A stretch of 64,000 nt of DNA from assembly GCA_000146465.1 (NCBI GenBank), contig CP001947.1. One strand, given 5' to 3'. Numbering within the stretch: the first letter of the stretch is position 1; the number at the start of each line of letters is the position of its first letter. Positions 1 through 64,000 of this stretch are shown here, one piece after another. The notes below the pieces were generated by a model. That model was not told the origin of the DNA, searched no databases, and saw nothing but the letters and a program-made list of their open reading frames with translations. The position numbers and the translations under genes were made by a program.

Positions 1-285
1 TCCATAGATCCGAATCACATCCTCCTTAAGCTTCTCGCTGCTGTATAGGGATTCCTTGTCCCTGAGGACTGCTTCAATGTCAAATAGATATTCCCCGTTG
101 AGAATCGACCTGTACACCTCATCCTTCTTCCCTAGATGCATCAAAAGTACACTGTATACAGAACTTGGAGGCATGAACTCGTTTATCTTGTTCGACAATG
201 TAAGCTCCTCAATCACCGAGTCCACATCTATTTTTATCTTATACTTTTCCAGTCTATCCTCTATGTACCTCTTGGCATTTTCCAT
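1..285 (-). CDS. partial CDS (N-terminal 95 aa; gene continues beyond window start), hypothetical protein
   Basis: Minus-strand ATG at 283-285, open to the window edge. Translation MENAKRYIEDRLEKYKIKIDVDSVIEELTL... is non-repetitive and protein-like. No family recognised. Confidence 0.4.
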   Translation of the reverse strand, partial: MENAKRYIEDRLEKYKIKIDVDSVIEELTLSNKINEFMPPSSVYSVLLMHLGKKDEVYRSILNGEYLFDIEAVLRDKESLYSSEKLKEDVIRIYG

Positions 286-365
286 AACAGAATGGGTTGG
301 GATCCAGGAAATCTAAATTGAAGAAGAAAGTTCTCTTCCTCTTTCACAAGAAACAGAAATAACCT

Positions 366-1964
366 TTAATCATAAAAATCAGAGATGACATTGTCGATCT
401 TGAGAACCATTGTAACAAGCTGTGTTGCCATCTGGAACTGCCGAATCTTGCTGCTGAGAGCATCAAAAACCCCCAACTTCTTCATGTCCTGCTCCCCAAC
501 GTCCAGGCAATCAACTCCAAGCCTGAAGTTCTTACTTTCCATTTGCAATTTCCGAAGGTCCGACGAATACTCAATCGGGTTGTAACCACTGTTTCTTGCC
601 AAACAGAGCGGAATCTCCTCAAGAGCCCTTCCAAACCCAAGGATCGCTTCTTGCTCCTCTCCAGAATACTTCCCTGCTTCCTCTTCCAAGGAAAGAGAGC
701 ACGACATCTCAGAAGATCCTCCTCCGTAAACTATTCTGTTGTTGGTAAGGATGTTCCGAACGGCACAAAGAGCATCTCGGATAGATCTTTTGGCTTCCTC
801 AATAACTAGATCATTTGCTCCTCGAACAAGAATAGTAACGGCCCTGCTACGCTCCGGGTTCTCAACTACAATAATCTTGTCGTTTTCCGTTCCAAGACTC
901 TCCTCACGGATACTTGCCTTTCCAAGATCAGATTCGTCGAGATCTTCAAATCGGGCTATTATCGATCCTCCTGTATGGACAGCCAGAAGCTCAAGCTCGT
1001 GTCCTCCAACCCACCTCACCGCTGGAAGATCATTCTCCATAAGAAGAGAGTTTGCTTCGTCATCAAACCCCCATTGGCACATAACAATGTTGGCTCCGCT
1101 TTTCCTGACACTTTCTATCATCTCTGTAAACTTCCTTCTTTCATATTCCTCTAGCTCCTTGTACTCCTTAGCATTCCCAATAATAAGACTATGCTTGGTC
1201 TTCAGCTTCGGAGGTTCAAAGGGACAGCTGAGAAGTGCTATCCGTCCGTCCTCAATCTTCTTCTTCATCTGAGGATGGCTGATCTCCTTGTTAAGAACAA
1301 CCCCCTTCACAAGCGTGGTGTCAGATATATCCCGTCCAACCTTACCTTCAATGTTGATTAACTCAAAGTCAAGGTCCTTTCTCTCTGTATCCGCAACCAT
1401 CAAAACTGCAGATGTACATATCTCTGCAAACTTCTCAAGAGACTTGCTCACTATCTTACTCCCTAGGCTTGTCTTTGCTGCTTTCATCATCGTCTCTCTT
1501 AGATCGCATATCTCTTCGGAAATCTCATTTAGATGCTTAACAGCACACTCTAGAGCTAGCTCAAAACCCTCAGATATCTTAACCGGATGTATCCCTTGTC
1601 CAAGTAGTATCTGGGCCTGTCCAAGGAGAGCAGAAGCAAGTACAACTACCCCTGTGGTCCCATCTCCTATCTCCTCATCCTGAGATTCACTTAACTGCAC
1701 TATAAGCCTTGATATCGGATTCTCTGTCATCTCCATCTCTTTAAGTATGGTTGCTCCATCATTGGTCACAACTATATCGTCGTCCTTGCTCTGCAGTATC
1801 TTATCCATTCCAGTCGGCCCCAAAGAAGTTGAGAGAAAAGCTGCTATCGACCTAACAACTCCAATGTTTGCAATAATACATTGATGTCCCTTGGTCCTGC
1901 ACATCTTGTCCTCTTCAGTTATCTGAAACGTCTGCCCTAGTTCGTCAGTTAGAAGATCCGGCAT
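366..1964 (-). CDS. CCT5: T-complex protein 1 (CCT chaperonin) subunit epsilon
   Basis: 532 aa. Group II chaperonin motifs LGPTGMDKIL, VTNDGATIL, GDGTTGVVVLA, VYGGGSSE. The block LSESQDEEIGDGTTGVVVLASALLGQAQILLGQGIHP matches the CCT epsilon signature. ATG confirmed. Confidence 0.9.
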   Translation of the reverse strand: MPDLLTDELGQTFQITEEDKMCRTKGHQCIIANIGVVRSIAAFLSTSLGPTGMDKILQSKDDDIVVTNDGATILKEMEMTENPISRLIVQLSESQDEEIGDGTTGVVVLASALLGQAQILLGQGIHPVKISEGFELALECAVKHLNEISEEICDLRETMMKAAKTSLGSKIVSKSLEKFAEICTSAVLMVADTERKDLDFELINIEGKVGRDISDTTLVKGVVLNKEISHPQMKKKIEDGRIALLSCPFEPPKLKTKHSLIIGNAKEYKELEEYERRKFTEMIESVRKSGANIVMCQWGFDDEANSLLMENDLPAVRWVGGHELELLAVHTGGSIIARFEDLDESDLGKASIREESLGTENDKIIVVENPERSRAVTILVRGANDLVIEEAKRSIRDALCAVRNILTNNRIVYGGGSSEMSCSLSLEEEAGKYSGEEQEAILGFGRALEEIPLCLARNSGYNPIEYSSDLRKLQMESKNFRLGVDCLDVGEQDMKKLGVFDALSSKIRQFQMATQLVTMVLKIDNVISDFYD

Positions 1965-2006
1965 CCACTGGGGTAATTTTTTCCAGGACTCTTTTCCACC
2001 AAAACT

Positions 2007-2453
2007 TTAGTCCCGCTTGTTCAACACCATTTCATAAAACTTATTACATTTATATTCCTTGTTAATCTCAAATCCATTTCTTCTGTAGAATTCCAGGCCT
2101 CTTGTGTTTTCTCTGTACACATACAAAACCACTCTCCCCACAATCTCGTTGTACTGCACCTTGCACTCATTCAGCAGCAAGGTTCCAATTCCCTGCGACC
2201 TATAGTTCTCCTCAACATGGAGCTCAAACACATACGCAGTATCTTTGGAAAATCGGAACGTAATAAATCCAGCAGGCTCCTTTCCAACATAACAGAAGAT
2301 GTAATTATTACTTCTATTTGTCAGAGACTTATACTTTGAAAATCGAAGCAAAGGACTTTTGCAATATTGGCGTATATTTGAGACTGCCAGATCTAAAGCC
2401 CACTCAATCATATTCTTACTAGGTTTTTCCACCTTCAGGACTCTCCTCTCCAT
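2007..2453 (-). CDS. GNAT-family N-acetyltransferase
   Basis: Acetyl-CoA binding motif (ELHVEENYRSQGIGTLLL). The track start (2555) overlaps the neighbouring gene. The first in-frame ATG that gives a GNAT-sized 148-aa protein is at 2453. Confidence 0.6.
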   Translation of the reverse strand: MERRVLKVEKPSKNMIEWALDLAVSNIRQYCKSPLLRFSKYKSLTNRSNNYIFCYVGKEPAGFITFRFSKDTAYVFELHVEENYRSQGIGTLLLNECKVQYNEIVGRVVLYVYRENTRGLEFYRRNGFEINKEYKCNKFYEMVLNKRD

Positions 2454-2490
2454 TGGAAATATTTTTCTAAGGCTTCTTCCCAGCCCAGCC

Positions 2491-2964
2491 ATGGAAAGCA
2501 AAAGAAAAAACACCACGAAGGAGCTTCTTAGAAAAATAGAATCACAGATAGACAAAGTGGCCTTTCTTCATTCTAATCCTACTCAAGCCAGAGAAATCGG
2601 AAAGGCTCTCCCCCCTCTACACCATCCCCAGGAAATTCTTGGAAGGTGTATTGCGAGGATGGACCGGCTGAACTCAATGATGAATCCAATGAAGTGCTTC
2701 ACAACATCTATTCCTTCAATAGAGAAACAGGTGGAGTACTTGTACCAAAGAAAAAAAGAATTTGACGAGGACAAGTGTTATTCTCTTCTTACAAAAAATA
2801 GAGTCGATGGAATCCTTTCCAACAGAAAAGCAACAATCAGGACAAAAGGAAGAACTCTAAGCTACGAGTTTAAGGAAAAGCTCACAGGATTCTTGTCAAA
2901 GAGAGGTAATGCTTCATGGAGCAATGAGAAAATAGATGACTTCATTAACTCGATGATGAAGTAA
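2491..2964 (+). CDS. hypothetical protein (157 aa)
   Basis: ATG at 2491 (MESKRKNTTKELL...). Sits in the otherwise gap-free gene array. No recognisable domain. Confidence 0.45.
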   Translation: MESKRKNTTKELLRKIESQIDKVAFLHSNPTQAREIGKALPPLHHPQEILGRCIARMDRLNSMMNPMKCFTTSIPSIEKQVEYLYQRKKEFDEDKCYSLLTKNRVDGILSNRKATIRTKGRTLSYEFKEKLTGFLSKRGNASWSNEKIDDFINSMMK

Positions 2965-2989
2965 CTCATATAAACCATCCTAAGCCTGT

Positions 2990-3766
2990 TTATTTATCTT
3001 TTCTGGACTTTGTTCTACCAATGTACTTGGTTCTACACTGGATGGGGTTTCGAGTCATTACATGTGTGCTCACGTTTCGCCAATCTCCCTCTCCATATAT
3101 GTTCACACCTTCCATTAGTCTTTCATTTTCATCCTCTGTCCATTTGCCTTTGCGAAAATTTTTGTTGAGGAAATAAAATCTCATGGCACATTCCTTCCCA
3201 GTCTTTGTCTTAACTATCTTCGATACATATCTCCATTTCGAAAGCCCGTACTTCTCCACTCCCTGCTCCAAAAGCTTGTCTTCCTCCACACTCCACATCT
3301 TCGGTACAGATATGGTATTTGACCGAAGATGCTCTGTAAACACTTTAAAGGGTCTACATCCAACTTCCTTGGATATTTCAATCCAGTCTCTGCCCTCCTC
3401 GCTCATTTCCTTGACTCTGGCCATGTCGCTCTTACTCAGTTTCTTGTCGAGGCTCTCCTCCTTGTTGATCCATTTGTTAAAGCATTCATTTCTTGAAATG
3501 CTGAACTTTTCAGACATCTCCTTCCAGAAAGAGTCCTTGAGATCAAATCTCATGCAGTTCTTTGTTTTCTTGTGGAACTCCTTGTCCCGTTGAATGTCCG
3601 CTTCAACAGATATGGATACTTTTCCCTTCGGCTTAAGCCTGGCTATTGTGTTATTATAAGAGCATTGTCTTTTTATGTCTCGAAGCCTCTTCAAAATTTT
3701 CTCTATCTCTATGTAATCCATGTAAAGTCTCTCCAACCTTTTGTTCAGAGACCCCTTCTCTACCAT
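2990..3766 (-). CDS. Myb/SANT-domain DNA-binding protein
   Basis: Two Myb-like repeats in the C-terminal half (WSVEEDKLLEQGVEKYGLSKWRYV..., WTEDENERLMEGVNIYGEGDWRNV...QCRTKY). The track M is TTG. First in-frame ATG is at 3766. Confidence 0.6.
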   Translation of the reverse strand: MVEKGSLNKRLERLYMDYIEIEKILKRLRDIKRQCSYNNTIARLKPKGKVSISVEADIQRDKEFHKKTKNCMRFDLKDSFWKEMSEKFSISRNECFNKWINKEESLDKKLSKSDMARVKEMSEEGRDWIEISKEVGCRPFKVFTEHLRSNTISVPKMWSVEEDKLLEQGVEKYGLSKWRYVSKIVKTKTGKECAMRFYFLNKNFRKGKWTEDENERLMEGVNIYGEGDWRNVSTHVMTRNPIQCRTKYIGRTKSRKDK

Positions 3767-3790
3767 TGGGCTGTCTTGTCCATCCAATTT

Positions 3791-4816
3791 TCACTTCAGC
3801 TGTCTGCTTATGTTCGTAAGCCCACATCCAGGCCCAAACACAGTATGTCCTTGTGCAGTGTTCCGAACCTCGTACTCAAACCCAAAAAACCGCTTCAGCA
3901 TTTCCAGGATCTTTTCCACATCCAAGTCAACCTTTCCAACCCACAGACCTCCTACACTTGGAGGTGCCAAGGACATTAAGGAAAGTGCAAGATAAAGAAG
4001 CTTCTTGTCAAACATCCCTCCATATTTGATGCTCTTTAAAAGATCTTTGCAGGCTCTTGTTGCTGTTTCTCTCGGTGTTAGACCTTCCCCGTTCATTACA
4101 GAATAATAAATCCCGTTCTTCGATTCCGCAAAAACTGCACACTGGAATCCAGGAGACGGCCCCGAATCTAGTCTATTCGACATGTTGGAGAACACCTTTG
4201 TGTTTGAAACATCCTCCATAAGTTCCTTAATTCGCTCGGTCATCTCCTTGACAGGTATGGAACTCACTCTGCTGCTCAGAACTAACCCTCGGATCTTGAG
4301 AATCTTCTCTGGATTCTCCAATGAAATGGTAGTTATCTTCCCAGGCATGTCTACTGTGAATATAACCTCTCCTTTCCCTTCAGGCCCAAAGCCCCTCTTC
4401 TTGACTACAATCTCGCATCCCTTGATCCCAAATCTCTTCAGCACTCCAAAATGTGCAATTCTAATAAGATCGACACACAGCTTGTCGTTTGTTACTCCTT
4501 TAAACCTTATCTTCAAGGGCTCCGTTATAAAGGGACACAGAATAAGAAGGGGCTCTATATACATCGAGATCTCATCTTCACATCTTGCAACAACATCTCC
4601 TCCTTTCAGCGACCCAGGAGTAAAAACCATCTGGCCCTCCTCCCAAGAACAAGTAGATCCATGGGATATGCTCCGTAGAAGTTTGATAAACGATCTTGCC
4701 ATCTTAAGTCTCTTTTCTACTGCCACCCTGACTTTGTTCTTGGACAAAAGACTAAAGACAAGAATAAGCTCCAGATTCTCTTCGCAGTCAAAGACCATCT
4801 CTTCTATGCAATTCAT
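3791..4816 (-). CDS. RNA 3'-terminal phosphate cyclase family protein (Rcl1-like)
   Basis: 341 aa. The N-terminus (NLELILVFSLLSKNKVRV) resembles the Rcl1/RtcA start (NFRLRIVLATLSGKPI). Size fits the RTC fold. ATG confirmed. Rcl1 versus true cyclase cannot be decided. Confidence 0.55.
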   Translation of the reverse strand: MNCIEEMVFDCEENLELILVFSLLSKNKVRVAVEKRLKMARSFIKLLRSISHGSTCSWEEGQMVFTPGSLKGGDVVARCEDEISMYIEPLLILCPFITEPLKIRFKGVTNDKLCVDLIRIAHFGVLKRFGIKGCEIVVKKRGFGPEGKGEVIFTVDMPGKITTISLENPEKILKIRGLVLSSRVSSIPVKEMTERIKELMEDVSNTKVFSNMSNRLDSGPSPGFQCAVFAESKNGIYYSVMNGEGLTPRETATRACKDLLKSIKYGGMFDKKLLYLALSLMSLAPPSVGGLWVGKVDLDVEKILEMLKRFFGFEYEVRNTAQGHTVFGPGCGLTNISRQLK

Positions 4817-4824
4817 CCAGAGGG

Positions 4825-5487
4825 TTAGGGGCAGTGCAAAAAAGAATCCCTCGAGAAAGGGCTTCCCAGAAACTGCTCTGTGATCTCTTCCAGGAATCTT
4901 TTTCTATCTTTAGATCTGAAATACCCAGACCCAACCACTGCATAATCCACTCCCCTAATCTCCTTGATATTTTCAATTCCTATTCCTCCATCAATTCCAA
5001 CTATCTTTCCACTCCTCTGGATCTCCTCCACTTTTGCCAAGCATTCTCTTTGGAATCTTTGCCCTCCAAACCCTGGACTAACACTCATTACGAGAACGAA
5101 GTCTATGCCTTCCATCCCCACCTCTTCCACTCGAGTCTCAGGATTGATGGCAATCCCAAACAACACATCTCTTTGCTTTAGATATTCCCTAACTCCTCTT
5201 TTGTTAGATATCTCATGATGGATTGTCACCAGAGTCACTTTCCTCAGATCTATCCTCATAATAACATCCAGAGGCGACTCCACCATCATATGTATATCAA
5301 ACACAAAGTCATGCTCAAGGATCCTGTTGATTATACATGGCCCGAACGTGATGTTCTTGACAAAGGTCGTGTCCATGACATCCAAGTGAACATTGGTCAC
5401 TCCATTCCTCTTTAAGTCTTGAAGCTCCTCTTCAAGTCTCAAGAAGTCGCAATCTAGTATGCTTATTCCTATCTTTCTCTTTAACAT
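4825..5487 (-). CDS. RPE: ribulose-phosphate 3-epimerase
   Basis: Motifs HLDVMDTTFVKNITFG, HMMVESP, SVSPGFGGQRF. ATG confirmed. Only 8 bp separate it from the upstream same-strand gene. Confidence 0.85.
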   Translation of the reverse strand: MLKRKIGISILDCDFLRLEEELQDLKRNGVTNVHLDVMDTTFVKNITFGPCIINRILEHDFVFDIHMMVESPLDVIMRIDLRKVTLVTIHHEISNKRGVREYLKQRDVLFGIAINPETRVEEVGMEGIDFVLVMSVSPGFGGQRFQRECLAKVEEIQRSGKIVGIDGGIGIENIKEIRGVDYAVVGSGYFRSKDRKRFLEEITEQFLGSPFSRDSFLHCP

Positions 5488-5534
5488 TCAGGATGGGTCC
5501 AAAAGCGTCTATCCAATATCATTTATTTATCTTC

Positions 5535-5882
5535 TTAGAACGTCAGGTCACTATCTTCACATGGAATAGGCTCTGAAAGGAACTTGTAAACCCAAATCCT
5601 CCTTATCTTCATCTCATGTAGGTCCTGTGTCAGGCTATTACAACAGCAGAGGCTTTTAATCGCACTTGTTTCAAAACTCTCTCTATATTGAAGCTTGTCT
5701 TGCACATACCTTCGGATTCCATATACACTGAACGGAACAAGAAAGAACCCAAATGCAGAAAACCTTTTGTTCCTGAATATCCTTGCATAGACTATCGAAG
5801 ATAGATAGCATGGACATAAAGTAGATGCCAGGCAAAATCTGGGCGAAAGTATAGGACACACGAATGGAAGATCATAATCCAT
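5535..5882 (-). CDS. hypothetical small Cys-rich protein (115 aa)
   Basis: The track start is TTG. First ATG is 2 codons in. No family recognised. Confidence 0.35.
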   Translation of the reverse strand: MDYDLPFVCPILSPRFCLASTLCPCYLSSIVYARIFRNKRFSAFGFFLVPFSVYGIRRYVQDKLQYRESFETSAIKSLCCCNSLTQDLHEMKIRRIWVYKFLSEPIPCEDSDLTF

Positions 5883-5994
5883 TACCAAACCTTGAAAGGA
5901 AAAATATATCCTCTCTTCTCCTATTCAAATAGGAGATTGCCCAATAGGATCATCGGCCTCATTAAGGAGGACGATAAGGAGATGCCATGGCAAG

Positions 5995-6300
5995 TCATGC
6001 CATCCAGAATCTTCCATACACTGCTTTCCCACACACATTACATTCATCCCCATCCTGATACTTCTTTATTGCACACAAAGAGCAAAAGCTATGCCCGCAT
6101 TCTGTGAGGACTCTTTCCTCAAATGTCTTCTTGCATATTCCGCACAAAAGATCATCATCTGAAATCATCCCCATCTCTGAAAATCCTATTGATCTTTCAT
6201 GCAAATATTTGCAGGAATCTCCATATCCGCAGTATCCCGTTTCTCTAAATGGCTTGCAGATGATTTTGTGTGTCTCTACCATTTCATTATCTTTGGCCAT
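5995..6300 (-). CDS. CCCH + RING zinc-finger protein (Cwc24/RNF113-like splicing factor)
   Basis: C-x-C-x-H CCCH finger (CKPFRETGYCGYGDSCKYLHE) followed by a C3HC4 RING (CGICKK...CGHSFCSLCA...CNVCGK). First ATG is at 6300. Confidence 0.65.
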   Translation of the reverse strand: MAKDNEMVETHKIICKPFRETGYCGYGDSCKYLHERSIGFSEMGMISDDDLLCGICKKTFEERVLTECGHSFCSLCAIKKYQDGDECNVCGKAVYGRFWMA

Positions 6301-6356
6301 AAGCCCCAAGGATAGTCTTGATGGGTCTTATATTTTTCCCAAAGCAATCTCAACAT

Positions 6357-7385
6357 TCAATCAAATTCGTCAGACAACGGGGCTTCTCTGGGAGGCTTTG
6401 TCCACCATCCATAAAAAGATTTCGAGGCTTTGGAAAGACTCCCAAGTGCTTGAGGAACATACTCTTGAACCTTATTCTTAATGGTACTTCCAAGTTCTTG
6501 AGGAACATACTCTTGGATCTTTTCCCTAACGATGTTTTTAAAATTGGGAATATACTCCTGCAATATCTTCTTTACAATAGATGGAATTATCTTCTTTGCA
6601 TATTCTAGAACAAGGATCTTGGCCTCTTCCTCCGATAGGGAGGAGCCCTTCTTTTTTGAGCTGTGCTCCTCATTTTCGATTGCAATGATCCATTCAAAAA
6701 AGAGAACAATGCATCTCTTTGCTATTGGATATAAAAAGGGAAAAGATACCACGATCAAAAACAAAAAAGTTATTGGTAGTGAAAACTTTTCAAATCTAAA
6801 CGGAACTCTCTCCATTCTCTCTTCAACCTTTCTCTTGATAGTCGACTCCATTGCCATCAGAACAACACCCACCAGATAGGAAATCTCTGAGGGAATTCCT
6901 TCTCTTCCGTGATTCAGAAAATCAACTGCCAGTGCTGTTCCAATGATCAGAATAGTCAAAGATGAAAATATAGTCTTACTGGCAGAATAAGGAGTAGTGG
7001 AATTCAATGTCTCACAAGCATTTGGCAGTAGATATCCCATCGACACAAAAATGGCACACTTGTGGATTCCAGCCTTTCCAGTTTTGAATGCAACAATTGC
7101 CCTGAGAAAGTATATTGTTAGAACAGCTATGCAGAATAGCTTCATCATAGTTTTGATATTTATATCATTCAAAGCAGACTTCCCGTCGCTTCTGTTGATG
7201 GAAATCAATCGCAATAAGAGTCTTACTTGGTAAAGGAAATTCACAAGCATAAGAATCCTAATTATCCAGCTAGCCAACACCCAGTTTACATTTGCGTATT
7301 GTATTCCAACTATAAAGTACAAGGTAAATAGTGTCAAAACCTCACTGCTAAACGGTTTTATGTTTATGGAAGCGATCTTCTCCAT
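6357..7385 (-). CDS. hypothetical multi-pass membrane protein with C-terminal 18-aa tandem repeats
   Basis: 342 aa with several hydrophobic helices. The C-terminus carries three repeats of a K(I/V)QEY(I/V)PQ unit, encoded by a 54-nt tandem DNA repeat. Confidence 0.55.
   Translation of the reverse strand: MEKIASINIKPFSSEVLTLFTLYFIVGIQYANVNWVLASWIIRILMLVNFLYQVRLLLRLISINRSDGKSALNDINIKTMMKLFCIAVLTIYFLRAIVAFKTGKAGIHKCAIFVSMGYLLPNACETLNSTTPYSASKTIFSSLTILIIGTALAVDFLNHGREGIPSEISYLVGVVLMAMESTIKRKVEERMERVPFRFEKFSLPITFLFLIVVSFPFLYPIAKRCIVLFFEWIIAIENEEHSSKKKGSSLSEEEAKILVLEYAKKIIPSIVKKILQEYIPNFKNIVREKIQEYVPQELGSTIKNKVQEYVPQALGSLSKASKSFYGWWTKPPREAPLSDEFD
6420..6625. repeat. 54-nt direct tandem repeat (about 3 units) inside the CDS 6357..7385
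   Basis: The 19-mer cttgaggaacatactcttg recurs 54 nt apart. It encodes ILQEYIPNF / IQEYVPQEL / VQEYVPQAL. Confidence 0.6.
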
Positions 7386-7523
7386 TCCCTACTTCTGAGA
7401 GAAAACCAAGATAAATTAATTACAACTGTGAACCAATAAAAACACTCTTTCTCTCCTTATTAATCAAATTCAAAAAGAAAATCCATGTTATTCAGGATCG
7501 CAGGGCTAAGTAAAGATGTTTAT

Positions 7524-8068
7524 TCAAGACGAGACTGCTCTGTTCGACAAGTTAAGTGCCTCTGCCTGCTCGGCAAGCTCTCGGGCTCTTTGCTCATCGG
7601 CCTTTCTCTTGATTATGCTATCTTTCATGTGGAATCTGTGCTTGAAAAGATGGCCCTTTGCCTGCTTGTAAAACACTCGGAAGTCTTCCTTGGTGATCTC
7701 TCCATTGGCCCTCATCTCCTTCAGCATCTTCCTCATTGCACGAATCTTCTTCATCCATAGCTCCTTCCTTGGCATTCTTGCATTGGCCGTACCAAAGCGC
7801 TTTCCAGGCCCCATGTGCCTCCCCTTCTTCTTGGCTGCCAGGCGCTTTCGGAGTCGTCCTCTGCTGGTGTGCTTGTCCTGCTTCATAATAATCACATTGT
7901 CTTGTATCAGCTGCCTAATCTGATCCCGAGTGGTTGCTCCGTTGAGCCTCTCAATTTCGTTGTTATCCAACCAAAGCTTCTTCTTCCCACATCCTAGGAT
8001 GTCTGCTGCCAAACGCCTGACTCTCTCCTCGTTCGACCTTCAAATTAGAAATGATCCATCACTTACAT
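7524..8068 (-). CDS. RPL19: 60S ribosomal protein L19e, interrupted by a 29-nt intron that splits the start codon (AT|G)
   Basis: Body matches L19e (GCGKKKLWLD...GRHMGPGKRFGTANARMP). There is no in-frame ATG for the conserved N-terminus. Upstream the minus strand reads AT-GTAAGTGATGGATCATTTCTAATTTGAAG-GTCGAACGAG... Splicing gives MSNEERVRRLAADILGCGKKK, which matches the canonical ...QKRLAASVL N-terminus. Exon 1 is about 8067-8068, the intron about 8038-8066. Confidence 0.8.
8038..8066 (-). other. spliceosomal intron (29 nt) of RPL19
   Basis: 5' GTAAGT, branch-like CTAAT, 3' AG. Removal restores the conserved L19 N-terminus in frame. Confidence 0.7.
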
Positions 8069-8152
8069 TTTTAGGGTGCAAATTTTTCCGGGCTTTTGCC
8101 TAAAGGCCTGATCAAACAACTCTCCAAAAACAAGATTTATTCGTCCGAGTCT

Positions 8153-8641
8153 CTAGGCCTCGCATCCACACTGCCAAATCTCATCAACGGTCCTGCAATC
8201 AACAATAGTCTTTCCAAGTCTCTCGTTAACTATGTTGTGGACCTCGCACAGCCATGTCTTGAATTCCTTACCACTTCCAACTCTTGGAGGATGATCTTGA
8301 ATCAGCTTTTGAAAGTGCTTAGTACACTCACCACAGGGAAACAGAGATGACAGGAGATGAATGAAGCTTAGGGTATCTTTCTTCTGCTGGAAGCTTGGCG
8401 ACGCTGGATATCTCGACCCCATTGTGTGGAGTAGTGTCCATGTAGCCCTTCCCAGCCTTTCTCTTATCTCCTTCTTGTTCATCTTCCTCACCTGAAAGTC
8501 TTCAAGCCTAACTCCATTCCAGGAGGATAGGTTGGAAATCTTCTTTTCTCTATTTCCTGCTACAAACTCGTAGCATCTATATATAATCCATGCTGCAATC
8601 AGTACTGCTAAGATCTTTCCATACCCCTTCTCTCTCTTCAT
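8153..8641 (-). CDS. FAD-linked sulfhydryl oxidase, Erv1/ALR family (Erv2-like with N-terminal membrane anchor)
   Basis: Motifs WTLLHTM...YP, CGEC..HF CxxC, WLCEVHNIVNERLGK, C-terminal CxxC. The track start is GTG. First ATG is 5 codons in. Confidence 0.75.
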   Translation of the reverse strand: MKREKGYGKILAVLIAAWIIYRCYEFVAGNREKKISNLSSWNGVRLEDFQVRKMNKKEIRERLGRATWTLLHTMGSRYPASPSFQQKKDTLSFIHLLSSLFPCGECTKHFQKLIQDHPPRVGSGKEFKTWLCEVHNIVNERLGKTIVDCRTVDEIWQCGCEA

Positions 8642-8802
8642 GTTTATACTCCACACTTCTTTATTTATAGACTTTCATGTTTCATCCTTATCACTCCTCA
8701 TCAGTTTTCGTCCCTTGGATATTTACTTGACAGAGCTCTTGAAAGCCGGATATCCAGTCATACTCGCAAGGAATAAATATAGCTGGTTGGCAGACCCCAA
8801 GG

Positions 8803-9741
8803 ATGAAAACACTTCCGAAGTTCAAGCCGTTTGTCCAGGCTTGTACAGACTGCGGAGAAACACAGAACATAGTCGAAGACTACAAAAACGGATACCATGT
8901 GTGTGGAAGATGTGGATGTATTGTGGGAAACAGAATCATAGACGAGGGAAGCGAGTGGAGATCATTTGGAGATAGCAATAAGGTAGATCCATGCCGAATC
9001 GGAAGTGCAAGTAACCCTTATCTCGAATCGGAACAGCTAGACACCATTATAAGCACAGGCGGAGGAATGAATTCCTATATGCTGTCGAAAATCCAGATGA
9101 AAAACAGCATGAGAGGTCCAGAAAGAGCTCTAAAGCATGGGATGAATCTTATCACTGCATTCTGTGAGAGGTCGAATCTTTCAAGGACCATCATCGACAG
9201 AGCACATTACATCTTCAAGAACATCGAGGAGAGAAAGCTTCTGAAGGGTAAAAACGTGGAAGGGATTGTTGCAGCCTGCATATACATAGCATGCAGGCAA
9301 GAGGAGTGTCCCAGAACATTCAAGGAGATAAGTGTGATGACTGCTGTACAGAAAAGAGAGATAGGAAGATGCTTCAAGTTGATATCTCCCCACTTGGAGA
9401 GGATGGCAACAATGTCTACAGAGAATATAATAGCAAGATTCTGCTCCGATCTTAATTTGAACATCAAGATCCAGAAGATTGCTACAGAAATAGCAAAGGC
9501 AGCACATGAGCTGGGATGTCTTGCAGGTAAAAGCCCTGATTCCATAGCAGCAGCAGTCATATACATGGTAACAAATCTATTTCCCGAGGAAAAGAGAATC
9601 CAGAAGGATATTCAGTTTGTAACCAATGTCACGGAAGTTACAATCAAGAATACATATAAAGAATTGCTGGCCTTCAAATATGACATAATCCCCGAAAACA
9701 TGGTCTGCAAGGAAAACATAGACAAACTCCCTGGATATTGA
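8803..9741 (+). CDS. TFIIB: transcription initiation factor IIB
   Basis: N-terminal Zn ribbon (CTDCGETQNIVEDYKNGYHVCGRCGCIV) followed by two cyclin-like repeats. 312 aa. ATG confirmed. Confidence 0.85.
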   Translation: MKTLPKFKPFVQACTDCGETQNIVEDYKNGYHVCGRCGCIVGNRIIDEGSEWRSFGDSNKVDPCRIGSASNPYLESEQLDTIISTGGGMNSYMLSKIQMKNSMRGPERALKHGMNLITAFCERSNLSRTIIDRAHYIFKNIEERKLLKGKNVEGIVAACIYIACRQEECPRTFKEISVMTAVQKREIGRCFKLISPHLERMATMSTENIIARFCSDLNLNIKIQKIATEIAKAAHELGCLAGKSPDSIAAAVIYMVTNLFPEEKRIQKDIQFVTNVTEVTIKNTYKELLAFKYDIIPENMVCKENIDKLPGY

Positions 9742-9801
9742 TGAGATGCTAAGGACTGTAATTTCTAGGGATAGAGATATGCATAAGAATTAAAAATTCC
9801 T

Positions 9802-10263
9802 TTATTTCTTTCTTGAAACACCCATGGACTTCCCACGTCTTCCATTTGACTTGGTCCTTTGTCCACGGACCTTGAGGCCAACATCGAGTCTGCATGCTCT
9901 GATGCGCTTGTTCTTCTTTCCTCTTTCAATCATCATTCTTAGATCTGCATCGAGTTTTGTACCTATGAGATGGGATGTTGTCCCGTCAACAGGATCCTTC
10001 TGATGGTTTAGATAAGATTCCGGAATTCCTAGGCTTGCAGGGTCGAGAATTGCATCTGAAATCCTCTTCATCTCCTCCTCAGACATTTCTCCGGCACGCC
10101 TCTTCAAATCAATCCCAAGGCGCTTGCATATGGCTGTCGAGATTCTTATTCCCACACCTCTGATCTTTGTAAGAGCAAAAGCAATTCTCTTTGTCCCGTC
10201 AATGTTGGTGTTGTGGATACGAACGATGTACTGGACGTCAGCCGGGTCGTAGACATAGTTCAT
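9802..10263 (-). CDS. RPS18: 40S ribosomal protein S18 (uS13)
   Basis: IVRIHNTNIDGTKRIAFALTKIRGVG...RGQRTKSNGRRGK matches the S18/uS13 family. Full length, ATG. Confidence 0.9.
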   Translation of the reverse strand: MNYVYDPADVQYIVRIHNTNIDGTKRIAFALTKIRGVGIRISTAICKRLGIDLKRRAGEMSEEEMKRISDAILDPASLGIPESYLNHQKDPVDGTTSHLIGTKLDADLRMMIERGKKNKRIRACRLDVGLKVRGQRTKSNGRRGKSMGVSRKK

Positions 10264-10358
10264 TTAAGGGATTAAATTTTTCACGGTTCAAAATGAAGGC
10301 AGACTTTCAAGATGGAAAGACAACAGGACGTAGTAACAGATAAAACCAAAAGTATACT

Positions 10359-10643
10359 TTATTCCTCCAGAAGCATCTTTGTCAACTTCTTCATCCTCTT
10401 TCCTGCACGCTTGTGAGACCCCAATCTCTTTCGGAGAATCCTCTGTGCCTTGCTATTGTTCTTTGCCTCAATAAGCGAAATAACTTTCTTCTCAAGTGGA
10501 GAATAACCGCATAACTCCTCTGCAACTGAGGCTGCAAACATGCGTATCTTTCCAGACTCCTCGCTGGGCTTCTTGGCTTCTCTCTTCACATCGGGCCTCT
10601 TTACTGGATAACGTACTCGAACTTTCTTGAGAGCGTTCTTCAT
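10359..10643 (-). CDS. RPL36: 60S ribosomal protein L36e
   Basis: The C-terminal 94 aa of the track ORF (AEELCGYSPLEKKVISLIEAKNNSKAQRILRKRLGSHKRAGKRMKK) match L36e. The upstream part of the track ORF is run-through. ATG at 10643. Confidence 0.8.
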   Translation of the reverse strand: MKNALKKVRVRYPVKRPDVKREAKKPSEESGKIRMFAASVAEELCGYSPLEKKVISLIEAKNNSKAQRILRKRLGSHKRAGKRMKKLTKMLLEE

Positions 10644-10695
10644 TGCAGGGCCGAGAAAAATTTTAATTCTACAAGGATGCAGTCCTTGCAAACCA

Positions 10696-13287
10696 ATGCT
10701 TATTGAGAGGTTCAAAGAAATAAGAAACAAGATATATGAGGATATCCATGCAGCCTCTGAGACAGACATAAGATTTATGAGGGATGCTCTGGGTCTACAA
10801 GACATGGCATATGGAAGGATCAAGACGTATTCTGCCGAGGACAGCAAGGTTCTGGCGCTTTTTACATTGAAGTACAATGTTGCAGTTCTCTTGGAGTTTA
10901 TTTCCCGAAACGGAGTCGAGCTTGGGAGCGATATATGTATGGCGCTTTGCAATGCATTGTTTGAGGAGATTCCTCAGGCATCTCCTGAATGTTCCCTGGA
11001 GATCGAGGATATAAAAGCACGAACGGACGAGGTGATTGTAGACATCCTGTGTAGCATTGGAGAGGGGATGCATGTTGAGAAGATCAAGTCATATTTGAGC
11101 TTGCAGGAGATTCCTGACGGGGTTAGCGTCAATCTTGCAGTGGTGTTTACAGCTCCATCCTGGAAGTCGTATGACCTCCGTGTGATTAATGAATTGGTTC
11201 TTGGGCCTGTTTTGGTGGAGCTGCTGAGAAGTTTTAAGGAATCTCTCCGGCCGCAAATAAAGGAAAGAATATTGGACTCTTGCAAGAAGAGACTTAGGAA
11301 TGAAAGAGATCGGTCGATTATTTACCAAATATTCTACGAGCTTAACACAGGGAAGGACATTAAGATGTTTGAAATTGAAGAAGACGAGAAAGAGGAGGCA
11401 TATGTTGGATTTATATACTCTCTAATGGTTGATGAAGAAAGTTGCTTAAAGGGATATGAGGTTTTGTCAAAGGCAGGTCTTTTTAACGACCTAAGAAAGG
11501 CTCTTGAAATGATAAATGTTCTAAGCCAGGCAGAATATAAAAGAATTAGGCCTGAAGATGAAAAGCTCATCTATCATCTTATGCAAGTGATTGAGAGGCT
11601 TGTATCTTCAGACTGGCATGGCCTTGGCTTTGTAAGGCTGTACTTCATGAGATTTGTCGAGCTGTTTCTTAACACTCTTGTAGGGCAAATTTCTCTAAGG
11701 ATAAAAGGGCAGATATACGAGATCCTATCTTCATTCATGAGAGATGGAGACTGTAAGGAAACAATCTGCGAGTTTATGAGAGGAGTTGGGATATTCAACA
11801 AAGAGGCCATCCATGCTGATTTCGAGAAAGAACTTGAGAGTAAGAACTTCTCTATGGCTCCGAGTTTCCTCCGGTTTTGTACGTTTCTTGGAAATGAGGA
11901 ATGTATCAGATTTGCCATGTACGCACTTAAAAGCGAGGATCCATCAACAGTCACCCGGTGCTTTGACGTCATCGAAAGGTTTGTGGACAAGAAAAACACA
12001 GAGGGGGGGAGTAGCAGTGAGTTTATTGTTTCTCAGCTCTCCTTGATGTCTCAACATATTCGAGTAGCAATGCTAAACAACTCACAAGTCACCAACAGGA
12101 TTTTGGAATTCCAGCTGAGCACGGGCATTGTGATTGGAGATGTGTCGATAATCAATGTGATCATAAATACACCGAACCCAAGGTTCTTTGAGTATGTAAG
12201 GCTTTTTGAGGACTTCTCATTCTTCATGAATGAAAACTTCCTTGAAAGGCTTTCTGAAGATGAAGAAGAAGGCTTCAAATATCTCTGTGAGGTGACTGCT
12301 AACAACCATGAAGCATGCAAGTTTGTGATGAACAATGAAGATTGGTTCAATGCTTATGTCAAAAACAATCCTTGTGTTCAAGAAGCAGCCATTAGGATAT
12401 ACGAGAACCTGGTTGATTATGACATCGAGAATGTGGAAGTCAGCTTTGACAGAGGGTTTATCCTTCCAGACATACCACATCGGTCAGTATTCTCGATTCT
12501 TAGCAAGTTGATTCTTTATTCGGTTTATACAAGAAAGACTTCATACTCAAGATATATCACAGACAAAGACTACAGCTTGGATAGCTCAAATATCAATGAG
12601 TACTGTTTGTATATCAAATGCAGAATAGTTGTAGGAGACAATGTTGAGGATAGGATCAAATATCTTATGAAACAGTATACAGGAATAGAAGATCTACTCG
12701 GATATTATGAGGTTTCCACTGGGATATCACTGAACATCTCCTCCTCAAAGAACCTCTTGGTAAACATAGGAAAGAAGGATACAAGCATGTTTATCAACAT
12801 GTTTAGCAATGCTAGTAACTTCGAGAAGTTTCTTTTATTCTTTTTCATTGGAGAAATTGATGCAGAGGAAGGCAAGGCAATTGAGAAAATAGTCAAAGAG
12901 GAAATCACAAGAATAATGGTATCCCAGTCCTCGAGCACATCGGAGAAAATGATTCTGAGGCAATGCTTGATAACACTCTTGTCTCTTAACAACATAGACT
13001 CGATTGTGAGGTTGATAGGCGAATATGACGACACCGATCTACTTCTAAAAGCCAACATAAGAAATCTTCTGTGCGGAGGGTCATACTTCAATAGCTCTTT
13101 GGTCATGAAAGGCCCATTGGAGCTGCAAGTCTATGCTGTTCTCCTCCTTTATTACAAATCAGTCTGGGACTTAGCTGCTCTGAAGGATTGGATCCTGTAT
13201 CTTAGGAGAGAGTGTAAGGATAACGACGACCTGGAATATCTTATAAGCGATATCAAGAGCAAAAACATACGGATTGAGCTTGAGTAA
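10696..13287 (+). CDS. hypothetical large alpha-helical protein (about 864 aa)
   Basis: Long uninterrupted ORF. The track start overlaps the RPL36 start, so I anchored to the next in-frame ATG (MLIERFKEI...). No family recognised. Confidence 0.6.
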   Translation: MLIERFKEIRNKIYEDIHAASETDIRFMRDALGLQDMAYGRIKTYSAEDSKVLALFTLKYNVAVLLEFISRNGVELGSDICMALCNALFEEIPQASPECSLEIEDIKARTDEVIVDILCSIGEGMHVEKIKSYLSLQEIPDGVSVNLAVVFTAPSWKSYDLRVINELVLGPVLVELLRSFKESLRPQIKERILDSCKKRLRNERDRSIIYQIFYELNTGKDIKMFEIEEDEKEEAYVGFIYSLMVDEESCLKGYEVLSKAGLFNDLRKALEMINVLSQAEYKRIRPEDEKLIYHLMQVIERLVSSDWHGLGFVRLYFMRFVELFLNTLVGQISLRIKGQIYEILSSFMRDGDCKETICEFMRGVGIFNKEAIHADFEKELESKNFSMAPSFLRFCTFLGNEECIRFAMYALKSEDPSTVTRCFDVIERFVDKKNTEGGSSSEFIVSQLSLMSQHIRVAMLNNSQVTNRILEFQLSTGIVIGDVSIINVIINTPNPRFFEYVRLFEDFSFFMNENFLERLSEDEEEGFKYLCEVTANNHEACKFVMNNEDWFNAYVKNNPCVQEAAIRIYENLVDYDIENVEVSFDRGFILPDIPHRSVFSILSKLILYSVYTRKTSYSRYITDKDYSLDSSNINEYCLYIKCRIVVGDNVEDRIKYLMKQYTGIEDLLGYYEVSTGISLNISSSKNLLVNIGKKDTSMFINMFSNASNFEKFLLFFFIGEIDAEEGKAIEKIVKEEITRIMVSQSSSTSEKMILRQCLITLLSLNNIDSIVRLIGEYDDTDLLLKANIRNLLCGGSYFNSSLVMKGPLELQVYAVLLLYYKSVWDLAALKDWILYLRRECKDNDDLEYLISDIKSKNIRIELE

Positions 13288-13415
13288 TAAAATATCTTAA
13301 AGCACGCGATTGCGCTTCCTGTGTAATCTACTTCTCATCAAAACTGAAACAAGAAAGAGGCCGAAGCTATTTATTCAAGAAGGGCTTGACTTCCGTGCAG
13401 GCCCGTGGGTCTGGC

Positions 13416-13637
13416 TCAAGGCTTGCTTGTATTCTCTTGCTTCTTGATCTCTCTCTGCTTCTGCCGCTCCCTTAAGAAGTTCCTCTTCTTTGTCTTTAAG
13501 ATCTTGATCTTGCTAAGGAGGCTCTTTCTTTCCTCCTGCTTCTGCTGCTTTATTCTCAGCCTCTGCTTGAAGGAGAGGACTGTATTGGGATCTTTTTGTT
13601 TCTTCTCCTTCCATACCTTCAAGTAAGTTTTGCTCAT
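13416..13637 (-). CDS. small lysine-rich basic protein (73 aa), possibly nucleolar/ribosome-associated
   Basis: MSKTYLKVWKEKKQKD...REIKKQENTSKP. The upstream part of the 150-aa track ORF is run-through, and it overlaps the Sm gene on the other strand. Confidence 0.45.
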   Translation of the reverse strand: MSKTYLKVWKEKKQKDPNTVLSFKQRLRIKQQKQEERKSLLSKIKILKTKKRNFLRERQKQREIKKQENTSKP

Positions 13638-13721
13638 TGCTGCGGTTCCTTGAAAAATATTTTTATCGTTAAGACATTCAAGCCAAAATAGTTGTGAGGG
13701 TGGAAAAGCCCTTAATTCGAA

Positions 13722-13937
13722 ATGGACAACACCCTGTACACAGCCTTTATAGGAAAGGCTGTTAAGGTCAAGATTTGCGACGGCTCTGAGTTTAGAGGAA
13801 CATCGGCAGCAATAGATGCATATCTCAACATATCCTTGGAGTCTGTATTCTACCTTCAGAAAGGCCAAGAGCCCAGATATTATTCCTCTCTATTCATCAA
13901 AGGATCGTATATCGACCACATAGCATTGGATGTATGA
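13722..13937 (+). CDS. Sm-like (Sm/LSm) protein
   Basis: 71 aa. Sm1/Sm2 pattern (FIGKAVKVKICDGSEFRGTSAAIDAYLNISLESV...GSYIDHIAL). Confidence 0.65.
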   Translation: MDNTLYTAFIGKAVKVKICDGSEFRGTSAAIDAYLNISLESVFYLQKGQEPRYYSSLFIKGSYIDHIALDV

Positions 13938-13980
13938 GGTTTTCAGGCCGAATAGGCAAGTCTTCTATCTAAAATGAAGT

Positions 13981-14418
13981 TTATAAGGAAGGTTTATTTC
14001 TTTTGATCTTACAGACTATCTTACTGCTCATAGCCTGGATGTTATGCCGTATGGACTCGATGTCATTCATGATCCTTAGGGTTTCTCTACGATACTCCGT
14101 AAGAAGTTTTCCTAAGTACTCGATCTTCATCATTAGATTCTCACTTTTACTATCAACAGCCTCGTGGCGGAGAAGATGTTTCTTAAGAGGATCGCTTCGT
14201 GTATAATCCTTCCCACACAAATGACACTCGAAGGGCCGTTCTCCCGTATGTCTCCGTGCATGGGCAAGCAGTGCGTGCTTACTAACCTGGACTTCTCCAT
14301 ATCTCGGACAATCTTTCCACAAGCACCTAGCCTCCTCGTCCTTTTCTATGTGGGAGAGCAGATGACCTCTCACATTATCTTCGATGTCTTTCTGACACTC
14401 CTCCCATTCACATCTCAT
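13981..14418 (-). CDS. C2H2 zinc-finger protein
   Basis: Three C2H2-type fingers (CLWKDC...H, FECHLCGKDYTRSDPLKKHLLRH) plus a C-terminal coiled-coil. ATG confirmed. Confidence 0.7.
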   Translation of the reverse strand: MRCEWEECQKDIEDNVRGHLLSHIEKDEEARCLWKDCPRYGEVQVSKHALLAHARRHTGERPFECHLCGKDYTRSDPLKKHLLRHEAVDSKSENLMMKIEYLGKLLTEYRRETLRIMNDIESIRHNIQAMSSKIVCKIKRNKPSL

Positions 14419-14493
14419 TGCTTAGGAGGGCTACCATGGGCAAAAGCTCTTCTCCAAAAGGAAAACAACATTTTAGCTTTATCATCATATAGA

Positions 14494-15411
14494 TCATGTT
14501 CTGTATAGATTATTGTATTTCTTGAAAGCTTGGGCTTCAGAATCATACTCGCCTAGGCATGCTCGCTCCCTAGCCTCTTGGATTCTTTGCTTGAGTAGTC
14601 GAATCCTTGTTCTGTCAAACATAATGTCTCCAATAGTTCCGCTTGCACAAACCACTCCATCCTTCGGAGATTTTCCATGTCTATCCAGTATCTTCCTACC
14701 CATCTTCTTCCTTGCTTTCCTGGAACTGTTCTTCATGAGCAAACAAAATGTTTCGAGCAAGCTGCACTCCACATCCTCCAGATCCCTTTCCAGCTTGTTT
14801 CTCTTGCCATAAAGCTTGCACAATGCCTCAAGTAGATGTAGCTCTTTCCACATCCTTTCGACCTTCTCCTTCGAGAGCTCTTCACTTCTTCTACTTCTCC
14901 TACTAGGCTTAATAATTCTCTTGCGGAAGCACACATAAGCAAGAGGATTGAATTTCTCGTTTCTGATTAGTATTCTGGATGCAACCATCCTGGAGAACTT
15001 TTCCTTGCCTTCTAAAAGGTCTTGCTTGTTGGAGATCGTAGACAGTATCCCATAAAACTGCTTTTCATCCACTCCAGACTCCTTGCATATTCTCCTATCT
15101 TCGTTGTTCATCAAGTACTCGTTCTCGGCATCTCCAATCCATTCGACATATTTGCGCTTGGGAACATATTTGCCATAAATTTCTCGTGCCGGGTTATCCA
15201 CTTTAGTTATCACCGGAATCGGGATGTTTCCCTTCTCTCCCTCCATTATCTTTTTCAGGTGGAGCTCTTTCTCTTCATCGGCTTCCATCCCTGTGTCAAG
15301 CGACGGAGGAACATACTCCTCCAAGGAAGACACGTCGAAGGACCCGGGTTTGTAAATAGCATATGGCAAGCCATTGTCTATTTTCACATTTCTCTTTCTC
15401 TTGTATACCAT
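14494..15411 (-). CDS. Enhancer-of-polycomb-like protein (EPL1/EPcA domain; NuA4-type HAT subunit)
   Basis: EPcA-like block YVEWIGDAENEYLMNNEDRRICKE...YVCFRKRIIKPSRRSRR. The track start is TTG. First ATG is at 15411. Confidence 0.5.
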   Translation of the reverse strand: MVYKRKRNVKIDNGLPYAIYKPGSFDVSSLEEYVPPSLDTGMEADEEKELHLKKIMEGEKGNIPIPVITKVDNPAREIYGKYVPKRKYVEWIGDAENEYLMNNEDRRICKESGVDEKQFYGILSTISNKQDLLEGKEKFSRMVASRILIRNEKFNPLAYVCFRKRIIKPSRRSRRSEELSKEKVERMWKELHLLEALCKLYGKRNKLERDLEDVECSLLETFCLLMKNSSRKARKKMGRKILDRHGKSPKDGVVCASGTIGDIMFDRTRIRLLKQRIQEARERACLGEYDSEAQAFKKYNNLYRT

Positions 15412-15498
15412 GGATAATTTTTCAGAGACCACGTTTAAGCACAACAAATTGAGTTTATTGGGAGAGAATATAGGGCCGGAAGTCTTTTGGGCCCTTGA

Positions 15499-16146
15499 AT
15501 GGAGAGAGCAATAGAGCTGGTGATGGAGGAGCTAGGAAGTACTCACGACTCTGAATGCATAAGGAATTGGTACTTCTCGTATCTTCAAAGGAAAGAGAGC
15601 CCAAAAAGCAAGTTCAAGGATGTTCTATCGATTATCAAGGCAGACATTGAAGATATCAAGGTGCTGGAATCGACGGTCATGCTCTTTGAAATTTCACAAG
15701 AGACAGCAGATGAGATTTCCTTGAAAGATGTGGCCCATTCTTACGAGAATTCGATGGAGATCATCTCGATTTTGTCTTTATACAATTCTATCTTCCCTAT
15801 AATTCAAAGATGCATCAGGAACGAGAGTGTTGGAAGCCGAGTCTCTGATCTCTACAATGAGGTTAGTATGCATTTGAATGGGCCACGGGAAGGATCCCGA
15901 GAAGTCCTGGAAGGGAGAAGGAGGTTTTTCTTTGATTTCTATATTCCTGTTGAGATATACTTTATGTCTGTGGGAAAGAACTATGAAATGAAAGAGAAGG
16001 AGAAGAAGTTCGTCGAAATGTATTTGACTAAGAAGAAGCTGGATAAGAAGGGTTTGGCCTATGGAGACAAATTTTATGAGGAGATGTCGTGCGGGGACGA
16101 AAAGGTTTCCAAGGCATTAAAATTTCTCTTTGAAGAGGTTTATTAG
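15499..16146 (+). CDS. hypothetical protein (215 aa)
   Basis: ATG-initiated ORF filling a gap. No family recognised. Confidence 0.45.
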   Translation: MERAIELVMEELGSTHDSECIRNWYFSYLQRKESPKSKFKDVLSIIKADIEDIKVLESTVMLFEISQETADEISLKDVAHSYENSMEIISILSLYNSIFPIIQRCIRNESVGSRVSDLYNEVSMHLNGPREGSREVLEGRRRFFFDFYIPVEIYFMSVGKNYEMKEKEKKFVEMYLTKKKLDKKGLAYGDKFYEEMSCGDEKVSKALKFLFEEVY

Positions 16147-16201
16147 ATTGGAAAATTGCAAGATAGTATAGATGTTGAAAATCCGGATGATTTTTTGACC
16201 C

Positions 16202-17140
16202 ATGACGATGGAAATTAATAATAAGGAGGATGAAAATCTCTCTAGCTTTAAAAGGAATCTCAGGAAGATGATTCAACTGGAGGAGGAGGCCAAGAAGAGG
16301 AGAGAAGATCAAAGGTCCCGGAAGCTGGTCTCTATCAGGGTTGGGAAGATTGAGGGAATGGGAGAGTCACCTGAAAGAAAATTTGTTCAGGACAGGAAAA
16401 GGGTATTTGAAGAGCCAAAGGTGGAATATGAAGGAGAAGGAAAAGTAAGAGAGAGGATAGAAAGTTTCAGCAAGAAGGATGATGGTGTGGACGAAAGGAT
16501 TTTAGGCGAAGAAGAAAAGAAGGGTTTTGTTTATGATAAAGACCATGGAAGGAATGGAGAAGAGGCCCAAAACAGCACCAATGCTGAGAGGAAGGGTAGT
16601 GAGAGCCTGAAGATTGTAGAAGAATGTAAGATAAGTGTCAACAGAGAGGTATTGGAATCTGGACCTAAATATAAAGACGAAGAAGCAGAGGATGAATGCT
16701 TCAAAGAGATTTCCGTTGAAGACATCAAAAAGAGCCTCCTTGCAGAATTAGATTCGGAGAGGGAAAGTGAAGCAGATATCATAAGTACTGTGATGAAGTC
16801 TGAAAACTCAGCACCTTCGCAGCAGGAAGTTATATATGTTGACAGAGAAAGTAGTTCTTTGGAAACAGAAAAGAACCCATATAACATAGGGTGTAATGTA
16901 TATGCTTACGACATCCACTATAAGATCTCTGATCTGTCTTGGGGGAACCCATCTGGACATATAACTCCTAATGAAAAAGAACCATCGATTAGTAGCAACA
17001 AAAGTCCTGTAAGGGAACATGGAGACGTTAATCTGGAGGATGGACCTGTAACTTACCAAGATCTTGACGAGGAAAAGGAGGAGAAGGGATGGTTTTCTTT
17101 GATATTTGAGTCCGTTTTTTCTATCTGCTGTGGTAAGTAG
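16202..17140 (+). CDS. hypothetical acidic K/E-rich protein (312 aa)
   Basis: ATG at 16202. Highly charged, low-complexity N-terminal half. Ends ...FSICCGK. Confidence 0.5.
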   Translation: MTMEINNKEDENLSSFKRNLRKMIQLEEEAKKRREDQRSRKLVSIRVGKIEGMGESPERKFVQDRKRVFEEPKVEYEGEGKVRERIESFSKKDDGVDERILGEEEKKGFVYDKDHGRNGEEAQNSTNAERKGSESLKIVEECKISVNREVLESGPKYKDEEAEDECFKEISVEDIKKSLLAELDSERESEADIISTVMKSENSAPSQQEVIYVDRESSSLETEKNPYNIGCNVYAYDIHYKISDLSWGNPSGHITPNEKEPSISSNKSPVREHGDVNLEDGPVTYQDLDEEKEEKGWFSLIFESVFSICCGK

Positions 17141-17236
17141 AAATAAAGAGTTGTAATAGTTTTTAGCTAAGCCTAAGGGTCTTTGTCTTTATGCATCCAA
17201 GTAATAAAATTTATAGACGAAAATTCTAGCCCTGAG

Positions 17237-18346
17237 ATGGTTGACCGAAAGGTGCTGTTTGCAAGGTCTTCGAAGTCAAATAACTTGAGCATGGGAATAG
17301 TTGGACTTCCAAATGTAGGGAAGTCAACTCTTTTCAACTTTCTTACAAGGAACAATGTTCCTGCGGAAAATTACCCGTTCTGCACGATTGATCCTTCGGA
17401 AGGTCGTGTGGAGATTCAGGACGAGAGAGTGGACTTTCTGGAAAAGAAGTACTCTCCTCAAAATGTTGTGAAGGCATATTTAAGTATAACAGACATAGCC
17501 GGACTTGTCAAGGGAGCTAGTACTGGAGTTGGGCTTGGAAATCATTTTCTGGACAACATCCGAAGTGTGGATGGAATATTTCATGTTGTAAGATGCTTTG
17601 AAGATACAGGAGTGGCTCATTTTGAGGATGGGGTTGATCCAATAAGAGACATAGAAATAGTCAACGAGGAGCTGAGGCTCAAGGACTATGAGACTATGGT
17701 TCGCCATGAAGAGAAAATGTCGAAGGATCTGAAGTCGAAACCTTCTGACAAAAAGCTGAAGGATCAGGTTTTGCTGGTCAGGAGGCTTGTGGAGATATTG
17801 AAGAGCGATTGGGTAAACAAGCATTCGTTCAACGAAGAAGAGATTGGATACATAAGCACTCTGAATCTGCTCACAGTGAAGAATGTAGTGTATCTAGCCA
17901 ATATCAGTGAGAAGGATTATGAAATGCGGCGGGCAAACAAGCACCTACGAGCGGTTATGAAGTATTCTGAGGATGTTATTGTGTTTAGTGCTACATATGA
18001 GGCCAACCATGAATCCAAGGTATTTTTGAACAAGCTTGTAAAGAAGGGATATGAGTCTTTAGACCTAATAAACTTCTTTACTGTGGGAAAGGACGAGGTC
18101 AGGAGCTGGACGATAAGAAGAGGAATAAATGCACCTTCTGCAGGGGCAGTAATCCACACGGACTTCAAGAAATATTTTATTATGGCCGAGGTGATGTCTT
18201 TTGAAGATTTCAAGACATATGGAGGAGAGGCTGAGGTCAAGAAGGCTGGAAAGTACCACCAGAGAGGGAAAACATACATTGTTAATGACGGAGACATAAT
18301 TCTCTTCAAGGTCAATCCACCCAAGTCCACAGGAAAGAAGAAATGA
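17237..18346 (+). CDS. OLA1: Obg-like ATPase 1 (YchF/OLA1)
   Basis: G1 motif GIVGLPNVGKSTLFN, then TIDPSEGRVEIQDER, and a C-terminal TGS domain. The track start is TTG. First in-frame ATG (MVDRKVL...) is at 17237. Confidence 0.85.
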   Translation: MVDRKVLFARSSKSNNLSMGIVGLPNVGKSTLFNFLTRNNVPAENYPFCTIDPSEGRVEIQDERVDFLEKKYSPQNVVKAYLSITDIAGLVKGASTGVGLGNHFLDNIRSVDGIFHVVRCFEDTGVAHFEDGVDPIRDIEIVNEELRLKDYETMVRHEEKMSKDLKSKPSDKKLKDQVLLVRRLVEILKSDWVNKHSFNEEEIGYISTLNLLTVKNVVYLANISEKDYEMRRANKHLRAVMKYSEDVIVFSATYEANHESKVFLNKLVKKGYESLDLINFFTVGKDEVRSWTIRRGINAPSAGAVIHTDFKKYFIMAEVMSFEDFKTYGGEAEVKKAGKYHQRGKTYIVNDGDIILFKVNPPKSTGKKK

Positions 18347-18396
18347 ATATCTGTTCCGATTAAATAGAATTTATTTAAGTTTCTATGCATATACAA

Positions 18397-20187
18397 CTAG
18401 AAGAAATAGAACTCAAAGTCGTCGATTTCCTTTGTTTTTTCCTGCACGTGCTCCTCAGGCTTGTGTGCCTCCTTTCCATCTATCTTCTTGAGAATGTCCT
18501 GAAGTCTTTCGATAAGCTCGTTTTTCTTACCGGTGTGGTTCAGTCCAAACTCTTTCATAAGACTCTTGAGTTGCTGAACTGTGACATTGTTAAAGTCAAG
18601 CTCGCTTACCGAGTCCTTGAAGTTTTGAACCACTTCCTTAAACTCGTCTGTAACGCCTTTATTGGAATTAAGGAATAGCGGAAATATAGAATTTCCGTTG
18701 CTTCTCTCTGGAGAACTCTTTCTCATTGTCCCAAGATACATCTTTTGGCTGTCATCGACCCCTTGGATGAAGTCCAGACTCGAGTATTTTGATGGATGAA
18801 CAATTCCCGGGTGCAAACCTTGGTTACTCTTTATGTATTGCCACAAGAGAGGATTACTCTTCCTCTTTTTCCGGTTCATCCATGCATTGTTTTGTACAGG
18901 TACATCCGTATACCTCTGCTGGAAATGCGTCCTGAAGGCTGGATTCGGAAAGAGAGATGCCATCATTCTCCGGTCATAGTCTGCTCCGTCCACCTGCCTG
19001 TGCATTTTTTGGCCGCTTCCGAAAGAGGCTTGGCTATGACCGAACTCACGGTCGCCAAGAGTATGTGGTGAGGAAAATGCTCCACTATGTAGGTGATTTC
19101 TTGGTCCTTCGGAGCCATGTATTCTAGAAATTTCCCCAGGCCCAAGGGGAACAGCTCTTCCTTCATAAAAGGAATGCCTTTCATTATTTCCAAATCCTCC
19201 TTCATAGTAGGAGTCAGGCCCCATCCTCACTTGAAAAGGCCCTTTGCGAAATCCTTGATTTAGTTCTTCGCCTTCCTTATACAAGAGATGTGTTGGGCCT
19301 TCAGAAAGCTTTTCCTCTCCCATACTCTTTCTTGAGGGCCCATATCTACCATATTCCTCTTTTCCTTTGGAAAATTCTTGATGGAAATTCCATGGTGTGC
19401 CTTGACTTCCAAAAGATCCAGTATTACCGAATGCATCGTCTTCTTGGAACAGTCTTCTTCCCATTTCTCCGAAGTTGCTATCTTGTGAGCCTTTGGGCTC
19501 TCCCGGGAATTCCTGAAAAAAGGATGGAAGCCCAGTGCTCTGCTCATTTCCAGCTCTTCCACTATAATATGGATTTCTATTCCCTAGGTAGTCTCCTCCA
19601 TCTTTCCCCACCCCATTCAGACCGTTATTGCTATAGGTCTCCACTTTTTTTACATCTAGAGAATTATCGGAGTTAATGCTATTGTTGCATGCTTCATTAG
19701 AAGAAATATCACCTGCTCTGGAAAATGGCTTACTAAATCCAAGAAAATTAGTTATGCTATCTGAGGAGTCTCCGGCCCTGCTGGTCTGTAGATATTCGCT
19801 AGGTAGGGAATTCTGCATCCCTTGCAGTCCTCCTAAAGAGAAATGCTCTACTTGATTTGTAAACTGCTTTTGCCCATAGTCAACTTTGTCTCCAAAGCCA
19901 TTTCGAATCTGGGTAACATGTAGAAAGGATTCCACATCTCTCTTTCGAGGCCTTCCTCTGGATGGAATTTCTATTGGCTTGGAATTCTGGTCGTCATCCA
20001 TCTTGTCTCCTTCCTCTGTCCTCCATTTTGCTTTTAAATGTTTTAGGTACTCTGTTTCATTTCTCACAAATAGGATCTTGAGACTTCGTTTGTGGCCAGT
20101 AGCAGGGCGAGACTTGATTCCCAAAACCTTCATTTTAGTAAAAGACAAGCGCAGGTCCAAATAATTGTTTTGTTTATGGATGTCCAT
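18397..20187 (-). CDS. SAP-domain / AT-hook nuclear protein with G/F/Y-rich low-complexity core
   Basis: 596 aa. AT-hook (PSRGRPRKRD) near the N-terminus. C-terminal SAP motif (VTVQQLKSLMKEFGLNHTGKKNELIERLQDILKK). ATG confirmed. Confidence 0.6.
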   Translation of the reverse strand: MDIHKQNNYLDLRLSFTKMKVLGIKSRPATGHKRSLKILFVRNETEYLKHLKAKWRTEEGDKMDDDQNSKPIEIPSRGRPRKRDVESFLHVTQIRNGFGDKVDYGQKQFTNQVEHFSLGGLQGMQNSLPSEYLQTSRAGDSSDSITNFLGFSKPFSRAGDISSNEACNNSINSDNSLDVKKVETYSNNGLNGVGKDGGDYLGNRNPYYSGRAGNEQSTGLPSFFQEFPGEPKGSQDSNFGEMGRRLFQEDDAFGNTGSFGSQGTPWNFHQEFSKGKEEYGRYGPSRKSMGEEKLSEGPTHLLYKEGEELNQGFRKGPFQVRMGPDSYYEGGFGNNERHSFYEGRAVPLGPGEISRIHGSEGPRNHLHSGAFSSPHTLGDREFGHSQASFGSGQKMHRQVDGADYDRRMMASLFPNPAFRTHFQQRYTDVPVQNNAWMNRKKRKSNPLLWQYIKSNQGLHPGIVHPSKYSSLDFIQGVDDSQKMYLGTMRKSSPERSNGNSIFPLFLNSNKGVTDEFKEVVQNFKDSVSELDFNNVTVQQLKSLMKEFGLNHTGKKNELIERLQDILKKIDGKEAHKPEEHVQEKTKEIDDFEFYFF

Positions 20188-20632
20188 GGCTAAAGACCAA
20201 GAGAAGGTTTACATGCTTTTGGAACTAGAAAGGATCCGGCAGCTGAATATCCCGCACGTGTATGCATTTCCTACTGGAACTCTGGAATTCACATGTGCAA
20301 TGTTCCGAGGCTCGGACCATACTGTCTTCAAGCTAATAAAATCAGACATTTATGAGAAGTGGAGTGTCCTAATCGATGGGGAATGTAGTGAGGAAATGAA
20401 CAAGATGTCTGGCTCATGCGATGCACATATAACACTAGAAACAACTGTACAGACACTAAGCAGATGCCATAATACCAGTCTCTTTGGAAAGTCTAAAAAC
20501 ATCTTTCCATTTATTTCCGAAGGTTTTCCAAACAGAGAGAAAAATATTACAGCGCTTTTGCTCTTTGTTAAAAATAGATGTTCCAAGACAAATGGTTGTG
20601 GAGAGAAGATGGCTATTCAGATAAAAGAGTAG
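20180..20632 (+). CDS. hypothetical protein (about 150 aa)
   Basis: The start is ambiguous (ATGs at about 20180, 20186, 20213). The first codons overlap the start of the divergent minus-strand gene. No family recognised. Confidence 0.35.
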   Translation: MSMAKDQEKVYMLLELERIRQLNIPHVYAFPTGTLEFTCAMFRGSDHTVFKLIKSDIYEKWSVLIDGECSEEMNKMSGSCDAHITLETTVQTLSRCHNTSLFGKSKNIFPFISEGFPNREKNITALLLFVKNRCSKTNGCGEKMAIQIKE

Positions 20633-20663
20633 AAACAAACAGAAGCGAAGATAAGATGTTTAA

Positions 20664-21014
20664 TCATGCCAGTCCCTTTTCCTTTAGGAGCTCGTCCTCA
20701 ACTCTTTTCCTCAGCTTCATCTGGAATCTCTCGAAATCATTGGTTGTATCCTCCTCACTAATGCTTTCTGGAATGAGCTTTCCTATCTCTTCTGGACTAA
20801 GATCCTTAATGTCAAACGACTCATCCTCAAGGTGGAGATTAGATATAGAGCACATTTCCCTCTCTCCATCCTTCCTCTGGAGAAGTACAAAGGTTGCATC
20901 GATGATGCCAACAATTATGCCATATGTTTTTCTTTTTTCTTTGAGTGCAGGTGTCACAATCCTTCCCAGCCTTACTGTCTTCTAAAGTTAGCCAAAAAGA
21001 AGCTCACTTACCAT
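20664..21014 (-). CDS. RPL14: 60S ribosomal protein L14e with a 30-nt intron directly after the ATG
   Basis: The spliced product MKTVRLGRIVTPALKEKRKTYGIIVGIIDATFVLL...NDFERFQMKLRKR matches L14e (KOW-like N-terminus; TDFDRFKVMKAKK-type tail). ATG at 21012-21014, intron 20982-21011, exon 2 from 20981. Confidence 0.8.
20982..21011 (-). other. spliceosomal intron (30 nt) of RPL14
   Basis: ATG|GTAAGTGAGCTTCTTTTTGGCTAACTTTAG|AAGACAGTAAGG. Canonical 5' splice site, GCTAAC branch-like box, 3' AG. Restores the L14e N-terminus. Confidence 0.75.
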
Positions 21015-21061
21015 TTTTAGGGCAAATTTTTGTGTAGATTTAACCGTAGGAAAGTACACTG

Positions 21062-21379
21062 GTGAATCCCCAGGCACAGATGAAGATAACAGACTTGCAG
21101 AATGAGGTCAACCACCTCCTGTTTCTTTATTTCACATCTATAGGGGTCATCCAAAGAGATGCGGGACTAGGAGACATTTACGACAAGATGGAAGAGCTGA
21201 AGAGAGAGATTGATGACTGCCGAAAAAGGATTATGCGGCTCATGGACTCTGAGGAAGTGGATGTAGAACTCTGCAATGACTACAAAGAAATCATCACCGA
21301 GGGTAAGGAATTTGTGAGAGATGGGCTGAGTTTCCTTGACAAGCTTCTGAAGAAAGACTATGGACCTGGAAACTATTAA
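21062..21379 (+). CDS. hypothetical coiled-coil protein (105 aa)
   Basis: ATG-initiated. Heptad-rich, with a C-terminal KKDYGPGNY tail. No family recognised. Confidence 0.4.
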   Translation: MNPQAQMKITDLQNEVNHLLFLYFTSIGVIQRDAGLGDIYDKMEELKREIDDCRKRIMRLMDSEEVDVELCNDYKEIITEGKEFVRDGLSFLDKLLKKDYGPGNY

Positions 21380-21406
21380 CATGAAAGATTTCAAGCTGCC
21401 CCTAAA

Positions 21407-23446
21407 ATGGTTATTAAAATTTCTATGGGAGATGGTGAAGATATTAGCTTTGATATCGAGAATCCTCCTCTAGATTCGAAGTTTGATGAGCTGTTAAAAC
21501 TTCTGGATACTAATAAGGTTTCTCGATCTATACAACATAAAATAGTATATGGATATAGAAGACGTCCAGAGCTTGCCATGAAGATACTTGAGCAGCTGAT
21601 CAGGGCTGACGGTGAGGATCAGATCACACTTCTACTTCTACTTGCATGCAAGCTTCAAGCAGGAATGGATGGAGTTGACATAGTACAAAGGATGGAGCTT
21701 TTTGAATCTCCAATGCTTGATATTCTCAAAGGATTTGCTTCTCTAAGGAAGGAGAGCTATGACGGAGCACTGTTTCTCTTTGGAAAGGCAGGGTTTTCTC
21801 TCGGGATCCAAATCTGCAACTATTATCTTGGGAACATTGCAGAAGCCAAGAAGTCTGAAAATAAGGTGGTGAAGGGATATTGTCTTCTAAAGGAAGCCAA
21901 AAGCAACGACGAGCTCCGGGAGGTTACACGATTGTTTCGGGAGACCGGCAAAAAGGATCTTCTGTTTGGACTAGGAGTCGGAGAGGATTATGAAAATCGG
22001 GAGAATGTTGATGTGAAGATGAGACTTATTGGGGAATTTGTGGAAAGAGGAGAGTTTCAAGAGGCATGGGAGGAAATGGAAGGGATGCCAAGGAGCGCAG
22101 AAGTTCTCTATCTAAGAGGAAAGGTAGAGCACATGAAAGGGGATTTCGAGAAAGCAAAGAGGTACTACACAGAAAGTCTGGAGTGTGATAGAGATTTCTT
22201 TAAGAGTGAATACAATCTACAAAGGATAGTCCAGAATAAGATGAGAGAAGCGCACTATCGGTCTCCCGAGTTTTGTGATTTCAAAGCCTATCTCGAGCTC
22301 AAGAACAAGATAGTTGATATAAATCTAGACGGATGCAGTGAAGAATTTCGGAATGTGGTCTCTGTGATAGCCAACAAAGGGCTGAGGAGAAGAGATACTC
22401 TTCTAAGAAGATATATGAAGCTGATAGGGAATCCATGGATTGAGAACTTTGTAGTGATGAACAATATTGGATATTCCCTGTGCAGTCACATGAGACCTTT
22501 TGACGAAACAGAAGAAAGGACGGAAGGAAACGACCGATTTCTTATTGGATCGATTGGAATAGATGAAGAAGACAAGAAATGGAGGGGAGAAGGAGAAGAG
22601 GGGGAAAAGAGAGCAAAGGAAGGAGAAAAGTATTTGAGAAAGGCATTAGACGAATGCCCTGATGAGTACAGGGAAGTGATAAGATACAACCTTGGATATG
22701 TGATGGAAGATAAAGAGTTGCTAGCAGATCTGTCATTAAAAGAAGCAAGGTTGCTGCTCTCAGTTGAAGGAGAAGGGATATCTTCCATTCCCAACGAGCT
22801 TGAACTAGCAGGGTTTTATCATATGAAGAGAAAGGAATTCAAATTAGCAAAAAAGATATTCCAGAAGTTGGATACATTGTACAGTAGCATTGGGCTTGGA
22901 AATATATACATTAGAAGCTTCTACAAGGACAAGGACGAATCTGCATTAGGGAAGGCTATGAAAGCGTTTTCCAAGGGGTTGAAGTCGTACTATTGTGGAA
23001 ATGGAGTTGGGATATGCCTTGCATTGAAGGGGAGGATGGAAGAGGCTATCGATGTGTTTAATAACGTTTCGATTGACTGGCCTGGAGGATATGTAAATCT
23101 TGGAAACACACTGATTCTTTGTAGAAGATATAGAGAGGCTATGGATGCCTTTTTGAAGACCTCTTCGATGAGATATTCTCGGAAGATGCTTGAAAGGCTC
23201 TGTAATATTGTTAATGAAATTGACGGATATAGACTGTGTGTGGATGTGGGGATAGCCGGGGCTAGAGAGAAGGCTTTTGAGCTTCTTGTTGAGCAAGGAC
23301 GGTTTGAGGAAGCTTCTAAGCTTGGAGTCTCTGATGAAAGGCTTGTAAGAATATACGACGAAAAGAGAGAAGAGGAAAGAAAGAAGAAGGAGGAGTTGAA
23401 GAAAAAGGCTGAGGAGATGAGGGAATACAGAAAGAGAAGAAAATAA
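21407..23446 (+). CDS. TPR-repeat protein with K/E-rich C-terminal tail (possibly Ctr9/Paf1-complex-like)
   Basis: 679 aa. Multiple TPR-like helical pairs. The C-terminus EERKKKEELKKKAEEMREYRKRRK. The Ctr9 assignment is tentative. Confidence 0.6.
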   Translation: MVIKISMGDGEDISFDIENPPLDSKFDELLKLLDTNKVSRSIQHKIVYGYRRRPELAMKILEQLIRADGEDQITLLLLLACKLQAGMDGVDIVQRMELFESPMLDILKGFASLRKESYDGALFLFGKAGFSLGIQICNYYLGNIAEAKKSENKVVKGYCLLKEAKSNDELREVTRLFRETGKKDLLFGLGVGEDYENRENVDVKMRLIGEFVERGEFQEAWEEMEGMPRSAEVLYLRGKVEHMKGDFEKAKRYYTESLECDRDFFKSEYNLQRIVQNKMREAHYRSPEFCDFKAYLELKNKIVDINLDGCSEEFRNVVSVIANKGLRRRDTLLRRYMKLIGNPWIENFVVMNNIGYSLCSHMRPFDETEERTEGNDRFLIGSIGIDEEDKKWRGEGEEGEKRAKEGEKYLRKALDECPDEYREVIRYNLGYVMEDKELLADLSLKEARLLLSVEGEGISSIPNELELAGFYHMKRKEFKLAKKIFQKLDTLYSSIGLGNIYIRSFYKDKDESALGKAMKAFSKGLKSYYCGNGVGICLALKGRMEEAIDVFNNVSIDWPGGYVNLGNTLILCRRYREAMDAFLKTSSMRYSRKMLERLCNIVNEIDGYRLCVDVGIAGAREKAFELLVEQGRFEEASKLGVSDERLVRIYDEKREEERKKKEELKKKAEEMREYRKRRK

Positions 23447-23509
23447 ATACTATTAAAGCTTCATGGGGTGGTTGTTTCCTTTTTAGAAGGATTTAATGTC
23501 CCTTGTATA

Positions 23510-24973
23510 ATGAATGATTTTGAAACCATAGGAGTTAAAAGATTCTTCAATGGGCATATCAAGGACGGAGAATGTGTACTAAAACAGGAAGTATTTGACT
23601 TTATAGTTCAGGAGATGACACCAACTAGGCTGTGTGGAATACTCCCTATTGTCGACCATAAAGGATTTCTGGAAGGAAAAGAAGTAGTCGGATATTCTGA
23701 GGGTCTAAGTATTGAGGAGAAGGAACAACGCACTATAATGCACAAGAAGCTAAAGTGTTATCCATTTGTAAAGGCCAAAACTATTGGGGGGAAGATATGT
23801 CTTGAGCATACCGACGAGGATGTATATTCATTTGTTCTCCAGAAGGTGATGTTTAATACGATTGATGCAGGAAAATGGATCTGTAAAAGACTTGGAGTTC
23901 CCGATAATGCATTTCAGTTTGCAGGGAATAAGGATAAGAGAGCTGTTACATTCCAGGAGGTTACTGTTCAATGTTCCTTCATGAAACTCTACAAACTTGC
24001 AGTGAAGTTGAACAAGGAAGAGAATTCTTTCGAATGGGAAGATTTGATTGGGGAAGGTTACAGCAGGGAAAGTATTGAAGAGGAAAACAGAAAGGTGGAA
24101 GAAGAAATCCTAAAGATTAAGGGGATAAGCTCAGAAGAATGGAAAGAAGAACTTGAGAGGAGTTGGCCGGAGGAAAGAGAAAGGATAGAAAAGCCCTTAG
24201 ATAGAGAACTAGCTGAATGGGAAAGATTCAGGTCTTCAATAAAGATCTTTGATATCAAGAAGTCGTCAGTAAGGAAACTGGGAGACTTAAAGGGAAATAG
24301 GTTTAGTATAGCATTGCGAGGCTTCAAGGACAAAGGACTGATAGAGAACCTAGAAAGGGGCTTTTTGAATTACTTTGGACAGCAGAGATTTGGAAATAAG
24401 CTAAAAAATCACGAGATAGGATATGAAATTCTGACAAAGAAATACGAAGAGGCTGTTAATAAGATTATGAAGGGAGGAAAATGCTATGAACTTTATATAG
24501 ACGGGAAGTACGAAGAAGCCATGAGCCTCGGAGATGGAGTGGAAAAGTACATTCTGAAGTGCAAATCCAAAGGGATAAAGGAAAAGGATATGATATATGG
24601 ACTACGCAGGGAGCTTCGGATGTTATACCTCCATTCTTACCAGAGTCTAAAGTTTAACGAAGCTATTAACAGCAGGATGGAGTATGGAACAAGTGTTGTT
24701 GAGGGAGACATGGTTTATGTGGATGGAGAGGTCAAGGCTGTGGAGAATCCATCTGAGTTTAGTATATTCGATGTGGTCCTACCGTTGGAGAAATTCAACA
24801 ACAAGATGCTAAAGGGTGGGTATAGAAAAATAGTGGAAAAGGCCAACAACGTCATTATGACTGAGTTTGAGGATCGGGTTGTGGTTAAGTTTTTCCTGAA
24901 TAGCTCGTGCTATGCCACAATGGCTCTGAGAGAGGTAATTGGAAACTCTGTACTGAATAAAGTAAGCGTTTAA
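23510..24973 (+). CDS. PUS7: tRNA pseudouridine synthase, TruD/Pus7 family
   Basis: TruD signature NYFGQQRFG. The track start is GTG. First in-frame ATG (MNDFETIG...) is at 23510. Confidence 0.75.
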   Translation: MNDFETIGVKRFFNGHIKDGECVLKQEVFDFIVQEMTPTRLCGILPIVDHKGFLEGKEVVGYSEGLSIEEKEQRTIMHKKLKCYPFVKAKTIGGKICLEHTDEDVYSFVLQKVMFNTIDAGKWICKRLGVPDNAFQFAGNKDKRAVTFQEVTVQCSFMKLYKLAVKLNKEENSFEWEDLIGEGYSRESIEEENRKVEEEILKIKGISSEEWKEELERSWPEERERIEKPLDRELAEWERFRSSIKIFDIKKSSVRKLGDLKGNRFSIALRGFKDKGLIENLERGFLNYFGQQRFGNKLKNHEIGYEILTKKYEEAVNKIMKGGKCYELYIDGKYEEAMSLGDGVEKYILKCKSKGIKEKDMIYGLRRELRMLYLHSYQSLKFNEAINSRMEYGTSVVEGDMVYVDGEVKAVENPSEFSIFDVVLPLEKFNNKMLKGGYRKIVEKANNVIMTEFEDRVVVKFFLNSSCYATMALREVIGNSVLNKVSV

Positions 24974-24980
24974 TTCCGTA

Positions 24981-26213
24981 TTAGTTGAGAAGTCCTTTTT
25001 CCAGGTTCTTTAAGATTTGGATTCGTTTCCAAACGATAAGCTTTTTTACATACCAAACGTTTCGGTTGAAGATCTTTTTGTGTTTATCGCAACGCCTTCT
25101 CCAATAGTTGTTTAGTGATTCTGGGGTCTTGCAGCAGCTTAGCAAAGACTTGAAGTCTTTTATATTTTTTTCTATAATGTAGTTTCCAGTCCATGTAATT
25201 TTTGATATTAGGGTTTTGAGATAGATCTGGAGTCTTTCTTCTTCCCCTCCAAAGATTTCCAGCTGTTCTTGGGTGGTTTCCTCCACAGAGGTGTCGTAGG
25301 GCTTGTGAAGGATCTTGTTGAGGTTTTTTATGGCTCTCAACACATCAAAATTCTTTTTGTAGTTCATGATATATATGTACAGAAAGGTTGATATCTCTAT
25401 CTCTGGAATGTGGATGGTCCAAGTGGTGTCGAGTGCATAAAAAAATGTCTTGAACTTCCTTTCAAGATCTTCGGTGATCTCCAGGAGAAAGATTCCACAA
25501 ATCCTTTGAAGATACTGGAAAAACATTCCATAATCTCTTCTAAGATCCTGTCTGAAGCAAGCCTTGTTATTTTCAATCTCTTCATCAGGAATTCCTGTTT
25601 CGTTGTAGAATTCCACAATGCGACAAGCATGGCGATTCTTTTGAATGCTAGTGCATTTTTCTCCAAGACGTTTAAGTATTCTATACACAGGAATTAGGCC
25701 TGTGTCTTCAAAGCGGGCCGTAAGGAATCGGGAGTATTTCATTCCTAAAGCCTCAAGCCTTTCCCTTTCTCTTTCTTCGCGTGGATACAGCTGCATCGAC
25801 TGATAATAGTCCAAGTAAAGATAAGTCTTTCCTTCGGCTTCCATCTCTATTCTCTTCGAGTAATAGCCCAGTGCTCTGAGAACCGGATATATCGGCAAGG
25901 GCTTTGAAAGAGCTCTTCCCGGCATTTCTTTAACTGTGTCCGCAAAGATATCGAAGTATCTGGTGGATTTAATACCTAGATAGTTTTTGATGTCATCAAA
26001 CAGTACATAGTAGATCAACAAGTTCACATAGTCCTCGCTATATTTCTTGATTAGGAACTTCCTGGGCTTTTCCTTGTTGATGGTTTTTCCAACAAAAGCT
26101 GGTAGAATTTCGCTTGAAACTTCCATTCTGTCTTTTATGATATGACCCTCCTCACAGATATAGTCGTTCTCTATCATCTCGAGGGGAGCACCACATATTT
26201 CACAGACAATCAT
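24981..26213 (-). CDS. TFIIB-like Zn-ribbon transcription factor (candidate RNA pol I factor Rrn7/TAF1B, or Brf-like)
   Basis: N-terminal C4 Zn ribbon (CEICGAPLEMIENDYICEEGHI) plus a helical body. The track start is TTG. First ATG (MIVCEIC...) is at 26213. Convergent with PUS7, with a 7-bp gap between stops. Confidence 0.5.
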   Translation of the reverse strand: MIVCEICGAPLEMIENDYICEEGHIIKDRMEVSSEILPAFVGKTINKEKPRKFLIKKYSEDYVNLLIYYVLFDDIKNYLGIKSTRYFDIFADTVKEMPGRALSKPLPIYPVLRALGYYSKRIEMEAEGKTYLYLDYYQSMQLYPREERERERLEALGMKYSRFLTARFEDTGLIPVYRILKRLGEKCTSIQKNRHACRIVEFYNETGIPDEEIENNKACFRQDLRRDYGMFFQYLQRICGIFLLEITEDLERKFKTFFYALDTTWTIHIPEIEISTFLYIYIMNYKKNFDVLRAIKNLNKILHKPYDTSVEETTQEQLEIFGGEEERLQIYLKTLISKITWTGNYIIEKNIKDFKSLLSCCKTPESLNNYWRRRCDKHKKIFNRNVWYVKKLIVWKRIQILKNLEKGLLN

Positions 26214-26257
26214 TCTGGGATTTCCAAGGGCATTTTTATCTATGTCTTCCTTCGCCC

Positions 26258-27652
26258 ATGGAAAAGAACACAAAGATCAAGGGCGGGTCCTTCAAAACCA
26301 TGGGATTGGATTACAGACTTCTCCGAAACATTCTTTACGAAAACCCAACGCCAATTCAAAGAAAGACAATTCCGTTGGTTCTGGAGAGAAGGAGTCTAAT
26401 GGGGGTTGGAAGAACAGGGAGTGGAAAGACACTATGCTATCTCATCCCTGCTGTGCAACGAGCCATCGAGGGAGAAAGAACACTTGTGATTGCCCCTACC
26501 AAGGAGCTTGTCACCCAGGTCAGAAGGGTACTGAAGAGACTGGCAAGAGGGATAGAGGATGTATGGAAGCTCATTGAAATCAACACTCCAGGAAATATTC
26601 AAAGCACAAGTGTTGAGATGCTGGTGGTTGATGAAATAGATAGAATTCTGGAAGAGCCAAGCCTGAAGTTGGTATTTGATAGGATAAGCGAAGAGGTGGC
26701 GTGCCAGAAGGTATTCTTTAGTGCAACACTCCCAGATCATCCATTGAACATAAAGGTAGTTGAAATAGAGGCCAAGATAAACGAGACGGTTAAGCATTTT
26801 TTCTTCTATGTTCCAAGTGAGAGCAAGGAGGCAGCTCTGCTTCGAGTATTGGATAAGACAAGAAAGACAATTGTGTTTGTTGCAACTAAGTATGCTGTGG
26901 AATTGCTTCTAGAGATCCTTAACAAAAACAATTTCGAGTCACGTGGAATTTATTCTTCAATGGACGATGAGGCAAGAAGAACCAATTTCAAAGACTTCAA
27001 CTCTTCCAAGTTCAACATTCTTGTTGTGACGGATGTTGCAGCACGTGGACTAGACATCCCATATCTTGACACTGTTGTAAACTATGATCTGTGTGACGAA
27101 AGGACATTTCTGCACAGGGTTGGGCGTGTTCGGGGAATGGGAGTGCAATACAGCTTTGTGACATACACAGATGTCTTTCACTTCTTCAACATACAGGAAA
27201 CATATCTTCCCAATGTTGAGATCGGAACAATTCCTCAGGAGTATCTAGATGTTTATGACTTCGGGGAATTTGAGCATCTAAAGTCTGTTGCAAACAAAGG
27301 ACATCAGAAATGCCTTGAATTTAGAAGAAAAGTCAGTGTTCCGGCCGAGTACAAAGACAAGATAAAGGGATTCAAAACTCATTCTATGTTTGAGCATAAG
27401 GAAACACTTCTTGACCAGCTTAAAGAGATGGAGAGCCGCAAGACATTACCTCGAAAGGAAGATGAAAAAGTAGAAAACAAAGAGTACAGAGACCAGACAT
27501 TTATACCCTATGCCCGTAAGGACTCTAGAATTCATTCATCTGCGTTTGGAGTGGCGAAAGATGATTACGTCAGAGAAAGAAAGGAAAAATTTTCTTTTTC
27601 CATGATGAGGAGGAGAACAGCAAAGAAAACGGCGGAAACAAGTAAAAAATAA
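26258..27652 (+). CDS. DEAD-box ATP-dependent RNA helicase (sex-locus-type RNA helicase)
   Basis: Q motif, motif I GRTGSGKT, Ia APTKELV, II DEID (VVDEIDRIL), III SAT, VI HRVGRVRG. 464 aa. ATG confirmed. Confidence 0.85.
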   Translation: MEKNTKIKGGSFKTMGLDYRLLRNILYENPTPIQRKTIPLVLERRSLMGVGRTGSGKTLCYLIPAVQRAIEGERTLVIAPTKELVTQVRRVLKRLARGIEDVWKLIEINTPGNIQSTSVEMLVVDEIDRILEEPSLKLVFDRISEEVACQKVFFSATLPDHPLNIKVVEIEAKINETVKHFFFYVPSESKEAALLRVLDKTRKTIVFVATKYAVELLLEILNKNNFESRGIYSSMDDEARRTNFKDFNSSKFNILVVTDVAARGLDIPYLDTVVNYDLCDERTFLHRVGRVRGMGVQYSFVTYTDVFHFFNIQETYLPNVEIGTIPQEYLDVYDFGEFEHLKSVANKGHQKCLEFRRKVSVPAEYKDKIKGFKTHSMFEHKETLLDQLKEMESRKTLPRKEDEKVENKEYRDQTFIPYARKDSRIHSSAFGVAKDDYVRERKEKFSFSMMRRRTAKKTAETSKK

Positions 27653-27749
27653 ACGAATTTTATTGGCAAGTAAGTTGTTGTGTCTTCTTAGTTATAAAGG
27701 TTTTCAAGAAATCAGGGTTTTGGAATTGTGTATCTCCTTTAAAGTAGGA

Positions 27750-27822
27750 GGCCTCATAGCTCAATGGTTAGAGTGTCGGCCTACGGAGCCGAAGGTTGAG
27801 GGTTCGAGTCCCTCTGGGGTCG
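27750..27822 (+). tRNA. tRNA-Arg (anticodon ACG)
   Basis: Cloverleaf: acceptor GGCCTCA/TGGGGTC, D-arm GCTC-AATGGTTA-GAGT, anticodon stem TCGGC/GCCGA with loop CTACGGA, T-arm GAGGG-TTCGAGT-CCCTC, discriminator G. No encoded CCA. Confidence 0.85.
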
Positions 27823-28404
27823 GCTGTCTTTTGTGCTTCTTTTTTTCTTCCTAGACTTTTTCATCCACATCTCTAGTGCATTGCTTCTGTATCTGCCCTG
27901 CACATCTTCATCCAACGAGTTCCACATCTTAATGAACATACGAACGTTTTCTTCTGGAGACACATTTATGTCGCCACAGATGTCGAAGAGTTCGTTTACA
28001 AAGAAAAGATATCCTGAACACTCCCATCGCTGTATATCCCGTATTTTAACATATTTTCTTAGCTTCTTTATCGTGTTTGTATCATTGACTAAATTGCCGT
28101 CGTCACAGCCATCCAACTCATTGGCTTCCTCAAGATCTTTATTGCATTTTTCCACATACATATTCCTCTCCTCGTCCGGCATTTCCTTCCATACAGCCAT
28201 CATATTCAAGGCAGTATCGACACAACTTGTGTATTTGTAATTATTACTTTGGAAAAAGTCCCTGGCAAAGACCGTGAATGGAGATCTCTGCTTGGTAGGC
28301 ATTGAATACAAGGATTCAAAAAATTTCATCTCGGGGGTATGTATCTTCGAAAAATACACCAAAGGAATTAGATAGTACAGTAGAGGCCAATAAATAGAGT
28401 CCAT
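27781..28404 (-). CDS. HMG-box protein (divergent single HMG box with extended C-terminal region)
   Basis: HMG box PTKQRSPFTVFARDFF...WKEMPDEERNMYVEK. The hydrophobic first 25 aa suggest the real start may be M26 (about 28329). The last 14 codons (...RDSNPQPSAP) are encoded antisense to the tRNA-Arg. Confidence 0.6.
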   Translation of the reverse strand: MDSIYWPLLYYLIPLVYFSKIHTPEMKFFESLYSMPTKQRSPFTVFARDFFQSNNYKYTSCVDTALNMMAVWKEMPDEERNMYVEKCNKDLEEANELDGCDDGNLVNDTNTIKKLRKYVKIRDIQRWECSGYLFFVNELFDICGDINVSPEENVRMFIKMWNSLDEDVQGRYRSNALEMWMKKSRKKKRSTKDSRPQRDSNPQPSAP

Positions 28405-28411
28405 TTAATCC

Positions 28412-28957
28412 CTATTTTCCCACCAGGCCCGAATTCACATTCTTTTCTTCAGCAATCTTGTTATAGACGGCCTTCTCGTCGTCGCTGAGTTCTTTCCATC
28501 TCTTTGCAACAGCAGACGTAGTCTCCATCATCGTGAAGCTGGGATTCTCTTCAGAAACAGCTTTTCGGACTGCCTTAAAGAACTCGTTGTACCCAGTTAC
28601 TTTCTTGGCTCCTTTTTTCTTTCTTCCAGCTGCTGCTTCATCAGCTGCAACCTTCTCAAGATAATCCTGGTACTCATCGCTCTTCTTGTATTCCTCAACC
28701 TTTGCCAGATATAGCTCTCTCTCCTTGTTTGAAATCTTGTTGTATTCCTCTCTTTCCTCATCAGAGAGCTTCTTCCACATCTCAGAAATAGATCTTCCTT
28801 GGTCTGCTACGGGTAGCTTGCTCAGTTCCTCATTCTTCTTCCTTTGCTCCTGCCCAAAAATAAAGTACCCCGACATAGGCTTCTTCGGTGCATTGGGGTC
28901 CTTGCGTTTTTTTACTGCCGCTTTACTCCTTGGCTTTTTGCTCTTCTCAGTTACCAT
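28412..28957 (-). CDS. HMG-box protein with two HMGB-type boxes
   Basis: Box 1 PKKPMSGYFIFGQEQRKK...ISEMWKKLSDEEREEY. Box 2 KKVTGYNEFFKAVRK...VAKRWKELSDDEKAVY. ATG confirmed. Only 7 bp from the downstream HMG gene. Confidence 0.8.
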   Translation of the reverse strand: MVTEKSKKPRSKAAVKKRKDPNAPKKPMSGYFIFGQEQRKKNEELSKLPVADQGRSISEMWKKLSDEEREEYNKISNKERELYLAKVEEYKKSDEYQDYLEKVAADEAAAGRKKKGAKKVTGYNEFFKAVRKAVSEENPSFTMMETTSAVAKRWKELSDDEKAVYNKIAEEKNVNSGLVGK

Positions 28958-29083
28958 AATGATGGGGGTAGAAGAAATAGCTTATAAAATTTTAATAAGA
29001 ACCAGCCCAGTCGATATTTTACAGTTAAATCGCCCTTCTAACCTCTTATCATATGCAGTAGATACCAATTGATAGAGTGTCTT

Positions 29084-29860
29084 TTACAAAATATCATTCT
29101 CGGGCCTGAGTCTCTCCTTAACAATCTCAAGTAGCTTCTTCACCTCGGAAAGCATAGCATGTGTTGAAATGTATTCCTCTATGACTCTGTGTGCCTCATT
29201 CAAGTCTCCCTGAAGTGCATTACATACCTCCTTCTCATCTCCACTGACATCAAGATCTAGAGGCGTCCCCTCGATGGAATAGCAGAGAAATCCACAGAAG
29301 GTGTATATGTTTTCCTTGAACCCCAAGAATATTTTAGCTGCCTCTCCATACCTTCCAAGTTCTATATACACCTCTGCAATGTCTCTCATTGCCTTTTTCT
29401 TATGATGCTTCCAGCTGCTTCCACAGTAGCACTCAGCAACCTTCTGCAGGCATTCCAGGCATCCCTCGAGATTTCCTTCCTTTCTTAGTATCTCAGATGC
29501 TCTTTGGAAACTCACTGCTGCCAAGCTCTCTCGTCCACATTGCTTGGAATACATCCCAGACTTCTTATATGCCGAAATGGCTTTTTCAGGATATTCATCC
29601 TCACATGTCTGTGCTATCTTCTCATACACCTGCGAAGCTTGATATCTTCCATACTCTCCGTCCTCCATCTCATAGGTCTTTGCCGCCTCCTCGTAGTATC
29701 GTATCTTTTCAGATGTCTCCTCTTCCATATTTCCAATCTCCATGAAAATCTCCGCAGAGCTTTCATAGTCTGGCGATGAAAACAGATTGAATGGAAATGC
29801 TCCCTTTGTCCTCAATTTCTCTGCTTCCTTTAGTTTTCTGGTTTTGGATTCAGCATCCAT
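29084..29860 (-). CDS. SEC17: alpha-soluble NSF attachment protein (alpha-SNAP/Sec17)
   Basis: TPR-like helical repeats (AAKTYE..., AISAYKKSG..., AAKIFLGFKE). N-terminus LSGFEKAEVLKK...F.LF. The track start is TTG. First ATG (MDAESKT...) is at 29860. Confidence 0.7.
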   Translation of the reverse strand: MDAESKTRKLKEAEKLRTKGAFPFNLFSSPDYESSAEIFMEIGNMEEETSEKIRYYEEAAKTYEMEDGEYGRYQASQVYEKIAQTCEDEYPEKAISAYKKSGMYSKQCGRESLAAVSFQRASEILRKEGNLEGCLECLQKVAECYCGSSWKHHKKKAMRDIAEVYIELGRYGEAAKIFLGFKENIYTFCGFLCYSIEGTPLDLDVSGDEKEVCNALQGDLNEAHRVIEEYISTHAMLSEVKKLLEIVKERLRPENDIL

Positions 29861-29966
29861 GGGCCCCTTCCCGTGTGTTTTTTTAAGCACCTCCGCTTTT
29901 TCAAATCCAGAGAGCAACCTGCACAAAACTTTATTTAATAAACATCAATAAATCTATCCTGAAGAC

Positions 29967-30890
29967 TTAATGGGAGCAGAAGGGCTTTCTGCTGAGATTG
30001 TATATTAGTATCCCCACAATACTTATGGCTAATCCTGCATAGTTCAAACTGCTTAGGGTGATATCTTTTGTTACTATTGCATAAAAAATAATTATCAGCT
30101 CCTTAACAATCCCTGCAACACTTAGAAACACAACACCGGTTTCCGAAACAAGCATGAACTCTGCACATAGTAGCGTAAATGATAGGACCCCGCAAAGAGA
30201 AATATACCCAAAATTTCGTAGGGCAGCATCAAACGTGTTGAAAAACCTAGATGTTGCTATCTCCATGAGACCTTCAACATGCAAAGAAATTAAGAGGAGG
30301 AGGAACGATATGGGAAGGCAAAGGTCCCTTATGGTTACAAGAATTCCTTCCTTCCGGACTTCCTGATTTCTAATAAGGTATTGGACAAACGCCCATCGGA
30401 ACCCTGCCATCAAAGAAGCAAACGAGATGGTTCCGAATCCAATAATATCAAAGCTTGTGTTTTTTATTGACGTGAGAAACACTCCCACGCCAATGGTGAA
30501 TATCGTCAGAAAAAACGTTATCGATGGTTTCTCGATCCCAAGTGCAAATCCAAATAACAGAATAAACACCGGAGAAGAAGACTTCACCATTGTGTAGAAT
30601 GCAAGGGTTGCCGACCTTAGAGATATGGATGAAAGGCCTATGTCTGTGGCTCCTGCAAGGGCACATGGAAACGAAGGCCCAAAGTAATTAGGCTTTGGAG
30701 CTTTTTCCTTCTGAAACCTCAGGGCTGTGGATGCTCCGAAAAAATGGATCAGGTTCTGCATGGACGCCTTGAACAAGGGAAAGGAGAAATTGTATGTCTT
30801 TTTGGAAAGCAGAAACGATGTTAGATATCCCAGGCTTAATGACAGAACATAATACATGAGCACTAATCCCAGTACTCTGATTCTGTTCAT
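29967..30890 (-). CDS. TPT: triose-phosphate/sugar-phosphate transporter family protein (TPT, DMT superfamily)
   Basis: About 8-10 TM helices. TPT signatures ATLAFYTMVKSSSPVFILLFGFALGIEKPS and NYAGLAISIVGILIYN. ATG confirmed. Confidence 0.8.
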   Translation of the reverse strand: MNRIRVLGLVLMYYVLSLSLGYLTSFLLSKKTYNFSFPLFKASMQNLIHFFGASTALRFQKEKAPKPNYFGPSFPCALAGATDIGLSSISLRSATLAFYTMVKSSSPVFILLFGFALGIEKPSITFFLTIFTIGVGVFLTSIKNTSFDIIGFGTISFASLMAGFRWAFVQYLIRNQEVRKEGILVTIRDLCLPISFLLLLISLHVEGLMEIATSRFFNTFDAALRNFGYISLCGVLSFTLLCAEFMLVSETGVVFLSVAGIVKELIIIFYAIVTKDITLSSLNYAGLAISIVGILIYNLSRKPFCSH

Positions 30891-31016
30891 TCCTCTTGAG
30901 TGTATTTTCTTTGGAGAGTCTTTTCTTCACAATGTTTCAAAGCCCCATCCAATCACATTGTTGTGTCTGGAACAAATGAATTCTGGTTTCTATAAATATG
31001 TTTTTTTTCCTAGGCC

Positions 31017-31210
31017 CTACCTCTCAAGCCAATCGGCTTTGATCAAGTGTAGTATCTGTTCTTGCCAGTGTAAGAACTGGCATTATCCGTAAGGATAAAT
31101 TCATCGAATTTTTGGATGGCAGGGTGATGTAGAGGAGCTTGAGCGCTTGCGTTTCGGCCAATCTACTTGAGGTCTGCAGGCTTCTGGGCTGTAGAGCCTA
31201 GGAAAAGCCG
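31017..31210 (+). ncRNA. U2: U2 spliceosomal snRNA
   Basis: GGCUUUGAUCAAGUGUAGUAUCUGUUCUUGCCAGUGUAAGAACUGGCA is near-identical to the universal U2 5' region (branch-point interaction GUAGUA, stem IIa). Stem-loop I AAGCC-AAUC-GGCUU. Sm site AAUUUUUGG at about 31107. 3' stem-loops then a T7 run at 31211-17. Confidence 0.85.
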
Positions 31211-31268
31211 TTTTTTTGTAATGTTTTCTGTTCTATTTCTTTTATCCAAGGATCCCCAACTCAAAGAA

Positions 31269-32072
31269 ATGAAGTATGCGGAGATCATCATAGGGCCTCC
31301 TGGAAGCGGGAAGTCTACCTATGTCATGAATAAAAAGACATGGCTCTCCCATAGAAGTCCATACACAATAAATCTTGATCCGGGGAATTCCAACTCCAAG
31401 GAGTTTGACTATTCGATATGCTCCATCTCGTCGTCTTCGGTATATCAAGAAAAACATGATGTTGGGCCTAACATGTCCACAAAATGCATTTTAGAGGAAT
31501 TTGTTACTCGTATCGATGAGTTCTTCCGGGAGAACATTGAAGATACAGACCACTACGTCCTAATAGATTTTCCAGGACAGGTGGAATTTTTTATATCCAG
31601 CGATATTCCCAACAGAATCATCAGATATCTTAAAAGAAATGGATATTCGGTTGTGGTTTTGAATCTTATCGACCTGGTATTCTTCTCGAACAGTCACTCG
31701 CTGGTTTCATCGTATCTAATCTCGACATTGTGCCTCTGTCTTCTTGAGTCGGCCCAGATCAACATCATCAGCAAATGCGACAATTGGAAAAGTCTTGAGA
31801 TGGAGTATCCGTTGGAAGAGATTGCATCGTTGGAATGTCTAGAGGAGATTCCGAGGAAGAAAAAGTTGTATAGTGAGATGATCTCTTTTGTCCTCAACCA
31901 AGGACTGCTACTGTATGAAATCCTGGACTATGACAATCCAGACTCTGTTCTAAATCTTCAGGTTGGCATAGACAGAGCAAGCGGGTTGTTTTTTGAAGAC
32001 AACTACTTTGACACCGAGAAAATAACAAGGATTCCTTCCAGAGATGAGGTTTTCTCAAAATACAAATCCTAA
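31269..32072 (+). CDS. GPN-loop GTPase (XAB1/Npa3 family)
   Basis: P-loop IIIGPPGSGKSTY. GPN-like LDPGN. The track start is upstream run-through. In-frame ATG (MKYAEIIIGPPG) is at 31269. Confidence 0.65.
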   Translation: MKYAEIIIGPPGSGKSTYVMNKKTWLSHRSPYTINLDPGNSNSKEFDYSICSISSSSVYQEKHDVGPNMSTKCILEEFVTRIDEFFRENIEDTDHYVLIDFPGQVEFFISSDIPNRIIRYLKRNGYSVVVLNLIDLVFFSNSHSLVSSYLISTLCLCLLESAQINIISKCDNWKSLEMEYPLEEIASLECLEEIPRKKKLYSEMISFVLNQGLLLYEILDYDNPDSVLNLQVGIDRASGLFFEDNYFDTEKITRIPSRDEVFSKYKS

Positions 32073-32387
32073 TAAAACTTATAAGTAAGCTTTTTGTTTT
32101 CATAGTATTTGGGAGTGCAAAAGAAATACCCTTCTCCAAAGCTACGGAACAAGGACAATTCCTACTTCTGCCATTTGGAGGCACAAAAAGAGCTCCAAGG
32201 AAACATGAGCCTAATGAGCTCATGTGCCATGGAGTCATACATTTTCATTTAGAGTTTTTACCACAAATCCAGTTTACCCAGAAACCGATCAATGGATAGT
32301 ATATCTCTCCATATGCCTATTTGCCATCTAAAAGGGAAGGAAATTCTGATTGGTGATATCTAAGAAGATATAACATCAATTAAAAAG

Positions 32388-33152
32388 ATGTCCATGAAAA
32401 GTATTCCATACGATGGCGATCTCGAGATGAGTGAAGAACAGGATGAAACCAATGTGTCTGTAACGATGCCTAGAGAAACCATGGAAGACTCTAGGTTTTG
32501 TAAGATTTGCTACTCATTAAGAAACCCAATAAATATGAAGGACGACTTAATTTCTCCTTGCAATTGCAAAGGATCCATCGGGCTTGTCCACGGGGTGTGT
32601 CTGAAGATGTGGAGATACAGAGGTAAAAGAATCAAGGACATAAGAAAGTGTGAGCAATGCTCTTCATTCTATAAGCTGGACAACGAAGTAGTCCCCCACA
32701 GGATTGTTGTCTCGCTTGCAACTATCGGTGTCTTAGTCCTAATATACCTGGTGTCGACCATCTTGTTTAAGTCGCTGGTCGATGCATTTGCCATAATAAT
32801 AAGAGACTTCTTCTTTACAGATGGCCATGGATTGGTAGACCTTGAGATGGGAAGAGGCCGAGGCCTTGACTATGTTTTTTTTCAAAAGCAATCTTTCACA
32901 GAATACAAATTTATTGAGACAAATGGATTTATATATCTTTTTATCACAGTTATGCTCTACCAGATCTTTTCAAGACTAAGTTTCTTTTCGATATTCAACT
33001 ACATGTTCACATTTTGGAGGCTAAACCAATTTGACTTCGCAGTAGACAAGATTCTCTTTGGATTTATGTCTATGTATTACATGAAGAAGGCATACAACGA
33101 CATCTACAGTAGGGTTGACTCCGGGCTTATCTTCTTTCTGAACTATAAATAG
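32388..33152 (+). CDS. RING-CH (MARCH-type) E3 ubiquitin ligase, membrane-anchored
   Basis: C4HC3 RING-CH (CKICY...PCNCKGSIGLVHGVCLKMW...CEQC) followed by TM helices. Confidence 0.7.
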   Translation: MSMKSIPYDGDLEMSEEQDETNVSVTMPRETMEDSRFCKICYSLRNPINMKDDLISPCNCKGSIGLVHGVCLKMWRYRGKRIKDIRKCEQCSSFYKLDNEVVPHRIVVSLATIGVLVLIYLVSTILFKSLVDAFAIIIRDFFFTDGHGLVDLEMGRGRGLDYVFFQKQSFTEYKFIETNGFIYLFITVMLYQIFSRLSFFSIFNYMFTFWRLNQFDFAVDKILFGFMSMYYMKKAYNDIYSRVDSGLIFFLNYK

Positions 33153-33236
33153 AGACGGCATAGCTCGGGATGCTTCATCACAATTAAACTATCTTTTCTA
33201 ATACAGTAGACATCTAGAAAACACTTTATATCCCTG

Positions 33237-33797
33237 ATGTTTGTGCTAGTTGAGACGGTGTATTTTATTCTCTTGCCAATAGTAACAGTTGCTTCTCACA
33301 TGTTCATGAACAACCTGACAAGACACGGACACATACCCCAAGGAATATCAAAGAATAACTATCAGTATTTTTACGCATACGGCCTGATTCTATCATTGCT
33401 ACTACCGATGAAGAACATCTATCCACTTCATCTTGGACGTAGGCTTGCAGAAACCAAGGTTTTCAAATACTCTAATAGAAGCAAAATGAGTATCCTGCAC
33501 TTTATTCACGGGCTGTTGTATTACACATTCGTTTGTGCACATCTTAGGAACAAGAGAATTGGAAACGTATATGTGTTTCTATTTCTCAATATCCTTCAGC
33601 TGGTTTCCCACTACTATGTCTTTGTCCGAAAGACGTTTGTGTACACCCATTACATTGTTGAGGTGATGATATACGGATTTATTTGTTGGGAAGTTAGAAC
33701 AATACAAATGCTCTTCAATTTGCTGTATGTATTGTCTTTTGTATTTTCGACAATTATGAACAGAAGGACTTGCAGAAGTAAGATATTTTCCAAATAA
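33237..33797 (+). CDS. hypothetical multi-pass membrane protein (186 aa)
   Basis: ATG-initiated. About 5 hydrophobic helices. No family recognised. Confidence 0.45.
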   Translation: MFVLVETVYFILLPIVTVASHMFMNNLTRHGHIPQGISKNNYQYFYAYGLILSLLLPMKNIYPLHLGRRLAETKVFKYSNRSKMSILHFIHGLLYYTFVCAHLRNKRIGNVYVFLFLNILQLVSHYYVFVRKTFVYTHYIVEVMIYGFICWEVRTIQMLFNLLYVLSFVFSTIMNRRTCRSKIFSK

Positions 33798-33811
33798 CGA
33801 ATATCCCCGTG

Positions 33812-34774
33812 ATGGATTTCAATCTTCTTAACCAAAAACTAACAGGGAAAACCGAGGTAGGACTTCTATCCACAGAGGATTATAAGCATATGATCAAAGA
33901 TGTTTATGACTACATAAGAGAAAACCATCCCCGTATAGACACATTTCTACTTCATGGAGAGGGTATACTCTGCCCTTTAAAAGCTCGGAGTTTTGAATTT
34001 TTCGTGCTTCTTGGAGTTTATTGCCCTATCCATCCTTTTAAGGACTTCATAAGTATAGAAACACACATGTCTCAGGAAGACAAGAACAATCTGGAGTCGG
34101 ACTCTCGGTGTATAGTTTATGATTCAAGCTATGGAGTCCTTTCCTTGAAAGAGTCTGAGGAAATGTATTCCAGAGATGTTCTTGTGGTGACTAGGAATCA
34201 AATGTTCTATGACTATTACCTCTACAAATATAATGCCAGGTCTTTCTACGAATTAGAAGGGCGAGACCGAATGCAGTACCTTGCATCTAAATGCAACAAA
34301 GGAGAGATGGTTCGGGATCTGCAGGTATTTGCAATAATATTTACATCGAGGGTCTACGAAGAGTTGGCAAGGTCAATAAGGAAAAAGCTTATTTCCAGGC
34401 GTAAGAATGCATACCTCCTGTTTCTAAAGGATCTTTCGTATGAAAGAATGATAACAATAGAGGGAACCGAATGCATTGTGATTGTTGATTGCCCTTTCTT
34501 TGAGTGTTCTCTTGAAATGCACATTCCTGTTGTAACGCCTTTTGAAGTTGAGTATGCGCTTTCCAGAGAGTGGAGAAGATTTGATAAAAACTCATTTCGT
34601 GTGGAGGATGAGGCTACGAGCAACTGCAAAGAACTGGATCTTGTGGAAAGAGCCGGGAAGATTCTACTAAGATCTTCTGGACAAATTGTTCCGTTTTCCT
34701 ATGAAGAAGAAGACATGGATATCCATAGCGGAGAAAGTGGGATTGCATGTAGGTACGACCATGAAGGCGTGTGA
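33812..34774 (+). CDS. hypothetical protein (321 aa); weak resemblance to the diphthamide-synthesis DPH1/2 family
   Basis: ATG is the second codon of the track ORF (GTG-ATG). Cys-containing blocks (SSYG..., IVIVDCPFFECS) are reminiscent of DPH2, but not decisive. Confidence 0.5.
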   Translation: MDFNLLNQKLTGKTEVGLLSTEDYKHMIKDVYDYIRENHPRIDTFLLHGEGILCPLKARSFEFFVLLGVYCPIHPFKDFISIETHMSQEDKNNLESDSRCIVYDSSYGVLSLKESEEMYSRDVLVVTRNQMFYDYYLYKYNARSFYELEGRDRMQYLASKCNKGEMVRDLQVFAIIFTSRVYEELARSIRKKLISRRKNAYLLFLKDLSYERMITIEGTECIVIVDCPFFECSLEMHIPVVTPFEVEYALSREWRRFDKNSFRVEDEATSNCKELDLVERAGKILLRSSGQIVPFSYEEEDMDIHSGESGIACRYDHEGV

Positions 34775-34904
34775 AGGGCTAACAATAGAGGAGGCTATGG
34801 GCAGTATTATTTTTGTAGTAGGACATGTTTTTTGGATAGAAAAAGGTAGCAAACAAACATATGGTATAATTTAAAGATAAAAACTTTTGGCGATCAAGAT
34901 TCCA

Positions 34905-35441
34905 TTACTTTTTAATCAAGGATCTTATTGAGCGGAAAACATTTACAATCACCATTGATGGCTCGGATTCCTTGATTTTCTTGGAACCCTTCTTCTTCGG
35001 GGCACTCTTATGATTGGCCATGAAGGCTAGATATTTAATACCGAAATATATCAAGTCGAGTGCTAACAAGCCAACCACAATGGACATTAAAATTACATAA
35101 AGATTGTTTCTGAAGTTCTCTTTTCCCCCAATATATAGGTATGAGTTGGCAAGTATAAAGTCATATGCAGGTTTTTTGTTTTTCAAGATGTTGTAAGCTT
35201 CAGTCAGGAGAGCTACAGCATCCTCTCTTTTCTCGATGCCAGGAATAGGTCTCGGGCGCTTCATCATTTTTTGGTATAGCTTCTTTACAGTGTTGATAGA
35301 TGTGTTTTCTGATACCCCAAAAACCTCGTAAAAAGTGCTGTACTTTGTCTGTTCGTGAAGCCTTTTGATGGCCATAAGTGTGGAGTTAAGATCTTCTGGA
35401 ATTGCCATTGCAAGTGCTACAAAAAGAGACAGATACTTCAT
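34905..35441 (-). CDS. J-domain-like membrane protein (degenerate; no HPD)
   Basis: Signal/anchor MKYLSLFVALAMA. J-like helix pattern (FYEVFGVSENTS...LYQKMM...AYNILKN). C-terminal TM. Confidence 0.45.
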   Translation of the reverse strand: MKYLSLFVALAMAIPEDLNSTLMAIKRLHEQTKYSTFYEVFGVSENTSINTVKKLYQKMMKRPRPIPGIEKREDAVALLTEAYNILKNKKPAYDFILANSYLYIGGKENFRNNLYVILMSIVVGLLALDLIYFGIKYLAFMANHKSAPKKKGSKKIKESEPSMVIVNVFRSIRSLIKK

Positions 35442-35486
35442 CTGGGGTTACAAACAAAATCAAGGAATTTACTCAAGGCCCTAAAA

Positions 35487-35927
35487 ATGTCCGGAATAAT
35501 TTATGAAAACAGGGGAGTAAATACGGAATACACGGATGTCTTTTCTAGCCTGGTAGAAGACCTGAAGAACGATGTTCTATCGTTACAACTCACAAACTTC
35601 GATGACGTAAACCATTTGTACAAGACAGAAGGAAGATGCTCTATGAATGTAAAGGATCTGGAGGATTACACAGAAAGCACCCAAGTAAAGAATATCGATT
35701 ATAATGGCCAAAAATACATTTTCATGAGAGCCATCAGTGATGATGCACAACCTTCTTTGATATTTATCAGCGTGGATGGAGACGAAAGAGGACGAAAAAG
35801 AGGACTGCTGGTGACATCCTTCTGTGAAATCCTCAAGATGATTGTTACTTTCGATTATCAGGTTGCCAACAGCGTAACAGCCAGGATCTTCAAGGTTCTT
35901 GAAGAATATTCTTGCGAAGAGGAGTGA
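35487..35927 (+). CDS. hypothetical protein (146 aa), possible longin/SNARE-like fold
   Basis: In-frame ATG (MSGIIYENRG...). The track start overlaps the neighbouring gene. Confidence 0.4.
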   Translation: MSGIIYENRGVNTEYTDVFSSLVEDLKNDVLSLQLTNFDDVNHLYKTEGRCSMNVKDLEDYTESTQVKNIDYNGQKYIFMRAISDDAQPSLIFISVDGDERGRKRGLLVTSFCEILKMIVTFDYQVANSVTARIFKVLEEYSCEEE

Positions 35928-36004
35928 AGGAAAAAGCCTTTAGAATCCTTCATGATTAAATATTCATGATATTTATATGCCCATTGGTACATTTATTAGG
36001 CCTT

Positions 36005-36961
36005 ATGAGGATAACATCGTTCAATGTTAACGGGATCCGCTCCTTCAGTAAGTATATAATGAAGAGCCACAGGCTGAGGTTCAATGATTATGTCAAGGAA
36101 ACTCTCAAGGCAGACATTCTATGTGTTCAAGAAACCAGAGGAAACAAGAATGCCTTGAATGAGTTCCACTCTCTCAAGGACTACATCACATTTACAAGTA
36201 CAAACAAGAGAAATAGTGGAAGGTCGGGTGTTTCAACAATTGTATCAAAAAAACTGTATTGTCGAGGGATCCTCCCCTCGCCATTTTCGGAAGAAGGGAG
36301 ATCGTTGCTAACCGACCACGGGGATTACAAGGTCCTGAACCTGTATTTCCCCTTTTTCGACGAGAATTCCGGGAAGGATAAATCCGAAGTGATTAAGTTT
36401 TATAATGAAGTTGGGAGGTTTATTAGGATGCATGAAAACATGGTTATCTGCGGGGACTTTAATGCAGTATATTCGATTGTGGACCATTACCAATTCTACA
36501 ATGAACTTCTACGTATACAACGCATGGGGAGGACGGGATGGACGAAGGAAACAAGACGAATGAAGAAATGCCCGTCCAAGACCGAGCTTCCTTATGAATT
36601 TTGCAGTGAAGATGCATTAGAAGCCTATTTCTTTGAAGTACAACAAAGAAAGTGGCTAAAGAATCTAGTGGACTCGGGGGAGTATATAGATACTTACAGG
36701 ATTCTGCATACAAGGCCTGAGTCGTACACATGCTGGAACACCATGCTTAACCTGCGCCCTCGCAACTTGGGTACGAGAATAGACTACATTCTTATTCCAT
36801 CGGGTTTCTTCTACAAGCTCAAGGATTGCGATATACAACCTAAGATCTACGGAAGCGACCATTGCCCAGTGTACGCAGAGATGGATTTTAAGATCACAGA
36901 CGATGGAAATAACATCCTAGACAAAAGAAAAAACAACATACTTGATTTCTTTGGGTCCTGA
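36005..36961 (+). CDS. AP endonuclease, exonuclease III family (APE1/Apn2-like)
   Basis: MRITSFNVNGIR...DILCVQETRG...ICGDFN...YTCWN...GTRIDYIL...SDHCPV. An alternative ATG 13 codons upstream (35966) adds a hydrophobic leader. Confidence 0.8.
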   Translation: MRITSFNVNGIRSFSKYIMKSHRLRFNDYVKETLKADILCVQETRGNKNALNEFHSLKDYITFTSTNKRNSGRSGVSTIVSKKLYCRGILPSPFSEEGRSLLTDHGDYKVLNLYFPFFDENSGKDKSEVIKFYNEVGRFIRMHENMVICGDFNAVYSIVDHYQFYNELLRIQRMGRTGWTKETRRMKKCPSKTELPYEFCSEDALEAYFFEVQQRKWLKNLVDSGEYIDTYRILHTRPESYTCWNTMLNLRPRNLGTRIDYILIPSGFFYKLKDCDIQPKIYGSDHCPVYAEMDFKITDDGNNILDKRKNNILDFFGS

Positions 36962-36981
36962 AACAAAAATGACAGTCCTAC

Positions 36982-37539
36982 TTAAACAGCCTTCCTTATG
37001 TTTTCAGAAACTATGTTTAGATGATTTCCATTAATCTTCCATAGAGAACAATTGGACAGTACTATAATCGCACCCACCTTCAATCCAAATTCGTCAACCA
37101 CTCTCTGGGAACAAGACCCGTATATGGAGTCGCTTTCGTCTACTAGCTCTAAACAAGCTACATCTCCTCCAAACATGTCTAGTTTTTTGATTATCCCTGT
37201 AAACTCTCCTTCAACCTTATACTTTTTGCTTTTCTTTATTTCATCTATGTCCATTTTGGCCTGTATTTCTCTTCTTATCTGCTTTAGTACATTAAAATCT
37301 AACTTCATGATGTGAAGCGGCGTAGAAACTTGGGAGGATGTAAGCTCATGGATATCTTCTTCATCTTCATCTAAGGTTTTTTCGACTTCCTCCTGGTTAA
37401 ATGGGTTATGTGGATCTTCGTCAGACAGGTCTTTAGATGCGGTGTCGTCCATAGGATGGTCACTATCATTTTCTAAGGAACTTGCTTCGTCTCTCTCTTT
37501 TGTTTCTGTGTTTCTAATCTGTGAAATTAACTCGTCCAT
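36982..37539 (-). CDS. hypothetical acidic protein with possible C-terminal OB-fold (185 aa)
   Basis: ATG confirmed. Acidic N-terminal half. No family recognised. Confidence 0.45.
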   Translation of the reverse strand: MDELISQIRNTETKERDEASSLENDSDHPMDDTASKDLSDEDPHNPFNQEEVEKTLDEDEEDIHELTSSQVSTPLHIMKLDFNVLKQIRREIQAKMDIDEIKKSKKYKVEGEFTGIIKKLDMFGGDVACLELVDESDSIYGSCSQRVVDEFGLKVGAIIVLSNCSLWKINGNHLNIVSENIRKAV

Positions 37540-37591
37540 ATAAGCAATGGTAATTGAAGGGATTCTATCTAAAAAGAATTTGGAAACTGAT

Positions 37592-38122
37592 TTAATGTCT
37601 CTTTAGCAAGGACTGATCAAATAGGAACAAACCTACGCCTTCTCCTCCACATCTTGTGCAGTTGACATATAAGTCGTTGAACTCCGAAATAGATTCTACC
37701 TGTTCGGCGATAAAATCCTCCAAGAATTGGACAATGGTCTCATCTCCTGCTTTTGCAGCTATTTCAGAAATAGTCAATATATTGTCAAGCACAGTCTGCT
37801 CAAACTCTTTGGAGGCCTTGAGAATATCACTTGTCTTTTCATACTTCTTTATGTCTGGAGCCTCTATGGTCCTGAACTCAATATTCAATCCTCTCATGTT
37901 CATAAAGTCAATGATTTTTTGTGCATGTTCGTTTTCCTCAAGACTGTTTTTCTTGAAGAAGCCAGCCAGTCCTTTGAGGCAGACATTGGGGTCTTCAAAA
38001 TGGGCAGCACATGCAGTGTAGAAGTAAAATGCATTGTACTCCAATAACAATTGAGAAGAGAGGAGTAGGCCTGCTTCCATTTTCCATTCATCAGTTGAAG
38101 CTTCTCTTGTCTCGGGATTCAT
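37592..38122 (-). CDS. ferritin-like protein
   Basis: Four-helix ferritin pattern. AAHFEDPNVCLKGLAGFFKKNSLEENEHAQKIIDFMNMRGLNIEF... and the C-terminal FLEDFIAEQVESISEFNDLY align with eukaryotic ferritin H/L (E-x-x-H ferroxidase region, FLE..FL.EQV). Anchored to the internal ATG (MNPETREA...). The track start 38290 would overlap Rqc2. Confidence 0.7.
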   Translation of the reverse strand: MNPETREASTDEWKMEAGLLLSSQLLLEYNAFYFYTACAAHFEDPNVCLKGLAGFFKKNSLEENEHAQKIIDFMNMRGLNIEFRTIEAPDIKKYEKTSDILKASKEFEQTVLDNILTISEIAAKAGDETIVQFLEDFIAEQVESISEFNDLYVNCTRCGGEGVGLFLFDQSLLKRH

Positions 38123-38213
38123 TGTATAGTAAACAAATATGTTGTTAAGAGTAGTTTCATCTTCTTTGAGATGATACTTACTCCAGAAATATTTGCAGAA
38201 AGAAAGAGCCCTG

Positions 38214-40160
38214 ATGAAGCAGAGATACACCTTTTTAGACATCAGAGCAACAGTCAACGAGTTGAAGCCTAGACTGGTGGGAAAGTTCATCCAGAACTTC
38301 TATACGACATCTCAGAGAATCATCTACATAAAGTTCAGTAACAAAGATATCCTCCTTGTCGAGCCGGGTGTTAGAATCCACTTGACGCAGGAGCATGACA
38401 TGGACATTTCCCATTTCTGCAAGATTCTGCGAAGAAAGGCCAGAAGAGACAAGGTTGTTGATATATATCAATGCGGATTTGATCGGGTGGTTGTTTTAGA
38501 GCTTGGAAGGCAGAAGATTGTATTTGAATTCTTTTCAGGGGGGAATATTTTGATTGTAGAAGATGGAAAGATAGCAGAAATATTTCGGGTTGTCAAGGAC
38601 TTAGATATTGTCAAAGGGTCAGAGTATGTGTTCAATAAGGTTGACTTTGACCTTAGCATTGATGCTTTTATCAAGAACGATCTGAAAGATTTTCTCCCCC
38701 TAGACGACCTCCTGGTCAAGAAGGTCTTGAACGAACTAGGCACCCGGATCAAGGCTGATCCTATAGACATGAAAAAAGCAGCACAGAACGGTATTCCGAT
38801 AAAGGAAGATGTCAAGAGCATATTCTTGGAGTTCATGAGTGAGTTCCGAAAGACGATGGAGGATATTCAAGGATATGGAGGTGTTATCATGGAAAAGGGA
38901 AAGCCATCGAATCTGATTCCATTTAAGGCTGATGGGGCAAAGGACTTCAACACATTTAATGATGCTGCAGAGTATTTCTTTCAAGGGAGAAAGAAATTTG
39001 GAAAGAACGATAGAGAGACAAAAGTGGATAAGGTGAGAAAAAGACAAGAAAACTATATGAAGGAGATGGAGCAGCAGGGAGAATGTTATAGGAAGAAGGC
39101 AGAGCTATTGGAAAAAAATGCGGATCTTGTTAACCGAATCCTGGAGATCTTCAAAGTTGTTAGAAAAAACAAAGTGAAATGGACGGATTTTGAAAAGTTC
39201 CGAGAACAAGAGAACAAGAAAGGAAGCGAGGTTTCCAAGGCTATTGTGAAGACGGATTTTGTATCCCACACATGTTGGATAACTTTAGAAGGAGAAGAGA
39301 TTCCGATTGATTTTAATATCTCACTATTCAATAATGTAAGCGAGTTTTATCAAAAAAGTAAGAAACTCGAAGAGAAGATTAGGAAGACTAGAGACAGTCT
39401 TGGAGAAGTGCTAAAGAAGATAGCGCCAAAGGTGGAGACTAAGAAAATCACAAGAACTCTGTATTGGTTTGAGAAGTTCCATTTCTTCTTTTCTTCAGAC
39501 GGTGTACTTGTGATCGGGGGGAAAACTGCCCAGCAGAATGAAATTCTTGTTAAGAAGCATCTAGAGCCTACAGACTTGTACTTCCATAGTGATGTACATG
39601 GTGCTTCAAGTATTATTGTCAAGAAGCCTACAGAGAAGACTATTGTAGAGACGGCATCGATGGCGCTTTGTATGTCAAGATGTTGGGAGACAAATGTTGT
39701 TTCTCCTGTATGGTATGTTTATGGTGAACAGGTTAGCAAGACGGCACCTTCAGGGGAGTATTTGGGAAAAGGGTCTTTTATGATAAAGGGAAAGAAGAAC
39801 TATGTGGATTGCCATAAGATAGAGTATGGGCTAGGATTGTTATTTCGAGTTTTCGAGGATATTGAAAAGCAGGTTGAAAACATGAAGGTTGATGAGAAGG
39901 AAAACCACAAGTTTGTGAGCGATCCGGAGGGGATGGAGATTGTCCATTCGATGCCTGTGTGTGGGCCTTGGAGTGTCATATCGACCTACAAATATAAAGT
40001 CAGGCTTGTGCCCGGAAGAGAAAGAAAAGGAAAACTGGTGCAGGAAGTATCGAAAAGATTTGTTGGGCAGGCGCCTGATAGCGAGAAGAGCTATGTGAGA
40101 AGTATATCGGTAGAAGAATACATTAACGTTCTTTTTGGAAATGTCCGAATAGGAAAATGA
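38214..40160 (+). CDS. RQC2: ribosome quality-control complex subunit Rqc2/Tae2 (NEMF; NFACT family)
   Basis: N-terminal FbpA/NFACT-N (MKQRYTFLDIRATVNELKPRLVGKFIQNFY...HLTQE). C-terminal NFACT-R (LYFHSDVHGASSIIVKKPT...WYVYGEQVSK). The track start is TTG. First ATG is at 38214. Confidence 0.75.
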   Translation: MKQRYTFLDIRATVNELKPRLVGKFIQNFYTTSQRIIYIKFSNKDILLVEPGVRIHLTQEHDMDISHFCKILRRKARRDKVVDIYQCGFDRVVVLELGRQKIVFEFFSGGNILIVEDGKIAEIFRVVKDLDIVKGSEYVFNKVDFDLSIDAFIKNDLKDFLPLDDLLVKKVLNELGTRIKADPIDMKKAAQNGIPIKEDVKSIFLEFMSEFRKTMEDIQGYGGVIMEKGKPSNLIPFKADGAKDFNTFNDAAEYFFQGRKKFGKNDRETKVDKVRKRQENYMKEMEQQGECYRKKAELLEKNADLVNRILEIFKVVRKNKVKWTDFEKFREQENKKGSEVSKAIVKTDFVSHTCWITLEGEEIPIDFNISLFNNVSEFYQKSKKLEEKIRKTRDSLGEVLKKIAPKVETKKITRTLYWFEKFHFFFSSDGVLVIGGKTAQQNEILVKKHLEPTDLYFHSDVHGASSIIVKKPTEKTIVETASMALCMSRCWETNVVSPVWYVYGEQVSKTAPSGEYLGKGSFMIKGKKNYVDCHKIEYGLGLLFRVFEDIEKQVENMKVDEKENHKFVSDPEGMEIVHSMPVCGPWSVISTYKYKVRLVPGRERKGKLVQEVSKRFVGQAPDSEKSYVRSISVEEYINVLFGNVRIGK

Positions 40161-40369
40161 TGTCTGATTAAAGATTATAAAGAATGTTTTTAGACGCCCC
40201 TCAAAGCAGAAGAAGGGATGTAGCTTGTGCAAAGTCCTTTAAACGCTTTTAAACAAAGCACCAGAGGCAAAACATTCATGTGTTCCTAATAGTGCATGAA
40301 CACCTATCCTCTGGAACATTTTTATTGTAATTTTTCGTTGTATAAATTTTTTTCTGATGGGCTTGGAGG

Positions 40370-41506
40370 ATGGGAGAGCACGAGACAAAGAGAAGGTACT
40401 CGCTTAGAAGAAGGAAGGATCCTTCGAAGGAGGTTACAAGGGCTAGAGGATCCAAGGTTGAGAAGGATTTAGACTTGGGTAGAACAGCCTTGATCGGGAA
40501 GTGGCTGGAGAAGCTAAAGGACCTTGGGCTGAATAGCGAAGAAAATACAATTCTAGAGAAGAAGAGTACGAGAGATGGGGAAGAGGTGTTTGGAGCTTCT
40601 AATAAAGAGGATTCCTGTATTGAGGAATGGAAAACGACATCAAATGAGGAGAGAAAGGAAAAGATTCGGCAGTTTGGTGGGATATCACATTTAGAATTTA
40701 AAGGACTGAGTCTAAATTTCCATCTTTATCTTCCAAAGACTCTCCAGAAGTTGTCAAGAATATTCCGCGTCTTAGAAACAATTCAACGCTTTAATACAGC
40801 AAGAAACCTGACAACGATTTTTATAAAATCGTTAGGATGTATAGAAAATCTTGTTAAACAGCGAGTGCAGGTGGAGGACATTGAAAGAATGTATTACATA
40901 GCTCCGAGGCTTTTTGGATTCAAAAGGATAAATATTCACCATGACGGAAAGGAAGTTAGGACTTTTGTCATTTATATTAATGGAGAAGCAAGGGAATTTA
41001 ACGAAGAGCTTGAGAGGTATGTTAAAGATTGCCACCTAAAGTTTCTCAAAGAGAGGGGATATGATTACAATGGAAATGGATTCCATCCTGAATTTGACTT
41101 TGAAGAGATCCCCTTGTATAGGAAGCCTTTATTTCCTGAAGAAGCTCAAGAGGAAGAAGCCTCTGGAAACGAAAACCTTATTCCGGTGAAAAGAAATCTT
41201 AAAATAGAAGAAGTAGCCAGGAAAAGAGCATCTACCATATTGGAAAGGATAAGGGAGAAGGAAAGGATGAGAAGAGAGGAGTTTATGAATAAATCTAAGG
41301 AGGAAGAGGATAATGTTCTTTTGAGCAATAGAATCCAAATCCTATTTAAGTCAGAAAACAAGCGTGCAATTCCAGTTAGTAGAGTCGTGGAGCTATTGAA
41401 GATATTTGATGGAGCAAACACAATTAACAGAATCATCAAATGGGATTCCTCTCTGTTTTACATAAAAACCATGAACGGAACGGAGTACCTTGTCTCTAAA
41501 GGCTAA
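40370..41506 (+). CDS. DNA replication licensing factor Cdt1-like (tentative)
   Basis: Central block LPKTLQKLSRIFRVLETIQRFNTARNLTTIFIKSLGCIENLVKQRVQVEDIERMYYIAPRLF resembles the Cdt1 winged-helix core. The C-terminal segment also resembles Cdt1_C. ATG confirmed. Confidence 0.45.
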   Translation: MGEHETKRRYSLRRRKDPSKEVTRARGSKVEKDLDLGRTALIGKWLEKLKDLGLNSEENTILEKKSTRDGEEVFGASNKEDSCIEEWKTTSNEERKEKIRQFGGISHLEFKGLSLNFHLYLPKTLQKLSRIFRVLETIQRFNTARNLTTIFIKSLGCIENLVKQRVQVEDIERMYYIAPRLFGFKRINIHHDGKEVRTFVIYINGEAREFNEELERYVKDCHLKFLKERGYDYNGNGFHPEFDFEEIPLYRKPLFPEEAQEEEASGNENLIPVKRNLKIEEVARKRASTILERIREKERMRREEFMNKSKEEEDNVLLSNRIQILFKSENKRAIPVSRVVELLKIFDGANTINRIIKWDSSLFYIKTMNGTEYLVSKG

Positions 41507-42106
41507 TGTAAGCTTGAATGAATATTTAGATTTTTATTTTCTTCTTCTGGACTCCATGGTATTATAGCCCCCTAGGACATGGAATAGATCCTTTATGAAA
41601 TACTTTAATTACTTTAAAAGTCTCGGATAGGCTAAATGTTCTTTCGCCTAGCATATGTTCTTGGGGATGATATACAATTAGGTTATAAAGCTAAGACATT
41701 TTGGGCAAAGACCCAACCAAAAGATTTCCGTCCTTCATGGGAATTGGCGGCCGGTTTATTTCCGTAGTACTCATGCATGCTGAGAAGTTTTCTGGTAAGA
41801 ATCCTGTGCTTGGAGATCCTTTGTCTTTGGTTTTATCTATTCTCAAAGAAAAGAGATTTTTTTCTAATTTATTCTGGAGAATCCTTGGAACCTCGAGGCT
41901 GCCTGAAGCTTTCATCAGGGTGGCAGTTAAGGCCTGTTTTTTAATAACTTCGTACTCCAACAAAGAGGAATTGAAAGAAGTAGGACGATAACCAACTGCT
42001 CTTGGATTTAAACAGAAGGACTTGGAGCCTGATTTATGTTTCCAACTGGAAGTGTACCCTTGCTAAGTTTTCCCACTCTATATATTCTGCATATGTAAAT
42101 GTCCTT

Positions 42107-42634
42107 ATGGCAATATCTCCAGAGGAAATTTTTCATATTGCCCACGAAGAGCTTGTTGAGATAGAACCCACAACGTCAATACCAGAGCTGTGTCTTCTAG
42201 AGAAGACTTATCCGGCGCTGATGCCCTTAGATATAGCAAGAATTCCGCTATATGCAGCCCTACTTCTGAAAAAATCGAACATGTGCAAGATAAGACTTCC
42301 ATCGTATCTGCAGATAGAAAATCTTAAGGCGACAATGGATGCCGAAATACAAAAAGTCGATGAATACTCTCAGATCCATCCATATTTCTTTCCTCTTGCA
42401 GAGAAGCTTCTGGAATGCTGCTACAATGTTGAGAACATAGAAGAAAGTAAGGTGATTGTTGAAAAGATCAAGGAAATAAGACTTGCAAAGACACTCAAAG
42501 GTATCAAATGCTTGGATGGAAGAGCTTTAAACATGAATAATATCACACTATTTGAGTTTAATGAGGTTAAAGAGCTTATCATCGGATCTGTGGAAGCAGG
42601 GCGGAAGATTGAGGCCTTGTCAAAAAACCAATGA
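42107..42634 (+). CDS. PSF2: GINS complex subunit Psf2
   Basis: EIFHIAHEELVEIEPTTSIPELCLLEK...IPLYAALLLKKSNMCKIRLPSYL aligns with GINS2 (EFLAEKELVTIIPNF...[23 protein letters not shown]). Anchored at the ATG (MAISPEEIF). Upstream track residues are run-through. Confidence 0.75.
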   Translation: MAISPEEIFHIAHEELVEIEPTTSIPELCLLEKTYPALMPLDIARIPLYAALLLKKSNMCKIRLPSYLQIENLKATMDAEIQKVDEYSQIHPYFFPLAEKLLECCYNVENIEESKVIVEKIKEIRLAKTLKGIKCLDGRALNMNNITLFEFNEVKELIIGSVEAGRKIEALSKNQ

Positions 42635-42764
42635 AGTCAGTATACGCATTACAAACGACTGAGAATTGGAAACCTTGTTTCATGGAGGAACTCCCTGAGT
42701 CGTCTTATCTGCGATGAAACAAGTAGGAGTAGTATATAACTACTTTGAAAAGGTTTAGTAACAT

Positions 42765-44600
42765 ATGAGATTCCAGAAGTATCTGAGGAGAAATGTATAT
42801 GCACCGTATAAGTACAATTACCTTGATTACGAAAATCTGAGAGAGAAGTTTAGGGAGAAAGAGTTTACTTCGAGCGATGAAGACGAGTTCGTCAAGGACC
42901 TAGATTCCAACATAAAGAGAGTTTTTGGGTTTGTTGAATCCAAGCATTCCGAATTTGTACAAAGGCTGAAGACACTAGAGAAAAAATCACATAGAGAGGC
43001 AAAGACCAAGATAAAGGAAATGGCCGAGGAGATGCGGCATTTTGCAGAGTTTATAAGAATCAACGTCATAGGATTCAAAAAGCTCTTGAAAAGACATGAT
43101 AAGCACACCAAGTACAAACTTCTTCCCTCTTACAAACCGATGCTAAAAGGGAAGATTAGATCTATCGAGGGTCTTGACGAGTTGATATACAAGGCAAGTA
43201 AGATTTCTCTTAAAGTTTCAGAGATGAAGAAAAGAGAAGTTGAAAGCAACAGCACGTTTATAAGAAGAACCGACAAGTATTGGGTCCACAAGGAAAACTT
43301 AGTACCTGTGAAGTTTTATATTACCCAGCATCTTCCAATATATGTTTTCACAAAAAACAACGATGGAAAGAGTCCGTACAGTTCATGGGACAAGAGTTCG
43401 CATGACTCCTGCATATCGTCTGTTTACTTTGATAACGTAACATTCGATCTTTATAGTGAGAGACTTAAGAAACTGCATCACTCAGAGGCCATCAGGATAA
43501 GGTGGTATACCTCTGAGGACCCGGAAGTGGTGTTTGTCGAAAGGAAGAGACACGAAGATGGATGGACTGGAGAGTCAAGCAAGAAGTTAAGATTTATGAT
43601 AAAAGAAAAAGACGTGCTTAAATACATTAATGGAGAAGATGTATGGGAGGATGTAGAGAAACTGAACAAAAATGAAGACGTAAGAACATTGTATGAAGAA
43701 ATACAGTCGTCTATTATCAATAGGGGGTTAAGGCCTGTTGTCAGAACGTTTTACAAAAGGAGTGCGTTTCAGCTTCCAAATGACTCCAGTGTCAGAGTCA
43801 GCCTTGATACAGACTTATGTATGATAAAAGAATGTAGTGATGGTGAAATAGCCGATCCAACCGGTCCAATCCGAAAATGGAGAAGAAGTGATGTGGGATG
43901 CGACTTTCCCTTTAGAAATGTCCCAAAGAATGAGATAGTTCGCTTTCCTCATGCAATACTCGAGATCAAAACACAAAGTTTTGACGAGACAAATCCTAAG
44001 TGGATTGAAGAGCTTATCAATGGCCCATTAGTGGAGCATGTGCACAAGTTTTCCAAGTATCTCCATGGTTGTGCAGTCTTGTATCCATTTATCCAGGATA
44101 TTCCTTATTGGCTTCCTCAAGTAACTGTAGACATAAGGAAGGATCCATTTCAGCCAGATGTGGACAAGAAGTCTTTTAAGGATACGGTTCTAGTCGATAT
44201 TCCTGCAGAAAGTGATCCCAGCAACAGTGAAAAGCTAAGTCCTATAGAAGTACATGGAAAAAGAATATCGATTCCTGTCCGTGTTGAGCCGAAGGTATTT
44301 TTTGCTAACGAAAGAACGTTTCTGTCTTGGGTCCAATTTGCCATCTTCTTAGGAGGTATAGGAAGTGCTTTATTGGGCCTTGGGGATGAGAAGGCTAGTC
44401 TCTCTGGTTTGATTCTGGTCATTGTAGCAATAATCTTCTCCTTCTATTCTTTGTACCTTTATCTATGGAGGGCCAAAATGATAAGAATGAGGGATCCAGG
44501 ACCATACGACGATATATATGGCCCTGCTGTTCTTGTCTGTGTGTTTTTAGTTGCTATGGGACTCTCAGTTTTCTTTAAGTTTCCACTAAAGAGAGTCTGA
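42765..44600 (+). CDS. VTC4: vacuolar transporter chaperone Vtc4-like polyphosphate polymerase (SPX + VTC + DUF202 TM)
   Basis: N-terminal SPX (MRFQKYLRRNVYAPYKYNYLDYENLREK). Central VTC/CYTH-like domain. C-terminal membrane anchor ERTFLSWVQFAIFLGGIGSALLGL plus two more TMs. Confidence 0.7.
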   Translation: MRFQKYLRRNVYAPYKYNYLDYENLREKFREKEFTSSDEDEFVKDLDSNIKRVFGFVESKHSEFVQRLKTLEKKSHREAKTKIKEMAEEMRHFAEFIRINVIGFKKLLKRHDKHTKYKLLPSYKPMLKGKIRSIEGLDELIYKASKISLKVSEMKKREVESNSTFIRRTDKYWVHKENLVPVKFYITQHLPIYVFTKNNDGKSPYSSWDKSSHDSCISSVYFDNVTFDLYSERLKKLHHSEAIRIRWYTSEDPEVVFVERKRHEDGWTGESSKKLRFMIKEKDVLKYINGEDVWEDVEKLNKNEDVRTLYEEIQSSIINRGLRPVVRTFYKRSAFQLPNDSSVRVSLDTDLCMIKECSDGEIADPTGPIRKWRRSDVGCDFPFRNVPKNEIVRFPHAILEIKTQSFDETNPKWIEELINGPLVEHVHKFSKYLHGCAVLYPFIQDIPYWLPQVTVDIRKDPFQPDVDKKSFKDTVLVDIPAESDPSNSEKLSPIEVHGKRISIPVRVEPKVFFANERTFLSWVQFAIFLGGIGSALLGLGDEKASLSGLILVIVAIIFSFYSLYLYLWRAKMIRMRDPGPYDDIYGPAVLVCVFLVAMGLSVFFKFPLKRV

Positions 44601-44669
44601 ATAAAACAATTTATTTGCCAATGGTTCTTAGAAATTAATGCCTTGGGAGTGGTATTATGTGGTTTTTCC

Positions 44670-44888
44670 TTACATAAAGAAGTCCATAGCGGGACTGGGG
44701 TTTTTACGGAAAAACCTAGAACCGTCAAAGCAGTCGAGAAGCCATTCAAGAGTAAGCCTTTCCTCCACCTTAAGGCTTTCCATCATCTCTTTCAACTTAT
44801 GATTATATTCTATTACATTTGCAATGTCCTCCTCAAGCTTCTTAAGCTTTGTTTCTAGTTCTTTATTAATTTCTTCCCTTGATTCCAT
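44670..44888 (-). CDS. hypothetical small coiled-coil protein (72 aa)
   Basis: ATG-initiated ORF filling the 44.6-44.9 kb gap between VTC4 and CDC23. Heptad-like sequence. Could be spurious. Confidence 0.3.
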   Translation of the reverse strand: MESREEINKELETKLKKLEEDIANVIEYNHKLKEMMESLKVEERLTLEWLLDCFDGSRFFRKNPSPAMDFFM

Positions 44889-44912
44889 GGAAAGGGTATT
44901 TTGGAGTTGAGT

Positions 44913-46304
44913 TTATTTGTTAGCGAGACTTGCATAGTAAGAGCTTCTCTTATCATCAAACATTCTTTTAAAATATTCCTCCAAAAATAAACATATTCTT
45001 CTTGTGTCGTCCTTGCTTGTTTCAACATACTTCTCATAGTACACGACTGCTTCTGTATACATCTTCATGTTCTTATAGGCATCTCCTATATATAGATATC
45101 CATCGGGATCGTTCAGCTCTATGACGTTTTTGAAGCATCTAATAGCATCGTCCATCTTATTCAGGTTCATATAGCATTGCCCTAGAGTTGTCCAAACAAT
45201 AGGGTCGTTACTCTTGTACTCCAAAGCTTTCTTGATAAAGAAAAGGGCATATTCATACATTGTCATCGTTGCATATGCCTGTCCAATACTATACCAGGCC
45301 CGGTAGTCCATAGGACACATTTTCAGAGCGATGTTGTAAGAGTTAACCGCCTTTTCCATATTCTTCATTTCAAGATGCTCATGACCTATAAGCGTATGGA
45401 CTATCGAAGAAGAAGGGTTCAGCCTTACGCTGAGCTGAAAGTATTCAATTGCTTTCTTATGCTCCTTTTTCATAGAATAATAGTTTGCTATGCAGCACAT
45501 TGTCTCGGATCTATACTTGTTTATGTTCAGAGCATTTTCTGCAAGAAGAAGAACTCTATTATCATTCTTTATGTACAAAGCGTTTGAATAGAGATCGATG
45601 TAATCCAAATCATAGTAAAAGGAGTTTTTTGTAATCTTCTCAAACACCTCGATGCATCCTTTAAAATCCTTCTGGTGATATAGAACAGCCCCGGCTAAGT
45701 TCGGATATTTCATGTTAATACAGAGTCCGTCCGAGAACTTTCTCCACTTACTTTCGCATACTTCATTTTCAGGAACAAAGGCCGGGGTCCAGGTTTTCTT
45801 GATCATCTTTGTACAAAACAGATGCATGAAAAAGAAGTCGCTTAAGCCACCAACAATGCTAATTGATCCTATAGTTTCAGGGGTGGCGATCTCTGCAAGA
45901 TCCAGATATGCTTCCCAAAACCATGGATTTATCAAAATAACATCGGAGAGAATACGGCAGTCTTTTTTTACCTTACCTTCTATGTAGAGTAAAAACTCGT
46001 CTTTTTCGCATCCACACCAATGGACCTCCACAGGTTTATTGAGATGAAGAAGTAGATTTATGTTTCTTATGAAGTTGATTCTCTGGGAACAACATGCACA
46101 AAACACGACTTCTTCAAGATGGAGAAGACTGGCCTTGCAAAGGAGAGAGACGTATGCTTTTCTGTACTCCTTTATGTTTTGGTAAGTTAGTGAAAGATAC
46201 TCCTTCGAGGACAATGTTACTGAAATTTCATCAGATGTTATTCCAACCTTGGACAAGAAGTCAACTGTTTTATGGAGATTGCGTGCAAAGAACTCGGCCA
46301 TCAT
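44913..46304 (-). CDS. CDC23: anaphase-promoting complex subunit 8 (Cdc23-like TPR protein)
   Basis: Consecutive TPRs with Cdc23-like spacing (AWYSIGQAYATMTMYEYALFFIKKALEYKSNDPIVWTTLGQCYMNLNKMDDAIRCFKNV). The track start is TTG. First ATG is 11 codons in. Confidence 0.6.
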   Translation of the reverse strand: MMAEFFARNLHKTVDFLSKVGITSDEISVTLSSKEYLSLTYQNIKEYRKAYVSLLCKASLLHLEEVVFCACCSQRINFIRNINLLLHLNKPVEVHWCGCEKDEFLLYIEGKVKKDCRILSDVILINPWFWEAYLDLAEIATPETIGSISIVGGLSDFFFMHLFCTKMIKKTWTPAFVPENEVCESKWRKFSDGLCINMKYPNLAGAVLYHQKDFKGCIEVFEKITKNSFYYDLDYIDLYSNALYIKNDNRVLLLAENALNINKYRSETMCCIANYYSMKKEHKKAIEYFQLSVRLNPSSSIVHTLIGHEHLEMKNMEKAVNSYNIALKMCPMDYRAWYSIGQAYATMTMYEYALFFIKKALEYKSNDPIVWTTLGQCYMNLNKMDDAIRCFKNVIELNDPDGYLYIGDAYKNMKMYTEAVVYYEKYVETSKDDTRRICLFLEEYFKRMFDDKRSSYYASLANK

Positions 46305-46362
46305 CAGGGCTTGGAGCTCCAAAAATTTGTTGCCCAATAAATGGACTTGAAATTGGTCCCTG

Positions 46363-47637
46363 ATGGATTTGGAGAAAGTACGTATTTCTCAAAAGAAGGT
46401 TATCAACATTGTATTTGTCGGCCATGTTGATGCAGGAAAGTCAACGATATGCGGGCAGATCCTTGTTCAAATGGGATTGGTAGATCCAAGGACATTGGAG
46501 AAGTATAAGGAGATGTCTCGAGAACAGAATAGAGAAAGTTGGTATTTGAGCTGGTGTCTGGACATCAATCCTGAAGAAAGAGAGAGGGGAAAGACTACAG
46601 AAGTAGGAACGGCATCGTTTGAGCTTCCTCACAGAAGAATAAATATACTAGACGCACCGGGGCATAACCAGTTTGTATTTGAGATGATAAATGGGGCCAA
46701 CCGAGCGGATGTGGGGATACTGGTTATATCTGCAAGGATAAACGAGTTTGAGGCGGGGTTTGAAAAGGGAGGTCAGACTAGAGAACACATCTTTTTGTTA
46801 AAGGCCGGAAGTGTCCAAAGGTTGATTGTACTAGTTAATAAGATGGATGATCCAAGTGTGGGATGGAACAAGAGTAGGTTCGATGAGATCAAGGACAAAG
46901 TCTCGGCATTTGTTAGAAGGATGTTTCCTGTCCCTGTATTTATTCCTGTTAGTGGATTTACTGGAGAATACATCAAGGACAAAGGATCATGCCCATGGTA
47001 CGATGGGGAATCTTTTCTTTCGGAGCTCGACAAGATAACAATCCCAAGAAGATCGGATGTGCCTTTGGCAATTACTGTTACAGAAAAGGTAAAGCTAATG
47101 GGAATGACGATTTTGTACGGGAAGGTTGAATGCGGAAAGGTAACTCCCGGGATGCCAATAAAAATCCTGCCACACAATACAAAGAACTTCATTTCGTCTA
47201 TAATGGATGATGAAGATGTTGAAATTGAGGAAGGGAATCCAGGAGATGTTGTGAAACTGAAGCTAAAGGAGGATCCAGATGATGTATCAGTTGGAACTAA
47301 AATACTAGATCTCAACAACATGGATTACAGATCTACACAGGAATTTACATGTGGATTAAACATACTCGACGTCGATACAATAATAAGCTCTGGGTATACA
47401 TGTATTCTTCATGTAGGAATTGCTACCGTTCAGTGCAAAATAAAAGAAATAAGGGACATCAATAACAAGAAGATCAGATTCTGCCGCCATGGAAGTAAGG
47501 TTCTTGCAAAGATAGTGGTTTCATCTCCTATCTGCGTTTTTCATGGTAACAAGGATGAAGAAGAAAGACAGAGATTTGCACTGAGGCTCGAGAGTAAAAC
47601 CATTGCTGTAGGTGTAATAAGAACCGTAAAAGAATAA
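46363..47637 (+). CDS. EF1-alpha-like translational GTPase of the eRF3/HBS1 subfamily
   Basis: GHVDAGKST, DAPGH, NKMD. GFEKGGQTREH is the eRF3/HBS1 signature. Beta-barrel domains II/III. 424 aa with no N-terminal extension. Confidence 0.8.
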   Translation: MDLEKVRISQKKVINIVFVGHVDAGKSTICGQILVQMGLVDPRTLEKYKEMSREQNRESWYLSWCLDINPEERERGKTTEVGTASFELPHRRINILDAPGHNQFVFEMINGANRADVGILVISARINEFEAGFEKGGQTREHIFLLKAGSVQRLIVLVNKMDDPSVGWNKSRFDEIKDKVSAFVRRMFPVPVFIPVSGFTGEYIKDKGSCPWYDGESFLSELDKITIPRRSDVPLAITVTEKVKLMGMTILYGKVECGKVTPGMPIKILPHNTKNFISSIMDDEDVEIEEGNPGDVVKLKLKEDPDDVSVGTKILDLNNMDYRSTQEFTCGLNILDVDTIISSGYTCILHVGIATVQCKIKEIRDINNKKIRFCRHGSKVLAKIVVSSPICVFHGNKDEEERQRFALRLESKTIAVGVIRTVKE

Positions 47638-47698
47638 AACACTCCGGCTTAAGAATCGCTGACTCCTGGAGGATTTTTATGAAAGTTCGGAAAGTCTT

Positions 47699-48055
47699 TT
47701 AATTATGAGAGCTTACCCTGTTCGGATTGAATCCATATCTGATCTTTCTTCCTTGAGAAGAGCGGACTCTAACTATCTTGGCGTGGCACGCACAAGACAC
47801 GCAGAACTGTGACTTATAGCCCATCCTTGGAACTTCAAACACTTCGTAGATGGTTTTCTCTTTCAGATCATCAAATGAGGCCTGTTCAATGAGAGACTGA
47901 ATCCTAAATCTTTTGATTGCCTTATCCTTAGGTGTTACACTGCCGCACTTATCGCACTGGATGGGCTTCACACTTCCTCTGTTCTTCTTTGATCTCCCGT
48001 GGTTTCTTCTTTTAACTGTCTATAAAATTAGAATGCTTCGCCTATCACTTACCAT
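47699..48055 (-). CDS. RPS26: 40S ribosomal protein S26e with a 33-nt intron directly after the ATG
   Basis: ATG(48053-55)|GTAAGTGATAGGCGAAGCATTCTAATTTTATAG|ACAGTTAAAAGAAGAAACCACGGG... The spliced product [28 protein letters not shown]... matches S26e ([26 protein letters not shown]). The track ORF lacks this N-terminus and starts at an internal GTG. Confidence 0.85.
48020..48052 (-). other. spliceosomal intron (33 nt) of RPS26
   Basis: 5' GTAAGT, CTAAT branch-like box, 3' TAG. In-frame restoration of the universally conserved S26 N-terminus. Confidence 0.8.
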
Positions 48056-48242
48056 TCTTAAGGGCAAAAATTTTCGAGTCAATGAACTTTGCCATTCGCA
48101 GGTTTGATCAAGTGCAGAATTCTGTTCCACCAGCCATTCCATTCTTAAAGACGGAAGAGAAATGATCCAATTCTATTTTAGTTCTTTAACTTTTAAATAA
48201 GGTACGTACTTACCCCAAACAATAACAGAACCTTGCATTTGG

Positions 48243-49055
48243 ATGAGCTTTCTAGAATACTTATCAACAATAAAAAGACATCTTCTATCCCAGAAGCTCC
48301 CGGGGACCTATAGATCCGAATCCAATAGGAACTTCCAGGCAATATTCTTTACCTTAGGCCTTCTAAACCTGATCTTCGGGGTGATGGCAACACTTGTTTA
48401 TGCCAGCCTACTGGAGGAAATCATTCCATACACAGACAGTACAAGTATCGATGTCTATCTTCCCAGTGGGAAGATTTATCTTTTTTTGGAAATGAGAGAG
48501 TTCTACCAGACCAATCTGAGATACAGCAAGAGCATCAGCCATCCTCAGCTCCAAGGCAAAAGGCCGAAGAATCTCCAAGCGGCTAGACCATTAGCTTACG
48601 ACGATGGAAAGGTTATATATCCTGCAGGACTTCTCCCAAACAGCTTCCCTCACGACACATATGAGATTGATGGAGTAGACGTTGAGACAGATGGAATTTC
48701 ATGGGAATCAGAAAGAAGCACAATGAAGCCACCGTCTTATACGAGGGATGAAGTTGTTTCTCCTCCTCTTTGGCCTGTTTATGATGATATTCCGGACCTA
48801 AGCCAAAATGAGAGGTTTATCAACTGGATTTATATATCTCCCTTTCCAAGCTTCAGAAAACTCTGGGGAGTAGCTAATGTAGAAACAGAAGGAACATACA
48901 AACTGAATATCACATCTATATTCCCATATGGAAAGAAAAGAGTGTGTCTCTTGCAATCATCGGTCATAGGGCCCAAGAACTATTTCTTGTCTATTGGGTT
49001 GATTTTTGTAGGGCTGGGGATGATTCTACTCTCTCTCCACGGCCATTTTTTGTGA
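48243..49055 (+). CDS. CDC50/LEM3 family protein (P4-ATPase flippase beta-subunit)
   Basis: N- and C-terminal TMs flanking an exoplasmic domain. ERFINWIYISPFPSFRKLWG matches the CDC50 E.FI.WMR.AALP.FRKLYG signature. Confidence 0.7.
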   Translation: MSFLEYLSTIKRHLLSQKLPGTYRSESNRNFQAIFFTLGLLNLIFGVMATLVYASLLEEIIPYTDSTSIDVYLPSGKIYLFLEMREFYQTNLRYSKSISHPQLQGKRPKNLQAARPLAYDDGKVIYPAGLLPNSFPHDTYEIDGVDVETDGISWESERSTMKPPSYTRDEVVSPPLWPVYDDIPDLSQNERFINWIYISPFPSFRKLWGVANVETEGTYKLNITSIFPYGKKRVCLLQSSVIGPKNYFLSIGLIFVGLGMILLSLHGHFL

Positions 49056-49158
49056 TGAAAGTCCTACAGATAGCATTCTTATGATTGAATAAATTAGATC
49101 CTTTTAATTGTAATACTCTAGACTTCCAGAACGCATTCTTTGCTTACCTGTATCCAAT

Positions 49159-50631
49159 CTAACTAGTGGTCTTCATAATGTCCTTATAAGATATCATCGA
49201 GTCTCCCGTAACATAAATTCTAGACTTCCCTTTCATTTCTGTATTATAATACTCATACAAAGCCCTGTATTCCGAGTAGGTTACTCCTCCCCGGACATAT
49301 ACTATCATGTAGTCCATTGGATTCTCCGATTCTCTTATCTCTAAGAAGTATCTATCATCAAGCCTACTTGTCCACCAGTGGCGAGCAATTCTTTTGATTG
49401 CAGGCTGATATCCTAGCTTAACATCAATACCATCGTGAAATCTGTATCCATAGCATCTTGGTATGGAAGCTCCAATAGAATATCTTCTTGTAAACGACTC
49501 CACTTCTTCTATAAGGTCTGGATATTTCTTAGCTTCGTCATTGGGATTTCTTTTGTTTCGGAGCGAGTATATTATAAGCAATTTACTCCGCTCCATAATA
49601 GAAATATCCTTTCTTGTAAGGTACTCGCCAACCTCTTCTTTACTAGTCCTGTTGTTTTTTAAGATGTTCATCTCGGTTTCGCTTAGGTCCTTAAGCCTGA
49701 GGCATGCTCTCATCACATAGCCATGCTGAGAAAGGTGTGCCTCTAGCTGCCGGGAAATCTTAGTGTTTTCTTCCAGATCATCGAAGACAAAGTCATGAAG
49801 CTTCTTCTTCTTAAACTCGGCCTTTTTGATTAAGCCTTTGATATCTTCCGAAACTTCATATATGTCCTTAAATTTAGAAGCATTGAAAAATGAATCATCC
49901 ACTACCGAATAACTTTTCTTTCCTATTTGAACAACACCGTTCTCATAATCTGCATGTTCATAAAGTAGAGATTGATACCTCCATTCATATAACAACGGAG
50001 TATATATATCGAAAGTTCTGTCTAGGATTATGAGAGTCCCTCCTTGCTTGCTCCCAAGACTCATAAGCCTGGTGTTCAGTGAATCTGCATCTTCTAGCAG
50101 CAACTTGTCTCCCACTTGAACCTTAATTGCTGGGACTCCTCCTAGATTCATGATAAGGGAAAAAAGACCATCCAAAGTTCTTTTTCTTATGGAAGGGGAT
50201 ACTTGATTACTTGTCTTTGCTCTGTGGAAGGTATACAGAAAATCATCTTGTCTAAAGAAGTCAATATATATTTCATGAACTTCGGAGATAACACAATATA
50301 TATCGCTCGTAGCCAGTATTTCCAGCATCAAGGAATCCATCTGATTCGTAAATAGAACAATATATCTCTCATAGAATGGATTTGCCACCTCTTCTATCAG
50401 CCATCTTATACTCTCAGGCCGTATTACTGCCATGCAGGTAATACCTTGAATCTTTTCCCTTCTTTTGTTCATTATATTATCAAATAGGAAGTAATCGTTC
50501 TCGAGAAATCTTGAATGAGGAATTATGTTACTAAGGATTATCTTGGTGTCTTCATCAAATAAGAGGGCCTTAACACCCTCTCCCATTTCCAATATCTCAT
50601 CAATCTTTTTGCTGAGTAGATCATCGTGCAT
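49159..50631 (-). CDS. Sec1/Munc18 (SM) family protein
   Basis: The N-terminal domain pattern (KALLFDEDTKIILSNIIPHSRFLEND...ITCMAVIRPE...YERYIVLFTN) is typical of Sec1/Vps45/Sly1. The track start is TTG. The ATG is the 4th codon. Confidence 0.6.
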   Translation of the reverse strand: MHDDLLSKKIDEILEMGEGVKALLFDEDTKIILSNIIPHSRFLENDYFLFDNIMNKRREKIQGITCMAVIRPESIRWLIEEVANPFYERYIVLFTNQMDSLMLEILATSDIYCVISEVHEIYIDFFRQDDFLYTFHRAKTSNQVSPSIRKRTLDGLFSLIMNLGGVPAIKVQVGDKLLLEDADSLNTRLMSLGSKQGGTLIILDRTFDIYTPLLYEWRYQSLLYEHADYENGVVQIGKKSYSVVDDSFFNASKFKDIYEVSEDIKGLIKKAEFKKKKLHDFVFDDLEENTKISRQLEAHLSQHGYVMRACLRLKDLSETEMNILKNNRTSKEEVGEYLTRKDISIMERSKLLIIYSLRNKRNPNDEAKKYPDLIEEVESFTRRYSIGASIPRCYGYRFHDGIDVKLGYQPAIKRIARHWWTSRLDDRYFLEIRESENPMDYMIVYVRGGVTYSEYRALYEYYNTEMKGKSRIYVTGDSMISYKDIMKTTS

Positions 50632-50735
50632 GGCTTCCAAGTGTTTGTTGGATTGCTCTATTTCTCTGTTTCAGAATCATATCCAAAACTAGAAATCACT
50701 CTGTTTCGAAACCACATCCATTAGTTTTACATCTT

Positions 50736-52583
50736 TTATTTCTTAGATAGAAAGCTTGCCTCAAGAAAATGGAGCTGGCCTTTAGTCCTTTCTTCTCTCT
50801 CACTATTGAACAAGGAGTTATATCCACGTCCAAACAACCATGAAAACGCAGACATTCTCTCGACGCCTTTGAGCCAATGCATTGTAGAAATTCTTTCCAG
50901 AGGAAGCACTTCTGTGGTTTTTATGAACCATTGGCTGCTATTTCTTAATTTAAATGTAAGATGAGGCCCAATATTCAGGCTGTAACTGTCGTCCTTTAGA
51001 TAATATGATGTGCGGATCTCAGAGCCTCTGACAACGGCTTTGTTATAGAAAAGTCGATATACCGGGTATCCTAGGTCATAGAAGTCGTGCAAAGATACTT
51101 CTGTTTCCAAACCCTTTGTATCATCTTTGAAACACCCTATCAATCCCATGACATCATTCCTCATGCTGACAAGATTCTCGACATTCTTCCGCGGGGTTTT
51201 TATTACAACATTGTCCTTGTATGCAGATTTCTTTCTCTCTCTTTCATTCATGAATTTGATATAGACACCATGCTTTTTCATTATCTTTTGGATATTCTTC
51301 CCTCCATACCCAATGATCCTTTTATGATGTTTTTCATCAATATAAAAGGTCAACTCTTCAGGAAATTCGTCTTCAATCATTTCTAAGGCATTTTTGAATG
51401 CTTCAGAGCGCCCATTTATGACCATATGGACCCGGGAGCTCCCCGGCTTCTTATGTATTCCAATTCCACAACATACGTCTCTCATGATCCTTGTGATTTT
51501 TCCATTTTTCTTTCCGCAGAGGAACTCCACTGTTTCTGTCTCTATGTCCATCTCAGCCTCCACATACCCTCCGTTTTCTTCTACCATCCTCAGTAAATTT
51601 TGCTTCTCGCTAATGACCAAGAAGGAACTCGTGTCGCTGATATGAAGTACAAAAGCATTATCATAATTCAAATGCTTCATGTTTTTCATCACAACCTTCA
51701 TTATGTTGTTGTACAATAAATTTATCTTGTTCTTTGCTCTTCGGACTTCATAAAGGTCAAAGCCCTTCAGAACTATCTCTGTGTAGTCGGAGCATATCTT
51801 TCTTGTGTTTATGTATGTCTGGGTGTCAGATAGAATATCCTCGATTTCTTTTCCCTTGTATAGAAGCAAATACATAACCTTTTGCGAATCAAGCACAAGG
51901 CTTTCAATTATTTTCTCTGGCTCCTTGATATCAAGACCTAAGCCGCTATGGGATATAAGACATTCGTCAGAGTTTATTCTGGAGTGATAGAATATCCTTC
52001 CTCCTTTCTCAATAACTTCTTTTGTGGGTATGAGAATTCTCCTAATCTCTGTGGTTCTCCCAAAGGCTTCTTCGATCATTAATAGGATCTTCGTTCGAGC
52101 ACTGAGACACGCCTTTCTTTTTCCACAAATAAATATTTCAACCTTCCCGCTTATCTTAATGCAAATGGAAGTGTCTGTACTACTCATTATTTCCTTAACT
52201 CTCTCCATTATCTCAGCTTTCATGGAGTAAAGACAAAGGGGGATTTCCAGTCTGTAGCAGTATCTAAAGCATCTACTAGCCAGCTCCATCATTTGGTGAA
52301 TGCCGTAAGGATGGCCCATACTCAGAGATACCTGAACCTTGTTTCCTATGCTTTTAGATACAGAGACATGGCCTATTCCCACAAGAATTTTATGGAGGTC
52401 CAAGCATATTCCATTATACATGGACGAAACCATTTCCCTCGGCGTATGTTCCCCTAATGGTATTATGAAAGACAAGGAGGCTCCGTCGAGCTCGGGCACA
52501 GTGAAGGACTCGAGCCCCTTTCTACGGTGCTCCATGGTTCTAAGGAACTGTCTGTCTTTTATACGCATAAGCATATGAAACAT
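50736..52583 (-). CDS. multi-KH-domain RNA-binding protein (Scp160/vigilin-like)
   Basis: Several KH-type GxxG cores (ICGKRKACLSARTKI, LCGKKNGKITRIMRDV, IIGYGGKNIQKIMKKHGVYIKF). 615 aa. ATG confirmed. Confidence 0.55.
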   Translation of the reverse strand: MFHMLMRIKDRQFLRTMEHRRKGLESFTVPELDGASLSFIIPLGEHTPREMVSSMYNGICLDLHKILVGIGHVSVSKSIGNKVQVSLSMGHPYGIHQMMELASRCFRYCYRLEIPLCLYSMKAEIMERVKEIMSSTDTSICIKISGKVEIFICGKRKACLSARTKILLMIEEAFGRTTEIRRILIPTKEVIEKGGRIFYHSRINSDECLISHSGLGLDIKEPEKIIESLVLDSQKVMYLLLYKGKEIEDILSDTQTYINTRKICSDYTEIVLKGFDLYEVRRAKNKINLLYNNIMKVVMKNMKHLNYDNAFVLHISDTSSFLVISEKQNLLRMVEENGGYVEAEMDIETETVEFLCGKKNGKITRIMRDVCCGIGIHKKPGSSRVHMVINGRSEAFKNALEMIEDEFPEELTFYIDEKHHKRIIGYGGKNIQKIMKKHGVYIKFMNERERKKSAYKDNVVIKTPRKNVENLVSMRNDVMGLIGCFKDDTKGLETEVSLHDFYDLGYPVYRLFYNKAVVRGSEIRTSYYLKDDSYSLNIGPHLTFKLRNSSQWFIKTTEVLPLERISTMHWLKGVERMSAFSWLFGRGYNSLFNSEREERTKGQLHFLEASFLSKK

Positions 52584-52682
52584 ACATCACATCAGGCTTC
52601 TAAAACACGGATTGTAATACCTTATGGATGTTTATTGGATTCCAACATGGAGCAAAGGCTCAGTTTAGTAAGAATGTTTTCT

Positions 52683-53867
52683 CTAGCTACAGCAGATAAT
52701 ATAACTACAAATAGAAATTCCCATTAGCGATGCAAATAAGGGGACTGAAAGTGGAAGATTGAAGGGCCTTTCCTCAGAAGGATACTTCAGCTTGAGAAGT
52801 ACAAGACCTATGCATGACAAAGAATAAAACAGAGATATTCCAAATGCTATCTTGTTTACCATCCAGGTTATGCTCTCCAGCTTGGCAAATCCAAAGACAA
52901 TGAAAGAGAAAGCAATAAGTGACATCACCTCCGTCTTCTTGTTGAATTTCTCTGGAATAAGAGACTCGATAATCCCAGAACCAACAATAAATGAGCATAT
53001 GAGAGATCCAAAGGTGGGGATAAGTGTAACTATCACCGATAGAATTCTAGGAGTAACTGGGATTCCCACTGCTTTGAAGTATTCGTCGATAAAAAAGACG
53101 CTTCCAATAATGTGGTCGTATGGTACCACACACATCATCGATAAACTTATGAGTATGTAAATGAAAGCTACAGCCCATATAGATCCAACTATAGCCCTTG
53201 GAAAGGTCTTTGCAGGGTTATGTATTCTGTTTGCAATGTAGTTTCCACAGTTCCATCCGTCAAACGAAAATTGCGTAAAGCACAGTCCCTGAACTATTGA
53301 CGTTGAGTCTATCTCCACAGTATTATTTCTTTCGTCCAGTATTGCGGGATTTGCAGAATTCTTAATTACGGTAAACGACACCAAAGAAATTCCCAAAAGA
53401 GAGACAACAGTGGCAACCTTGAGGAAAAACAGTGCCCTCATTGTCCATGTGACTAGTCTCCCTCCAAAGGATAGAAATATAGTGCATAGAGCTAATACCA
53501 CGCCAATGCAACAATCTCTTCCAATGTCGTCCTCAAAACACTCATATATCTTGATCGACATAACTGCACAAGACAGTGGTAGGATCAGTAGTATGGAAAC
53601 CATGGAATAAATAGTTCCTACATGTTTTGAATATGCTCTTCCAAGATAGTTCAAGTCTCCTCCCGGATATGGATAGGTTGCCCCAAGTTCTGCGTAACAT
53701 AGTCCAAATACTGTTGCAATTACTGCCGAAGCAACTATTAGAAGGATGGAAGAGACACAAGTTCCCGTCTGTGATAAAATATAGTGGGCCATACTAAAAA
53801 CTCCTATTCCAACCATGTTACATATGGACAAAAACATAAGATCAAACGTCTTGATTTTTTTTTTCAT
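52683..53867 (-). CDS. amino acid permease, APC superfamily (short form)
   Basis: N-terminal APC signature (LSICNMVGIGVFSMA...AELGATYPYPGGDLNYLG). 10-11 predicted TMs. 394 aa. Confidence 0.65.
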   Translation of the reverse strand: MKKKIKTFDLMFLSICNMVGIGVFSMAHYILSQTGTCVSSILLIVASAVIATVFGLCYAELGATYPYPGGDLNYLGRAYSKHVGTIYSMVSILLILPLSCAVMSIKIYECFEDDIGRDCCIGVVLALCTIFLSFGGRLVTWTMRALFFLKVATVVSLLGISLVSFTVIKNSANPAILDERNNTVEIDSTSIVQGLCFTQFSFDGWNCGNYIANRIHNPAKTFPRAIVGSIWAVAFIYILISLSMMCVVPYDHIIGSVFFIDEYFKAVGIPVTPRILSVIVTLIPTFGSLICSFIVGSGIIESLIPEKFNKKTEVMSLIAFSFIVFGFAKLESITWMVNKIAFGISLFYSLSCIGLVLLKLKYPSEERPFNLPLSVPLFASLMGISICSYIICCS

Positions 53868-53942
53868 TTACGGGGCTTTGATTCGGAGCTTTTAAATTAA
53901 GGGATATGCCGCTGAGCCAAAACTAGTAAAAAAGAATGCCCT

Positions 53943-54800
53943 ATGGATATCGAGTCCGCAAGAGACAATCTAAGAAATGATAGTGTCCCTATAGCAAGGA
54001 GAATGAGATCTCTGTTCTATTTACGAAATATATTGGAGCCTGGGTCTGTAGATGCTATTTCTGGGGCATTTACATCCAAGTCCGTTCTCTTGAAGCATGA
54101 GGCTGCATATGTTCTTGGACAAATGTGCATAGAAAATTCTATTAAGGTACTTCTAAATGTTTTATCTGATGAAAGCGAGAATGAAATTGTTAGGCATGAG
54201 GCGGCGGAAGCACTGGGGAATTTCAAGGCAACAGAAGAGATTGTAGCAGCGTTAAAGAAATACTCCGATCATCCTTTGAAGCCTATTTCCGAGACTTGCT
54301 ATCTGGCACTTATGAAACTGAAGAACGGAATAAATATTGTGTCCAAGTTTGGATCTCGGGACCCGGCATCTCCAATGGAAGGAAGTTTTGAGGAGGCAAG
54401 AAAGATTTTACTGGATAGAAATGAATGTCTGTATAGAAGATACCAAGCGATGTTTTACTTGAGAGATCTAAATACGCTTGATGCTATACATTCTCTTGGG
54501 GAGGCTATGAGAGACGATTCATCACTATTCAAACATGAAATATCGTTCGTTTTTGGCCAGATGAGATCAGTGGAATCTATTCCATACCTTATTAAGGGGA
54601 TGGAAGATGAAAAAGAACATGGGATGGTTAGGCATGAATGTGCAGAAGCTTTGGGAGCGATTGGAAATGACAAGGCTTTGGAGGCGTTGGCCAAATACCT
54701 TCACGATCCATGTGACATTCTGAGAGAAAGTGTAGAAGTGGCGGTAGACATTCACAATTATATGACCAGTAACGAGATAGAGTACTGCAATGTACAATGA
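53943..54800 (+). CDS. DOHH: deoxyhypusine hydroxylase (HEAT-repeat dinuclear iron enzyme)
   Basis: Four His-Glu motifs in HEAT-like repeats ([39 protein letters not shown]). 285 aa. Confidence 0.85.
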
Positions 54801-54905
54801 GATGAACATAGTGAGTTGCATTAGAAGAGAACATGAAACTATGTTGCTTGGGTATTTTCATTAAATTGGTTCAAGATCTTTGGGGAAACTTACAAGATAC
54901 GCAGT

Positions 54906-55601
54906 TTATTTTCCAGACAGAGTGGAAATGTAACCTTTTAGTAAAGGAATGAGAAAACACCAATTGGCTAGTACGGTCATTACATGGAATATCTCGTGGT
55001 ATCCAAATACCTGAGGATATGGATTAGGCTTTTCGATTCCGTAAATGAGTCCTCCGATTATGTATATGGCACCACCCAATATAAAAAGTGAAGTATCCCC
55101 GACTGTAATGCTACTCGCAATGATACGGAAGAATGGAATAACAGAAATACCGTGAAGTATATAGACCATAAGATCAAAATGCAGATGCAGCTTTTTCATC
55201 AGAACGATCTTTAGAATTCCTGCAAGTGATATTGTCCAGGTCATCAATAGAGCGTACTTTGTATATGTGCCCACTGGAACCAAGGTAAGAATCACAGAAG
55301 TCTGGGTACCCGATATCAGAAGGAATATAGAGATGTGGTCCAGCCTCTGGAAGAGGGATCTTATCTTCTCATCCTTCCACGACGTAACATGGTATGTGCT
55401 GCTTACACCGAACAAGATCAGCTGAGACAGAAGATATATCATTATTCCAAAGTTGCCTTTTTTATGAAAACAGCAAATAGTGTACAAAAAGGTCTTTACG
55501 ATGGTGAGATAAAAAGCTATCTGGTGGATCCGTCCACGGAGCATAGGTTTTGGCTTTGTCATTTTGTTGGGTATGAGTAAACTAATTTTAATGCACATCA
55601 A
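54906..55601 (-). CDS. PAQR/hemolysin-III family membrane protein
   Basis: 7-TM protein with motifs RIHQIAFYL, SSTYHV, LDHISIFLLISGT, and the C-terminal GYHEIFHVMTVLA. Confidence 0.7.
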   Translation of the reverse strand: MMCIKISLLIPNKMTKPKPMLRGRIHQIAFYLTIVKTFLYTICCFHKKGNFGIMIYLLSQLILFGVSSTYHVTSWKDEKIRSLFQRLDHISIFLLISGTQTSVILTLVPVGTYTKYALLMTWTISLAGILKIVLMKKLHLHFDLMVYILHGISVIPFFRIIASSITVGDTSLFILGGAIYIIGGLIYGIEKPNPYPQVFGYHEIFHVMTVLANWCFLIPLLKGYISTLSGK

Positions 55602-55700
55602 TCAATGTTGTTGTTGCTTTAAAACAATCCTGAAATGATCGTGCATATGAGAGGGGAGGAGGAATAGAGGAAATTAAAAAGAAGAAGGTAGGCCCCGAAT

Positions 55701-56384
55701 ATGAAAAGATCTCAAGATAATAAGAAGGATGAGATACGAAAAGACAAAAACATGAAGTCTCCTTCACTTAAAGAAAAGCTCACACCGGAAGAAGTGTGGA
55801 AAAACGCAGCTATTCTCCTAGGGACAAAAAAAAAAGAAGTAGCGCCAAAATCAACACAGGGCATGAAGAGTTTTGACTTTAACGAGGTTTGTACGGAGAT
55901 TGAGAAAATAAACAAAGAAAGAATCCAGCTCTACGGTAGTGAGCACGAAGAGGGGATAAAAAGGTTTTATGAAATAGAGACTTCAAACTCCCTTGTCCAC
56001 ATTCCTAATTTCAAGAGTTTGGAGAGAAAATATGTTCCAAGAACTCCTGTGGAGACTCCCATCTTCTTTCCCAAAACACCGTTGTATGTGTTTGAGAGCC
56101 AGGACATATTTAAGAAACTAGATATAGACACACTTTTCTTTATTTTCTACTCACAGCTCGGAACTGTTCAGCAATACTACGCTGCAGCACAATTGAAGAT
56201 GTATTCATGGAGATTTCATACAAAATACTTTACGTGGTTTCAGAGGTTGGACGAGCCCAAGCTAATAACAGCAGATTATGAAAGAGGAGATTTTCTATTT
56301 TTCGATTATGATGTCACATGGTCCTTCATGAAAAAAAGTGACTTTACATTTGAGTACAAATATCTGGAATGTTCCGAGTGGTAA
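55701..56384 (+). CDS. CCR4-NOT complex subunit with C-terminal NOT-box (NOT2/NOT3/5 family)
   Basis: NOT-box LFFIFYSQLGTVQQYYAAAQLKMYSWRFHTKYFTWFQR...ERGDFLFFDYDVTWSF. Confidence 0.7.
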   Translation: MKRSQDNKKDEIRKDKNMKSPSLKEKLTPEEVWKNAAILLGTKKKEVAPKSTQGMKSFDFNEVCTEIEKINKERIQLYGSEHEEGIKRFYEIETSNSLVHIPNFKSLERKYVPRTPVETPIFFPKTPLYVFESQDIFKKLDIDTLFFIFYSQLGTVQQYYAAAQLKMYSWRFHTKYFTWFQRLDEPKLITADYERGDFLFFDYDVTWSFMKKSDFTFEYKYLECSEW

Positions 56385-56448
56385 ACTCTCCTTTATGTAC
56401 TTGTAACCCATATAGCTATCTTGGTAGAAGAAATAAATACTTTTGTTC

Positions 56449-57513
56449 CTATTTCTTTTTTCTCTTCAAAATTTCCTTGTATATCCTTTGAATTTCTTCT
56501 CTCTGCTTTGTGTCTTCAATTTCCTTTCTAAACCACAAGGAAATCAAAAACTTCTGGGGCGGAATCTTCGCCTTGAGAGCCATGCTCATCACCTTGTATG
56601 CGTGCCGGAATATTTCAAGCACCAACTGGGAGTTTCTACAAACCGCTGCCACGTCGCAATCGGGATCAGTTGGATCCTCTATGGACAATGTTCTTGTGTC
56701 ATTCTTTACATATCCGGCCTTGTTTACTGAAATCCTTGCTATTTTGTATGGAAAGTCACATCCATAGTACTGGAAAAAGTCCATAAAAAGAATTCCGATA
56801 TTCTTAAGAGGGGAGATTTGATTCTCTTGGACAAGCGGATGTAATTGGAAGAAACTCAAAAGAAGAAGAAATTGGGAGTAACTGTTGAGACCTCCTGTTG
56901 CTGCATCCGATTGGTTTCTTATTGTAAGAAAGTGCTTTAACAGAATGGCAAACACCTTCATGTAAGGATGCTCCTTCAAGGTGTAGCTTACGAACTTGGC
57001 TGCTTCGATTCCATTTGTCTGGTTCACAGAAATATCTATTTTAAACCCAAACACTTTATCGCTAAACTTAAGGATAGGTATTCTGCATTTTCTGATATGA
57101 AATAGAGTTTCTTTTCTGATGAAGTCTGCCTTAAGCATGAGGCTTTTTATCTTTGATAGGTACCTATTAGAATATTCCTTATCGTGGTTATTCCCAAGCT
57201 GGATATTTATGTCAATATCACTTGATGGAATAATAAGTCCGGTAGTATAGCTTCCAAAAGGCTCTACTTCGGCATTTGGAATCTCACGGACTATTAGCCT
57301 TTTGATTTTTTCAAATATATACTTCCGAGAGTTGATTTCTGTTGTTGTAGGTGCTAACTTTTGGTACAGTTGGTGTAGCTCAAGATCGAGTTTTTCCAAG
57401 TTTCCAAGAGAAACAGAGGACATATTTGTATCAAGCAATGATTCTATCGAAACCGCCTTGTGAACTATGGGGTTTACTCCTGCTTTGTTGTCTCGAGTTG
57501 GCCTAATAGACAT
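56449..57513 (-). CDS. non-canonical poly(A) RNA polymerase (Trf4/Cid1-like nucleotidyltransferase)
   Basis: Pol-beta NTase core (EVEPFGSYTTGLIIPSSDIDINI) plus a PAP-associated domain. The track start (57585) overlaps the NDK stop codon region. Anchored at the internal ATG (MSIRPTRDNK). Confidence 0.65.
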   Translation of the reverse strand: MSIRPTRDNKAGVNPIVHKAVSIESLLDTNMSSVSLGNLEKLDLELHQLYQKLAPTTTEINSRKYIFEKIKRLIVREIPNAEVEPFGSYTTGLIIPSSDIDINIQLGNNHDKEYSNRYLSKIKSLMLKADFIRKETLFHIRKCRIPILKFSDKVFGFKIDISVNQTNGIEAAKFVSYTLKEHPYMKVFAILLKHFLTIRNQSDAATGGLNSYSQFLLLLSFFQLHPLVQENQISPLKNIGILFMDFFQYYGCDFPYKIARISVNKAGYVKNDTRTLSIEDPTDPDCDVAAVCRNSQLVLEIFRHAYKVMSMALKAKIPPQKFLISLWFRKEIEDTKQREEIQRIYKEILKRKKK

Positions 57514-57572
57514 CTCTACGGCACAATTTGTATGAGGATAAAAATAAGATGAAATATTATAGAGAAGAAAAT

Positions 57573-58016
57573 TTAATAGACCCATTTCTCATCAAAGAAG
57601 GACATTGGCAGAGCTTCGTCCCCAATCCAAAGCTTGATTTCCTTCTCGGCATTTTCAACCGAGTCCGAGCCATGGATGATGTTTTTTCCCGTAGCCATTC
57701 CATAATCTCCTCGGATAGTTCCTACAGAGGCTTCCCGAGGATTTGTTTCTCCAATTAGTTTCCTTCCCACAGATACAGCATCTTTACCAACCCACACCAT
57801 TGCTAGAACCATTCCAGACATCATGTGCTCCACCATTTCACCAAAAAATGGCCTGGCAGACAGATGGGAATAGTGCTGTTCTAGAACCTCTTTCTTTGGA
57901 ATTACACATTTGGAAGCGGCTAGGTACAGTCCCTTTTCCTCGAATCTTTGGATCACTTTGGACATCAGCCTTCGCTTGATACCTTCGGGCTTGATCATGA
58001 TAAAAGTTCTCTCCAT
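57573..58016 (-). CDS. NDK: nucleoside diphosphate kinase
   Basis: ERTFIMIKPEGIKRRL...NIIHGSDSVENAEKEI (active-site His). 147 aa. ATG confirmed. Confidence 0.9.
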   Translation of the reverse strand: MERTFIMIKPEGIKRRLMSKVIQRFEEKGLYLAASKCVIPKKEVLEQHYSHLSARPFFGEMVEHMMSGMVLAMVWVGKDAVSVGRKLIGETNPREASVGTIRGDYGMATGKNIIHGSDSVENAEKEIKLWIGDEALPMSFFDEKWVY

Positions 58017-58177
58017 TTAAAGGGATTCGTTCTTTTCGATTAAATTTTTACCAAGGTATTCAGAATACTAAAACTATTAATTCATCGGTTTATTACTTTC
58101 TATAAAAAGCACATAGATATCCCTGCCATATAGAAATCACTTGGTATACCGTACCTTATGTATTTTGGAGTATCTAA

Positions 58178-59764
58178 TTAAACAAAGTCATTTAAGTCGC
58201 TGTTTGTCAGAAGCTCTCGGAATTTATCTATAAAATCATCATCCAAATTTAGCTTTTGATGTTTGCTTGTTTCTTTCATCTTGGAGCTTAAATTTTTTCC
58301 GTTGCTTCTCTTCTCCTGAACCGGTGAGTTGGTAGTAATAGAAGTTACACCGGTGTCAGGCTTTATAGTCTCTACGCTAGTTCTTAAAGGAATATGTATT
58401 TTTTCTGGATGCAAAGTGTTTCCTGCGGAGTTCTCTAGGGAATTTCTTCGATTGTAGTCCATGTGAGCATCTTTATCCAGTCGGTTGGCAAGATATTGGC
58501 TGTAACTACTCTTGAAGCCTGATTTACCATCCATTATCTTAGAGTTTGTAGAGTCATGCATGATATCTTTGGAGAAGTAAGATGGCCCCTGTGGACCTTT
58601 ATAAAGTTCCTCTTTCTTTTCATCCTCACTCTCTGTCGAATCGAGAATAATAGCCTCTTGATTTTCTGTTGCTTTGGGTTCCTCCAAACTAAAGGATTTT
58701 CCCTTCTTTAGTACCTCCTCAGAGCTTTCTAGCTTGAATATCTGCTCTGGGGCACGCGAACATGGCATAAAGACAAACGAGTCCTTATAATACGTCACAC
58801 AAGAGTTCTTTCCCCCAACTAATGTAAAATGGCCCTTGTTATCTACTTCTGAGACGGCCACATTCTTTATGACATATCCAAACTCATGTTCATCCATCTT
58901 AGAATCACTTTCAACCACATAGGACCTCTTAGGTGTTTCAGATTTTCTGGGGAGCCTTATATTGTGTAAAGTACTGTTAACTTCCACATCCAACTGCGAC
59001 TCTGACGGAACGTCATATACCTTCTTATTATCAGGATCCCCTATCTCGTCGGAGATTTCACCCGGCGATTTAGTTCCCTCCTCAGCAACCTTTGCTTCAA
59101 GAGACTTTCTCTGCTTTGCTTGCCGAAAACCTCTCTCTTTCCACCCTCCATGTCCTATGCCATATTCTTCCTGATCCTTTGGAACGGTGGAAGATATTTG
59201 CTCTCTTTTCTTTGGAGCTGAAAATCTCTCTCCTCCCAAGGATAACTTTTCCGATGCAGGTTTCCTTTTACTGCTTGGGACGTCTTTTGTTTTCTCTATT
59301 TCATTTGGATTGTCTTTGCGGCCGGGATGCGATAGGTAGCCAAACGGATCTATCTTTTTTCTGTGTGGGCGAAACGATGGATTGGAGGAAAATCCTATGC
59401 TTTTTTCTCCCATTGCATTGTAAACAATTAGCTTGATTTCCAATTCTCCATGCACCATCGCTAGTGTATAATATATTCCGTCCTTGAGAAAATACAAGAC
59501 TCGGTTGTGGACTACAACTCGCTGATCAGACAGGCTAGGTAGCAATGGAAAGTCGAGCTTCAGAATTCCATTATTATTGGTGACATATTGGCTATCCTTA
59601 TGTTTAAGTCTTAGTAGTCTATCGCATATCACAAAAGGAAGAAATACAAGCATGGATATCATTGCTCGTAATGCATTGTTTATCTCTTTCCGCTTTAATT
59701 CTCTGTGTTTCATGTTCAAAAACTGAAGTATAAACAGAATAAGAGTTAGAAACGTGTATCTCAA
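58178..59764 (-). CDS. hypothetical secreted/membrane-anchored protein with long charged low-complexity C-terminal region
   Basis: N-terminal signal/anchor MRYTFLTLILFILQF plus a second hydrophobic segment. 528 aa. No recognisable domain. Candidate lineage-specific protein. Confidence 0.55.
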   Translation of the reverse strand: MRYTFLTLILFILQFLNMKHRELKRKEINNALRAMISMLVFLPFVICDRLLRLKHKDSQYVTNNNGILKLDFPLLPSLSDQRVVVHNRVLYFLKDGIYYTLAMVHGELEIKLIVYNAMGEKSIGFSSNPSFRPHRKKIDPFGYLSHPGRKDNPNEIEKTKDVPSSKRKPASEKLSLGGERFSAPKKREQISSTVPKDQEEYGIGHGGWKERGFRQAKQRKSLEAKVAEEGTKSPGEISDEIGDPDNKKVYDVPSESQLDVEVNSTLHNIRLPRKSETPKRSYVVESDSKMDEHEFGYVIKNVAVSEVDNKGHFTLVGGKNSCVTYYKDSFVFMPCSRAPEQIFKLESSEEVLKKGKSFSLEEPKATENQEAIILDSTESEDEKKEELYKGPQGPSYFSKDIMHDSTNSKIMDGKSGFKSSYSQYLANRLDKDAHMDYNRRNSLENSAGNTLHPEKIHIPLRTSVETIKPDTGVTSITTNSPVQEKRSNGKNLSSKMKETSKHQKLNLDDDFIDKFRELLTNSDLNDFV

Positions 59765-59827
59765 TAAATAGAATTTATCCCAGAATCATGGTTTAGTGCT
59801 CGAGCCCAGACGGTGCACTCCCATCAG

Positions 59828-60784
59828 TTATACCTTTACACCAGTAGTGCTGACCTGAATGGCCTTAAGCTGTGTAGGTCTGTAGGTCGTTACGTATCCT
59901 GTAGACCAATCATTTCCGGTGGCATAGACATAATAGCTTCCGTTTGTGTTAAATCTTCCATAAGTTATAGGCTGGCTTTCCGTTTGAGTAAACATTTTTG
60001 TCCTTGCCTGCGAGTCAAAAAATACGATGGTACCATCACTTCCTGCGGTAACAAGTATGTTATGGTTAGTTGGAAGAAATGATACAGAGTTGACAGCATA
60101 GACCTTATTGTCAACTCTGTGGCATCTAAAGATCATCTTCTTCACAGGAGAATTGACGTTGAATATTTCTGCCTTTCCTTCTATTCCTCCAACTGCAAAG
60201 GTTTCGTTGTCCTGGGCACAGGCTATAGACCTAATCATCCAATTTAGTTTTGAGACATGAGGTTTCTTTTGGTTTATGTTGTTCAGATTGTATGTAATCA
60301 CTTCGTTTCGTGAAAGAGACATTGAAAGTAATTCTTTCTCAAGATCCATGGCATAAACCTTTCCTGGAAGGTCTAGAGAAACCACAAGCTTGGACGACCT
60401 GACGTCCCAGAACTTAACTGTCTTATCCCATGAGCCTGTAATCAACATGTTTGAAAAGCATCTTACAGACTTGACTCCTTCGTCGTGTGCTTGAAAGGAT
60501 GAGACCTGGTTAGTCTGGAGGTCCACCATTTGTAAGCTTCCGTCAGCAGCACCTGCAAAAGCCAATGAAGGAGTCTCTTTGCTGAAGCAACATGTAAGAA
60601 GAGGCTTGTTCAAACTCACAACACTGCTGTTTGGACTGTATAGATTTTCCAGGTCATATGTCCGAATTGTACCATCCCAACTGGATGCTGCCATCAAGCC
60701 ATGCATCTGGCTAAATGCAATCTCCGAAACTGTATCGGACGGAGGATTGGGAATGTCCGAAATCTTAGCGCTGTACTGAGCCAT
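59828..60784 (-). CDS. WD40 protein of the Rae1/Gle2 (or Bub3) family
   Basis: Seven WD repeats. ITGSWDKTVKFWDVRSS and CHRVDNKVYAVNSVSF...TAGSDGTIVFFDSQARTKM match the Rae1 C-terminal signature (CHR...GSDG.F.FWDKDARTKL). Confidence 0.65.
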   Translation of the reverse strand: MAQYSAKISDIPNPPSDTVSEIAFSQMHGLMAASSWDGTIRTYDLENLYSPNSSVVSLNKPLLTCCFSKETPSLAFAGAADGSLQMVDLQTNQVSSFQAHDEGVKSVRCFSNMLITGSWDKTVKFWDVRSSKLVVSLDLPGKVYAMDLEKELLSMSLSRNEVITYNLNNINQKKPHVSKLNWMIRSIACAQDNETFAVGGIEGKAEIFNVNSPVKKMIFRCHRVDNKVYAVNSVSFLPTNHNILVTAGSDGTIVFFDSQARTKMFTQTESQPITYGRFNTNGSYYVYATGNDWSTGYVTTYRPTQLKAIQVSTTGVKV

Positions 60785-60914
60785 TCCGTGGGGTTAAAAA
60801 TTAGGCCAAAGAAATCTCACTTCAGGACTTCCACTTAATACGTTGATAGTCACTTTGCCAAGATGGACCGAAGGATTGTTTTATTTTATTTACGTTCAAT
60901 CAGAAAATCCCAGG

Positions 60915-62996
60915 CTACATTTTCTTCTTGAGGAGCTGGAGATACTGGCTATACTCCTCAGGATATTGTTCCGCCGTGCAGACGTTAGTCCATAGGCATC
61001 CCGAGCTCATCTTTTTGATCTTTTCAGTGTTATCCAAGATGATCTGTCTATAGTCCATTTCCTCTTTCTTTTTTAACTCTTCCAAGCTTTCCCTGCCAAC
61101 AAATTTGTTTCTATATATAAAGACCTTGTCATAAATATTTCTAAGAGACTCGTCTAAATATGTCCGATCCCCAGTGGTGATAAGCAAATGATAATACAAG
61201 GCGGAAGCTTCTGTACTCCTTCCATTTGATAGGAGGAATGATATACCTTGCTCAATTCCTGGAGAATATTTGAGGAAATATTCCACCATGTCTGAAGACA
61301 TCAATGTTTTCATCGATTCGGGGAGTATGCATCCAACTAATAAATCATATCTCCCGCCTATAAATTGCACTATATCCCTAGATGCTTTACATCTATCCTT
61401 ACTTTTCTTCCACATTTCACAGAGACATCTAAGAACATCCCATCCACTGACTATGGAATAAGCATGCTTTTGTGATATAAGATAAGCAAGGTTGTGTTTG
61501 CAAATACACTCAAGAGAAGAGTCTCTGCCGAACCCGGTCTTCTTCCACAAGAGTATAATTTCGGCTATTTTATCGTTTTTTTCCAATATCCTCACCACAT
61601 CGTCAAACAGCCCAGTACACTTGTAAAAAGGTTCCATAAACTCTTCTCCTTGCTCCATAAGCTTTCTTCCCTGGAGAAGGAAATATCTAGGAACTTCGAT
61701 AAAATCAATATTCCTGAATGAAATCTCCGCCATATCCACTAGGAGCTCCTCATTGATGGCTTGAGGGTGAATTATCTCGGTGATCTTTCCATATATCTTC
61801 TCTATATCCACATTCATGCCCACAAATCTCTTATAAACCCTGTGTCCAAACTTCATGGCCTCGTTAAGAACCTTCAATTTTTTAATGGCTTTACTGTCTT
61901 TCTCTACTTCATTGAGCGTATTGCAGATCAACTTACAACATTCGACTTTGAACCCACAGTACACCAAAAAGCCCAAGAAATATCCTATCTTTCTTTCTTT
62001 GCCTTCCTCCTCTGCTAAGTCCCAGGAGTTCTCCTTTGTCTTGGAAAACTTGAAACTTCGGCACGTGTAAGGAGTGAAGTTTCCATTGAGCACATTGTTC
62101 AGTAATCTGTATTCGCTGTCTAGGAGTTTTAAGTCGAAATCCTTGTCATTGGGTAGAAAATACAAAAAAGAAGAACTAACGCCAATAAAGCAACCTCTGT
62201 AGGACCCAAAGGATTGTACAAGGTCGTTTGTATCAAACAAATATCCGTCAACATAGAGAATATATCCGCTATTGGTGATGCCACTCATATAGAGTAAATT
62301 GTTCTGATACTTCAGATACTTCCATTTGGCGCTTATCCTTACATTAGGATTTATTCTTGCAAGAAGCTCAACTCCATCCGACACATCATACAAAAATATC
62401 TCGTTGTTCTTTTGAATAGCTACTCCTTTGTCGCTTATAAATGCTTTCTGCGTGCAGGGATACTTCTTTAGGATTGGTATACCATCAGTAGAATAAATAC
62501 TTGTGTAAGAATCTGTCTGGTAAACAATTATGTCTGTATTCGACGTTCTTCCACAAGAATAGGTGACTATAGTTCGGAAGTACGGGGAAATCCGCAGGTT
62601 TTTAAATCCACTCTCGGTGAGTAAGTAGAACGAGTTGCTGCTAAATATCACCACAGTCTGTCCCCAGGCGCTGATTTCAGGGCGTGAAAAGTTGTGTGCC
62701 ATCTCACTGAACGAAGACAATCCATCCGTAAAGTGATAGAGCTTGGTTGCTGTTATAGCAAACACATGTAAGCCGTCGTCTCTTTCGGAAATAGCTGCGT
62801 CTATAACAGGTAAGGCTTTGGAAACAGAAGTTTCTTCCCGGCGGCCCAGGAGTGGAACAGTAACTAGTTCTATATACTCCTCATTCCACAGAAGTATGCT
62901 TAGCTCATCACCTATTACAACCATTTTACTCCTTTTTGGATCAAACCTTACAAGAAAGTTCAGATTGTTTCTTACTGACAATGGGACAAGAAACAT
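60915..62996 (-). CDS. hypothetical large protein (693 aa; beta-rich N-terminal half, helical C-terminal half)
   Basis: ATG confirmed. The architecture suggests a tethering, HOPS-like or nucleoporin-like scaffold. No decisive motif. Confidence 0.5.
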   Translation of the reverse strand: MFLVPLSVRNNLNFLVRFDPKRSKMVVIGDELSILLWNEEYIELVTVPLLGRREETSVSKALPVIDAAISERDDGLHVFAITATKLYHFTDGLSSFSEMAHNFSRPEISAWGQTVVIFSSNSFYLLTESGFKNLRISPYFRTIVTYSCGRTSNTDIIVYQTDSYTSIYSTDGIPILKKYPCTQKAFISDKGVAIQKNNEIFLYDVSDGVELLARINPNVRISAKWKYLKYQNNLLYMSGITNSGYILYVDGYLFDTNDLVQSFGSYRGCFIGVSSSFLYFLPNDKDFDLKLLDSEYRLLNNVLNGNFTPYTCRSFKFSKTKENSWDLAEEEGKERKIGYFLGFLVYCGFKVECCKLICNTLNEVEKDSKAIKKLKVLNEAMKFGHRVYKRFVGMNVDIEKIYGKITEIIHPQAINEELLVDMAEISFRNIDFIEVPRYFLLQGRKLMEQGEEFMEPFYKCTGLFDDVVRILEKNDKIAEIILLWKKTGFGRDSSLECICKHNLAYLISQKHAYSIVSGWDVLRCLCEMWKKSKDRCKASRDIVQFIGGRYDLLVGCILPESMKTLMSSDMVEYFLKYSPGIEQGISFLLSNGRSTEASALYYHLLITTGDRTYLDESLRNIYDKVFIYRNKFVGRESLEELKKKEEMDYRQIILDNTEKIKKMSSGCLWTNVCTAEQYPEEYSQYLQLLKKKM

Positions 62997-63042
62997 TCCT
63001 GGGGATAACCATTAGACAAGGATATATGTAAGTACTTGAGGA

Positions 63043-63759
63043 TTATAATTCTCCTTTAATATTCGACGAGGGAAGCCTTTCGGATATTCCAGACTTCCTG
63101 AAAACATGTTTGTAATATACTGCAAAGAAGTCCATATAAAGTAGGGTCTGAACAATCCCACATGCAATGGGAATATTTCCTGTGTTCCTTATATTATAGA
63201 ATCTTTTGACGATGAAGTATACTGTGTACGAAGCCCTGTAAAGGCCCAGCAGAAGAATGTATTTAGAAGTCATTGTCTCTGATTCACCGGCTTCTTGGAG
63301 CTGAACAAGTTGTGGAAGAATAGAAACGCTTTCAAGGAACAAAGATGATATGTACAGGACTTTGGGGACATATTTGGAGAAACTTCCTGAATCCCTGGCA
63401 AAGTACAACGAAAGCACAAAGCACGGGATTATCAGAACTAAGATATTAAACTTGTCCCACTTCTTGTCGTAGGTGGAAAAGTACTTGAATCTCATCAAGA
63501 AAAGAATGAGGACTTGGAACCCGATAAATAAGATCTTCATTATGAAGTTGTAAACTTCAAGAGGGCTTTCGACGTGGAGATCAAGGAGATCGATATATCT
63601 AAATACAAATACCATGGCATACAGGAATTGAGTCTTGAGTGACAGCCCACTACAGGACCTTGTTTTTGTTATCTTTGTTATTAACACAATTTTTGAGGCC
63701 ACGTGAAGGAAGTCCCCACAAAATCTGAATGCATCTGCTATTATATATGGAAGAAACAT
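63043..63759 (-). CDS. ERD2: ER lumen protein-retaining receptor (KDEL receptor)
   Basis: MFLPYIIADAFRFCGDFLHVASKIVLITKITKTRSCSGLSLKTQFLYAMVFVFRYIDL matches the ERD2 N-terminus. 7 TMs. Confidence 0.85.
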   Translation of the reverse strand: MFLPYIIADAFRFCGDFLHVASKIVLITKITKTRSCSGLSLKTQFLYAMVFVFRYIDLLDLHVESPLEVYNFIMKILFIGFQVLILFLMRFKYFSTYDKKWDKFNILVLIIPCFVLSLYFARDSGSFSKYVPKVLYISSLFLESVSILPQLVQLQEAGESETMTSKYILLLGLYRASYTVYFIVKRFYNIRNTGNIPIACGIVQTLLYMDFFAVYYKHVFRKSGISERLPSSNIKGEL

Positions 63760-63879
63760 CTTTGGGGTTAGGAAAAGTTTTGAAGATAGGTCTTAGTGGG
63801 GAGAGACATGAGGTTGTAAGGGTTAGGCCTGGAAATAATAAGTTTCAAAAGGGAAGTGGGACCGCAGCCTCGTGAGGAA

Positions 63880-63951
63880 GGTTGCGTGGTGTAATGGTTA
63901 TCACTTCAGACTCTGAATCTGACAATCTGAGTTCGAATCTCGGCGCGACCA
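63880..63951 (+). tRNA. tRNA-Gln (anticodon CUG)
   Basis: GGTTGCGTGGTGTAATGGTTATCACTTCAGACTCTGAATCTGACAATCTGAGTTCGAATCTCGGCGCGACC + A. Acceptor GGTTGCG/CGCGACC, anticodon loop CTCTGAA, T-loop TTCGAAT. Close to canonical eukaryotic tRNA-Gln. Confidence 0.85.
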
Positions 63952-64000
63952 ATAGCTTTTGGCCCAAAGCTTAATTGTTTAAATTTTGCTGAGGACTCTT

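Follow-up and report, generated by a model that had tools for sequence, protein, structure and literature searches.

An HMGB-type gene and a fast-evolving two-box neighbour, probably its paralogue, in the TPT/HMG/RNA-helicase block of Encephalitozoon intestinalis

Our analysis makes it highly probable that the two HMG-box reading frames lying side by side in this DNA are two separate adjacent genes on the same strand, identical with the published HMG / weak HMG pair, of which the upstream one encodes an HMGB-type protein and the downstream one a fast-evolving, probably paralogous two-box protein that begins at M26 of its maximal ORF, with no sex role shown for the pair. The window, i.e. the whole stretch of 64,000 nucleotides that was analysed, belongs to chromosome VI of Encephalitozoon intestinalis ATCC 50506. 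Both ORFs are present on its minus strand, one of 181 aa (Table 1) and one of 207 aa in its maximal form (positions 27781-28404). The product of the upstream gene is an exact match to ADM11728.1, annotated 'high mobility group protein', and the downstream gene is Eint_061210 / ADM11727.2 (100% match), whose E. cuniculi orthologue is ECU06_1260 ('weak similarity to HMG'). The genes follow one another as TPT, SNAP-like, HMG, weak HMG, tRNA-Arg and DEAD-box helicase. The pair lies inside the TPT/HMG/RNA-helicase block, in agreement with the original prediction, which had placed it inside a syntenic block. The clustering of genes for TPT, HMG and RNA helicase by which a zygomycete-type sex locus is recognised is present in the window.

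Table 1. Positions in the window of the HMG / weak HMG pair, its parts and its neighbours
Feature	Position	Strand	Evidence or remark
DEAD-box RNA helicase	26258..27652	+	Pfam DEAD 1.2e-26, Helicase_C 2.4e-23; one flank of the 'sex-related locus'
tRNA-Arg(ACG)	27750..27822	+	ARAGORN; Rfam tRNA 67.3 bits; convergent with weak HMG
Weak HMG gene, 182 aa plus stop	27781..28329	-	Eint_061210; orthologues at the same position in 11 lineages
Weak HMG, basic C-terminal tail KSRKKKR...RPQRDSNPQPSAP	27784..27858	-	Net charge +7
Weak HMG, box 2 (residues 99-157)	27859..28035	-	Signature WEYSGYLFFV...VSPEEN...MW..L..E.Q.(K/R)YR; most conserved part
Weak HMG, box 1 (residues 9-70 of 182 aa)	28120..28305	-	Pfam HMG_box at residues 16-70; hhalign; AF2
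True spacer, 82 nt	28330..28411	-	Overlaps the spurious 25-codon extension (28330-28404)
CCCCC ('CCC-like') motif	28333..28337	-	3 nt upstream of the M26 ATG
ATTAAATGGACTCTATTTA, poly(A)-signal-like hexamer and conserved downstream element	28391..28409	-	Begins 2 nt past the HMG stop; includes the spurious ATG of M1
HMG gene, 181 aa plus stop	28412..28957	-	Tandem two-box HMGB-type, basic N-terminus
HMG box B (about residues 118-174)	28436..28606	-	Second Pfam stretch, HMG_WDHD1 match at 120-166; alignment
HMG box A (about residues 21-92)	28682..28897	-	Pfam stretch 24-91; alignment
SNAP-like TPR protein	29084..29860	-	Pfam SNAP 6.7e-12; 'hypothetical protein' (HP) of the published locus
Triose-phosphate-transporter family gene (TPT)	29967..30890	-	Pfam TPT 1.2e-17; other flank of the locus

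The pair is already known. The architecture of the locus has been published for E. intestinalis (Lee et al. 2010, PLoS One 5:e10539; PMC2866331) as TPT - HP - HMG (two boxes) - weak HMG - RNA helicase, and the locus described here has the same genes in the same species and order, so that nothing differs in the object itself. The same contrast was also seen there, with about 90% identity for HMG versus about 45-55% for weak HMG. The original prediction had regarded the pair as an unusual tandem, a view that does not hold for an arrangement already described in this species. Gene pair, position and lack of idiomorphs were all published for E. intestinalis in 2008-2010 and both genes are in the GenBank annotation, which leaves a small discovery value. 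In the searchable literature we did not find that weak HMG has two boxes collinear with those of the gene next to it, nor its conservation in Ordospora and other relatives, its acidic conserved box 2, the antisense tRNA overlap or the conserved spacer signals. A literature search for the locus tags ECU06_1260, ECU06_1270, Eint_061210 and Eint_061220 returned nothing, and the Ordospora genome paper makes no mention of HMG or sex. What is added here, namely the two-box nature of the weak HMG paralogue, its origin before a genus split, its constrained fast evolution, the acidic box 2 and the antisense tRNA end, refines the picture and slightly weakens the view of a 'sex locus'. The signature WEYSGY...VSPEEN...MW of box 2 and the wider set of 11 orthologous loci also give a better handle for finding weak HMG in other lineages than the 2010 data.

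The upstream gene had been predicted to encode a two-box HMGB/Nhp6-like protein, and this is well supported. The protein belongs to the Pfam family HMG_box (PF00505), which it matches in two stretches with 75.2 bits (E=5.4e-21) against a cut-off of 25.4 bits, and its family profile finds the HMGB1 A-B tandem (5e-20) and NHP6A (5.5e-13) among PDB chains, while SOX boxes reach only ~1e-4. It is 87-92% identical across the Encephalitozoon-like lineages. The upstream gene encodes a tandem two-box protein of the HMGB type that evolves slowly and has a basic N-terminus, and judged from its family membership this protein is most likely a general, non-sequence-specific DNA-bending chromatin protein like HMGB1 and Nhp6. 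Yeast Nhp6A/B, too, has a basic N-terminal arm and a box of the non-sequence-specific type, to which those of the upstream protein would belong, though a single box and not two as in both proteins here.

For the downstream protein a single, more divergent HMG box followed by a degenerate box-like segment had been proposed. Taken alone, the E. intestinalis sequence falls below the 25.4-bit gathering cut-off of Pfam HMG_box (17.1-17.7 bits, E=0.005-0.0075; residues 41-94 of the 207-aa maximal ORF). At the family level its membership in the HMG-box superfamily is clear. All of the nine aligned orthologues match HMG_box at E<=1 (best 4.6e-9), and in hhalign the weak-HMG family aligns with the family of its neighbour with 94-96.7% probability (E 1e-7 to 3.6e-10), collinearly over both boxes. 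A library-wide profile search with the weak-HMG family pulls multi-HMG-box proteins, and its PDB matches include TFAM (6e-13) and Abf2 (6e-7). When the boxes are compared one by one in hhalign, box 1 and box 2 each match box A of the neighbour with 96.3% probability and each other with 95.7%. An AF2 model from an alignment of eight sequences, of moderate confidence (mean pLDDT 62.5), contains two three-helix units, with helices at residues 17-28, 36-49 and 52-72 in box 1 (pLDDT 72-84) and at 101-118, 125-138 and 141-167 in box 2; the single-sequence AlphaFold2 model of the 207-aa ORF (pLDDT 41.7) is unusable. The top Foldseek matches are two-box proteins as well, with E values of 0.05-0.5 that are not significant. 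Like the upstream protein, weak HMG has two HMG boxes; the two proteins are collinear and of the same architecture, in weak HMG two boxes, a linker and a basic tail. The divergent HMG box and the presence of a second one were therefore correctly foreseen, but the second is not the lesser of the two, since conservation along the protein is highest there.

Both proteins share two boxes, a short linker and basic extensions with HMGB1 A-B, TFAM, Abf2 and Candida Gcf1, which are also their best sequence-profile and fold matches. HMGB1 has a long acidic C-tail which is absent from the proteins here. To our knowledge microsporidia have no mitochondrial genome, and an mtDNA-packaging role of the TFAM/Abf2 kind is therefore not expected. 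Unlike typical DNA-binding boxes, those of weak HMG have a net acidic charge; box 2 has a net charge of -3 to -8 in 9 of the 11 lineages and holds most of the invariant columns of the alignment. Since box 2 is conserved and acidic and most of the positive charge is gone from the boxes, any DNA contact would probably rest on box 1 and the basic tail. It is tempting to speculate that box 2 may serve another conserved interaction.

As an alternative to duplication, the original prediction had suggested that a general chromatin HMGB was recruited beside a 'sex-type' HMG. This distinction is not supported by the profiles, which match architectural HMGB/TFAM/Abf2/NHP6 proteins best, so that both proteins would seem closer to these than to the SOX type; among the PDB matches listed for the weak-HMG family there is no SOX, SRY or LEF chain at E<=0.1. 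A Ser instead of an Asn in helix I, as in (R/K)PxSAY compared with RPMNAF, separates the HMGB/UBF class from the SOX/TCF/MATA class. The helix-I motifs of the four boxes are KPMSGY, KVTGY, QRSPF and ECSGY, with Ser or Thr at the position where sequence-specific boxes have Asn.

The weak HMG gene predates the split between Encephalitozoon and Ordospora and has been kept by purifying selection. The order SNAP-HMG-weak HMG is maintained in 11 lineages, including Ordospora colligata, each of the related loci having a SNAP-like orthologue of 256-281 aa in the corresponding position, and in the loci that extend far enough the tRNA-Arg and the helicase follow at the same place (the tRNA was scanned in five). 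In each of the 11 lineages the weak-HMG orthologue is an intact ORF of 163-201 aa. Clear orthologues exist in O. colligata (L003/L004, P0018) and four further lineages, whose HMG proteins share 59-67% identity with the E. intestinalis one. No gene of the block evolves faster than weak HMG, which has 52% identity where its neighbours have 80-92%. Its pN is 0.29-0.40 and its pS 0.78-0.93, values at which synonymous sites are saturated and dN/dS is not computable, so that only the relation pN << pS holds.

HMG and weak HMG are about 20-28% identical to each other. The slower-evolving weak-HMG members retain a linker motif, YKKSxxYxxF, which is like the EYKKSxEYxxY of the neighbour. From these sequences weak HMG is probably an ancient tandem paralogue of the gene next to it. 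A duplication had also been suggested originally, and with two collinear two-box proteins and the linker motif an old tandem duplication of the whole gene is plausible. Such an event would be expected to pair box 1 with box A and box 2 with box B; in hhalign at the level of single boxes, box 2 of weak HMG fits box A (96.3%) better than box B (77%).

With regard to the start of the downstream gene, the suspicion that M26 is a better start than the first in-frame ATG is supported. The GenBank protein Eint_061210 has 182 aa and begins at M26, the orthologues begin at the equivalent position, and the 25-codon extension is absent from all of them. In three relatives the M1 ATG is replaced by ACG or GCG, M26 but not M1 has a CCCCC run directly 5' to it, and the E. 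cuniculi record has been shortened in a similar way, from 219 to 194 aa. The Kozak-type +4/+5 bias does not tell M1 (ATGGA) from M26 (ATGAA). With M26 as the true start, the spacing of 7 bp between the two genes, which is the distance from the first stop to the first in-frame ATG of the second maximal ORF, becomes an artefact, and the real spacer is 82 bp. That the hydrophobic leader of 25 aa might be a signal peptide or a transmembrane anchor was considered and discarded, as it is not conserved, lacks its ATG in three relatives and overlaps a conserved non-coding motif.

The real spacer contains putative expression signals of its own at both ends. Just past the HMG stop there is an ATTAAA-type element, and ATTAAA or AATAAA together with a (T)TCTATTTA-like sequence occupies this place in 7 of 8 lineages; similar sites occur five times in the window against 0.96 expected. 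By analogy with E. cuniculi poly(A) data, this element is a putative 3'-end signal. At the other end a CCC run precedes the weak-HMG start in all seven orthologues checked. Of 57 long-ORF starts, 31 have CCC in the 12 nt upstream, compared with 6.7% of all ATGs, and in E. cuniculi a CCC-like motif stands immediately upstream of the coding start, with 5'UTRs under 7 nt. The two elements would provide each gene with separate signals. Going by these motifs, each gene most likely has an mRNA of its own, with some read-through as elsewhere in such compact genomes, the latter being possible since overrunning transcripts are documented in E. cuniculi. The original statement that the pair is probably co-transcribed rested on the 7-bp spacing and is not upheld.

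An obligate bicistron of the two ORFs, in which close spacing would force co-transcription and perhaps couple translation, is unlikely. Such a reading could draw on the 7 nt between the maximal ORFs, on the polycistronic as well as overrunning transcripts known in E. cuniculi, and on the shortness of the spacers throughout the relatives (28-82 nt across seven lineages). Its starting point is lost with the first ATG, and 82 nt comes near the typical distance between long ORFs in the window (median 85.5 nt); the conserved ATTAAA-type and CCC-like motifs in the spacers of the relatives examined and the very short 5'UTRs of E. cuniculi also argue against it. A decaying duplicate or a chance ORF would agree with the weak single-sequence Pfam score, with the very low identity between species relative to the neighbouring genes, and with a 3' end that runs into a tRNA gene. 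Such an origin is very improbable for an ORF that is intact at one position in 11 lineages, has a conserved start motif, keeps pN well below pS, and shows strongly non-uniform conservation with invariant core residues in box 2. A recent tandem duplication limited to E. intestinalis or to Encephalitozoon would be in line with the report that weak HMG is not conserved beyond Encephalitozoon (Lee et al. 2010, PMC2866331). The orthologues at the same position in O. colligata and the four further lineages, and the low identity of the two paralogues, refute it and leave it next to no probability.

In zygomycetes (Phycomyces, Mucor, Rhizopus) the sex locus likewise clusters a TPT-family gene, one or more HMG-box genes and a DEAD-box helicase, and the E. 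intestinalis locus has in addition the SNAP-like and tRNA-Arg genes. The zygomycete SexM and SexP proteins are single-box, idiomorphic and share just 14-20% similarity, whereas here two non-idiomorphic two-box genes lie in cis. It has been considered whether the pair is a true sex-determining module, i.e. cis-linked equivalents of SexP and SexM in a homothallic organism, at a sex locus that goes back to an ancestor shared with Mucoromycota. Lee et al. 2010 (PMC2866331) raised the SexP/SexM possibility themselves, and the rapid evolution of weak HMG is of the kind often seen in reproductive genes. The window itself represents one haplotype, and the same authors found no idiomorphs among 15 Encephalitozoon isolates (eleven of E. 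cuniculi, three of E. intestinalis and one of E. hellem). In published analyses the flanking TPT and helicase genes are paralogous and not orthologous to the zygomycete ones, and the HMG tree is not resolved. According to Koestler and Ebersberger, microsporidia share gene order with zygomycetes no more than with other fungi or humans, and the homology of the locus to any sex locus is disputed in the literature. Together with the resemblance of both proteins to architectural HMG proteins and the Ser or Thr at the helix-I position of all four boxes, this makes a sex-determining module quite unlikely. A related proposal, that weak HMG is no redundant DNA bender but a largely acidic, fast-evolving two-box paralogue which has stayed beside the general HMGB from before the Encephalitozoon/Ordospora split and acts with or against it, for instance as a stage-specific or mating-related regulator in a SexP/SexM-like homothallic pair with the acidic box 2 as a protein-interaction surface, is to be regarded as similarly doubtful. 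For the architectural HMGB-type pair that we favour, nothing here shows a role of either gene in sex determination.

The weak HMG gene and the tRNA-Arg gene overlap at their 3' ends. The last 42 nt of weak HMG, comprising its last 13 codons and the stop, are antisense to the tRNA, and its TAG stop is complementary to tRNA positions 32-34 (C-U-A). The tRNA-Arg was found at the same place in all five loci scanned (L001, L002, L003, L005 and L007), and the weak-HMG tail that overlaps it reads RPQRDSNPQPSAP in E. hellem, in E. cuniculi and in L001 as well.

In the window, the two adjacent ORFs encode two HMG-box proteins, and an ORF check confirmed their predicted coordinates and minus-strand orientation. 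The upstream protein (HMG) is an exact match to ADM11728.1, "high mobility group protein", and the downstream ORF, read from its 26th codon, is an exact match to ADM11727.2 (Eint_061210); the DNA is therefore from Encephalitozoon intestinalis ATCC 50506. The E. cuniculi orthologue of Eint_061210, ECU06_1260, is annotated as having "weak similarity to HMG", and we refer to the downstream gene as weak HMG. With a G+C content of ~40%, ~87% coding sequence and a median gap of 85.5 nt between long ORFs, the window looks as expected for a compact genome of a microsporidian. A U2 spliceosomal snRNA gene sits between the TPT and ATP_bind_1 (GPN-loop GTPase-like) genes, directly beside the block described as sex-related.

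Genes and sequence features in the window and, where a locus number is given, in related assemblies
Feature	Coordinates	Strand	Basis or remark
410-aa protein adjoining the helicase	24981-26213	-	without recorded Pfam domain in related loci
DEAD-box helicase	26258-27652	+	ORF and Pfam
tRNA-Arg(ACG)	27750-27822	+	tRNA gene scan
Weak HMG, 207-aa maximal ORF	27781-28404	-	ORF
HMG, 181-aa ORF	28412-28957	-	ORF and Pfam
SNAP-like TPR protein	29084-29860/29926	-	ORF and Pfam
TPT-family transporter	29967-30890	-	ORF and Pfam
U2 spliceosomal snRNA gene	31017-31209	+	Rfam RF00004, 83.5 bits
tRNA-Gln(CTG)	63880-63951	+	close to the window end
ATTAAAnGGnyTCTATTTA	28391-28409	-	directly 3' of the HMG stop codon
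Further site of this motif	18359-18379	both	
Further site of this motif	37553-37571	+	
Further site of this motif	49090-49108	-	
tRNA/weak-HMG overlap, L001	6400-6441		
tRNA/weak-HMG overlap, L003 (Ordospora colligata)	7138-7180		
tRNA/weak-HMG overlap, L007	7016-7042		

The proposal that weak HMG starts at codon 26 (M26) and not at the first ATG of the maximal ORF (M1) is borne out by five lines of evidence. The current GenBank protein has 182 aa and begins at M26, and the E. cuniculi record has likewise been cut from 219 to 194 aa. The hydrophobic leader occurs in none of the aligned weak-HMG orthologues. ACCCCCGAG stands directly 5' of M26, while M1 is without a CCC run. In the window, 31 of the 57 long ORFs have CCC in the 12 nt 5' of their first ATG, as compared to 6.7% of all ATGs, and a CCC run precedes the weak-HMG start in all seven orthologues checked. 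The M1 ATG is part of a conserved non-coding element, ATTAAAnGGnTCTATTTA, which begins 2 nt past the HMG stop codon and is recognisable in seven of eight lineages, three of which have ACG or GCG in place of this ATG. The CCC enrichment agrees with the CCC-like start-site motif known in E. cuniculi, where the signal was used to correct 364 start codons (Peyretaillade et al.), and the starts of long ORFs lacking a CCC run in the window may be mis-set. In the related Logan assembly L001, the weak-HMG orthologue has been called publicly from an internal ATG (P0006, 146 aa), and a CCC-preceded ATG 44 codons further 5' gives a protein of 190 aa that includes box 1 (L001 5869-6441).

The upstream protein clearly carries two HMG boxes, as predicted (two stretches matching Pfam HMG_box, E=5.4e-21). 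Weak HMG as a single sequence scores 17.1 bits, below the Pfam threshold of 25.4, so its description as more divergent was fair; at the family level there is no doubt that it is an HMG-box protein. All nine aligned orthologues match HMG_box at E<=1 (best 4.6e-9), and a search of 1.84 billion representatives with the family profile retrieves the orthologues first and then generic multi-HMG-box proteins. Against the PDB a profile of this kind finds TFAM (6e-13) and Abf2 (6e-7), as well as HMGB1/3, TOX, NHP6A and UBF, and an AlphaFold2 model from eight sequences contains two three-helix units (mean pLDDT 62.5). The segment originally regarded as a degenerate box-like stretch is a real second HMG box, conserved better than any other part of the protein; its signature reads WEYSGYLFFV...VSPEEN...MW..L..E.Q.(K/R)YR. 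When excised, this box 2 aligns in hhalign with box A of the HMG family (96.3% probability) and with weak-HMG box 1 (95.7%). The core of the original prediction, i.e. two HMG-box genes, the M26 start and the second box, is right.

It had also been suggested that the pair combines a sex-type HMG with a general HMGB, a contrast that is not supported. The genes lie in what Lee et al. (2008, 2010; the latter PMC2866331) called the "sex-related locus". Both families rank with HMGB, TFAM, Abf2 and NHP6A. In PDB profile searches the closest solved relatives of the upstream family are the HMGB1 A-B tandem (5e-20), Babesia NHP1, HMGB2/3 and yeast NHP6A, with SOX boxes only at ~1e-4; for the weak-HMG family they are TFAM, Abf2 and HMGB1/3, with SOX, SRY and LEF chains absent from its listing at E<=0.1. 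The sequence-specific SOX/MATA boxes carry Asn at the helix-I position (RPMNAF), whereas all four boxes here have Ser or Thr (KPMSGY, KVTGY, QRSPF and ECSGY). A fold search did not separate the HMG classes. The profile ranking and the helix-I residues indicate that both proteins look like architectural, non-sequence-specific HMGB-class proteins, an assignment that is well supported, though not formally closed, by these comparisons with solved structures and box motifs. As for the locus itself, Lee et al. (2010) found no idiomorphs among 15 isolates and reported that its flanking TPT and helicase genes are paralogous to those of the zygomycete sex locus; Koestler and Ebersberger (2011) argued that the gene order shared by the two does not exceed chance. 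The idea of the pair as a sex determinant is unsupported.

The HMG/weak-HMG pair is thus already described and annotated, and we found no later papers on weak HMG in the literature searched. Our incremental additions are its two-box structure, its occurrence in Ordospora and further relatives, the conserved spacer signals, the acidic conserved box 2 and the antisense tRNA overlap. The two genes are adjacent in relatives: the order SNAP-like/two-box HMG/weak HMG is found in 11 lineages (four Encephalitozoon species, the Encephalitozoon-like L001 and L002, Ordospora colligata (L003/L004), L005, L007, L008 and L009); in the last four, HMG shares only 59-67% identity with that of E. intestinalis. 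The helicase keeps its position in all seven loci reaching that far (of eight fetched), and tRNA-Arg in all five scanned. The statement that weak HMG lacks conservation beyond Encephalitozoon (Lee et al., 2010) therefore no longer holds in view of the newer genomes, and the pair is older than the separation of Encephalitozoon from Ordospora. The search of 1.84 billion representatives gave no further full-length members, and hence no evidence of weak HMG in Nosema, Enterocytozoon or other more distant genera. The syntenic loci differ widely in G+C content, with 0.38-0.43 in the window, L002, L003 and L009 and 0.53-0.57 in L001, L005 and L007. All of them share one gene order up to and including the helicase and the 410-aa gene, which suggests that base composition has drifted strongly between closely related lineages.

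The suggested duplication is plausible. The two proteins share the two-box plan, the full-length families align collinearly over the two boxes, linker included (probability 94%, E=1.1e-7, for nine sequences; 96.7%, E=3.6e-10, for eleven), and slower-evolving weak-HMG members have a linker motif (INYKKSGLYEDF in L008) resembling the EYKKSxEYxxY of HMG, which makes an ancient tandem duplication the simplest putative origin. On the other hand, box-level scores place box 2 with box A (96.3%) and not with box B (77%). The duplication is taken here as an inference.

In all comparisons with E. intestinalis, weak HMG diverges more than any other gene of the block. Against L002 it is 52% identical, while the ATP-binding, TPT, SNAP-like, HMG and helicase proteins reach 80-92%; the 410-aa protein (58%) is the second fastest-evolving, with 36-46% identity to more distant lineages. 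Among Encephalitozoon-like lineages, weak HMG shows 0.29-0.40 non-synonymous differences per site and HMG 0.04-0.07. Synonymous sites are saturated (0.78-0.93), and weak HMG is hence fast-evolving but constrained, and not a pseudogene.

In the upstream HMG the N-terminal arm is basic (+7 to +8) and both boxes are near-neutral; the protein would bind the minor groove and bend DNA in chromatin in the manner of HMGB/Nhp6. In E. intestinalis weak HMG the net charge, depending on the boundaries chosen, is -2 to -3 for box 1 and -3 to -4 for box 2, and basic charge is limited to the C-terminal tail. In nine of 11 lineages the net charge of box 2 is acidic (-3 to -8), which is unusual for a DNA-binding HMG box. 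Box 2 is at the same time the best conserved segment of weak HMG, and we speculate that it probably serves a conserved interaction, not necessarily with DNA.

The final 42 nt of the weak-HMG CDS (27781-27822) run antisense to tRNA-Arg(ACG), over its 3' part, and the TAG stop is the exact complement of tRNA positions 32-34 (C32-U33-A34). The C-terminal peptide RPQRDSNPQPSAP is identical in E. intestinalis, E. hellem, E. cuniculi and L001, and reads GSNPQPSVP in Ordospora; this conservation is due to the tRNA and not to the protein. In E. romaleae, weak HMG runs through this tRNA in a different frame, and in L002 and L005 it ends ahead of the tRNA.

The reported 7-bp separation is correct between the maximal ORFs, but with M26 as the start the actual spacer is 82 nt, within the 28-82 nt seen in relatives and ordinary for this genome. 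It holds a poly(A)-signal-like hexamer and a conserved downstream element for HMG, and a start-site-associated motif for weak HMG, both kept across lineages, which argues for two mRNAs as the probable output. Since transcription overrun and mixed mono-/polycistronic transcripts are documented in E. cuniculi (Peyretaillade et al.), read-through transcripts over both genes may occur, though not as a dedicated operon. The predicted co-transcription is unsupported. An ATTAAA/AATAAA hexamer is present in seven of eight related lineages, followed in most by a TCTATTTA-like element. Sites resembling ATTAAAnGGnyTCTATTTA (<=3 mismatches) number 5 in the window against 0.96 expected, and the motif may serve these genomes more generally in 3'-end processing. 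Some of the sites, at least, lie just 3' of stop codons.

Follow-up and report, generated by a model that had tools for sequence, protein, structure and literature searches.

The weak HMG gene at the sex-related locus of Encephalitozoon intestinalis, a parasite with a tiny genome, has no stop codon of its own: its reading frame runs 42 nt into a tRNA-Arg(ACG) gene on the opposite strand, and the protein ends at a TAG read from the antisense of the tRNA anticodon loop. Since the core of the weak HMG protein has dN/dS values of 0.09–0.32 (informative pairs) and the stems of the tRNA covary, both partners are judged to be functional genes under selection, and the 42 nucleotides that they share are confirmed as a genuine physical overlap. 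The arrangement appears to be a by-product of genome compaction that the parasite tolerates, and not a new mechanism; we consider it likely that the tRNA is entered by a basic tail free of constraint, and that the antisense strand of the tRNA then supplies the stop.

Gene Order and Geometry of the Overlap

The window, by which we mean the whole 64,000-nt stretch of DNA analyzed here, comes from chromosome VI of E. intestinalis ATCC 50506; the helicase flanking the overlap and the DEAD-box helicase of E. intestinalis have 100% identity, and so have the open reading frame under study and Eint_061210. [quoted passage not shown] An earlier note, made from the sequence of this window, had placed the tRNA within a sex-related locus, and the match of the syntenic cluster to that of Lee et al. 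(2010) bears this out; that paper mentions neither a tRNA gene nor an overlap at the locus.

On the plus strand, a DEAD-box RNA helicase gene (DDX54/Dbp10-like; 26258..27652), recognized by its Pfam DEAD and Helicase_C domains and by its orthologs, converges with the weak HMG gene. The 73-nt tRNA-Arg(ACG) gene follows at 27750..27822 (plus strand), with orthologs in the same place in all 11 taxa compared. The weak HMG gene, Eint_061210 (27781..28329, minus strand; 182 aa and a stop codon), has orthologs in the 10 other taxa, and beside it lies the canonical double HMG-box gene (28412..28957, minus strand) described by Lee et al. (2010), which matches Pfam HMG_box in two stretches (E=5.4e-21). 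Beyond these are the SNAP-like gene (29084..29926) and the TPT transporter gene (29967..30890), both on the minus strand, and the U2 snRNA gene on the plus strand (31017..31209). The second tRNA gene of the window, Gln-CTG at 63880..63951, has no comparable overlap inside the window.

The stop codon of the weak HMG gene lies at 27781..27783 on the minus strand, 42 nt inside the tRNA as the earlier note had it, and is the reverse complement of tRNA C32-U33-A34; the triplet that donates the stop thus belongs to the anticodon loop and includes the wobble base A34. The overlap (27781..27822) is antisense to tRNA positions 32–73 and consists of 13 codons (RPQRDSNPQPSAP) followed by the TAG, so that the “last 14 codons” counted earlier are in fact 13 sense codons and a stop. 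The same description had the overlap cover the T-arm and acceptor, which is right as far as it goes; the overlapped span extends from the anticodon loop through the discriminator base and also takes in the variable loop, the 3′ strand of the anticodon stem and loop positions 32–38, with box B inside it. Because the Pol III terminator also falls inside the coding sequence, the overlap of the tRNA transcription unit with the coding sequence amounts to at least ~52 nt.

A sequencing or assembly error was considered and is ruled out by an identical independent contig and by several identical protein accessions. The contig (L007 of run ERR13302946, 1709 nt) is 100% identical over positions 27500..29208 of the window; it was retrieved with the 207-aa form of the open reading frame, has no poly(A) ends and bears on the sequence alone. 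The same 182-aa protein has been deposited under several E. intestinalis accessions; used as an exact query for transcript contigs it returned no record.

The tRNA-Arg(ACG) Gene

ARAGORN and Rfam family RF00005 agree on a tRNA-Arg with anticodon ACG at 27750..27822 of the plus strand, where the earlier note had proposed it. Covariance scoring gives it 67.3 bits (E=1.7e-12), well over the gathering score of 29, and the match takes in model positions 1–71 of 71. Among the 11 taxa, which carry 10 distinct tRNA sequences, standard base pairs fill 100% of 210 cells, and 8 of the 21 pairs differ on both sides, as compensatory changes do; the covariation score was reached by 0 of 500 shuffles, and controls with slid partners pair at 29–55%.

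The internal promoter elements, read from the sequence, fit the consensuses for E. cuniculi tRNA genes (box A TRGYNNANNNG, box B GWTCRANNC; PMC5499648). Box A (TAGCTCAATGG, 27757..27767, plus strand) is outside the overlap; box B (GTTCGAGTC, 27802..27810, plus strand) is inside it, and its antisense encodes the residues DSN. Two plus-strand T-runs, a T4 at 27829..27832 that begins 7 nt past the tRNA 3′ end and a T7 at 27840..27846, form its Pol III terminator within the weak HMG coding sequence, where the opposite strand of the same runs provides Lys/Arg codons of the basic tail. A run of at least four T lies 0–8 nt past the tRNA in 10 of the 11 taxa, and 16 nt past it in E. hellem. By all of these sequence features tRNA-Arg(ACG) has the marks of a functional gene. 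Encephalitozoon genomes have 46 tRNA genes each (PMC4355639), and given this number most isoacceptors are presumably encoded by a single copy.

The Weak HMG Gene

The reading frame extends to 28404 if its first ATG is taken (207 aa), and the annotated start is the ATG at 28329 (182 aa). As a single sequence the protein matches Pfam HMG_box below threshold (E=0.0075; 17.1 bits against a cut-off of 25.4), and it is this shortfall that accounts for the name “weak HMG.” A profile of the 11 orthologs, however, matches TFAM (E=1.6e-13, in two stretches), Abf2 (5e-09) and HMGB1 (1e-07), and its hhalign alignment with the neighboring HMG protein spans both boxes in 144 columns (probability 92.5%). On the strength of these profile matches and of the alignment to its neighbor, weak HMG is, as judged from sequence comparison, a diverged protein with two HMG boxes, and its gene is probably a tandem duplicate of the neighboring double HMG-box gene. 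Where the earlier note speaks of the HMG gene, the one that enters the tRNA is the divergent weak HMG, and the canonical gene is the next open reading frame.

Profile-sequence searches took the place of a fold search because the AlphaFold2 model was too poor: built on a 7-sequence alignment, it has a mean pLDDT of 52.7 and is confident and helical just at residues ~41–97. A pseudogene or a spurious open reading frame was also considered, and is ruled out by the dN/dS values of the core and by conservation in 11 taxa.

Distribution and Variants of the Overlap

The comparison covered E. intestinalis, E. cuniculi (two strains), E. romaleae, E. hellem, Ordospora colligata, O. pajunii and five Logan assemblies (SRR21633403, SRR29713747, SRR23946965, SRR21023581 and DRR353006); a profile search with the 11-sequence alignment found no further taxa beyond these 11. 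The order helicase, tRNA-Arg(ACG), weak HMG, with the two protein genes converging on the tRNA, is found in every one of them. The weak HMG frame ends inside the tRNA in 8 of the 11, with overlaps of 27, 42 or 62 nt, and outside it in the other 3. The overlap seen in the E. intestinalis sequence is thus conserved in most of the related taxa.

The same TAG at C32-U33-A34 and the same 42-nt overlap are shared by E. intestinalis, E. cuniculi, E. hellem, SRR21633403, O. colligata and O. pajunii; the C-terminal tryptic peptide, DSNPQPSAP, is the same in the first three of these. In E. romaleae a length difference of 1 nt brings a different antisense frame into the tRNA, which reads …EGLEPSTFGSVGRHSNH up to a TGA opposite tRNA positions 12–14, an overlap of 62 nt. 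The overlap of SRR29713747 is 27 nt, since there a CTAG in the variable loop of the tRNA supplies the TAG and the tail ends at ...RGDSNP. The three remaining assemblies have stops of their own ahead of the tRNA, at a distance of 37 nt in SRR23946965, 38 nt in SRR21023581 and 126 nt in DRR353006. GenBank annotation already includes the tail in the proteins of O. colligata and of four species of Encephalitozoon.

A rough neighbor-joining tree of the helicase places the overlapping taxa in three clades: that of Encephalitozoon, Ordospora, and a third of which a single member has the overlap. From this distribution, the overlap would be either ancestral with three losses or recurrent, and the state without a dedicated stop either dates back at least to the common ancestor of Encephalitozoon and Ordospora or arose repeatedly. 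A genuine overlap and a lost stop codon with read-through into the tRNA had been put forward as alternatives; they are not exclusive, and the comparative data support both together.

The C-Terminal Tail and Its Reading Frame

Between the conserved core of weak HMG (…YRxxAL) and the tRNA lie 51–195 nt of A/G-rich sequence that encodes a Lys/Arg-rich stretch and has many indels. Past it, the tRNA-encoded residues are RPQRDSNPQPSAP in Encephalitozoon and RLQGGSNPQPSVP in Ordospora, and the residues that differ do so at stem pairs of the tRNA that changed on both sides: pair 31-39 (C-G to U-A), pair 50-64 (A-U to G-C) and pairs of the acceptor. As far as these alignments go, the changes in the tail follow the covariation of the tRNA. 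The tail itself is, on the same comparative grounds, dispensable or unconstrained as protein, since E. romaleae uses another frame, SRR29713747 stops at a TAG within the tRNA, three taxa stop upstream, and the distance from the core to the tRNA varies in length.

Whichever antisense frame is entered, the 73-nt tRNA of Encephalitozoon offers a stop, the three frames being closed after 13, 17 and 19 codons, and so acts as a backstop; the 72-nt form of the other taxa has stops in just two of the three. The core-to-tRNA distance is divisible by 3 (frame 0) in 10 of the 11 taxa despite its variation in length. In composition-preserving shuffles the tail stays open in 12–43% of trials per overlapping taxon, a figure that is no more than indicative, since any coding tail lacks stops by definition and the taxa do not count as independent lineages. 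Within Encephalitozoon the overlapped part of the tRNA shows three substitutions, of which two leave the encoded residue as it was (Q CAA/CAG and D GAC/GAT), and the third, G68A, is found in E. romaleae, the taxon with the different frame. Frame retention, shuffles and synonymous substitutions might indicate that an open tail in frame 0 is weakly selected and not neutral; the three observations are non-independent owing to shared ancestry, and we leave them as an unexplained residue.

Taken further, these same observations would argue that selection on the protein maintains a functional tRNA-encoded peptide, or if not the peptide then a tail left open in frame 0 up to the tRNA, and the identical or similar ...SNPQPS(A/V)P end in six taxa of two genera would agree with this. 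We think such a function quite unlikely: the tail of E. romaleae is wholly different and comes from another frame, three taxa have no tail and one has just ...RGDSNP, the differences between the genera fall exactly at covariation sites of the tRNA stems, and the last ~16 residues are modeled by AlphaFold as coil (pLDDT ~46–50) within a model that is poor overall.

Transcription Across the tRNA Gene

Because the weak HMG mRNA must carry its stop codon, Pol II is expected to enter the tRNA gene, and weak HMG transcripts may extend into or through it. A candidate poly(A) signal on the weak HMG strand, AATAAA at 27659..27664 (minus strand), lies 86 nt beyond the tRNA 5′ end; if it is used, the mRNA would cross the whole tRNA gene. 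It stands back-to-back with the AATAAA of the helicase (27648..27653, plus strand), which overlaps the helicase stop codon, and an exact AATAAA at that place beyond the tRNA 5′ end is present in just 3 of the 11 taxa. Upstream of the tRNA, on the weak HMG side, E. intestinalis has neither AATAAA nor ATTAAA; SRR23946965, which has an upstream stop, has an AATAAA immediately ahead of the tRNA.

Expression values come from unstranded polyA+ RNA-seq of E. cuniculi, tabulated as FPKM for three time-points by Grisdale et al. (2013). Tags were assigned by gene order (ECU06_1250 helicase, 1270 HMG, 1280 SNAP, 1290 TPT, 1300 GPN), and the sole two non-coding RNA genes of the locus, for the tRNA and U2, fit the intercalated tags ECU06_1255 and ECU06_1295. 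Weak HMG (ECU06_1260) has FPKM values of 134/87/93, the inferred helicase (ECU06_1250) 156/126/126, the inferred tRNA-Arg(ACG) (ECU06_1255) 64/43/52 and the inferred U2 snRNA (ECU06_1295) 8/4/9. Other low tags ending in 5, likely non-coding RNAs, range from 0.5 to 16 in the part of the table examined, and tRNA, 5S and U2 genes were described as generally almost without reads (Grisdale et al., 2013). The value for ECU06_1255, from unstranded data and under an identity given by gene order, hints at polyadenylated RNA across the tRNA interval in E. cuniculi; it could stem from read-through of the helicase.

Passage of a productive mRNA through an active tRNA gene cannot be taken for granted, since in yeast the Pol III factors bound at tRNA genes act as roadblocks to Pol II, with 0 tRNA genes showing read-through (PMC5052057). 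The overlap might accordingly exist at the level of the open reading frame and its annotation alone, with the mRNA ending before the tRNA, at a roadblock or an upstream poly(A) site, and the tail untranslated; either the protein would be made from messages that lack a stop or are terminated in some other way, or expression of the gene would be slight. The yeast result and the AATAAA just ahead of the tRNA in SRR23946965 would be in keeping with this, which we nonetheless hold to be very unlikely. Eight taxa have no in-frame stop ahead of the tRNA, so that messages ending upstream of it would be stop-less. Messages without a stop codon are substrates for non-stop decay. Weak HMG is, however, under purifying selection; its E. 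cuniculi ortholog has an FPKM of ~90–130 with coverage that continues over the tRNA interval, and E. intestinalis lacks the upstream AATAAA or ATTAAA at which such messages might end. A stop made by polyadenylation upstream of the tRNA, in the manner of mitochondria or Blastocystis, was also considered and is unlikely, there being no suitable in-frame T or TA with an upstream poly(A) signal in E. intestinalis.

The roadblock might instead be what has been selected. A tRNA gene bound by TFIIIC and TFIIIB could halt or terminate Pol II on both convergent genes, the helicase and weak HMG, or antisense Pol II transcription could tune the production of tRNA-Arg(ACG), or the reverse, and expression of an HMG protein of the sex locus would then be coupled to Pol III activity. 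Several findings would suit regulation of this kind: all 11 taxa, from Encephalitozoon, Ordospora and the third clade, preserve the convergent layout, the Pol III terminator and box B are inside the weak HMG coding sequence, yeast Pol III factors stop Pol II at tRNA genes without read-through (PMC5052057), and interference of an antisense Pol III unit with the mammalian Polr3e gene has been reported (PMC5358760). Microsporidian gene order is, however, generally frozen (PMC4355639), which makes conserved synteny weak evidence of function, and three lineages have their stop codon apart from the tRNA and have kept both genes; we regard selection for regulation as unlikely.

A broader proposal would make the tRNA-Arg(ACG) gene a conserved functional element of three transcription units at once, as the stop of weak HMG, as the roadblock end-point of the helicase and weak HMG mRNAs, and as a link between Pol II and Pol III. 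HMG output would then be tied to Pol III activity, or the supply of tRNA-Arg to antisense Pol II traffic, and the retention of frame 0 in 10 of 11 taxa would reflect selection on the end-points of translation and transcription. To this, too, we give little credence.

Origin of the Overlap

The likely course remains that of an unconstrained tail entering the tRNA as a by-product of compaction. Weak HMG would have begun as a tandem paralog of the adjacent double HMG-box gene and diverged, and its fast-evolving, Lys/Arg-rich C-terminal tail would have come to abut the convergent tRNA-Arg(ACG) gene, where space for a stop codon and 3′ spacer of its own was lacking, or selection did not retain them. 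The frame would then stay open up to the first stop on the antisense strand of the tRNA, usually the TAG opposite C32-U33-A34, and any frame entering the 73-nt tRNA of Encephalitozoon would be closed within 13–19 codons. The 13 tRNA-encoded residues would be passengers, constant merely through the constraint on the tRNA. Pol II would come in from the 3′ side of the tRNA gene and transcribe 42 nt of it or more, probably its whole length, passing the Pol III terminator and box B on the way.

Intergenic regions of ~115 bp and overlapping genes are known from these genomes (PMC4355639; PMC2607024), and an overlap is the expected outcome of such loss of spacers; the “extreme compaction” that had been surmised from the window fits the published description (PMC4355639). 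We infer that the overlap had a neutral origin driven by compaction. If the mRNA truly crosses an active tRNA gene, the locus would offer a natural test of how Pol II and Pol III share DNA in a spacer-poor eukaryote; otherwise it would be an expected by-product of genome compaction. Either way, part of a protein sequence can be set by an RNA gene under constraint, as seen in a tail that varies just where the tRNA stems co-vary.

Comparison with Known Overlaps

Gene overlap, and probably transcript overlap, through compaction of microsporidian genomes is of a kind already known. No mention of this tRNA or its overlap was found in the searchable literature, and the antisense tRNA partner, the stop in the anticodon loop, the span across two genera and the lineage variants are apparently undescribed there. 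The gene overlaps reported from the compacted genomes of E. cuniculi, E. intestinalis and Enterocytozoon bieneusi likewise involve convergent genes with shared 3′ ends, among spacers of ~115–130 bp, and the convergent overlaps listed for E. bieneusi reach up to 24 nt (PMC2607024). Those are overlaps of two coding sequences, whereas the partner here is a Pol III tRNA gene, the overlap is longer (42–62 nt), the stop comes from the anticodon loop of a tRNA, and the state is common across genera.

Multigene transcription, in which compaction leads mRNAs to start in upstream genes or end in downstream ones, has been reported in microsporidia (Williams et al., 2005; Corradi et al., 2008, as cited in PMC3629993 and PMC4355639), and a weak HMG mRNA that ended beyond the tRNA, or in the 3′ end of the helicase, would qualify as a case of it. 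Such studies concern overlap of mRNA with mRNA, unlike the tRNA partner here.

Overlaps of tRNA and protein genes in animal mitochondria, or “tRNA punctuation,” are mostly of genes on the same strand, within polycistronic transcripts that are cut by RNase P and RNase Z and whose stops are completed by polyadenylation. The likeness is one of compaction, of coding sequences whose 3′ ends abut or overlap tRNA genes, and of stops tied to the context of a tRNA; the tRNA of weak HMG is, in contrast, antisense and nuclear, transcribed by another polymerase, and supplies a complete TAG.

A further parallel is with the tRNA roadblocks of yeast (PMC5052057) and with the antisense MIR reported within mammalian Polr3e (PMC5358760), where a Pol III unit likewise stands, in antisense, in the path of Pol II. 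Interference was measured in those systems, as reported, and the Pol II/Pol III interference that the earlier note took the overlap to imply would be a possibility in Encephalitozoon; what sets the present case apart from these reported ones is that the Pol III unit sits at the extreme 3′ end of the coding sequence and contains its stop codon.

Distance between the weak HMG core and the tRNA

The distance from the end of the conserved weak-HMG core to tRNA-Arg(ACG) (27750..27822, + strand), measured over 27823..27873 in the window and the equivalent regions of the orthologous loci L001, L003-L006 and L008-L012, ranges from 51 to 195 nt and is a multiple of three in 10 of the 11 taxa, a raw count over related taxa. 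This includes the three taxa in which the weak-HMG stop codon precedes the tRNA, and for which no frame constraint on the distance would be expected. A neutral model, in which the tail of the weak HMG is unconstrained and was read open into the tRNA by genome compaction, leaves this periodicity unexplained; kinship among the taxa is a confounder.

In Ordospora pajunii, the weak-HMG orthologue (L011 5165..5728, - strand) is intact, encodes 187 aa with the C-terminus ...KRLQGGSNPQPSVP, and overlaps the tRNA; it is not among the gene calls recorded for that NCBI assembly, and appears to be a missed gene.

Compaction around the tRNA

The helicase stop codon and the tRNA lie 245-360 nt apart in Ordospora (L008 4890..5249; L011 4890..5134), against 53-122 nt in all other taxa, and local compaction is therefore uncoupled between the two sides of the tRNA. 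An AATAAA motif on the + strand (27648..27653) overlaps the helicase stop codon, and a second lies on the weak-HMG strand (27659..27664, - strand); where the helicase and weak HMG genes converge, this back-to-back pair (27648..27664) could possibly act as a poly(A) signal in both directions. In six aligned Encephalitozoon-clade loci the + strand motif is invariant and the - strand motif varies.

A U2 spliceosomal snRNA gene (31017..31209, + strand; Rfam 83.5 bits) occupies a short spacer between the divergent TPT (start 30890) and GPN-loop GTPase genes, the same position as in E. cuniculi (L001 136..306). Its 3′ end overlaps a mechanically called TTG-start ORF (31167..32072); the snRNA gene probably stops some 60 nt short of the real ATG, at about 31269. 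For tRNA-Gln(CTG) (63880..63951, + strand; Rfam 63.3 bits), near the window end, no substantial overlapping ORF was found inside the window.

The weak HMG and its canonical neighbor

The first-ATG weak-HMG ORF is 207 aa long; its 25 extra codons precede the annotated start (28330..28404, - strand) and would leave just 7 nt after the stop of the HMG gene. Comparison with orthologues supports the downstream ATG at 28329 (182 aa), which gives a spacer of ~82 nt, similar to that in E. cuniculi. The canonical HMG gene adjoins the weak HMG on the same strand (together 27781..28957, - strand), each has two HMG boxes, and the alignment covers both boxes (hhalign 92.5%); this arrangement suggests an old tandem duplication. 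Although E. intestinalis to our knowledge lacks a mitochondrial genome, the weak-HMG profile finds its best relatives of solved structure in TFAM and Abf2, which are mitochondrial two-box HMG proteins.

Follow-up and report, generated by a model that had tools for sequence, protein, structure and literature searches.

Small U2 genes with a GUAGUA box have reportedly been found in the reduced genomes of the microsporidia Vairimorpha necatrix (by DiMaria et al. in 1996) and Nosema/Antonospora locustae (by Fast et al. in 1998). The former study is said to have left doubts about the cap and the Sm site of the V. necatrix RNA. U2 and U6 orthologues of Encephalitozoon cuniculi and A. locustae are present in Rfam (Dávila López et al. 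2008, PMC2396436), and a U2 snRNA gene is listed in the annotation of E. cuniculi (Grisdale et al. 2013, PMC3629993). In polyA-selected RNA-seq, the E. cuniculi U2 was covered by fewer than 20 reads, as the authors had anticipated of an RNA that lacks a poly(A) tail (PMC3629993). In the work of Whelan et al. (2018), U2 sequences of microsporidia were aligned with extended intron branch points (PMC6349667). As the syntenic orthologue of E. cuniculi is already catalogued, the U2 gene of Encephalitozoon intestinalis described here is already known in kind and is not a surprise.

In this report, the window is the whole stretch of DNA that was analysed (64 kb, about 41% GC). Its genes are densely packed on both strands. 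The whole window was scanned against all 4227 Rfam families. The covariance model of U2 (RF00004) matches positions 31017–31209 on the plus strand with 83.5 bits (E-value 5.6e-15), compared with a gathering score of 46. The match is thus not a low-scoring one, and it spans model positions 1–192 of 192. It is the sole snRNA match in the window. Even at a permissive Rfam threshold, the 64-kb window contains no second U2 match, no U6 gene and no other snRNA gene. The gene and its neighbours are as follows.

29967–30890, minus strand: TPT-family transporter gene (PF03151), upstream neighbour of U2
31019–31210, plus strand: predicted U2 snRNA body (Rfam RF00004; about 192 nt if the RNA ends just before the T-run)
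31269–32072, plus strand: GPN-loop GTPase gene (PF03029), downstream neighbour of U2

Read from its ATG (31269–32069), the GPN open reading frame encodes a protein that matches the GPN-loop GTPase of E. intestinalis ATCC 50506 with 100% identity. TPT and GPN are separated by 378 bp, most of which is occupied by the U2 gene. Counted from the TPT start codon, U2 is predicted to start after 128 bp, and 51 bp (31218–31268) separate the end of the T-run from the GPN start codon.

Ten orthologous GPN loci, each with flanks of 3 kb, were compared with the window. They belong to E. romaleae, E. hellem, E. cuniculi, Ordospora pajunii, O. colligata and Nosema granulosis, and to four further microsporidian assemblies from public read sets (including loci L007, L009 and L010). 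A full-length Rfam U2 match (67.6–85.9 bits) is present in each of the ten, always in the TPT–GPN slot and in the same orientation. The original prediction had placed a U2 snRNA gene in the interval from TPT to GPN, and the Rfam score, the ten syntenic orthologues, the covariation described below and the literature on E. cuniculi all agree with it. On the basis of these comparisons, the reading as a predicted U2 gene is fully supported, and the locus is very probably a functional U2 snRNA gene of the microsporidian parasite E. intestinalis.

The U2 gene of E. cuniculi GB-M1 (AL590446.1; positions 2752–2922 of locus L003; Rfam score of 76.2 bits) occupies the same TPT–GPN slot in the same orientation. 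Its 5' 80 nt are nearly identical to those of the window, a TATA box is located at -28 and the Sm site is the same. The two genes differ in the sequence of stem-loops III and IV, where the pairing is compensated, and in the terminal run, which reads T4-G-TT in E. cuniculi and T7 in the window.

The 11 U2 genes were aligned with MAFFT, and the consensus fold calculated from this alignment with RNAalifold contains 38 pairs. Stem-loops I, IIa, IIb, III and IV follow each other in the canonical order of U2. The elements of the RNA are listed below; percentages refer to alignment cells.

31024–31042, plus strand: stem-loop I (seven pairs, 100% of cells paired)
31049–31054, plus strand: GUAGUA branch-point recognition box (100% identical in 11 species)
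31063–31082, plus strand: stem-loop IIa (seven pairs, 98.7% of cells paired)
31083–31098, plus strand: stem-loop IIb (five consensus pairs, 90.9% paired)
31107–31115, plus strand: predicted Sm-protein binding site AAUUUUUGG (RAU3-6GR form, between stem-loops IIb and III)
31119–31177, plus strand: long stem-loop III (MFE fold), capped by the conserved GCGCUUGCG
31179–31209, plus strand: terminal bipartite stem-loop IV with a GUAG loop (from the fold, with covariation of the inner helix)

The 42-nt string GATCAAGTGTAGTATCTGTTCTTGCCAGTGTAAGAACTGGCA is found at 31041–31082. It contains the branch-point region and stem-loop IIa, which the original prediction had recognised in it. The stem-loop I that had been proposed to precede it corresponds to a 7-bp hairpin at 31024–31042. 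Likewise, the proposed Sm site (AATTTTTGG at 31107–31115) is followed by two 3' stem-loops, the hairpins at 31119–31177 and 31179–31209. Stem-loop IIb had not been mentioned. The GUAGUA box falls within the invariant U2 sequence AUCAAGUGUAGUAUCUGUUCUU and is located in a single-stranded region (31043–31062), where it is unpaired in the MFE fold as well as in the consensus fold. The segment GCUUUGAUC is present and invariant in the U2 of all species compared.

The Sm site includes an internal T5 (31109–31113). Nine of the 11 species share the core UUUUUGG, which is replaced by UUUCUGG in locus L009 and by UUCUUUGG in N. granulosis. When the sequences were folded independently, all 11 formed a long stem-loop III capped by GCGCUUGCG and followed by a terminal hairpin. 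The CUUG loop of stem-loop III is found at 31146–31149 and the 4-nt GUAG loop of stem-loop IV at 31191–31194. The outer helix of stem-loop IV differs by species (GGCU/AGCC, GCUCC/GGAGC and GCCA/UGGC). This helix and the basal helix of stem-loop III rest on the folds of the individual species, because MAFFT misregisters some species by one column.

Compared with the U2 of yeast and animals (RF00004 consensus), the window has the same AUCAAGUGUAGUAUCUGUUCUU sequence, stem-loops I–IV, CUUG loop and Sm site of the form RAU3-6GR. The 5' leader, on the other hand, reads CCCUACCUCUCAAGCC in the window and AUCGCUUCUCGGCC in the canonical U2. Furthermore, stem-loop III of the window is considerably longer, stem-loop IV has two parts and a GUAG loop of 4 nt, and the T-run abuts the last hairpin. 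In yeast and animals, U2B''/U2A' bind a longer loop of stem-loop IV. The GUAG loop is unlike that loop, which raises the question whether the U2B''/U2A' pair serves here.

Four elements flank the RNA or mark its predicted ends.

30991–30998, plus strand: TATAAATA box, likely core promoter, 28 nt before the conserved A at 31019
31001–31008, plus strand: T8 tract between the TATA box and the RNA start, T-rich at this place in most orthologues
31015–31018, plus strand: CCCY block before the conserved ACCUCUC, initiator or first RNA bases
31211–31217, plus strand: T7 run, likely 3'-end or termination signal, starting one base after stem-loop IV

Nine of the 11 species have an exact TATAAAT at a distance of 26–28 nt upstream from the conserved A, and 90% of the cells of the TATAAATA box match the window sequence across species. 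The octamer is rare, with only five sites on both strands of the 64-kb window. Judged by its position and conservation, TATAAATA is likely the core promoter of U2. The CCC at 31015–31017 is invariant in all 11 species, and the sequence upstream of it diverges; the Rfam alignment begins at 31017. Because of this invariance, the predicted RNA start could be located anywhere from 31015 to 31019. An RNA of about 190–200 nt would result, probably started some 24–28 nt downstream of the TATAAATA box and ending at or just before the T-run that directly follows the last hairpin.

Two further sequences of the upstream region were noted. The T8 tract could stop polymerases reading in from upstream, or it could belong to the promoter. 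A CCAAT-like block (CCAATCACATTG, 30958–30969), about 50–61 nt upstream of the U2 start, is conserved in Encephalitozoon and inverted (GATTGG) in both Ordospora species. It could serve TPT or U2, since it lies in the region shared by these divergent genes.

At the 3' end, the terminal hairpin is followed in each of the 11 species by a T-run, which begins 0–3 nt beyond the last base that is paired. The lengths of the run are 7, 4, 3, 4, 4, 5, 6, 6, 6, 4 and 6; at least T4 is present in 10 of the 11 species and T3–T4 in five, with the shortening to T3–T4 found in the closest relatives of E. intestinalis. The window contains fewer T7 runs than expected (28 compared with 44), and the run after U2 is therefore not an effect of base composition. 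In Ordospora, the T-run still adjoins the hairpin although the GPN gene is located about 100 nt or more further away. Thus, the run is to be assigned to U2 rather than to the promoter of GPN. A generic scan of the window for hairpins followed by T-runs returned 13 sites (15.2 expected) and missed the bipartite hairpin of U2. From the 51-nt gap it follows that the GPN promoter must overlap the 3' region of U2, or that transcription of GPN begins within U2 or further upstream.

GTAATG is found directly after the T7 run (31218–31223). TAATG or GTAAT is present at a matching distance in E. hellem, E. cuniculi and loci L009 and L007, and similar AT-rich words are found in locus L010 and N. granulosis. 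GUAA is the motif of yeast Nrd1. GTAATG could be a 3'-end element, a part of the GPN promoter or a chance occurrence in AT-rich DNA.

The original prediction had taken the T7 run as a hint of termination by RNA polymerase III. The run is present, one base past the end that had been assigned to the gene, but Pol III is not the favoured enzyme. Judged by the features of the sequence, the U2 of E. intestinalis is probably transcribed by RNA polymerase II. To our knowledge, U2 is a Pol II product in all fungi and animals that have been examined.

The combination of a hairpin, an immediate T-run and a TATA box at -28 also matches the look of a Pol III gene. If a functional U2 were made by Pol III as in trypanosomatids, its start would be set by the TATA box and transcription would stop in the T-run after stem-loop IV. 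The constant distance of this run from the terminal hairpin, its length of at least T4 in all species but one and its place by the hairpin where the GPN gene is distant (Ordospora) are in line with such a gene, as is the conserved and rare TATAAATA at -28. A TATA box near -30 is known from type-3 and yeast U6 promoters of Pol III, but it does not discriminate here, because TATA boxes serve Pol II promoters too. T7 runs are depleted in the genome, yet one is located after U2 and one after tRNA-Arg. In addition, the U2 of V. necatrix was reportedly not recognised by an anti-trimethylguanosine antibody in the work of DiMaria et al. (1996), which would agree with synthesis by Pol III.

The Sm site points in the other direction. 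Its T5 is present inside the transcribed region in nine of the 11 species and exceeds the terminal run in E. romaleae (T4), E. hellem (T3), E. cuniculi (T4) and locus L007 (T4). The first T-run after both tRNA genes of the window is only T4 (for tRNA-Gln, within the 49 nt up to the end of the window), and the tRNA-Arg of N. granulosis is followed by a T7. If T4 is sufficient for Pol III in this genome, as is probable, the T5 of the Sm site at +91 should be a premature stop. Furthermore, no B box is located close to the gene, and 3.2 kb separate it from the nearest tRNA gene, which lies upstream. Within the window, the B-box consensus (at most one mismatch) is found only in tRNA-Arg (27801–27811) and at three distant sites.

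The Pol III-transcribed U2 of Leishmania major resembles the gene of the window in being single-copy and in having a T-run (T6) where transcription ends (PMC4950102). Its promoter is formed by the A and B boxes of upstream tRNA-like and tRNA-Ala genes (PMC4950102), whereas the U2 gene of the window has a TATA box. UUAUAA replaces GUAGUA in L. major and its Sm site, AAUUACA, is devoid of a U-run (PMC4950102); in the window, the canonical GUAGUA and an Sm site with U5 are present. These arguments against Pol III are indecisive, because short T-runs fail to stop Pol III in certain contexts. Taken with the features that agree with it, synthesis of the E. intestinalis U2 by Pol III is considered unlikely.

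A related proposition concerns the Sm-class U2 of Encephalitozoon, Ordospora and Nosema as a whole. According to it, this RNA is either a product of Pol III or else receives its 3' end by an unusual pathway that uses the hairpin and the U-run. As far as we know, such a pathway would be unlike the known eukaryotic ones, namely Integrator in animals and Nrd1-Nab3-Sen1 in yeast. A TATA box at -28 combined with a GC-rich hairpin and a T-run 0–3 nt behind it, as conserved in the 11 species, would be the expected appearance of such a gene. The internal T5 and the lack of a B box near the gene are circumstantial evidence against this proposition, which appears doubtful.

With Pol II as the probable enzyme, the hairpin and the U-run would be a 3'-end signal, for example an exonuclease stop that blocks 3' trimming and a binding site of a La-type protein on 3'-extended precursors. 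An arrangement of this type has been described for 3'-extended precursors of Pol II snRNAs in yeast. The conserved 3' end composed of hairpin and T-run is a modest lead. A literature search retrieved no studies on how microsporidia transcribe snRNAs or form their 3' ends, and nothing relevant on microsporidia and trimethylguanosine.

Conservation along the locus follows the architecture of the RNA. Identity to the window across all species is 0.42 far upstream, rises to 0.90 in the TATA box and reaches 0.97 in the 5' end with stem-loop I and 1.00 in the branch-point region. It is 0.90 in stem-loop IIa, 0.73 in IIb, 0.53 in stem-loop III and 0.44 in stem-loop IV, followed by 0.73 in the T-run and 0.45 downstream. 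The 3' half of U2 is conserved as structure and not as sequence. Standard pairs occupy 91.4% of the cells of the consensus helices, compared with 30–41% when the 3' partners are slid by 1–3 columns. Changes on both sides are found in 17 of the 38 pairs (4–11 when slid), and none of 500 shuffles matched any of the observed covariation measures.

At least two compensated pairs are present in each of the stem-loops IIa, IIb, III and IV. Both sides have changed in three pairs of stem-loop IIa, in two of IIb, in eight pairs distributed over two helices of stem-loop III and in four of the five pairs of the inner helix of stem-loop IV. In stem-loop I, five pairs are invariant and two vary on one side only. 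Covariation is uninformative for this stem-loop, because no pair varies on both sides. Near invariance of the 5' end, stem-loop I and the branch-point region, combined with stem-loops III and IV that retain only their structure, is the pattern expected of a working U2. For the divergent 3' half of microsporidian U2, the comparison of 11 species provides a structure that is backed by covariation.

This pattern bears on the proposal that the locus is a decaying relic of a U2 gene without function. Some microsporidia have lost introns and the spliceosome entirely, and splicing in E. cuniculi, with about 37 introns and about 35 predicted spliceosome proteins, is inefficient and occurs at a low level (PMC4829280). 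A relic would not be expected to retain a branch-point region that is 100% identical in 11 species and a 5' end with stem-loop I that is 97% identical, next to flanks that have diverged to about 42–54% identity. Compensatory changes keep four stem-loops, the gene has retained the same slot from Nosema to Encephalitozoon and the window holds a single U2 match even at the permissive threshold. Loss of function is thus very improbable.

Several open reading frames from the six-frame list are drawn across the U2 gene.

30856–31092, plus strand: open reading frame over U2, 78 aa
31024–31161, minus strand: open reading frame over U2, 45 aa
31163–31291, minus strand: open reading frame over U2, 42 aa
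from 31167, plus strand: TTG-started extension of the GPN open reading frame, beginning inside U2 (in the database, the protein begins with the ATG at 31269)

In E. romaleae and E. hellem, the closest relatives, no ATG-started frame of at least 25 aa covers U2, and the frames found over U2 in other species differ in strand, frame and length. None of the 11 loci, including a second assembly of E. intestinalis, has a called gene in the TPT–GPN gap. The frames over U2 are neither conserved nor called by gene finders, and their earlier description as spurious is appropriate. That the 78-aa (plus strand) or the 45-aa and 42-aa (minus strand) frames encode small proteins can practically be dismissed: apart from the presence of frames of 42–78 codons in the six-frame list there is no conserved frame and no gene call, and conservation tracks RNA helices rather than codons. 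As the gap holds U2, open reading frames drawn across it should be dropped. The value of this result lies mainly in the annotation, since the TPT–GPN gap of E. intestinalis and its relatives holds U2 and not small proteins.

In known systems, the GUAGUA of U2 pairs with the branch point of the intron and bulges the branch adenosine, the catalytic core is formed when the segment beside stem-loop I pairs with U6, and the Sm site binds the Sm ring. By analogy, the single-stranded GUAGUA box of the E. intestinalis U2 would pair with the intron branch point. The GCU..GAUC segment, which spans the 3' strand of stem-loop I and the adjoining bases, would pair with U6 and build the catalytic centre, AAUUUUUGG would bind the Sm ring and the stem-loops IIa, IIb, III and IV would hold U2-specific proteins. 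Pairing between U2 and the introns of microsporidia can extend over an unusually long stretch at the branch point (PMC6349667). The absolute conservation of positions 31043–31062 fits this long pairing.

An intron of the consensus GTAAGT...TACTAAC was not found in the window. Lone TACTAAC sites occur three times, with 4.3 expected. At 14245–14286 (plus strand), a GTATGT is located 31 nt upstream of a TACTAAC, which is an intron-like spacing. There is no AG in the 20 nt downstream and the site is apparently located inside coding sequence; thus, it probably arose by chance.

Two weak Rfam matches elsewhere in the window are probably due to chance as well. These are RMST_1 at 41092–41151 (minus strand; 24 bits, gathering score 40) and the C/D-box RNA sR53 at 5910–5957 (minus strand; 22.4 bits, gathering score 49).

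Downstream of the tRNA-Gln(CTG) gene (63880–63951, plus strand), 49 nt are readable before the window ends at position 64000. Within 20 nt downstream of this gene, a T4 (63957–63960) is the only T-run; a run of this length may thus be enough to terminate Pol III transcription in this genome. The tRNA-Arg(ACG) gene (27750–27822, plus strand) overlaps by 42 nt, on the opposite strand, with the 3' end of the open reading frame at 27781–28404 (minus strand). This frame encodes 207 aa, and its orthologues are called as a faint HMG-box protein. Its last residues are read from the antisense strand of tRNA-Arg, which may reflect extreme compaction or an over-extended reading frame.

Follow-up and report, generated by a model that had tools for sequence, protein, structure and literature searches.

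An H-chain-like ferritin gene, probably resident and vertically inherited, in the microsporidian Encephalitozoon intestinalis

How obligate intracellular microsporidia acquire iron is poorly understood. Ferritin is generally lacking in higher fungi and has been noted in part of the Microsporidia; besides some microsporidia, fungal ferritin has been reported only in the early-diverging lineages Mucorales, Spizellomyces and Allomyces (PMC4133162). The original prediction for the locus described here, made from the DNA letters alone, had likewise held ferritin to be absent from most Dikarya, which this published record bears out. Within Nosema, the Pfam ferritin domain PF00210 is present in aquatic and not in terrestrial species (PMC7616845), and the ferritin of Anncaliia algerae has been detected by proteomics in infected human cells, with an antioxidant role proposed for it (PMC4072689). 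Our literature search turned up no study of the biochemistry, structure or localisation of a microsporidian ferritin.

Two groups of described ferritins serve for comparison. Animal H-type or 'soma' ferritins (human FTH1, Dendrorhynchus zhejiangensis 7emk, Marsupenaeus japonicus 6a4u) share with the E. intestinalis protein the fold (TM 0.84-0.88, rmsd about 1.4 Å), the same seven ferroxidase residues, the length of the A-B loop, the E helix and a similar subunit size. The E. intestinalis protein differs from them in being only 27-38% identical, in carrying the extra cysteines C38, C48, C155 and C158, in a one-residue deletion in helix D after E135, and at the three-fold channel, where the equivalent of human H D131 is Gln132, a position that is variable among microsporidia; E135 itself, the equivalent of human H E134, is kept and is E or D in all aligned microsporidia. 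Prokaryotic Ftn/FtnA proteins belong to the same Pfam family and have the same di-iron ligands at 31-35% identity, but score lower than eukaryotic ferritins (about 77 versus 92-107 bits). Iron-responsive-element regulation is neither known nor expected for the E. intestinalis ferritin.

The gene lies in a stretch of 64,000 nucleotides of contig CP001947.1 (GCA_000146465.1), hereafter the window, whose features are collected in Table 1. Its protein is 100% identical over 176 aa to the NCBI entry 'soma ferritin [Encephalitozoon intestinalis ATCC 50506]', with no difference between the two, which identifies the genome previously described only as microsporidian-type. It is 79% identical to the 'ferritin' of E. 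hellem ATCC 50504 and 76% identical to the 'SOMA FERRITIN' of E. cuniculi GB-M1, both of equal length and both in the same position between an NFACT-family gene and an HROB-like gene. The gene is already annotated and known, and it encodes an ordinary ferritin. The earlier suggestion that such a gene is unexpected in a minimal parasite genome is not supported, since ferritin is annotated in three Encephalitozoon species, has homologues in at least five further named genera and is documented in print (PMC4133162, PMC7616845, PMC4072689).

Table 1. Features of the E. intestinalis ferritin locus and of the surrounding window (positions count from the first letter of the window).
Feature	Position	Strand	Details or basis
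Ferritin CDS	37592..38122	-	531 nt; ATG 38120..38122, TAA 37592..37594; ORF list and sequence
Apparent N-terminal extension, 56 codons, judged spurious	38123..38290	-	overlaps NFACT codons on + strand
Ferroxidase-centre codon span	37700..38041	-	alignment to human H chain
Ferroxidase codon E28	38039..38041	-	read in sequence
Ferroxidase codon Y35	38018..38020	-	computed from start codon
Ferroxidase codons E62/E63	37934..37939	-	computed from start codon
Ferroxidase codon H66	37925..37927	-	read in sequence
Ferroxidase codon E108	37799..37801	-	computed from start codon
Ferroxidase codon Q141	37700..37702	-	computed from start codon
Divergent intergenic spacer, 91 bp	38123..38213	.	between ferritin and NFACT/RQC2 start codons
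NFACT-family gene (RQC2/Tae2/NEMF homologue), 648 aa	38214..40160	+	Pfam NFACT_N, NFACT-R_1, NFACT-C
HROB-like OB-fold gene, 185 aa	36982..37539	-	Pfam PF15072, 28.6 bits, under 30.8-bit cut-off
APE-type nuclease gene (Exo_endo_phos)	35966..36961		adjoins HROB-like gene
tRNA-Arg(ACG)	27750..27822	+	
tRNA-Gln(CTG)	63880..63951	+	

Among 1.84 billion cluster representatives, 1981 ferritins were found at E ≤ 1e-3, and the closest named matches were other microsporidia: Nosema granulosis (48% identical), Astathelohania contejeani with two ferritins (43% and 37%), Cucumispora dikerogammari, Enterocytozoon bieneusi and Conglomerata obtusa. Ferritin is widespread in Microsporidia, occurring in at least five named genera beyond Encephalitozoon. 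The two A. contejeani paralogues (KAF7684636.1 and KAF7684633.1) are divergent, bear the source names 'soma ferritin' and 'ferritin heavy subunit', and lie a few genes apart on the same 91,588-bp contig, a situation that points to a lineage-specific duplication. A microsporidian-like ferritin of 194 aa on a Logan contig (P0076), which groups with C. obtusa in our neighbour-joining (NJ) tree, carries a hydrophobic N-terminal extension (MSKLWYLFSYLILFYYIISCVSPF...) resembling a signal peptide, a hint that in that one lineage the ferritin is secreted or confined to a compartment. A further match at 33% identity (P0011) sits on a contig with EF-hand/cNMP-binding and amine-oxidase/cytochrome b5 genes and appears to come from another kind of eukaryote.

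The coding sequence comprises 176 codons and a TAA stop, and its start is an ATG internal to a longer frame; the original prediction had placed the gene and its reading frame correctly, but its length of 177 aa counted the stop codon. It had also entertained a 232-aa form from an upstream ATG, corresponding to the minus-strand ORF at 37592..38290. We rejected this form because the added codons overlap the NFACT coding region on the opposite strand and because stops break the equivalent upstream frame in four of four relatives (E. hellem, E. cuniculi and two more). Orthologues are called at 172-176 aa. Judged from these reading frames, the 232-aa form is an artefact of ORF extension and an accident of E. 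intestinalis.

The family assignment is carried by profile, structure and alignment. Searched against Pfam, as the original prediction had proposed, the 176-aa product matches Ferritin PF00210 at 104.9 bits (E = 4.4e-30; cut-off 24.5 bits) over profile positions 3-141 of 142. An AlphaFold2 monomer model built from 18 microsporidian sequences (pLDDT 93.4, pTM 0.87) has helices A (11-43), B (50-76), C (97-124) and D (128-157), a short helix E (162-173) and a long B-C loop at 77-96. In Foldseek comparisons with the PDB, it superimposes on invertebrate and human H ferritins at TM 0.84-0.88 and rmsd 1.3-1.5 Å. The four-helix signature noticed at the outset is thus borne out by profile, model and superposition alike. 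A sequence search of the PDB found 283 ferritin sequences at E ≤ 1 (best 3.2e-27); the best 60 of these 283 are all eukaryotic maxi-ferritins (E from 3.2e-27 to 4e-20), drawn from marine invertebrates, soybean, the frog M chain and the human and mouse H chains. The foremost of them, at E from 3e-27 to 1e-20, are animal and plant ferritins that form 24-mers. The predicted product is a eukaryote-type, H-chain-like ferritin subunit, and the gene is intact.

Three neighbouring classes were considered and set aside. Rubrerythrin PF02915 gives a marginal match (23.5 bits, cut-off 22.8) because the two families have a superfamily fold in common, and this match is overlapped by the far stronger ferritin match; the protein has one CxxC only (C155-x-x-C158) and no second pair of the kind that makes up a rubredoxin-like domain with two CxxC motifs. 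Dps proteins are 12-mer mini-ferritins that have no E helix and a ferroxidase site at the dimer interface; this assignment was rejected given the E helix, the intrasubunit H-type ligands and the exclusively maxi-ferritin character of the best 60 PDB matches. A bacterial-type Ftn was rejected on the A-B loop (FEDPNVCLKG), which is of eukaryote length where the bacterial loop is two residues shorter, and on helix D, which reads AEQVESI where bacteria have the W-F-x-x-EQ-x-EEE site-C motif, so that both EQxEEE and the W-F/W-Y pair preceding it are missing.

We then consider whether the iron-oxidising site is kept. In an alignment with the human H and L chains, seven of the seven H-type ferroxidase residues are identical (E28, Y35, E62, E63, H66, E108 and Q141, corresponding in order to human H E27, Y34, E61, E62, H65, E107 and Q141), a result that answers favourably the conservation check suggested alongside the original prediction. 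The E..H motif named there is E63-N-E-H66, and the C-terminal block it gave as FLE..F..EQV is present as F133-L-E-D-F-I-A-E-Q-V142, in which a single residue, not two, separates FLE from F. Across a 20-sequence alignment (13 microsporidian or microsporidian-like, six prokaryote-type and one unplaced sequence), three positions never vary (E28, E63 and E108) and three others (Y35, H66 and Q141) show at least 90% conservation, a pattern that marks a catalytic site under maintenance.

Conservation at these positions is not uniform within the genus. In the E. cuniculi orthologue, H66 is replaced by Gln and E62 by Asp (SLDENAQAQK versus SLEENEHAQK; window-equivalent codons 37925..37939, minus strand), two ferroxidase-region differences found in both sequenced E. 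cuniculi strains (L004:5001-5531 and L005:5001-5531), which encode identical ferritin proteins. His66 is kept in E. intestinalis, E. hellem and other close relatives, and C. obtusa has Ser there. Given the E. cuniculi substitutions, full ferroxidase activity may be dispensable in the genus.

A separate feature of these proteins is found at the turn between helices D and E, where the E. intestinalis protein reads N154-C155-T156-R157-C158 (37649..37663, minus strand). Among 18 microsporidian ferritins, Arg157-Cys158 hardly varies (at least 90% conserved), and the Encephalitozoon-like clade shares the motif N-C-x-R-C-G, a CxxC. Aligned animal ferritins have no cysteine at this turn, the human sequence being N-L-R-K-M-G. 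From known ferritin architecture, Arg157-Cys158 would adjoin the four-fold axis. The E. cuniculi and C. obtusa substitutions and these cysteines, together with the unconserved D131 channel position, would fit a protein that had kept the ferritin fold without its iron-oxidising function, as an L-chain-like subunit or one re-purposed, for example, for redox or metal binding through the lineage cysteines. We nevertheless regard this as improbable, as every ferroxidase ligand is intact in E. intestinalis and the six residues singled out in the 20-sequence alignment are invariant or nearly so. A more elaborate proposal, that microsporidian ferritins form a distinct monophyletic subclass that arose by ancient capture of an animal-host gene and in which Arg157-Cys158 acts as a redox-sensitive gate for iron release, is speculative and in our judgement quite unlikely to hold; were it true, the relaxed E. 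cuniculi ligands (H66Q) would mark a changed handling of host iron.

The chromosomal setting of the gene is conserved. The NFACT product read from the ATG at 38214 equals in length its E. cuniculi and E. hellem orthologues, and this start sets the spacer to the ferritin gene at 91 bp; the divergent pairing with RQC2 across about 90 bp, as first described, is confirmed by the NFACT domains on the plus strand. The spacer presumably holds both promoters. Aligned over three Encephalitozoon species, it contains a conserved block GAAAC...TTTGTTTAYT, 10-45 nt upstream of the ferritin ATG, and a GCCC/GGGC element adjoining the NFACT ATG. In E. intestinalis GCCC stands directly 5' of that ATG (38205..38216, agaGCCCtgATG), with GCCC/ACCC/GCCCC across E. 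hellem and E. cuniculi. Both the GCCC and the TTTGTTTAYT element are reminiscent of the short signals that have been described close to the start codons of Encephalitozoon genes.

On its other side the ferritin gene is followed, 52 bp beyond its stop codon, by the co-oriented HROB-like gene. The orthologous neighbour in related loci carries a PF15072 match, and this 185-aa product is perhaps a DNA-repair factor of the OB-fold type that has escaped annotation. The order NFACT (divergent), ferritin, HROB-like, Exo_endo_phos is kept in E. cuniculi AL590446.1 and E. hellem CP002718.1, as part of a wider collinear order common to these two and the E. intestinalis window: VTC, PSF2/Sld5, CDT1, NFACT (divergent), ferritin, HROB-like, Exo_endo_phos, DnaJ-like, diphthamide-synthesis and RINGv genes. 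A relative whose ferritin is 69% identical also keeps the divergent NFACT gene, ferritin and the HROB-like gene in this order. In a relative with a 59% identical ferritin (JGI metagenome 3300073837, L001:1426-3500), a small gene and Exo_endo_phos still follow ferritin, but upstream, instead of a divergent NFACT gene, there is a 414-aa gene in the same orientation that matches no Pfam family, from which we conclude that the ferritin-RQC2 pairing is specific to the Encephalitozoon-like clade. Elsewhere in the window, the tRNA-Arg gene overlaps the 3' end of a 207-aa mechanical ORF at 27781..28404 on the minus strand.

Composition and substitution patterns bear on whether the gene is native. The GC content of the coding sequence is 0.405 and that of the window 0.406. 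Between pairs of Encephalitozoon species, non-synonymous differences amount to 0.13-0.16 per site versus a pS of at least 0.77 (pN and pS are reported rather than a dN/dS ratio, since synonymous sites are saturated), which indicates strong purifying selection on the ferritin sequence between these species.

For the phylogeny, we built an NJ tree from the best 150 of the 1981 representatives together with the human H and L chains, a set that included no early-fungal sequence; its alignment of 157 columns and its long branches make it weak evidence for deep origin. The tree unites 25 microsporidian or microsporidian-like sequences in a single clade, which 159 of 200 bootstraps recover; for 17 of them the assignment comes from a name, from membership of a named cluster or from close relationship to the Encephalitozoon ferritins, and for eight from the tree alone. 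When the tree is midpoint-rooted, the clade adjoins six prokaryote-type Ftn sequences, a grouping found in only 53 of 200 bootstraps and best read as long-branch attraction. A profile built from the microsporidian alignment found 20 matches in a 5.8-billion-protein set, none of them fungal outside Microsporidia. One bacterial-type Ftn of spirochaete origin among the sequences, P0174 ('MAG: ferritin [Pleomorphochaeta sp.]'), scores E = 5e-35 against this profile, equal to the eukaryotic P0011, and profile scores therefore separate ferritin subfamilies weakly at such divergence.

Two of these results, the position of the long-branched clade beside prokaryote-type Ftn and the score of the spirochaete sequence, could be taken to favour recent acquisition of the gene from a host or bacterial source, or contamination of the assembly. 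The gene order, however, is kept in four species and GC is native; the prokaryote grouping has the low bootstrap count given above, consistent with long-branch attraction; and the A-B loop is of eukaryote length, with AEQVESI and no bacterial site-C motif in helix D. Because the sequences form one clade, with native composition and purifying selection, we exclude contamination or recent host transfer, and consider a recent foreign origin of any kind almost certainly wrong. The host or bacterial origin raised in the original prediction accordingly fails on a recent time-scale, on conserved synteny, monophyly, native composition and eukaryote-type features; of the phylogenetic comparison it had envisaged, the tree delivers the monophyly of the microsporidian sequences and speaks against recent transfer.

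An older event is harder to separate from inheritance. The best named non-microsporidian matches are invertebrate (Lingula, Bemisia and Eurytemora, at 35-36% identity and E about 1e-21), marine-invertebrate ferritins are the best matches among solved structures, and the NCBI name 'soma ferritin' is itself derived from molluscs, all of which could reflect an ancient horizontal transfer into the microsporidian lineage from an animal host, predating the split of the sampled microsporidian families, in place of fungal or opisthokont inheritance. We hold this to be unlikely: an identity of 35-38% to animal sequences is not above what is expected of a divergent vertical orthologue, the microsporidia are nested in no animal clade of the NJ tree, and few of the best 150 matches are named, in a tree that, as noted, has no early-fungal member. 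The deep origin of the gene is either an ancestral fungal or opisthokont gene or a very early capture from an animal. Overall, with a probability of roughly 0.9, we favour the reading that this is a resident, vertically inherited, H-chain-like ferritin gene of E. intestinalis whose product would form a cytosolic iron-storage cage.

Under this favoured reading of a resident ferritin gene, we infer by analogy with known ferritins that the product assembles into 24-mers, acts as a ferroxidase, resides in the cytosol and has the physiological role set out below. The 176-aa subunit, four bundled helices followed by a short fifth, would assemble into a hollow cage of 24 subunits, in which Fe(II) would be oxidised at an intrasubunit di-iron centre (E28, E63, H66 / E63, E108, with E62, Q141 and Y35 nearby) and the oxidised iron laid down as a ferric oxide core. 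The E. intestinalis ferritin has no N-terminal signal or transit peptide and is thus presumably cytosolic in the parasite, where it would act as a buffer for host-derived iron, limit Fenton damage, and supply iron-dependent enzymes and the assembly of Fe-S clusters. On the origin of the gene depends whether ferritin was present in the fungal or opisthokont ancestor and disappeared in Dikarya. That a ferritin has been kept under strong purifying selection in such reduced genomes suggests that iron buffering is indispensable to these parasites.
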